A stretch of DNA of 22,530 bases from Promethearchaeota archaeon (GTDB lineage Archaea > Asgardarchaeota > Lokiarchaeia > Sigyniarchaeales > SOKP01), in assembly GCA_048941015.1 (NCBI GenBank), contig JBHLNZ010000050.1:1-22530 (forward strand), written 5' to 3'. The position numbers and the translations under genes are program-made. Numbering within the stretch: the stretch's first letter is position 1; each line of letters opens with the position of its first letter. This document shows, one piece after another, positions 1 to 22,530 of this stretch. The notes below the pieces were generated by a model. That model ran no database searches, was not told the DNA's origin, and saw only the letters and a program-made list of their open reading frames with translations.

Positions 1-189
1 TTGACCTCCGGGATGTGAATGCCATTTAGTTCTTGCTTTTGGTTCAAAGGTTACATTGTATACTGGACAATTAAAAATTTCCTCTGCCACTAACATTTGA
101 ACCCACACATTCCCAGTAAAATAGTCGCTTGTCGCTTTATCTCCCTTGGGAAATATCACACTATTACTCAAATCATTTAAGGTCTCCAT
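1..189 (-). CDS. Cupin domain protein (5' part; runs off left edge)
   Basis: Not in ORF track. ATG at 189-187 reads METLNDLSNSVIFPKGDKATSDYFTGNVWVQMLVAEEIFNCPVYNVTFEPKARTKWHSHPGGQ. FTGxVW and VTFEPxART.WHxHP.GQ match cupin motif 1. Confidence 0.9.
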   Translation of the reverse strand, partial: METLNDLSNSVIFPKGDKATSDYFTGNVWVQMLVAEEIFNCPVYNVTFEPKARTKWHSHPGGQ

Positions 190-265
190 TTTTTATATTC
201 TACCTTTCTTTCTAATTTTTTTTATTACAATAAATTATTTAGTTATAATTTATTACTTTGTTTTA

Positions 266-302
266 TTATAAAATTTTATAAGGTTTCCTTACTTATAAGT
301 AA
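266..302. promoter_or_regulatory. Divergent promoter: back-to-back TATA-like palindrome plus candidate HxlR operator
   Basis: Perfect palindromes TTATAAAATTTTATAA (266-281, giving TTTTATAA on each strand) and TTACTTATAAGTAA (289-302) between the divergent cupin and HxlR genes. AGGTGA SD-like motif lies just before ATG 333. Confidence 0.5.
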
Positions 303-332
303 ATTGTAAGCTACAAGTTACAAGGTGATTTT

Positions 333-707
333 ATGGTTACTGAACTTAAGATCAAATTTACAATGGATGGATATAATGAATTATCACGAAAATGGGCAAT
401 AAACATATTAAAGTCCATGTTCTTGGGATGTAAAAGATTTAGTGATTTTTTAGAAACACATGAGGGGCTCAGCAACCGAGTATTGTCAGATCAGCTAAAA
501 AGATTAGAGCACCATGGTTTCATTGAAAAAATGATTGTAACTACAACTCCAGTAAAAATTGAATATTGTTTGACAGAAATCGGGCGAGATTTAAATAAAA
601 TGCTTTATGAAAAATGCATGTTTGCCATTAGACAAGGGTTAATTGACAGAAATGACCCATATTTTAGAGGAAAAAACCTTGAAGAAGCTTTTGGAATAAA
701 AAAATAG
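333..707 (+). CDS. HxlR/DUF24-family winged-helix transcriptional regulator
   Basis: KW...IL...F.G.KRFSDF....GLSNRVLSDQLKRLE..GFIEK......P.KIEYCLTE.G is the HxlR signature. Confidence 0.92.
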   Translation: MVTELKIKFTMDGYNELSRKWAINILKSMFLGCKRFSDFLETHEGLSNRVLSDQLKRLEHHGFIEKMIVTTTPVKIEYCLTEIGRDLNKMLYEKCMFAIRQGLIDRNDPYFRGKNLEEAFGIKK

Positions 708-753
708 AAATGAGTATTAAGATAAAAATGCCCTAGAATTAGGGAAAATAAAA

Positions 754-1113
754 ATGCAAATCAGTATTCAAATAAATGGCAATACAACGGTTTTTGAGCT
801 CAATAACAGCCAAGCTGCCAAAGAACTCTATGAACAGTTACCTTTAACGATTACCATTGAAAATTACGGCAACAATGAAAAAATCTTTTATCCACCAAAA
901 AAACTTCATACAACCGGTACACCTTTGGCAAATGCACACTCTGGAACGCTTGCATATTATGCACCATGGGGAGACGTGGTTATGTTTTACGATAGTTTTG
1001 GTTCTGCAAACGGTTTATATGAGTTGGGGAATGTCATATCAGGTGGTGAACATATCAAAGACATGTCAGGCACGATACAGATCGAGAAAATAACAACTAG
1101 GGATAATAAATGA
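754..1113 (+). CDS. Cyclophilin-like fold protein
   Basis: LNNSQAAKELYEQLPL...YGNNEKIFY.P..L...GTLAYYAPWGDVVMFY...GLYELG matches the cyclophilin-like family that often lies near cupin genes. Confidence 0.88.
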   Translation: MQISIQINGNTTVFELNNSQAAKELYEQLPLTITIENYGNNEKIFYPPKKLHTTGTPLANAHSGTLAYYAPWGDVVMFYDSFGSANGLYELGNVISGGEHIKDMSGTIQIEKITTRDNK

Positions 1114-1176
1114 ACATAGTAAAAGGAAATAAACTCAGGTATACAAATTGTATTAAGAATTAAGTCGAATTTTTGT

Positions 1177-1377
1177 CTAAAGAATCATCTCAAATCCATC
1201 TTTTGCAATAAGAGTCTCATTAAATATTTTTCTTGCTTTTTTTCCAGATTTTTCTCTTGATTCGATTGAGGGAAAGATACTTGCATCAAAGTGTGTGAGA
1301 ACTAATGTTTTAACATTTGAATCTAGTGCAATAGATGCTATTTCTTCAGGTTTCAAATGAGGCCATCCCCATTCTAC
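1177..1377 (-). pseudogene. 3' remnant of an RNase Z/ElaC-like metallo-beta-lactamase-fold hydrolase
   Basis: Translates VEWGWPHLKPEEIASIALDSNVKTLVLTHFDASIFPSIESREKSGKKARKIFNETLIAKDGFEMIL*. H..PEE.A..A....VK.LVLTHF and F..T..A.DG match the RNase Z-like C-terminus. An in-frame TAA (1380-1378) lies directly upstream; there is no ATG at the front of the frame and no HxHxDH motif. Confidence 0.8.
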
Positions 1378-1393
1378 TTATCCGTAGATAAAG

Positions 1394-1963
1394 TTAAGTT
1401 TTTCTAAATTCAATCTCAATAGATTTTTCTCCTATAGTGAAGGATTCTTCTATAGTACTATAACTAAAAACTTTCATCACATACTTGAAAAAATATATTA
1501 GATAATGAGAAAAATTTTCATTAATATCGTGTAATCCAATTAGATGAACTTTTTTATTACTATCCATCCGAAAATTTAATTTGGTAAAAAATCCAAGATT
1601 GTTACGGGACAACATCTTTCTTGCATATTTCAAAAAATTTTCTATATTAAACTTTAAACCGGTTTCAAAGCACATAACCCTACCATAATTTACTATCATT
1701 TTTGCATTAATGAAAGCAATCTCCTCCAATTTTTCAATTGACGCCATTTCAAATAATGAATTAAGCAACGTTGCGGGTATAATTACCCTGTTATAATCTT
1801 TCACCAATTCCGTGTTGGATCTGAAGAATTCAAATGAAAGTCTTAATACTTCGCTTTTTGACATTTCAAATTCCTCAGATTTTTGTACTAGTAGTTCATA
1901 AAGCTTTTCACTTAATCGTAATCCCATAACACGTTTTTTCTTCAATTCTTCTTTTTGATTCAT
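1394..1963 (-). CDS. Ribbon-helix-helix (CopG-like) regulator with C-terminal putative ligand-binding (V4R-like) domain
   Basis: N-terminal RVMGLRLSEKLYELL...SEEFEMSKSEVLRLSFEFF has the RHH strand-helix-helix pattern. The gene is divergent from the corrinoid gene. The C-terminal fold is inferred from the secondary-structure pattern only. Confidence 0.7.
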   Translation of the reverse strand: MNQKEELKKKRVMGLRLSEKLYELLVQKSEEFEMSKSEVLRLSFEFFRSNTELVKDYNRVIIPATLLNSLFEMASIEKLEEIAFINAKMIVNYGRVMCFETGLKFNIENFLKYARKMLSRNNLGFFTKLNFRMDSNKKVHLIGLHDINENFSHYLIYFFKYVMKVFSYSTIEESFTIGEKSIEIEFRKT

Positions 1964-1985
1964 CTTTCATTATAGGTAAATTTTG

Positions 1986-2066
1986 TGTTACATAGTATGA
2001 CAAGTTTTAAATACTTACTTAACTACTCTTCTAATACATAGTTTGACAAGAATTTTTCTTGCCAAA
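1986..2066. promoter_or_regulatory. Candidate operator repeats flanking a TATA-like box
   Basis: TACATAGTATGACAAG (1989-2004) and TACATAGTTTGACAAG (2035-2050) are 15/16 identical. TTTTAAATA (2005-2013) follows the first copy. Inverted repeat TTTGACAAGAA-ttt-TTCTTGCCAAA (2042-2066). Confidence 0.65.
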
Positions 2067-2092
2067 GTCAACTATAATTATTAAGTGATATT

Positions 2093-2722
2093 ATGTCAAA
2101 TTTTATTGATGAAATTGTTGAGCTTAATGAAAATAGCGTTATAGAATTATTAAAAGGAAGACTTCAAAATAATGATGATCCACTAGAAATAATGGATGAT
2201 ATCAAGAAAGCCATGAAAGTCATCGGAGATAGATTCAGTAAAAAAGAATATTTTATTCCCGATCTTATCATGTCCGGCGAAATCCTACGCCAAGTTTTTG
2301 AGGAATTAGGGCCAAAATTAAAAGAAACCCAAAGCTCCCCAAAAAAAAAAGGAAAAGTGTTAATAGGCACTGTCGCTGGTGATATCCACGATATTGGAAA
2401 GGATGTCGTGAAATTCATGTTGGATGCCAATGGTTTTGATGTATTAGATTTAGGCATAGATGTCCCAGCTAATAAATTCATTAGCAGCTTGAAGGAATTT
2501 AAACCAAAAGTATTGGCTTTAAGTGGGTTTTTAACTCTTGCATATGATTCGATGAAAGAAATCATTGATAGGCTAAAAGCTGCAGGATTAAGAGATAGTG
2601 TTAAAATAATGATAGGAGGGGGTACTGTAGATGAAAGAATTGTCGAATATGTCGGAGCTGATGCTTATGGACAAAGTGCTGTTGATGCGGTGAATTTAGC
2701 AACTAAATGGATGGAGGTTTAA
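2093..2722 (+). CDS. Corrinoid (cobalamin-binding) protein, MtbC/MttC/OdmA-like
   Basis: B12 cap domain (FIPDLIMSGEI), DxHxxG motif GDIHDIGK, DLGIDVP, LALSGFLT, IMIGGG, VGADAY. Confidence 0.95.
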   Translation: MSNFIDEIVELNENSVIELLKGRLQNNDDPLEIMDDIKKAMKVIGDRFSKKEYFIPDLIMSGEILRQVFEELGPKLKETQSSPKKKGKVLIGTVAGDIHDIGKDVVKFMLDANGFDVLDLGIDVPANKFISSLKEFKPKVLALSGFLTLAYDSMKEIIDRLKAAGLRDSVKIMIGGGTVDERIVEYVGADAYGQSAVDAVNLATKWMEV

Positions 2723-2728
2723 ATAAAA

Positions 2729-4036
2729 ATGAAAACAGAAGAAAAGTATGAAGAGAGGATCCAAAGGGTTAAGGACGCTATAGCATTAAAAGAACCAGAC
2801 CGTGTTCCAATAACTCCTTTCGCAGATGTATTTTTCGCAGCACTCCAAGTGGGAATGACACATAAAGACGTTATGTATAAGGGTAGAAAGGTAGGTAAGG
2901 CATCTCTAAAAGTTTTTAGCCGCTATGATTGGGATCTTTACCCTTATATCCCATCTGCTGGTATGGGAGGAATTTTTGATCTTGTTGGAAATAGAACTAT
3001 GAAATGGGCTGGAGCTGCTGATCCAGAATTTCGCTTAGGAGATCATCAACCATTTCAGATCATAGAAAAAACATGGATGGCTGCTGAAGAATATGAAGAT
3101 TTAATAGGAGATTTAACTGGTTATTTAATTCGCAAGATCGTACCGCGCCACAATGCAACCCTAGGAGCTTTTCAATCATTTCCCCCTGCCACTTTACTCG
3201 CTACTAATTATTCAGGACTGGGGGCTATTATGTTTTTTATGAATAAAGACGTAAAAAAAATGATTAAAACTTTGAAAAAGTCGCTACTAAAAATGATAGG
3301 AACATTTCTTGGCACGAGAAAATATAATAAAGGGATGAAAAAAAAGGGGAATCCCATTGCTGGAAGTGGTATTACCACAGTAGCACCGTTTGATTTGGCT
3401 TCAGCTTATTTAAGAGGCATGCGTGGAATTATGTTGGATATGTATAGAAATCCCGAGGAATTAAAAAAAGTATGTGATCTGCTAGCGAAAGCCGAATTGG
3501 ATTCTCTAGATGCGTTAAGTGCGTTAACTAGTATGCCTGGAGCATCAGATGATAATACGATTTCACTATCTTTTGTGCCCTTAAATCGAGGTGCTGACGG
3601 ATTTATGAATAACGATCAATTTGCGGAGTTTTATTGGCCTGGACTTACCAAAACCTTGGAGGGTATGATCGCCAAAGGAATAACTCCAATGCCATTTTTC
3701 GAAGGAAGATATAACGATCGTTTGGAATTTTTAGCGGAATTCGCGAAAAAACACAAAGGAAAACTCGTATACTGGTTTCATGATACGGACATTATCAAAG
3801 TTAAGGAGATGATGGGAGACTATGTATGCATAAGAGGTAATGTTCCCGCTTCTCTATTGATAGGAGGTCCCCCCAAAGCTGTTGATGAATATGTAAAGAA
3901 ATGTATAGAAGGATGCATGGAAGGGGGAGGTTATCTCGTTGATGGTGGTGTTTCTGGGATCCCAAATGAAGCTAGGCACGAAAATGTGCAAGCTATGACT
4001 GACGCTGTTCATAAGTATGGAGTCTATCGAAAATAA
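2729..4036 (+). CDS. Uroporphyrinogen decarboxylase-fold corrinoid methyltransferase (MtaA/CmuA/OdmB-like)
   Basis: EPDRVP, APFD....LRG...IMLDMYRNPE, FMNNDQFAEFYWP, IRGNVP..LL..G, GGGYLV, ENVQAM..AV..YG. Starts 6 nt after the corrinoid gene, with GGAGGT upstream. Confidence 0.9.
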   Translation: MKTEEKYEERIQRVKDAIALKEPDRVPITPFADVFFAALQVGMTHKDVMYKGRKVGKASLKVFSRYDWDLYPYIPSAGMGGIFDLVGNRTMKWAGAADPEFRLGDHQPFQIIEKTWMAAEEYEDLIGDLTGYLIRKIVPRHNATLGAFQSFPPATLLATNYSGLGAIMFFMNKDVKKMIKTLKKSLLKMIGTFLGTRKYNKGMKKKGNPIAGSGITTVAPFDLASAYLRGMRGIMLDMYRNPEELKKVCDLLAKAELDSLDALSALTSMPGASDDNTISLSFVPLNRGADGFMNNDQFAEFYWPGLTKTLEGMIAKGITPMPFFEGRYNDRLEFLAEFAKKHKGKLVYWFHDTDIIKVKEMMGDYVCIRGNVPASLLIGGPPKAVDEYVKKCIEGCMEGGGYLVDGGVSGIPNEARHENVQAMTDAVHKYGVYRK

Positions 4037-4046
4037 AACTAAAAAC

Positions 4047-4061
4047 TTTTCTTTCTTTTTT
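4047..4061 (+). terminator. Oligo-T terminator candidate
   Basis: TTTTCTTTCTTTTTT about 10 nt after the stop at 4036. Confidence 0.5.
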
Positions 4062-4100
4062 ATATATTGAAATTACAACGTCATCATTTATCAAATAAGT

Positions 4101-4283
4101 ATGTTTTTTAATAATGATAGTCACATAATCATTGATTTTGAACCTATCTCAAGAAGAGTAGCAATGGAGGATTTAGGTAAGAATTTATATCAAATCCTTG
4201 TATATCTCAAATATCAACTCCAATCTTTTTTTTCTAAAGGAGATATAACTCAAGGAGAATTCGATAAAATAAAAAATTTATAG
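4101..4283 (+). pseudogene. Chimeric remnant: N-terminus resembling the 2Fe-2S domain of an ASKHA corrinoid activator (RACo), ending in a SHOCT-like tail
   Basis: IIIDFEPISRRV....GKNLYQILV.L...LQS resembles the V.F.P.G..V....G.tll start of 2Fe-2S domains but stops before the expected CGG.G.CGKC. The tail FSKGDITQGEFDKIKNL resembles SHOCT (G.I...EF...K..L). Confidence 0.55.
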
Positions 4284-4398
4284 AAAGGATTTAAATGAAA
4301 ATAAATTTATTTGAACTCGATTTGTTTTTATCCATAAAAATATTTATTTGAGAGCAATAAGATTATATAAATATAGATTACCGTATTTTATCAATAAC

Positions 4399-5442
4399 AT
4401 GTTACGGAAAGGGTCTGAATTTCTCTTAGGATTATTTTTTTCTGATGAACAAACTTTAGTGTACGATCACATCAAATTATCTTATGATTTACCAGAAGAA
4501 AAAGTTCAAGGATTAAAGTCAATGTCACTTAAATTCCTTGGTCCTTTATTTATGACCAGGAATTTATTTAAACAAGATCAGTGGAAAATTGAGTATATTG
4601 AAACCTCATTAACACCACAATCGAGAACAAAGGTTGATGAAACACTTATGCAATCGTTTACTTGTCTTAACTCGTCAAGAAAAACAGCTGAATATATAAC
4701 GAGTCTCTTTACATTCATAGGATCCCCATATACAGAAGATATGAAAATAATATATGAAAAATTGGATAAATATGTTCATCCAAGTATTATTCAAGGAAAA
4801 TTAATTGCTCAGACCAATTATGATGCTAATTTCGACTTAAATTTGTTCGTAGAAAACGAGTTAAAAAGAGGGGCTGACTTGATTGAACATACTTTAGGCT
4901 CTCCAAGAAAAATCTATTGGGAAGAGAAAATGGCTTATTCAACCGTAGGTATAATTAAAAGAACTATAAAAGACGGGTTATTAGAATCTGATCTCTATAC
5001 ATTTGATTTAGATGATCCCTTGAGAAAAGAAGCCCTAGCTCATATCCCCTCCTTTTATTTTATGAGCATTTTACCTGATTATTATGAAAAAAGGATGAAT
5101 GAGACTTTGAGCTTATTTGGAAAAGATGGATTATATTCCAATATTATTAAAATAAAAGTTAGTAGCCCAAATAGTGTAGTGATATATATGGAAGAACTGA
5201 AAACTTATGAAGATGGAAAGACAAGTTTGGGTTTGATTTTAATACCTAGTAATGAAAAACTTAAGGAATCACGTGATTTATTTTTCTATAAAAAAAAATT
5301 ACTCTCAATGTTAAATAAAAATAGTGATTTTGAAAGATCTGTTATTGAGTTACATTCTAGGATAAATCCGTTTGAGAATTGGAATTTAAATTCGGATGAT
5401 TCTTTTCAAAATATTGAAAGATCGCTTGATAATAAATTATAA
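4399..5442 (+). CDS. Hypothetical protein, possible longin/uDENN-like C-terminal domain
   Basis: Long ORF. ATG 4399 is preferred over TTG 4348 because TTATATAAA (~4363-4371) lies at promoter distance upstream. No family recognised with certainty. Confidence 0.75.
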   Translation: MLRKGSEFLLGLFFSDEQTLVYDHIKLSYDLPEEKVQGLKSMSLKFLGPLFMTRNLFKQDQWKIEYIETSLTPQSRTKVDETLMQSFTCLNSSRKTAEYITSLFTFIGSPYTEDMKIIYEKLDKYVHPSIIQGKLIAQTNYDANFDLNLFVENELKRGADLIEHTLGSPRKIYWEEKMAYSTVGIIKRTIKDGLLESDLYTFDLDDPLRKEALAHIPSFYFMSILPDYYEKRMNETLSLFGKDGLYSNIIKIKVSSPNSVVIYMEELKTYEDGKTSLGLILIPSNEKLKESRDLFFYKKKLLSMLNKNSDFERSVIELHSRINPFENWNLNSDDSFQNIERSLDNKL

Positions 5443-5473
5443 TGATAATTTTTAGAAGGGTAAAAAAAAAATA

Positions 5474-6481
5474 ATGGAAGAAATACAATTCAATAAACTT
5501 TTTAACATTGATAAAGAACGATTACATTCCAATTTTCAACGGATTCAGAATTTAAATAAGGATTTGAATTCAAAGGAAATTATAGCAAAATTTCTATATA
5601 CTCAATCAATTGGAACTTCAACAGATCAAATTTCAGAAATATTAACCTACTTTCGGAATAAACTAACTAAAGATAATGAATTATTAGATTTTGCATTTGA
5701 ATGGATAAGAGCCAATAAAATTCGATTGGAATACAAGAAATATATAACTTTAAATGATTATCAAGCATACACTACTGCATTAGATGATGCTATTTTCCTC
5801 TTCTTCCTGAAATATGATGAATATTTAAGGCCTTTGTTTTTATCAACTTTAGAGGAATATGAATTTAGTACATTGTATCAAATCATTTTCAATCCTAAAC
5901 AATCAGAATCCATTAATTTAACTGAACTATTAGAAAAAAATAAAGCTAAAATTCACAATATTATTATTGATGGAGAGAAAATTGATACTAAGATTTATAC
6001 TCTTCGAGAAGGATTATCAGATATGATAAGAAATGATTATAATGAAGGAATACCCTCAGATATAAAAATACTTGATTCCGAGAAGCAATTGGTAATTAAT
6101 GATGCTATTGAAAAAGATTTTGATGGTACAATGGTTGAGAGATTAATAAAGTTTTACTGCTTTCAAAAACGAAAGATTGATAAGAAAGAATTTACCATGG
6201 CAATTAATCAATTTTTATCATCTTATTTTGAATTTGGCATATTTTATGATTTTAACAAATTCAAAGAAAAATTAGTTTCTAGCTTTGCAGATTACATTTA
6301 TTCAGGTTTAACAAAAAATTATAAGGTTCAATCAATTGAAAGCTTACAAAATGAGCTAAATTTAGTAATAGAAGAATTTGAAAAAAATCTCAAACAAATG
6401 AGATTAAAAGGTAAAGCTTGGATTGAAGATATAAAACCAATCTTACAAAATTTTATTGAAAAATTTATAGAACATTTATAA
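5474..6481 (+). CDS. Hypothetical, probably mostly alpha-helical protein
   Basis: 335 aa ORF in very AT-rich DNA, 31 nt after the previous gene. No motif recognised. Confidence 0.8.
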   Translation: MEEIQFNKLFNIDKERLHSNFQRIQNLNKDLNSKEIIAKFLYTQSIGTSTDQISEILTYFRNKLTKDNELLDFAFEWIRANKIRLEYKKYITLNDYQAYTTALDDAIFLFFLKYDEYLRPLFLSTLEEYEFSTLYQIIFNPKQSESINLTELLEKNKAKIHNIIIDGEKIDTKIYTLREGLSDMIRNDYNEGIPSDIKILDSEKQLVINDAIEKDFDGTMVERLIKFYCFQKRKIDKKEFTMAINQFLSSYFEFGIFYDFNKFKEKLVSSFADYIYSGLTKNYKVQSIESLQNELNLVIEEFEKNLKQMRLKGKAWIEDIKPILQNFIEKFIEHL

Positions 6482-6541
6482 GACTAAATATTTTGGAGTA
6501 TTTTGAAACTAAATATAATTAAATTGAGCGTTTTGTATCTA

Positions 6542-7984
6542 TTAAACATAACGCGCTCTTCTCCAATGAGGACTGTCACTAGTACGCAAATACCATCTAA
6601 GTATTAGTTCCTTTAATTCAGTTTTAATTTCTTTATATGATTTATCATCAATTAAATTCTCAACCTCATTTGCATCCTGGATTAAATCATACAATTCCTC
6701 TTTTTCGGCATCACGTATTATTAATTTCCATGATTGTGTTCTAACCATTGCTGAGCGAACAACAGATTGGGGTTTTTGAAGTGGTATATTGGTTTTATCA
6801 TAATAAATACCTACATGAGGAATATCCGGGCTTTTAATAACGTTTTCAAAACATTGTGGTTCATTTATATTATAACCTCCTTCAGCAAATACAGCCGTTC
6901 TGATTTTATCAATCTCTCCTTTAATAAGAGGAATAAGATTTTTTCCAAAATGAGTGTATGGAGTTTGAATTCGAGCAATGTCAAGAATAGTTGGGAAGAT
7001 ATCTATTGTTTGGATCAACTGGTTGCAGATTTTCTTTTTTGGAAAGACTCCTGGTATTTTTGCTACTAATGGTACTTTAATAAGACAATCTTGGAATGCA
7101 TTTGGCCATTTTTCAGTTAATCCATAATCTCCTGTGAAATCTCCGTGATCTGAAATAAAGAAAATAGCACTGTTTTCATATTCTCCTACTTCCTTGAGTT
7201 TATTTATTACCTCTCCTAATTGATAATCTACTCTAGTGATCATCCCATAATAAGTTGCAATAATTTCCTTGAAATCTTTTTCTTCAAGGTTCATTAATCC
7301 ATATCTTTCATACATTAATTTCATATATTCAGGTTTATCATCAAACTTAGATTGTATAGGTGCAGGGATGTTATTGCGATCATACATTGAAAAATATGGT
7401 TCTGCTACAGTATAAGGAGGATGTGGAAAATTTAAAGCAATGAATAGGCAATAAGGAGTATTTATATTTGAGTCTAAATATTTCAATACATCCCTAATGA
7501 TAAAAAAATCAATATCCTCTGATTCTTCTTTAGTTGTTTCACCATAATAAAATGATTTTCTTAAGTAATGGTCTCTGGGAAATGGATTTAACTTATAGAA
7601 CCGTGGTTTAATACGTATCTGTTTACCAATACTCAATTTTATCGAATCTTTATCAAATAAATCGTTTCTACCGGCCCAAATAACTTGATAACCCTTTTCT
7701 TTTAGAATCTTAAATAAATTTTCCTCATATGGTTGTAATAACTGATACAAACTCCTATGTCCATTAGAATGTACATATTGTCCAGTAAACATGCAACACC
7801 TTGAAGGTACACATACTGGATTAACACTAAAACAATTTGTAAATGCTAAACCCTCTTCAGCTAATCTGTCTATATTAGGTGTTTTGATATAAGGGTTTAT
7901 AGTACCTCCTAACGAAATAGTATCCCCTCTCATTGAATCTGGCATAAAAATTATAATATTGGGGGGAGTGTCTTTTTCAATCAT
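6542..7984 (-). CDS. Sulfatase-family hydrolase (S1, Cys-type)
   Basis: PNIIIFMPDSMR, TPNIDRLAEEG..F, formylglycine motif CVPSR..MFTG, FPHPPY, SDHGDF, ELYDL..D..E..NL. Confidence 0.93.
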   Translation of the reverse strand: MIEKDTPPNIIIFMPDSMRGDTISLGGTINPYIKTPNIDRLAEEGLAFTNCFSVNPVCVPSRCCMFTGQYVHSNGHRSLYQLLQPYEENLFKILKEKGYQVIWAGRNDLFDKDSIKLSIGKQIRIKPRFYKLNPFPRDHYLRKSFYYGETTKEESEDIDFFIIRDVLKYLDSNINTPYCLFIALNFPHPPYTVAEPYFSMYDRNNIPAPIQSKFDDKPEYMKLMYERYGLMNLEEKDFKEIIATYYGMITRVDYQLGEVINKLKEVGEYENSAIFFISDHGDFTGDYGLTEKWPNAFQDCLIKVPLVAKIPGVFPKKKICNQLIQTIDIFPTILDIARIQTPYTHFGKNLIPLIKGEIDKIRTAVFAEGGYNINEPQCFENVIKSPDIPHVGIYYDKTNIPLQKPQSVVRSAMVRTQSWKLIIRDAEKEELYDLIQDANEVENLIDDKSYKEIKTELKELILRWYLRTSDSPHWRRARYV

Positions 7985-8058
7985 ATTTCATCCACATTGT
8001 TATTACTTTGTTTTTCTCCAATGTTTTTTACAATATTATCATAATTAATTAGGGATTT

Positions 8059-8093
8059 CTAATAATAGTTATTAGCATTAAAAATTATAAAAG
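8059..8093. promoter_or_regulatory. Inverted repeat and TATA-like box in the sulfatase/MFS divergent region
   Basis: CTAATAA-tag-TTATTAG (8059-8075), then AAAAATTATAAAAG (8080-8093). Confidence 0.35.
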
Positions 8094-8145
8094 TACATAG
8101 CAATTTGTCTTAATATTCCAGAAATAATTACACAATTTAATTTCA

Positions 8146-9549
8146 ATGTTTAAAAGAAAACATAAAGGTCGGCAAGAAGGAGGTATTACTTTCCATAAAG
8201 TTCCATTTAGTCAAAAGATGTATTTTGGTTTATCGATCGCTGGATTGACATTTATAGGAAGCATGATAGATGGAGCCATGCTGAAATATTATACTGATTT
8301 TATATTATTTCCTGCTCTATCGTATGGAATCGTGCAATTATTATTTGCAATAATTAATGCCATTAATGATCCAATAATAGGATTTTATTCAGATCGAACA
8401 ATACCGGTTGAAGGGAAAGGTAAACGAAAGAGATGGTTAATTTGCTCCCTTCCTCTTGTGGCTATAGGATACTTCTTAATGATTTTCATGATTCCAGATT
8501 TTCCTCACGAATTTATCTTCATTCTCCTTCTTATTGCGTTTATACTTTATGACACTGGTTTTGCCATGAATATGATTAATAGAGGAGCCCTTATGATTTC
8601 GATCACAGATGAAGATAGCGAAAGAGCTTCACTTGTCACAACAAACCTAGTATTCCAAACCATTTTAGGTATTTTTTCATACCTATTAATAATGTTCTTT
8701 TTTGTGGAAGAAGATAATCCTTTTCCTTTACCTATTATAGTTGCTGTACTTACTAGTGTGGGAATTATCGGAGTTGGAGTTGCGTTATATGGTGCAAAAG
8801 GGATAAAAGAACCTATTAAATTATACGATGGAGAAACATTTCCTGAGATTAAAAAGCTCATTAAGGAGGTTCTTAAATCGAAATCATTTATTTTTTACAT
8901 ACTTCTTCAATTTGTTTTGGGTGCTGTTACCGCAACGGTTATAACCTTTCAGGTTTATTATTTTGAAGATGTTATAGGGGTTGGGGGAATTGAGGTTATG
9001 ATAATAAGTGCTATTACGTTGCCCTTTACTTTTTTCGCATATTACTTGGTACAAGTTGTCAATAAGAAATTTGGTCCAAGAAAAGCCCTCATGATGTTTA
9101 TAATGATAAGTGTTATGGCGTTTTTTGTGCTTTTTTTAACCAGAATTTTCGTACTAGCAGCAATTTGTTACTTGATCATAAATATGGGAAATGCTGCGTT
9201 TTGGATCCTTTCTACACCTATTTTTGGAAATGTTATTGATGAATACGAATTAAAGACTGGTAATAGACCTATCGGAACTTTTAATGGAATTAATGCAATT
9301 TTCATTTCACCGAACAAACAGTTCATGATTTTTCTCTTTACAATGATTCTTTCAATAACGGGATATAACGGTGAAGCTTTAATTCAAATTGAAGACGCTA
9401 TTCTAGGAATTCAAGTTGGAGTTGGGCTCATTCCAATAATATTTTTTAGTATTGGATTTCTTATTTTACTTTTCTTCCCTTTACGAGGTAAAAAACTCGA
9501 AGTTGTAAAGAAAGAGATTGGGAAGATATATGAAAAAAGATTAGAATAA
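8146..9549 (+). CDS. MFS transporter, glycoside-pentoside-hexuronide (GPH, MelB-like) family
   Basis: About 12 hydrophobic segments; NAINDPIIGFYSDRT....GKRKRW, ERASL, IDEYELKTG.R..G.F.G, FPL near the C-terminus. Confidence 0.9.
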   Translation: MFKRKHKGRQEGGITFHKVPFSQKMYFGLSIAGLTFIGSMIDGAMLKYYTDFILFPALSYGIVQLLFAIINAINDPIIGFYSDRTIPVEGKGKRKRWLICSLPLVAIGYFLMIFMIPDFPHEFIFILLLIAFILYDTGFAMNMINRGALMISITDEDSERASLVTTNLVFQTILGIFSYLLIMFFFVEEDNPFPLPIIVAVLTSVGIIGVGVALYGAKGIKEPIKLYDGETFPEIKKLIKEVLKSKSFIFYILLQFVLGAVTATVITFQVYYFEDVIGVGGIEVMIISAITLPFTFFAYYLVQVVNKKFGPRKALMMFIMISVMAFFVLFLTRIFVLAAICYLIINMGNAAFWILSTPIFGNVIDEYELKTGNRPIGTFNGINAIFISPNKQFMIFLFTMILSITGYNGEALIQIEDAILGIQVGVGLIPIIFFSIGFLILLFFPLRGKKLEVVKKEIGKIYEKRLE

Positions 9550-9636
9550 GATCAAAATTAAAAAGATATAAACTAAATCAAAATCTTTTAATATTGATTT
9601 TTAATATTATCTCAAATTTAATGTGAATTGAATATT

Positions 9637-11736
9637 ATGTCACTCGGTTATAATGGAAAAATTTTAGTAGTTAATTTATCTGACTCAAATTGGCGAATTG
9701 AAACACTTCCAGAAAAAATATATCGCCAATATTATGGAGGATATGGCTTAGGAGTTTATTATATTTATACTCATCTAAAATCCGGCACTGATCCTTTGGG
9801 ACCGGAAAATATATTAGGTATATGCCCTGGATTATTTACTGGTACAGCAACTCCATTCTCAGGTCGCTATATGGTGTGTGGTAAAAGTCCTTTAACGGGA
9901 GGATGGGGTAATGCCAATTCAGGGGGGACTTTTGGTCCAGAAATTAAGAAAGTAGGTTTTGATGGAATATTTTTTGAAGGAAAAGCAGAAAAGCCAACTT
10001 ATTTATTTATCGATGGAGAAAATATTCAATTACTTGATGCTTCTGAGCTTTGGGGGAAAGATGGTATAGAAACAGAAAAAATTATTGAAAAAGTTCATGG
10101 TCCCCGAGTCAAAGTTGCTTGTATTGGCCCAGCAGGAGAAAATCTCTCATTAATATCCGGAGTAATTAATGATTCAGGGAGAATTGCAGCTCGAAGTGGT
10201 CTCGGGGCAGTTATGGGATCCAAAAGGTTGAAAGCTGTATGTATACGCAGAAATAAAGAAATTGAAAAGGTTGAATTGTATGATAAAGACGGGTTATTGA
10301 ATCATATAAAACAATACAATTCCAAGTTCAAGGAAATGGCGAAAAAGGGAATGATAACGAGAGTTATATCAAATATGGGAGCATTCGCACCATTCATGCG
10401 AATGTTTAAAATGGGCGCCACTTCGTTTGATTCTCCATCAATGCCTAAGATGATTATTCAAATGTTTACGACCTCGCAATTAGGAACCACTTCTGCGAAT
10501 GTTATATCCTCTCAAATGGGAGATTCTCCTGTAAAGAATTTCAAAGGTGTAGGATATAAGGATTTTCCGATGAAATCAGTAAAAAAGATTAGCGGCAAGA
10601 AGATTAAAAAACTCATTAAAACACAATATGGTTGCTTTTCATGTCCAGCTCGATGTGGTGCAATTCTAGAATATGAGCCATTACCATATGCTGAGAAAGA
10701 AACTCATCGACCTGAATATGAAACTTGTGCTTCATTAGGATGCTTAATTTTAAATGATGATCTAGATCTACTTATCAAAGCTAATGAGTTACTAAATCGC
10801 GTAGGTATGGATTCCATTTCTGCAGGAGTTGTTATTGCATTTGTGTATGAGTGTTGTGAAGGTGGATTGCTAACCGAAAAAGACTTTAAATGCGTATCTT
10901 ATCCTGAAGGATTTTTACCTAAATGGGGGGATAATACTTACCTACTTCAAATCCTAGAAATGATGATTAATCGCGAAGGGATTGGTGATGTCTTGGCTGA
11001 TGGTACGCAAGTAGCCTCTGAAAAGATTCCTGGTTCAAAAAACTATGCCATGCATGCAAATGGTCAAGAAATTCCGATGCACGATGCAAGAGCTGATCCC
11101 ATGTTAGCAGTAACCTATATTGCTGATCCTACGCCCGGACGACATACAGCAGCTACACTTAATATGGATAAAATGGGTGTGAAATACTTTCTGGATAAAC
11201 TAGGCAAATTCGAAATCAAAGACGAAAATGATTTGGGGATTTTACAGGCTAAAAATGCTAAATTTAAACAAACAATAGAAGCAAATGGCATGTGTATCTT
11301 TCCTCTCAATATGGGAGCATATCCATATTTAGAAGTTATTCAAGCTATAACCGGATGGGATGTCTCTATCAATGAGTTATTGGAAACAGGACACAGGATC
11401 CAAACACTTCGCCAAATGTTTAATGCTCGTGAGAAAGCAATTCGTCATTATATCGCCCAACGGGCAATTGGTTCCCCTCCTTTAACTAAAGGACCTTTAA
11501 AAGACAAAACATACGATGTAGAACTTATTGCTCAAGATTATTATGAAGCAATGGGATATGAGAAAAACGGGCTTCCGAAAAAAGAAACTCTAGAGCTCTT
11601 AGACTTAGATTTTGCTGTGTTAGATTTAGCTAAAGCCAAAGGGGTATCAATAGCCTTGGAAAATGAATATTTAAAATCACAGGGGAAAAAAGCTTTTAGT
11701 AACCCTACTAAAATGAAGCCATTAAGCGGAGGATAA
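9637..11736 (+). CDS. aor: Aldehyde:ferredoxin oxidoreductase family (tungstopterin, 4Fe-4S)
   Basis: GYNGKIL.VNLS, KSPLTG, GG.FG..IK..GFDGI, IGPAGE, AAR.GLGAVMGSKRLKA, CFSCPARC, PEYET, GMDSIS, fourth Cys in GMCIF. ATG 9637 is preferred to TTG 9628. Confidence 0.93.
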   Translation: MSLGYNGKILVVNLSDSNWRIETLPEKIYRQYYGGYGLGVYYIYTHLKSGTDPLGPENILGICPGLFTGTATPFSGRYMVCGKSPLTGGWGNANSGGTFGPEIKKVGFDGIFFEGKAEKPTYLFIDGENIQLLDASELWGKDGIETEKIIEKVHGPRVKVACIGPAGENLSLISGVINDSGRIAARSGLGAVMGSKRLKAVCIRRNKEIEKVELYDKDGLLNHIKQYNSKFKEMAKKGMITRVISNMGAFAPFMRMFKMGATSFDSPSMPKMIIQMFTTSQLGTTSANVISSQMGDSPVKNFKGVGYKDFPMKSVKKISGKKIKKLIKTQYGCFSCPARCGAILEYEPLPYAEKETHRPEYETCASLGCLILNDDLDLLIKANELLNRVGMDSISAGVVIAFVYECCEGGLLTEKDFKCVSYPEGFLPKWGDNTYLLQILEMMINREGIGDVLADGTQVASEKIPGSKNYAMHANGQEIPMHDARADPMLAVTYIADPTPGRHTAATLNMDKMGVKYFLDKLGKFEIKDENDLGILQAKNAKFKQTIEANGMCIFPLNMGAYPYLEVIQAITGWDVSINELLETGHRIQTLRQMFNAREKAIRHYIAQRAIGSPPLTKGPLKDKTYDVELIAQDYYEAMGYEKNGLPKKETLELLDLDFAVLDLAKAKGVSIALENEYLKSQGKKAFSNPTKMKPLSGG

Positions 11737-11738
11737 AC

Positions 11739-11746
11739 TTTTTTTT
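11739..11746 (+). terminator. Oligo-T terminator candidate
   Basis: T8 run 2 nt after the AOR stop. Confidence 0.4.
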
Positions 11747-11787
11747 AAAATTAATTTATAAATAAAATCTGAAAGGAGGAAAATATA

Positions 11788-12597
11788 ATGGAAAAAAATC
11801 AAAAGTATGCCTTAGTTACGGGAGGATCCAGTGGAATAGGAATGGAACTCTCTAAATTATTAGCAAAAGATGGATATAGTCTTATTATTGTGGCTAAACC
11901 ACCAGAAGAATTAAACCGTGCGAAAGCATGGTTTGATGAAAACATGCCTACATCTAAAATAATATATCGCCAACAAGATTTAGCTATTCAAGAAGCTGCG
12001 GAGGAATTATATAATTTTACAACTCAAAATGGATATAATATCGACATTTTAATTAATAATGCAGGTTTCGGAGCTTATGGATGGTATCATGAATTCGAAA
12101 TCGAACGTGATTTAGCTATGATCAATTTGAATGTTGTTACGAACTATCTTTTAACCCGTCTTTATTTGAAAGACATGGTAGCAAAAAATTATGGAAAAAT
12201 CTTAATTACTTCTTCACAAGGAGGTTTAGGTCCCACTCCTAAATCCGCAGCATATAGTGCTGCGAAATCTTTTAGTTTTTATTATGGGGTAGCAATAAAT
12301 GAAGAATTAAAAGAACTTGGAGTAGATGTATCTATCACGGTATTATTACCGCCTCCAACACGGACAGGCTTTCAACATACTGCCAGAATGGATCATTTAA
12401 AAACTTTTGATAAATCAAATAGACTTGCCCATGATCCAGATTATGTAGCAAAAGAAGCATATGAAGCATTGAAATCAAGAAAAATGATGGTAATGCCCGG
12501 TAGGTTAGGTCGATTTTTATTAAAACTATTTACTCCAACGGCTAGAAAACGAGTAATTCGTCGTTATATGAAACTAGCCAAATGGGGAACGAAATAA
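11788..12597 (+). CDS. Short-chain dehydrogenase/reductase (classical SDR, DltE-like)
   Basis: TGGSSGIG, LINNAGFG, catalytic S and YSAAK, PPPTRTGF; AGGAGG SD at 11774-11779. Confidence 0.93.
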   Translation: MEKNQKYALVTGGSSGIGMELSKLLAKDGYSLIIVAKPPEELNRAKAWFDENMPTSKIIYRQQDLAIQEAAEELYNFTTQNGYNIDILINNAGFGAYGWYHEFEIERDLAMINLNVVTNYLLTRLYLKDMVAKNYGKILITSSQGGLGPTPKSAAYSAAKSFSFYYGVAINEELKELGVDVSITVLLPPPTRTGFQHTARMDHLKTFDKSNRLAHDPDYVAKEAYEALKSRKMMVMPGRLGRFLLKLFTPTARKRVIRRYMKLAKWGTK

Positions 12598-12772
12598 TCT
12601 CGATATTGAGGGTTTCTATCGCATTTTCTTTAATACTTTATTTTATTTTATTTTTATATTTTTAACAAATAAACCTTCAAAATTAAGAGAATTCATTCCA
12701 AAAGCCTAATTATCTTACTTCATATTTTCAAATTGAAATCTATAAAAATCTATTTGTATTTACAACAATATC

Positions 12773-14164
12773 ATGGTAAAAATTACTTTCATTGGAGCAG
12801 GATCTCTCGTCTTTGGAAAAAATGTACTTACAGATCTTCTTTTATTTCCAGCACTCCAAAAGAACACAATAATTTGTCTTGAAGATATTGACGCAAACAG
12901 ATTAGATTTAATGTTTCGGTACATTAAGAAGTTCAAAGAAGATTATTTTGACGATAAGGATATAACAATTGAAAAAACTACAAACCAAAGGAAAGCTATA
13001 GAAGATGCAAAATATGTTATTGACTCCATACATGTTGGTGGACTTGAAGCATTTAAATTGGATGTCGAGATTCCTTTTAAATATGGTGTTTCTCAAACAG
13101 TGGGAGATACGATTGGTCCAGGAGGTGTATTTCGCTTTCTTCGGGCAACCAGCACTTTAAAATCAATTTTGCAAGACATGCAAGAAGTTGGACATAATGC
13201 TGATAATGATGGCATAAAGCCTCTACTCTTAAACTACGCCAATCCAATGGCTATGAATACTTGGTTTTGTAATTCGATAGTTCCAGATTCCACAGTTGGC
13301 TTATGTCATGGTATTATTGGAACAGCAGAAACATTGAGAATTTGGGCTGGTTTAAAACGCGAAGAATTTAGCTATCTATGTGCAGGTATTAATCATATGG
13401 CGTGGTTTCTTGAAGTATGGTATAAAGATTCTTCTGTTCCGAATGCTAAATGGCAGAATGCGTATCCATTGATATATAAAGCTCTTGAAGACGATCCACA
13501 GAAAGGAGAAACTGAAAAAGTACGCATAGATATGATGAAAGCTGCAGGTGGATATTTCATGACAGAAGAATCCCGACATCTAAGCGAGTATGTACCATAT
13601 TATCGTAAACTTCCTAATTTTGTTGAAAAATTTGAGGGAAGACATCTTATAGGGTCATATGGTATAGAACAAGCTGCTGATTATTCAATGCAAGTAAAAC
13701 TACAGGGTAAATTTGAAAAGAAGCTTATGAATGAAATCAAGCGTTCTAAACTTCCTTATAAGAAAGTGCCTACCTATGAATATGCATCTTACATCATTAA
13801 TGCCATGGAAACTAATGAACCATACGGATTTAACGGGAATGTAATTAATAAACAAGCAGGTTTAATTACAAACCTTCCTAAAGGATGTTGTGTAGAAGTC
13901 CCTATTTTTGCAGATAACCATGGGTTGCATCCTCAAGGAGGAATTGTCTTACCAACTGTATGTCAAGCGTTATGTACTTCAAATATTATGGTACAAAAAG
14001 CAGCAGTAGAAGGCGTCCTTGAGATGAATCGAGAGAAGATTTATCATGCTATATTACTCGATCCTAATACCGCTTGCATGTGTTCAACAACAGAAATCCG
14101 TGAAATGGTTGAAGAGATGCTTAAAGCTGAAGCAAAGTGGATTCCTAAATTCCTAAGATCCTAA
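12773..14164 (+). CDS. Glycoside hydrolase family 4 (alpha-galactosidase/alpha-glucosidase, MelA-like)
   Basis: KITFIGAGS, QTVGDTIGPGG.FR.LR, NYANPM, GLCH, GINHMAW, HLSEYVPYY, LLDP.T. Confidence 0.93.
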   Translation: MVKITFIGAGSLVFGKNVLTDLLLFPALQKNTIICLEDIDANRLDLMFRYIKKFKEDYFDDKDITIEKTTNQRKAIEDAKYVIDSIHVGGLEAFKLDVEIPFKYGVSQTVGDTIGPGGVFRFLRATSTLKSILQDMQEVGHNADNDGIKPLLLNYANPMAMNTWFCNSIVPDSTVGLCHGIIGTAETLRIWAGLKREEFSYLCAGINHMAWFLEVWYKDSSVPNAKWQNAYPLIYKALEDDPQKGETEKVRIDMMKAAGGYFMTEESRHLSEYVPYYRKLPNFVEKFEGRHLIGSYGIEQAADYSMQVKLQGKFEKKLMNEIKRSKLPYKKVPTYEYASYIINAMETNEPYGFNGNVINKQAGLITNLPKGCCVEVPIFADNHGLHPQGGIVLPTVCQALCTSNIMVQKAAVEGVLEMNREKIYHAILLDPNTACMCSTTEIREMVEEMLKAEAKWIPKFLRS

Positions 14165-14399
14165 TAGAAACTATTGGTACTATTAGGGGAATGACAATGG
14201 ATCTAACAGTCATTTTAAATCTAATTTCATTCATATCTTAAAGATTACAAATTCTTTCAAGGTAAGAGCAACCCTCTTTTGCAATATAGTTTAAAAAGTA
14301 AGTAGAATATAATTATTCTAAATATTAACTTTCTAAACTAGTATGATAATCCAGATAATTTGATTTGAATAGTCATTTTCATGGTGCAAGAAATAGATT

Positions 14400-14732
14400 C
14401 TATTTTTTAAGTTTCATGATTTCTGCTTCCTTTTCTCTTCTTAGTTCTTTTAATTTTTGCTTTAATAATTTCTTTTTATTCTTGGTTAAAATTGAAATCT
14501 CTTTTTTAAATATTTTTAATATATATTTCAATTCAGAGATTCTTCCCTTTAAATTTCTTTTTTCTTTTTTGATATTCCCCATATCTCGATAATCTTTTTC
14601 ATATTTTGAATAAATTTCGTTGAGCACTGAATCAAATTCTATTGAAATTTTTTCTTGAATTTCAATTTCCTTTTCCTTATATTTTTTTTCGATTTCATCA
14701 ATTATTTTGTTCGTTCCAATCTCATTTGTCAT
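14400..14732 (-). CDS. Small Lys/Glu-rich coiled-coil hypothetical protein
   Basis: 110 aa with ATG start and GAGGA upstream; heptad-like charged sequence; co-oriented with the upstream epimerase. Confidence 0.7.
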   Translation of the reverse strand: MTNEIGTNKIIDEIEKKYKEKEIEIQEKISIEFDSVLNEIYSKYEKDYRDMGNIKKEKRNLKGRISELKYILKIFKKEISILTKNKKKLLKQKLKELRREKEAEIMKLKK

Positions 14733-14804
14733 AATATTTTCCTCAATATATAATAATAAAAGTTTAATGCTTTATTTTTATTTAAATAATCTAAAATGAT
14801 TCTA

Positions 14805-15770
14805 TTATAATTTGAAATAAGGAGACATTCTAAGCAAAGCTAATTTCACAAAGGGGGAGATGATTTTAATACCTAATCTTCTCATTCGGAAGTCATGTTT
14901 CATTCTGTTAACATATTGCTGAAATGACACAGTTTGGAATTGAAGGACTTCTTGGGATTCCTTGGTGTCCATCCAATCAATATAAAACCAATCTTCCTTC
15001 TTCTTTACCACTTTAAAAGCTTTCTCAGGAAGCATTTTTAATCCAAAAGCATCGAAGAATCCCTTTAAAAAATCTCTTTCTAAAAGTTGACAACTCTCAC
15101 CTCCTCCAATGAGAAATATCTTATTAACATGCTCGGTCTTAACGGCATTTGCAAACGCAATTCCGCAATCATTTGAAGAAATAAATTCAATGCGTTGGTC
15201 AAGTGGCATTTTGAATAAGAGAGAGTCAAATTTACGAGGAATTTTTTCGACAGATACGGCCGCTAGCCGTAAAATTATCCAAGGAAGTCCACTTTCTCTT
15301 AATATTTTTTCACATTCTACTTTTGAGTGTGAATAATTATCTGAAGGATTCAAGGGACTATCTACTCTCACTGGAGGTTCTAAATGCATTGTTATTCCAT
15401 AAACACTCGCAGAACTTGCTATTATGAACCTTGGCTTATTTGGCAACATTTTTGCAGCGTCTATTAGATTTCGAGTTCCCTCAATATTTACTCTACGGGC
15501 TAATTCTGGTTTTTTTTCACTTAAAGGTGGGATGATGGCCGCAAGATGAATAATACACTCAATTCCCTTAATAGCTTCAATCAAATCCTTTTTATTAAGA
15601 ATATCACCCCAGATCATTTTAAATCTCAATTTCTTTAACAATTTGGCACATGTTTTTTTATTAGGCGAATTTGGTAAGTCAAAGCAGGTTACATCATGGT
15701 CACGCATAATAAGTTGCTTCAAGGTATTTTGACCTACATTACCAAATGCACCAGTTAATAAAACTTTCAA
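14805..15770 (-). CDS. NAD-dependent epimerase/dehydratase family (extended SDR)
   Basis: KVLLTGAFGNVG, IIHLAA, N..GT.NL, SS.SVYG, YSHSK. TTG at 15770 is preferred because the track's GTG lies within an AGGTG SD-like motif. Confidence 0.9.
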   Translation of the reverse strand: MKVLLTGAFGNVGQNTLKQLIMRDHDVTCFDLPNSPNKKTCAKLLKKLRFKMIWGDILNKKDLIEAIKGIECIIHLAAIIPPLSEKKPELARRVNIEGTRNLIDAAKMLPNKPRFIIASSASVYGITMHLEPPVRVDSPLNPSDNYSHSKVECEKILRESGLPWIILRLAAVSVEKIPRKFDSLLFKMPLDQRIEFISSNDCGIAFANAVKTEHVNKIFLIGGGESCQLLERDFLKGFFDAFGLKMLPEKAFKVVKKKEDWFYIDWMDTKESQEVLQFQTVSFQQYVNRMKHDFRMRRLGIKIISPFVKLALLRMSPYFKL

Positions 15771-15946
15771 ATTAATTAACACCTATTTTTTTAAATAAAT
15801 ATGATTCTAAGGTATATTTTTAATATACTAAATGAGAATGTTTAATTAAAACTTCCTTTCCTAAGAAAATCTTTAGGCTTGATTTCATAGCTCTGCAATC
15901 TGGTTGTCTGTGCTTGCATATGTAAATTCTAATTTAAATTTTAATT

Positions 15947-16042
15947 ATGAAAATAAGTCAAAAGTATGCCTTTGTCACGGGAGGATCCAGTAGAATAGGA
16001 ATGGAACTCTCTAAATTATTAGTTCATAAAAAAAAAGGTTAA
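15947..16042 (+). pseudogene. 5' fragment duplicating the SDR gene at 11788
   Basis: Translates MKISQKYAFVTGGSSRIGMELSKLLVHKKKG*. 15947-16022 matches 11788-11863 at 70/76 nt by manual alignment. Confidence 0.9.
16028..16036 (-). terminator. Oligo-T terminator candidate
   Basis: A9 on the plus strand, i.e. T9 starting 2 nt after the hydrolase stop at 16039. Confidence 0.45.
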
Positions 16043-16851
16043 TTCTTGTTTATATAATCAAGAAAAGCTTTTACCACCATGTGAAATTTGGGATCTGCGA
16101 CAACAGTAATATGGTCTTTTCCTTCGATTTGGAAATGACAAGAACCTGGTACTAATTGAGCTCCTGTGGATTTACCTCTTTTAACTATAGTATCATCAGC
16201 TCCGAAAACTGTCAAAACTGGCACATTGACTTGTTTAAGAGCTTCTTTCCTTTTGGGATTAGTTGGGAGTATACCATCCGGACGTTGAATATCCCCTTCC
16301 AAAACACAAACTAAAGCTTCAAGATCTTGTAAGTGAGAATCAGCATACTCTGAAATTACTTTTCGGAATCTTAAAGCCGCTTTATTTTTAATATCATTAA
16401 GATCTGCTTTTTTTAAACCCTTTATCCATCTTTTCATCATTATTTTAGCAATGAATTTTGTGCTTTTTTTAGGATAGTAGAGTGGGAATCCTCCAATAAT
16501 AGCACTTATAAAGCGTTCTTGCTTTTGAAGTAAAATATCTGTAGTTATTCTTGCCCCCATAGAATATCCGAAAAAATTAGCCTTCTCAATAGATAAATGA
16601 TCAAGTAATTTAACAATATCATCATTCATCTTTTCTCCATATTGAGTAGCATCTTTAGGTTTATCACTTTTCCCGTGTCCACGACAATCTATAAGTATTA
16701 ATTTATAATCATCCTTTAGAACATCTACCCAATTAGTAGCTTTCCAATTAGCTTCGATACTTGCGGCAAACCCATGAATCATTATCACAGGTGGCCCTTC
16801 CCCTTCAATTTCATAATATATTTTAACTCCTTCATTATCAAAAAATGGCAT
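16039..16851 (-). CDS. Alpha/beta fold hydrolase
   Basis: GEGPPVIMIHGF, DCRGHGKS, nucleophile elbow GYSMG, G.DD, catalytic His in GKDH. Confidence 0.92.
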   Translation of the reverse strand: MPFFDNEGVKIYYEIEGEGPPVIMIHGFAASIEANWKATNWVDVLKDDYKLILIDCRGHGKSDKPKDATQYGEKMNDDIVKLLDHLSIEKANFFGYSMGARITTDILLQKQERFISAIIGGFPLYYPKKSTKFIAKIMMKRWIKGLKKADLNDIKNKAALRFRKVISEYADSHLQDLEALVCVLEGDIQRPDGILPTNPKRKEALKQVNVPVLTVFGADDTIVKRGKSTGAQLVPGSCHFQIEGKDHITVVADPKFHMVVKAFLDYINKN

Positions 16852-16960
16852 TGTTATTAATCCTCATAAATTTTTTAGATTAAACATTTATTGTATTTTT
16901 ATTGTCATGCATTATTCTATTTAATATTATATTTATAAGATTTTAGCTTGAATCTAAAAA

Positions 16961-18286
16961 TTATTTAAAATTAGGTAAGTATTTTTTCTGTACTTCCATC
17001 ATCTCATTGAATATTGCTTCAGCCATTTCAAAACTACCACAATTCACATCAATTGCTAAGCAATTAATTGCAAATTGTTTTGATTCTTGAAGTATAGCTT
17101 CAACACATAAATTTTGAATAGAAGCTTCTATACGCAATATCGCCGCAAGATTCTCAGGAATATTACCTAATTTAATCCCATGAACTCCATCCTTATTTAC
17201 TATACCAGAACATTCAATTATTAAATCTTGAGGGAGATTTTCAATAATCTCATCATTTGGAATATTAACAGCAATCTCATATGAATTGCTATCTTCAATT
17301 ATTGCCTCTATAATAGGGATTGCTCTTTCTCCTGATGGACCTCCCATCAGCATACCTTTTTTAGGGTATTTACCTTTCTTTAGACGATTATAATATCTCG
17401 TTAATCGATCAATGCCTCCTTTATTCTCTTGTTCCATTCTTGTAATCCAATCTGTTAAATCTTGTTCTTTGGTGTATTGAGAACCAATCTGCAAATATTC
17501 ACAAATATGATTATCACCGACATAAGGAAACCATCCGAACCTTTGATAAAGCTCAAATGTGAGATCAGCAAAATGAAATCTATCCCACTTATCCTTAAAA
17601 TAATCCATACACTTTGAATTAAATTCAGGTAATAAATCAGCGCCAGATTTTAAATCTTCTAATCCCAGTAAAAAAGCAAAGTGATTTAACCCTCCCGTGG
17701 TTAACCGCATATCTTTTAGATCTCTATCCATCATAGCTGATAAGTGATGTGAAGTTAAAAGGCCTATTTGGTGACAGAGACCAAGCATTTTTAGCTTTGG
17801 AACCGCTCTTTTTAACGCTAAGCATATACGTGAGATGGGATTTGAATAATTTATAAAATACGCATTAGGACATATTCTTTCAACATCTTTAGCTATCTTC
17901 ACAATCTCAGGAATCTGTCTAGCACTGTGGAAGAATCCTCCAGCACCACCATTCTCTCCCATTCTTTCAGTAGTACCATGTCTTTTTGGAATTGTATTAT
18001 CCTGCCATCGTAATTCAAAACGATCTCCATGCTCAGTAGAATTAATAACAAAATTTGCTCCTTTTAGTGCTTTTTCCCTGTTAGGAGTGCTTTCAATATT
18101 ATATTTATTTCCAATTTTCTTGTTATCCTCAGATACTACTTCATAAACCATCTGTAACTTCTTTTCATCTATATCATGTAGTGTAATTGTAGAACCCGCT
18201 AAGGTTTTACTCAAGTTAAGATCTATAAACGTTGGAGGGCCAAACGCAGGACTACCTGCTCCAATTAGAACAATTTTAGTATCCAT
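16961..18286 (-). CDS. Glycoside hydrolase family 4
   Basis: KIVLIGAGS, GENGGAGG.FH..R, NYSNP, GLCH, GLNHF, GDNHICEY, VNIPN...I.NLP....IE. Confidence 0.92.
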   Translation of the reverse strand: MDTKIVLIGAGSPAFGPPTFIDLNLSKTLAGSTITLHDIDEKKLQMVYEVVSEDNKKIGNKYNIESTPNREKALKGANFVINSTEHGDRFELRWQDNTIPKRHGTTERMGENGGAGGFFHSARQIPEIVKIAKDVERICPNAYFINYSNPISRICLALKRAVPKLKMLGLCHQIGLLTSHHLSAMMDRDLKDMRLTTGGLNHFAFLLGLEDLKSGADLLPEFNSKCMDYFKDKWDRFHFADLTFELYQRFGWFPYVGDNHICEYLQIGSQYTKEQDLTDWITRMEQENKGGIDRLTRYYNRLKKGKYPKKGMLMGGPSGERAIPIIEAIIEDSNSYEIAVNIPNDEIIENLPQDLIIECSGIVNKDGVHGIKLGNIPENLAAILRIEASIQNLCVEAILQESKQFAINCLAIDVNCGSFEMAEAIFNEMMEVQKKYLPNFK

Positions 18287-18383
18287 TATTATCTTTAAAT
18301 GAGAAAAGAAAAATAAACTTCATTAGATAGAACAGAAGTGTAATTAAAAATATTTTTTTGAAGAAAGTTTTATAAAATAGATT

Positions 18384-19271
18384 TTAAGTTAATGAACTTC
18401 TATTGCAATTCGCAACTAAAGCTTTTATTATCTTCGGTATAATGTCATGAGGGAAACTATGTCCCATTCCATCTATAATAAATAATTCAGCATTAGGTAT
18501 AGTTGTTGCGATATCTTTACCTGCTTCTATAAGATTAAAAGGATCTTCACTTCCATGAATAACAATTGTAGGTGCTGATATTGCGGATATATAAGGCTTA
18601 ATATTACCAGGTACCGCTATTGCTGCCATTTGACGGGCAATTCCTTCAGGGTAATAACACCGATCATATTCTCTTGTTCTATACTCTCTTGATTGTTTCT
18701 CATCATAAGGGAATATACCATTAATTAAACTGTCCCGTTTAACCATCTCATCAATATATGCTTCGCGTTCGGATGGAACAGGAGCAAAAAATTGCATCAT
18801 AATTTCAGGTTTTGAAGGTGGAAGCTTGGGATTTCCTGTAGTGCTCATAATTACTGCTAGAGATTTTACGCGGGAAGGATATTTATATGCTATGATTTGT
18901 GCGATCATTCCACCCATAGAGGCGCCACAAATATGAGCTTTTTCAATGTTCAAAGCATCCAATAAACCAATAGCATCACCAGCCATATCTTCTAAAGTAT
19001 AGGGGATCTTTGGCACTTCTCCGCGAGAATAAGCAGCACTAATCTCCATCATATTTGGTATACCTGCATCTTTAAATTTTGTAGATAAACCCACATCTCG
19101 GTTATCGAAACTTATCACAAAGAAGTCATTTTCGGCTAGATATTCGCAAATTTCATCCGACCAAGCAAGGAGTTGACTTCCCAACCCAGCAATCAATAAT
19201 AATGGCTTTGAATTTGGATCCCCGATTGCTTCATATTCAATGATTACATTATTTACTTCAGCTTTCGGCAT
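18384..19271 (-). CDS. Alpha/beta fold hydrolase (LipG-like esterase/lipase)
   Basis: LLLIAGLGSQL..W, FDNRDVGLST, YTLEDMA.D, GASMGGMIAQ, HG.ED, GMGH. Confidence 0.92.
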   Translation of the reverse strand: MPKAEVNNVIIEYEAIGDPNSKPLLLIAGLGSQLLAWSDEICEYLAENDFFVISFDNRDVGLSTKFKDAGIPNMMEISAAYSRGEVPKIPYTLEDMAGDAIGLLDALNIEKAHICGASMGGMIAQIIAYKYPSRVKSLAVIMSTTGNPKLPPSKPEIMMQFFAPVPSEREAYIDEMVKRDSLINGIFPYDEKQSREYRTREYDRCYYPEGIARQMAAIAVPGNIKPYISAISAPTIVIHGSEDPFNLIEAGKDIATTIPNAELFIIDGMGHSFPHDIIPKIIKALVANCNRSSLT

Positions 19272-19292
19272 TTTCTAACAACTACTGATCCT

Positions 19293-19769
19293 CTATTGAT
19301 TGATTTTTTTACCAAATTTGATAGCATCTTTAGTTCCGATCCAAAATAATTTTCTGAATTTAGCTTGATCAATTACTTGAGCACCTGCTTCTTCAGCTTT
19401 TTCTTTCATATAATCAATTGTTTTTCCACCAGTGAAACGAGCTGTATTGAATACGATTACTTTTTTTCCTCTTAAATTTTTTGCTCGAGATAAGATTTCA
19501 TCATAAATTTTTGGAGGAAAATTCCCATATGTTGGCATACCAAACATAATTAAATCATATTCTAAAACATCTAGAATGTTAAGATTAGCATCTATCATAG
19601 AAAAATCTTTATTCTCGAATTTGTCTAGCATTTTTATCTTTTCTCTAAGCTTTCCAGTTAACTCTATTGGAAAGTAACTCACATCATAATTAGTAAGAGC
19701 ACTTGCGATAGATTCTGCTGTTTTTTTCGTTCGTCCTCCCATAGTAAAATAAATTATCAGGACTTTCAT
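19293..19769 (-). CDS. Flavodoxin family protein
   Basis: KVLIIYFTMGGRTKKTA (phosphate loop), YDLIMFGMPTYG, L.GKKVIVF.T. Confidence 0.85.
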   Translation of the reverse strand: MKVLIIYFTMGGRTKKTAESIASALTNYDVSYFPIELTGKLREKIKMLDKFENKDFSMIDANLNILDVLEYDLIMFGMPTYGNFPPKIYDEILSRAKNLRGKKVIVFNTARFTGGKTIDYMKEKAEEAGAQVIDQAKFRKLFWIGTKDAIKFGKKINQ

Positions 19770-19871
19770 AGTTTTAAAGTAATTCTACTTAATAAAAAAT
19801 CTTTTCTATTGGATCAGACATTGACTTATGATAAATAATTGTTGAACTTACTTACTTGAATAGCGAAAGGT

Positions 19872-21344
19872 TCAATCACAAGTGAGTTTCTTTGTAACTG
19901 GAGTGCAACCTAACGCGTCCTTGAAATTTCGCAAGTAATCCATATCAATCGGCTCTCTAGCATCTTTCCAAGCAAGCTCTAGTAGTTCTTTTGCTTTCTC
20001 AGGAGCCTTTGATATGATATTATTTGTCAAGTTAGGATCTTTTTCGACATCAAAAAGACATCCTTCTTCAATGTCCCAAATATAACCATTATACCAAAAA
20101 TGTCCATCGTAAACAACTACGGAACCGCCCCATGCTATTGAAACATGATCGTAATATTTTAATTCTTCATCGCGTACTATTTCCAATAGGTTCTTACCTT
20201 CCATATTTGTATCAGAAATACCACATACTTTACTTATTGTTGCAGGGATGTCATGATGATAACAGAATTTGTCACAAGTCTTACCACTTCCTTCTCCCTC
20301 TGGGAACCTGATCATCGCTACAAGATCAGCCACTTCACGTCCAAGAGGATTAGCTGCTTTTGCGATAAGGCCGTGTTCTCCTAGCATGTGACCATGATCA
20401 GAAACTACTACTATGATTGAATTATTCCATACATCGATTCTCTTGAGATAATCTATGAAATATCCAAACCAAGTGTCAACAAGTGATACTTCTGCTGCAT
20501 ACCTTGTTCTTAAATTTTTAAGTTCTCTTTCAGATATTAAACTCGCTGGTCCATATAATGAGTGGGCTATTTTTCTGCTTCCTTTTTCCCAATCAGGATC
20601 TTTTTCGTATAATCGGATATAATGAAGCGGTGGATACCAAGGTTCATGTGGATCAAAACATTCTACGGTCATAAATGCTTTACCTTTTAGAAGAACTTCA
20701 TAGTTCATATCCAACCATTCTCCAGCTGCGCGAAATACTTGGGCAGGAAACGTGTCAGCTTCAGAACGCCACCAATGCACATTTTGGAGGAAACGCCGCA
20801 TCATGTGTTGAGCGAATATTGTCCCTGCGATTATTCCATCCTCTTTAGCAGTGAGATAATCTTTAAGTACATCATCGGTTATCCGTGGTCCAGAAAGGAA
20901 TGCATCCTCCTCTTGCCCACGAATCCACTTCCATTGATGAAATCCTCGAGTAAAATTATAACCTGGTTTAAATTGATGATATACATCAGAAAATAATGCA
21001 GATACATATTTTTTACGATTAAATCTCTCTGCTAAAGTCTCCTGAGAATCTGAAATAGAACTCCAGCCAGGAGCCCCAAGAGCATCTGCAATAAAGTCTC
21101 CTCTCCCAGTCCTAGTCTCTCCCCTTTTATCATCATTAAAAGGAAACACCCGTTTTCCAGTATAAATAGCTTTCCGAGCCGGGAGTGTTGGTAATGATTC
21201 CGGATACATTCGTGTAAATCTTACGGATTCTTTTGCGAACAAATCTAAATTCGGCGTCTTTATCCATGGATTTCCATATGCTCCAACATGGTCCTGTCTT
21301 AGTGTATCGATTATAATTAATATCGCATTTACTATAATAACCAC
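19872..21344 (-). CDS. Sulfatase-like hydrolase (alkaline phosphatase superfamily) with Thr at the nucleophile position
   Basis: IIIDTLRQDH, KTPNLD.FA, PTLPARKAIYTG, FDPHEPW, RYAAEVSLVD.WFG, SDHG, LFDVEKDP. Exact start is uncertain. Confidence 0.9.
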   Translation of the reverse strand: MVIIVNAILIIIDTLRQDHVGAYGNPWIKTPNLDLFAKESVRFTRMYPESLPTLPARKAIYTGKRVFPFNDDKRGETRTGRGDFIADALGAPGWSSISDSQETLAERFNRKKYVSALFSDVYHQFKPGYNFTRGFHQWKWIRGQEEDAFLSGPRITDDVLKDYLTAKEDGIIAGTIFAQHMMRRFLQNVHWWRSEADTFPAQVFRAAGEWLDMNYEVLLKGKAFMTVECFDPHEPWYPPLHYIRLYEKDPDWEKGSRKIAHSLYGPASLISERELKNLRTRYAAEVSLVDTWFGYFIDYLKRIDVWNNSIIVVVSDHGHMLGEHGLIAKAANPLGREVADLVAMIRFPEGEGSGKTCDKFCYHHDIPATISKVCGISDTNMEGKNLLEIVRDEELKYYDHVSIAWGGSVVVYDGHFWYNGYIWDIEEGCLFDVEKDPNLTNNIISKAPEKAKELLELAWKDAREPIDMDYLRNFKDALGCTPVTKKLTCD

Positions 21345-21508
21345 CTAATTATTACTAAGTCAGCTACAAATGAAAAAACTTATACCTAAATTAATTTTGC
21401 GATTTAAATGAAGTTATAAAAAATTAAAATAAAAAATAGGTTTATTATTTTTAAAACATGTTTTAATCATCATATTATTAAAATTTAAAAATTTAGTAGT
21501 TATAAGAA

Positions 21509-21829
21509 ATGATAGCAAGAGTCTGGCATGGTTGGAGTTCGTTTGAAAATGCTAATATCTATGAAAACTTACTTATAAATGAAATATTTCCTTCCATTAA
21601 AAATAGAAACATAAAAGGCTATAAAAAAATAAGTCTTTTAAGACGTTCTCTGGAAAAAGAAATTGAATTTATCACAATCATGATATTTGATAATTTAGAT
21701 GCTGTAAAAGAGTTTGCGGGAGAAGAATATGAAAAATCCTATGTTCCTAAGAAAGCACAAAATGTTCTTTTAAGACACGATAAAACCTCGCAACATTACG
21801 AAATTGTTAATGAATTCAATTATGAATAG
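21509..21829 (+). CDS. Antibiotic biosynthesis monooxygenase-like dimeric alpha-beta barrel protein
   Basis: MIARVWHGW...NA..YE..L, EFITIM.FD.LDAVKEFAGE.YE..YVP, HYEI. Confidence 0.85.
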   Translation: MIARVWHGWSSFENANIYENLLINEIFPSIKNRNIKGYKKISLLRRSLEKEIEFITIMIFDNLDAVKEFAGEEYEKSYVPKKAQNVLLRHDKTSQHYEIVNEFNYE

Positions 21830-21937
21830 AATCTCTTTATTATAGTTTGATTTTAGTTTCTATTTTATTGGTTATATTTAGATTAGTTAGCTCAAAAAAA
21901 GAATAAAATTATTAAATGTATTAACTGATAATCCTTT

Positions 21938-22528
21938 CTAATTTATAAATTGAAGACTAAATTGTATAGCAGGTAGGATATGATAAGCGATTCCTAAAAT
22001 GTGCGGACTTAAATATGCTTTAGGATCTTCATAGAGTTCAAATTGATGAGGAATACCTAACTCATCTAAGGTTTTATGAATCCCTTCCGTCGCAATGGCT
22101 GAACCCATCTCATCCCTATGGTCAGAATTAATCAATAGATGAATTTCCTTTAGTGCATTTGGATGTTCTTTAATTAATTGATTTATATCATACTTTAACC
22201 AATTATTTAATGCTTCTTTATTCAAGCTTATTATTTTTCCTTTCTCATCTTGCTGAATGGATGGCAATAATGGATTATCTTTAGATAAAACCAAGTCAAA
22301 TGTATCAAGGATATCTGCCCATATTCTTTTTCCCCTTCTCTTAGCGACTTTTTCTCCAAAAAGTTCTTTTATAAGAGGCATTAATACTTCCCAGCCTATT
22401 AATTCTCTAATAATATTACCTGAACTTAATGCGGCAGCTGCAATAAACTTTTTGGGATGCAGAAGGCAGATTCTTAATGTCCCCGCACCTCCCATTGAAG
22501 CACCGATTAAAATTCTGTGATTTTTATC
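21938..22528 (-). CDS. Putative esterase, alpha/beta hydrolase (3' part; enters from right edge)
   Basis: Frame is open to the window edge: DKNHRILIGASMGGAG.LR..L.HP..F.AAAALS, DE, L..LGIPH.FELY, SPH. Confidence 0.85.
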   Translation of the reverse strand, partial: DKNHRILIGASMGGAGTLRICLLHPKKFIAAAALSSGNIIRELIGWEVLMPLIKELFGEKVAKRRGKRIWADILDTFDLVLSKDNPLLPSIQQDEKGKIISLNKEALNNWLKYDINQLIKEHPNALKEIHLLINSDHRDEMGSAIATEGIHKTLDELGIPHQFELYEDPKAYLSPHILGIAYHILPAIQFSLQFIN

Positions 22529-22530
22529 TG

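Follow-up and report, generated by a model that had tools for sequence, protein, structure and literature searches.

A clade of sulfatase-fold proteins with threonine in place of the formylglycine precursor

A clade of proteins that arose within the S1 sulfatase/phosphonate-monoester-hydrolase (PMH) lineage has replaced the formylglycine precursor with threonine. Thr nucleophiles are well known in the alkaline-phosphatase superfamily; the T-x-P-x-R sulfatase-fold clade is uncharacterised. What might its members do? The reading preferred here is that they are phosphoester, phosphodiester or phosphonate-monoester hydrolases with a Thr nucleophile that works independently of formylglycine, and the chances that this is correct are about even. 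The Thr is conserved, the Lys/His pair of the sulfatase GKxH motif is lost, the metal site and the oxyanion/leaving-group residues are retained, and members occur without known maturases. Together these observations point to direct, formylglycine-independent use of the threonine (T53).

The alkaline-phosphatase superfamily is a textbook case of how changes in nucleophile, metal and charge re-tune enzyme chemistry. A broad clade that combines the sulfatase/PMH scaffold with Thr for formylglycine is a ready-made evolutionary experiment, and it may be a source of sulfatase-fold catalysts that can be expressed heterologously without a maturase. There is also a consequence for annotation. Hundreds of 'arylsulfatase A-like' entries are probably not sulfatases, and these labels would inflate the sulfatase counts used for sulfated-glycan degradation in Asgard, poribacterial and planctomycete genomes.

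Sequences lacking Cys or Ser were excluded from SulfAtlas, and a TxNxE motif was noted in uncharacterised Thr-bearing PF00884 seed sequences (PMC5066984). Such TxNxE-type PF00884 proteins are the only ones for which the SulfAtlas paper mentions Thr, and a literature search found no paper on a Thr variant of CxPxR sulfatases. Literature, structure and profile searches found no characterised member, solved structure or curated family for the T-x-P-x-R clade, and hence no sign that it is a subfamily already characterised as ordinary sulfatases. The ESM Atlas offers only generic 'sulfatase' names.

The gene and its active site

The gene was studied within a window, which here means the whole 22,530-nucleotide stretch of DNA that was analysed. 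The gene and its key residues are located as follows, with counts from an alignment of 124 diverse representatives of the family.

19872..21344, minus strand: Thr-type sulfatase-fold gene (490 amino acids, GTG start, no signal peptide or membrane segment)
21306..21308, minus strand: D13, first metal ligand, in D-T-L-R (Asp in 124/124)
21174..21188, minus strand: T53-L-P-A-R57 in place of C/S-x-P-x-R (DNA read, alignments)
20976..20987, minus strand: D120-V-Y-H123 (D120 in 120/124, H123 in 98/124; alignments to 7oz8 and 5g2v)
20643..20648, minus strand: H233-E234 of F-D-P-H-E-P-W (H233 in 124/124, E234 in 121/124)
20394..20399, minus strand: D316-H317 of S-D-H-G, second metal-ligand pair (D316-H317-G318 in 122-123/124)
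20358..20360, minus strand: K329, aligned with the sulfatase/PMH active-site Lys after DHG (121/124)

An earlier, sequence-only reading had reported T-L-P-A-R with an ACA codon at the signature site, SDVYH in place of GKxH, and intact metal ligands. The site is as described. The minus strand reads cca ACA ctc ccg gct cgg, with the T53 codon at 21188-21186 and the R57 codon (CGG) at 21176-21174. HMMER alignments to 4uph, 6hhm, 5g2v, 7oz8 and 4upl put T53 on the formylglycine position, and the same alignments pair the Lys of GKxH with D120 and its His with Y122 (SDVYH, residues 119-123). The metal ligands in DTLR and SDHG (315-318) and the His of PHEP (232-235) are present.

Pfam recognises the protein as PF00884 (Sulfatase; 4.8e-23). 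Two other matches are weak and partial, namely SGSH_C (21.6 bits, below the cut-off of 29.3) and Phosphodiest (PF01663), the latter confined to the DHG region. No NCBIfam equivalog scored above cut-off. Comparison of N-termini shows that orthologues begin MVNAIL, 3 residues downstream of the window protein's GTG start. Both the window protein and its orthologues start directly at strand beta-1, and the window protein is predicted to be cytoplasmic.

An AlphaFold2 model of the window protein, built from the family alignment, has a pLDDT of 93.1 and a pTM of 0.94. Its top Foldseek match is 4uph, the Agrobacterium PMH, with carrageenan, ulvan and choline sulfatases next (TM about 0.68). The VIA structure search, which does not depend on Foldseek, gave Z 30-33 to S1 sulfatases over residues 3-474 (about 390-400 residues aligned), Z 30 to the YejM core, Z 24-27 to EptC, LtaP, LtaS, EptA and MCR-1, and Z 20-23 to PafA and nucleotide pyrophosphatase/phosphodiesterases (NPPs). 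No solved structure from the clade itself was found among the Foldseek, VIA and profile matches. The family profile matches S1 sulfatases with E about 1e-66. Therefore, by fold and profile scores, the family descends from the S1 sulfatase/PMH lineage and not from the LtaS/EptA branch. A C-terminal L-G-C-T-P-V motif (19872-19950, minus strand) is conserved among the Asgard orthologues, and the tail of the model there has a pLDDT below 50.

The likeness to S1 sulfatases and PMHs (4uph, 2vqr, 7oz8, 6hhm, 1hdh) covers the whole two-domain fold, the N-domain and the C-terminal subdomain. It includes the positions of the first Asp, the nucleophile, the Arg at +4, the 'PH' His (H233, the counterpart of the sulfatase active-site His), the D-H-G pair and the following Lys. 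Each of D13, R57, H233, D316, H317 and K329 is found in at least 97% of sequences. Like PMHs, the family has only one N-terminal Asp, and its metal pair is Asp-His, not Asp-Asn. The second Asp of the sulfatase 'DD' is Thr or Ser in the family and Gln in PMHs.

However, the family departs from S1 sulfatases and PMHs in several respects. The nucleophile precursor is Thr instead of Cys/Ser, and the Lys and His of GKxH have become Asp and Tyr/Pro. W94, R142-G-Q-E, E195 and E234 are family-specific, and there is a helical insert of about 80 residues (roughly 145-220). W94, E195 and E234 are new invariants, and D120 and E234 are new acidic residues; in the canonical Cys sulfatases of the same genome, the D120 position is Lys and position 234 varies. 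The other conserved positions in the 124-sequence alignment are [TS]14, R16, D18, P52, T62-G63, W94, R142-G-Q-E, E195, D290 and D365. D120, H123, D231 and E234 could be components of a new second metal site. A family-specific swap of Lys/Arg to D231 was also considered and dropped, because Asp or Glu occupies this position in canonical sulfatases of the genome too.

Has the site simply died, leaving a binding protein or pseudo-enzyme of sulfatase descent? In favour of this, the protein lacks both the usual nucleophile precursor and the Lys/His of GKxH. However, conservation across phyla reaches 97-100% for the metal ligands, R57, H233 and K329, and the Thr that took the precursor's place is itself conserved at 96%. 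Relaxed selection on the active site would not give such conservation, which makes a catalytically dead protein very improbable.

Threonine as a family trait

Another simple possibility is that the Thr is an isolated mutation, or a sequencing error, in an ordinary Cys sulfatase. Promethearchaeota/Lokiarchaeota orthologues (69-94% identity) head the matches of a database search, followed by homologues from bacteria such as Abyssobacteria and Armatimonadota (42-49%). L-P-T-L-P-x-R is found in all orthologues whose sequence covers the region, and the signature Thr is in all motif-bearing bacterial homologues too. An exhaustive search of 50%-identity cluster representatives gave 304 clusters below 1e-30. 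T-x-P-x-R is present in 107 of the best 150 of these, the rest of the 150 being mostly T-x-[QED]-x-R or fragments. Position 53 is Thr in 119 of the 124 representatives and Cys in 5, far more than chance would give, so it is not the case that close homologues all carry Cys or Ser. R57 is present in 123 and P55 in 104 (Gln in 15).

The codons tell the same story. Among 120 motif matches in the fetched DNA (some of the loci overlap), Thr is encoded by ACG 41 times, ACC 31, ACA 28 and ACT 19, and one further match has Ser (TCC). With all four Thr codons in use, selection acts on the amino acid. Thr is a family trait, and the probability that it is an isolated change or an error is close to nil.

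In a tree that combines 67 family members with six canonical Cys sulfatases and is rooted on the outgroup, the family forms one clade against the canonical enzymes (SH-aLRT 99). The Cys variants are not at its base. Five of them form a group (SH-aLRT 99) nested inside a 20-member Thr group (96), and one more Cys variant and one Ser variant are nested elsewhere. These variants retain D120, H123, E234 and the rest of the active site. Thr is thus ancestral in the family, with at least three later returns to Cys or Ser. It follows that a hydroxyl and a thiol can replace each other at this site. Such returns are consistent with a side chain that serves as a direct nucleophile or ligand.

Is a maturase needed?

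The genome from which the window comes (95% complete) encodes an anaerobic sulfatase-maturating enzyme (anSME) that scores above the curated cut-off (398 bits). Formylglycine-generating enzyme (FGE) was not found in it. The genome also encodes five canonical CxPxR sulfatases, one of them inside the window. A maturase is therefore available in this organism. However, family members also occur where none was detected. One of 25 other genomes with a family member, the complete 3.2-Mb chromosome of a Rubrobacteraceae bacterium (G041), encodes five Thr-family proteins, and neither FGE nor anSME was detected in it. No radical-SAM gene was present among 66 immediate same-strand neighbours of related loci. 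Taken with the conserved Thr and the loss of the GKxH Lys/His, these findings support maturation independence.

The Rubrobacteraceae chromosome also carries one CCPSR sulfatase (locus L129) despite the absence of a detected FGE or anSME. This hints at an unidentified maturation route or at an unmatured enzyme, and an unknown maturation system may thus exist there.

The sequence-only reading had proposed either a maturation-independent enzyme with different chemistry or a keto-modified sulfatase. The first proposal fares well as regards maturation. Its chemistry is another matter, because gene context offers no link to phosphorus metabolism (see below). The second is disfavoured by the lost GKxH pair and by the five members in the chromosome without FGE or anSME.

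What if the enzymes are nevertheless genuine sulfatases of sulfated glycans, with the Thr left unmodified or oxidised to 2-amino-3-ketobutyrate by the anSME? The genome has this maturase and five CxPxR sulfatases, the maturase recognition motif survives at P55 and R57, the gene lies in tandem with or near Cys sulfatases in several genomes and in the window, and the nested Cys variants keep the same active site. Against this stand the two observations that disfavour the keto form and the replacement of P55 by Gln, Glu or Asp in about 15% of members. The chemistry is also awkward. The GKxH Lys and His contact the formylglycine hydrate and catalyse its elimination step in Pseudomonas arylsulfatase and ARSA. 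anSME abstracts a C-beta hydrogen, which in L-Thr is replaced by the methyl group, so that L-Thr peptides are poor substrates. A ketone hydrate, unlike an aldehyde hydrate, has no removable hydrogen for elimination. Unmodified Thr would do no better, since a sulfo-Ser/Thr intermediate is a dead end in sulfatases, and Cys-to-Ser mutants are trapped as stalled sulfo-enzymes. On balance, a genuine sulfatase of either kind is distinctly unlikely.

A bolder variant is that the clade is a natural maturation-free sulfatase family, in which Thr (rarely Cys or Ser) acts on sulfate esters with the aid of D120 and E234. These two residues might hold a second metal or a water. This idea is a long shot. 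If true, it would be a second, formylglycine-independent route to sulfate-ester hydrolysis on the S1 scaffold. Alternatively, the clade may be a living intermediate between the sulfatases and the phosphatases of the superfamily.

Proposed chemistry

In contrast to the sulfo-enzyme dead end, unmodified Ser/Thr nucleophiles turn over phospho-intermediates elsewhere in the superfamily, in alkaline phosphatase (AP), NPPs, phosphonoacetate hydrolase (PhnA), LtaS, EptA and the mutases. Phosphoryl substrates are therefore favoured for T53, and we infer hydrolysis with T53 as nucleophile and a bound metal. The enzymes of the clade would require no maturase. One divalent metal would be bound by D13, T53, D316 and H317 and would activate the T53 hydroxyl, which would then attack the tetrahedral centre of the ester while R57, H233 and K329 hold its oxygens. 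The resulting covalent Thr-ester intermediate would be resolved by water. The substrates would most likely be phosphate mono- or diesters or phosphonate monoesters, with the ester probably on a sugar or another polar, cationic head group. This group could be recognised by the family-specific W94 and the acidic D120, E195 and E234.

One aspect that does not fit is the number of metals. The known Thr/Ser-nucleophile hydrolases of the superfamily (AP, NPP, PhnA) use two, which counts against the hydrolase reading. NPPs, PafA-type alkaline phosphatases and phosphonoacetate hydrolase belong to the same superfamily and share Thr and, as predicted from the residues, the Asp/Thr/Asp-His metal arrangement. 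However, their fold is more distant (Z 20-23), and in them a second metal site (Asp, His, His) is complete. No second site of the NPP/AP type is evident in the window protein, where K329 takes the position after DHG.

Perhaps, then, the enzyme is not a hydrolase at all. The phospho-Thr could be passed to an acceptor hydroxyl, making the protein a phosphoryl (or other group) transferase or a mutase. The models would be the single-metal Thr enzymes LtaS, EptA/MCR-1 and OpgB, or phosphopentomutase. The site does resemble the single-metal Asp, Thr, Asp-His arrangement of the PF00884 Thr transferases. The alpha/beta core of LtaS, EptA/MCR-1, EptC and YejM/PbgA superposes on the model (YejM, EptC and LtaS-type domains at Z 24-30), and these proteins share the Asp-His metal pair and, presumably, an unmodified Thr at the equivalent position. 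The cytoplasmic location predicted for the window protein would suit a mutase. However, the LtaS/EptA group consists of membrane-anchored transferases in which Glu is the first metal ligand and the Thr is not followed by x-P-x-R. Their membrane domain is absent from the window protein, which is soluble. S1 sulfatases score higher and cover the C-terminal subdomain as well, and R57, H233 and K329 make up the sulfatase/PMH hydrolase set, not the LtaS/EptA set. In addition, no conserved partner or acceptor-making gene was found among the examined loci. A transferase or mutase is therefore unlikely, if not strikingly so.

Gene context and substrate

The window gene heads a minus-strand run followed by genes for a flavodoxin, an alpha/beta hydrolase, a GH4 glycosidase, a second alpha/beta hydrolase and an epimerase. 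Further left are a Cys sulfatase, a GPH/MFS transporter, an aldehyde:ferredoxin oxidoreductase, a short-chain dehydrogenase/reductase (SDR) and a second GH4. Three of these lie as follows.

6542-7984, minus strand: canonical Cys sulfatase, NPV-C-VPSR-CCMFTG (PF00884 2e-44)
12773-14164, plus strand, and 16961-18286, minus strand: GH4 (NAD/Mn-dependent) glycosidase paralogues, converging on the window's middle

The Cys sulfatase lies 12 kb from the Thr protein and adjoins the GPH/MFS_2 transporter, the aldehyde:ferredoxin oxidoreductase, the SDR and a GH4. Each GH4 in the window has an alpha/beta hydrolase or an SDR close by.

Can this neighbourhood guide the assignment of function? It was rejected for that purpose because, within one genus, orthologues that are about 80% identical stand beside unrelated genes, among them those for citrate synthase, fumarase, a CDF transporter, ferredoxin reductase and PGA_cap. 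Over 77 loci, the only recurrent neighbours reflect Poribacteria lineage synteny (ASL, OMP decarboxylase), Acidobacteriota TonB-dependent receptors and scattered sugar genes. Gene context is therefore not conserved and has at most a loose carbohydrate/sulfatase flavour. No link to Pst, Pho or Phn genes, or to phosphate/phosphonate metabolism, was seen among the neighbours at these 77 loci.

Canonical Cys sulfatases lie no more than 8 kb away in about ten loci, and the family gene is in immediate tandem with one at three (L064, L096 in the window's genus, and L056). At L064:1394-5564, from the uncultured bacterium SKW194, a Cys sulfatase (QPV-C-APAR) stands between two Thr members with gaps of 21-24 bp. 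Given these tandems, and the Cys sulfatase and glycoside genes of the window, a sulfated substrate fits as well as a phosphorylated one. Because the gene lies near sulfatase and glycoside genes, the most plausible substrate class is a sulfated or phosphorylated carbohydrate. Clear twin-arginine signals are found on many bacterial members and would be compatible with the export of folded, metal-loaded proteins.

Distribution and paralogues

The family pattern [VIL][DE]xF[DST]PHEP[WF] marks at least 600 loci in species-representative genomes. Among the matches listed are Poribacteria, Acidobacteriota, Planctomycetota, Chloroflexota, Actinomycetota, Bathyarchaeota, Hodarchaeota and Hadarchaeota, and the clade also spans Asgard archaea. 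In the tree, the Asgard orthologues group together on a long branch that arises from within bacterial sequences (Abyssobacteria, Armatimonadota), which suggests inter-domain transfer. Only 7 of 24 genomes in the genus carry the window gene. This is consistent with a gene acquired from bacteria that is accessory in the genus.

The window's genome has a second Thr-family member (contig C1:47023-48465, minus strand; locus L093/L102) with the signature SLP-T-IPFR and 38% identity. At the D120 position this paralogue has Ser, and three further genomes of the genus encode orthologues of it. A sulfatase-fold protein of a different Thr type (C35:1488-2936, minus strand) gives the genome's best PF00884 score. 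Its signature is C-T-H-P-S-F, without Arg at +4, and His replaces the Lys after DHG. This type may represent a further Thr clade, also uncharacterised, whose active-site set differs, and a Bathyarchaeota genome (G059) has five paralogues that resemble it.
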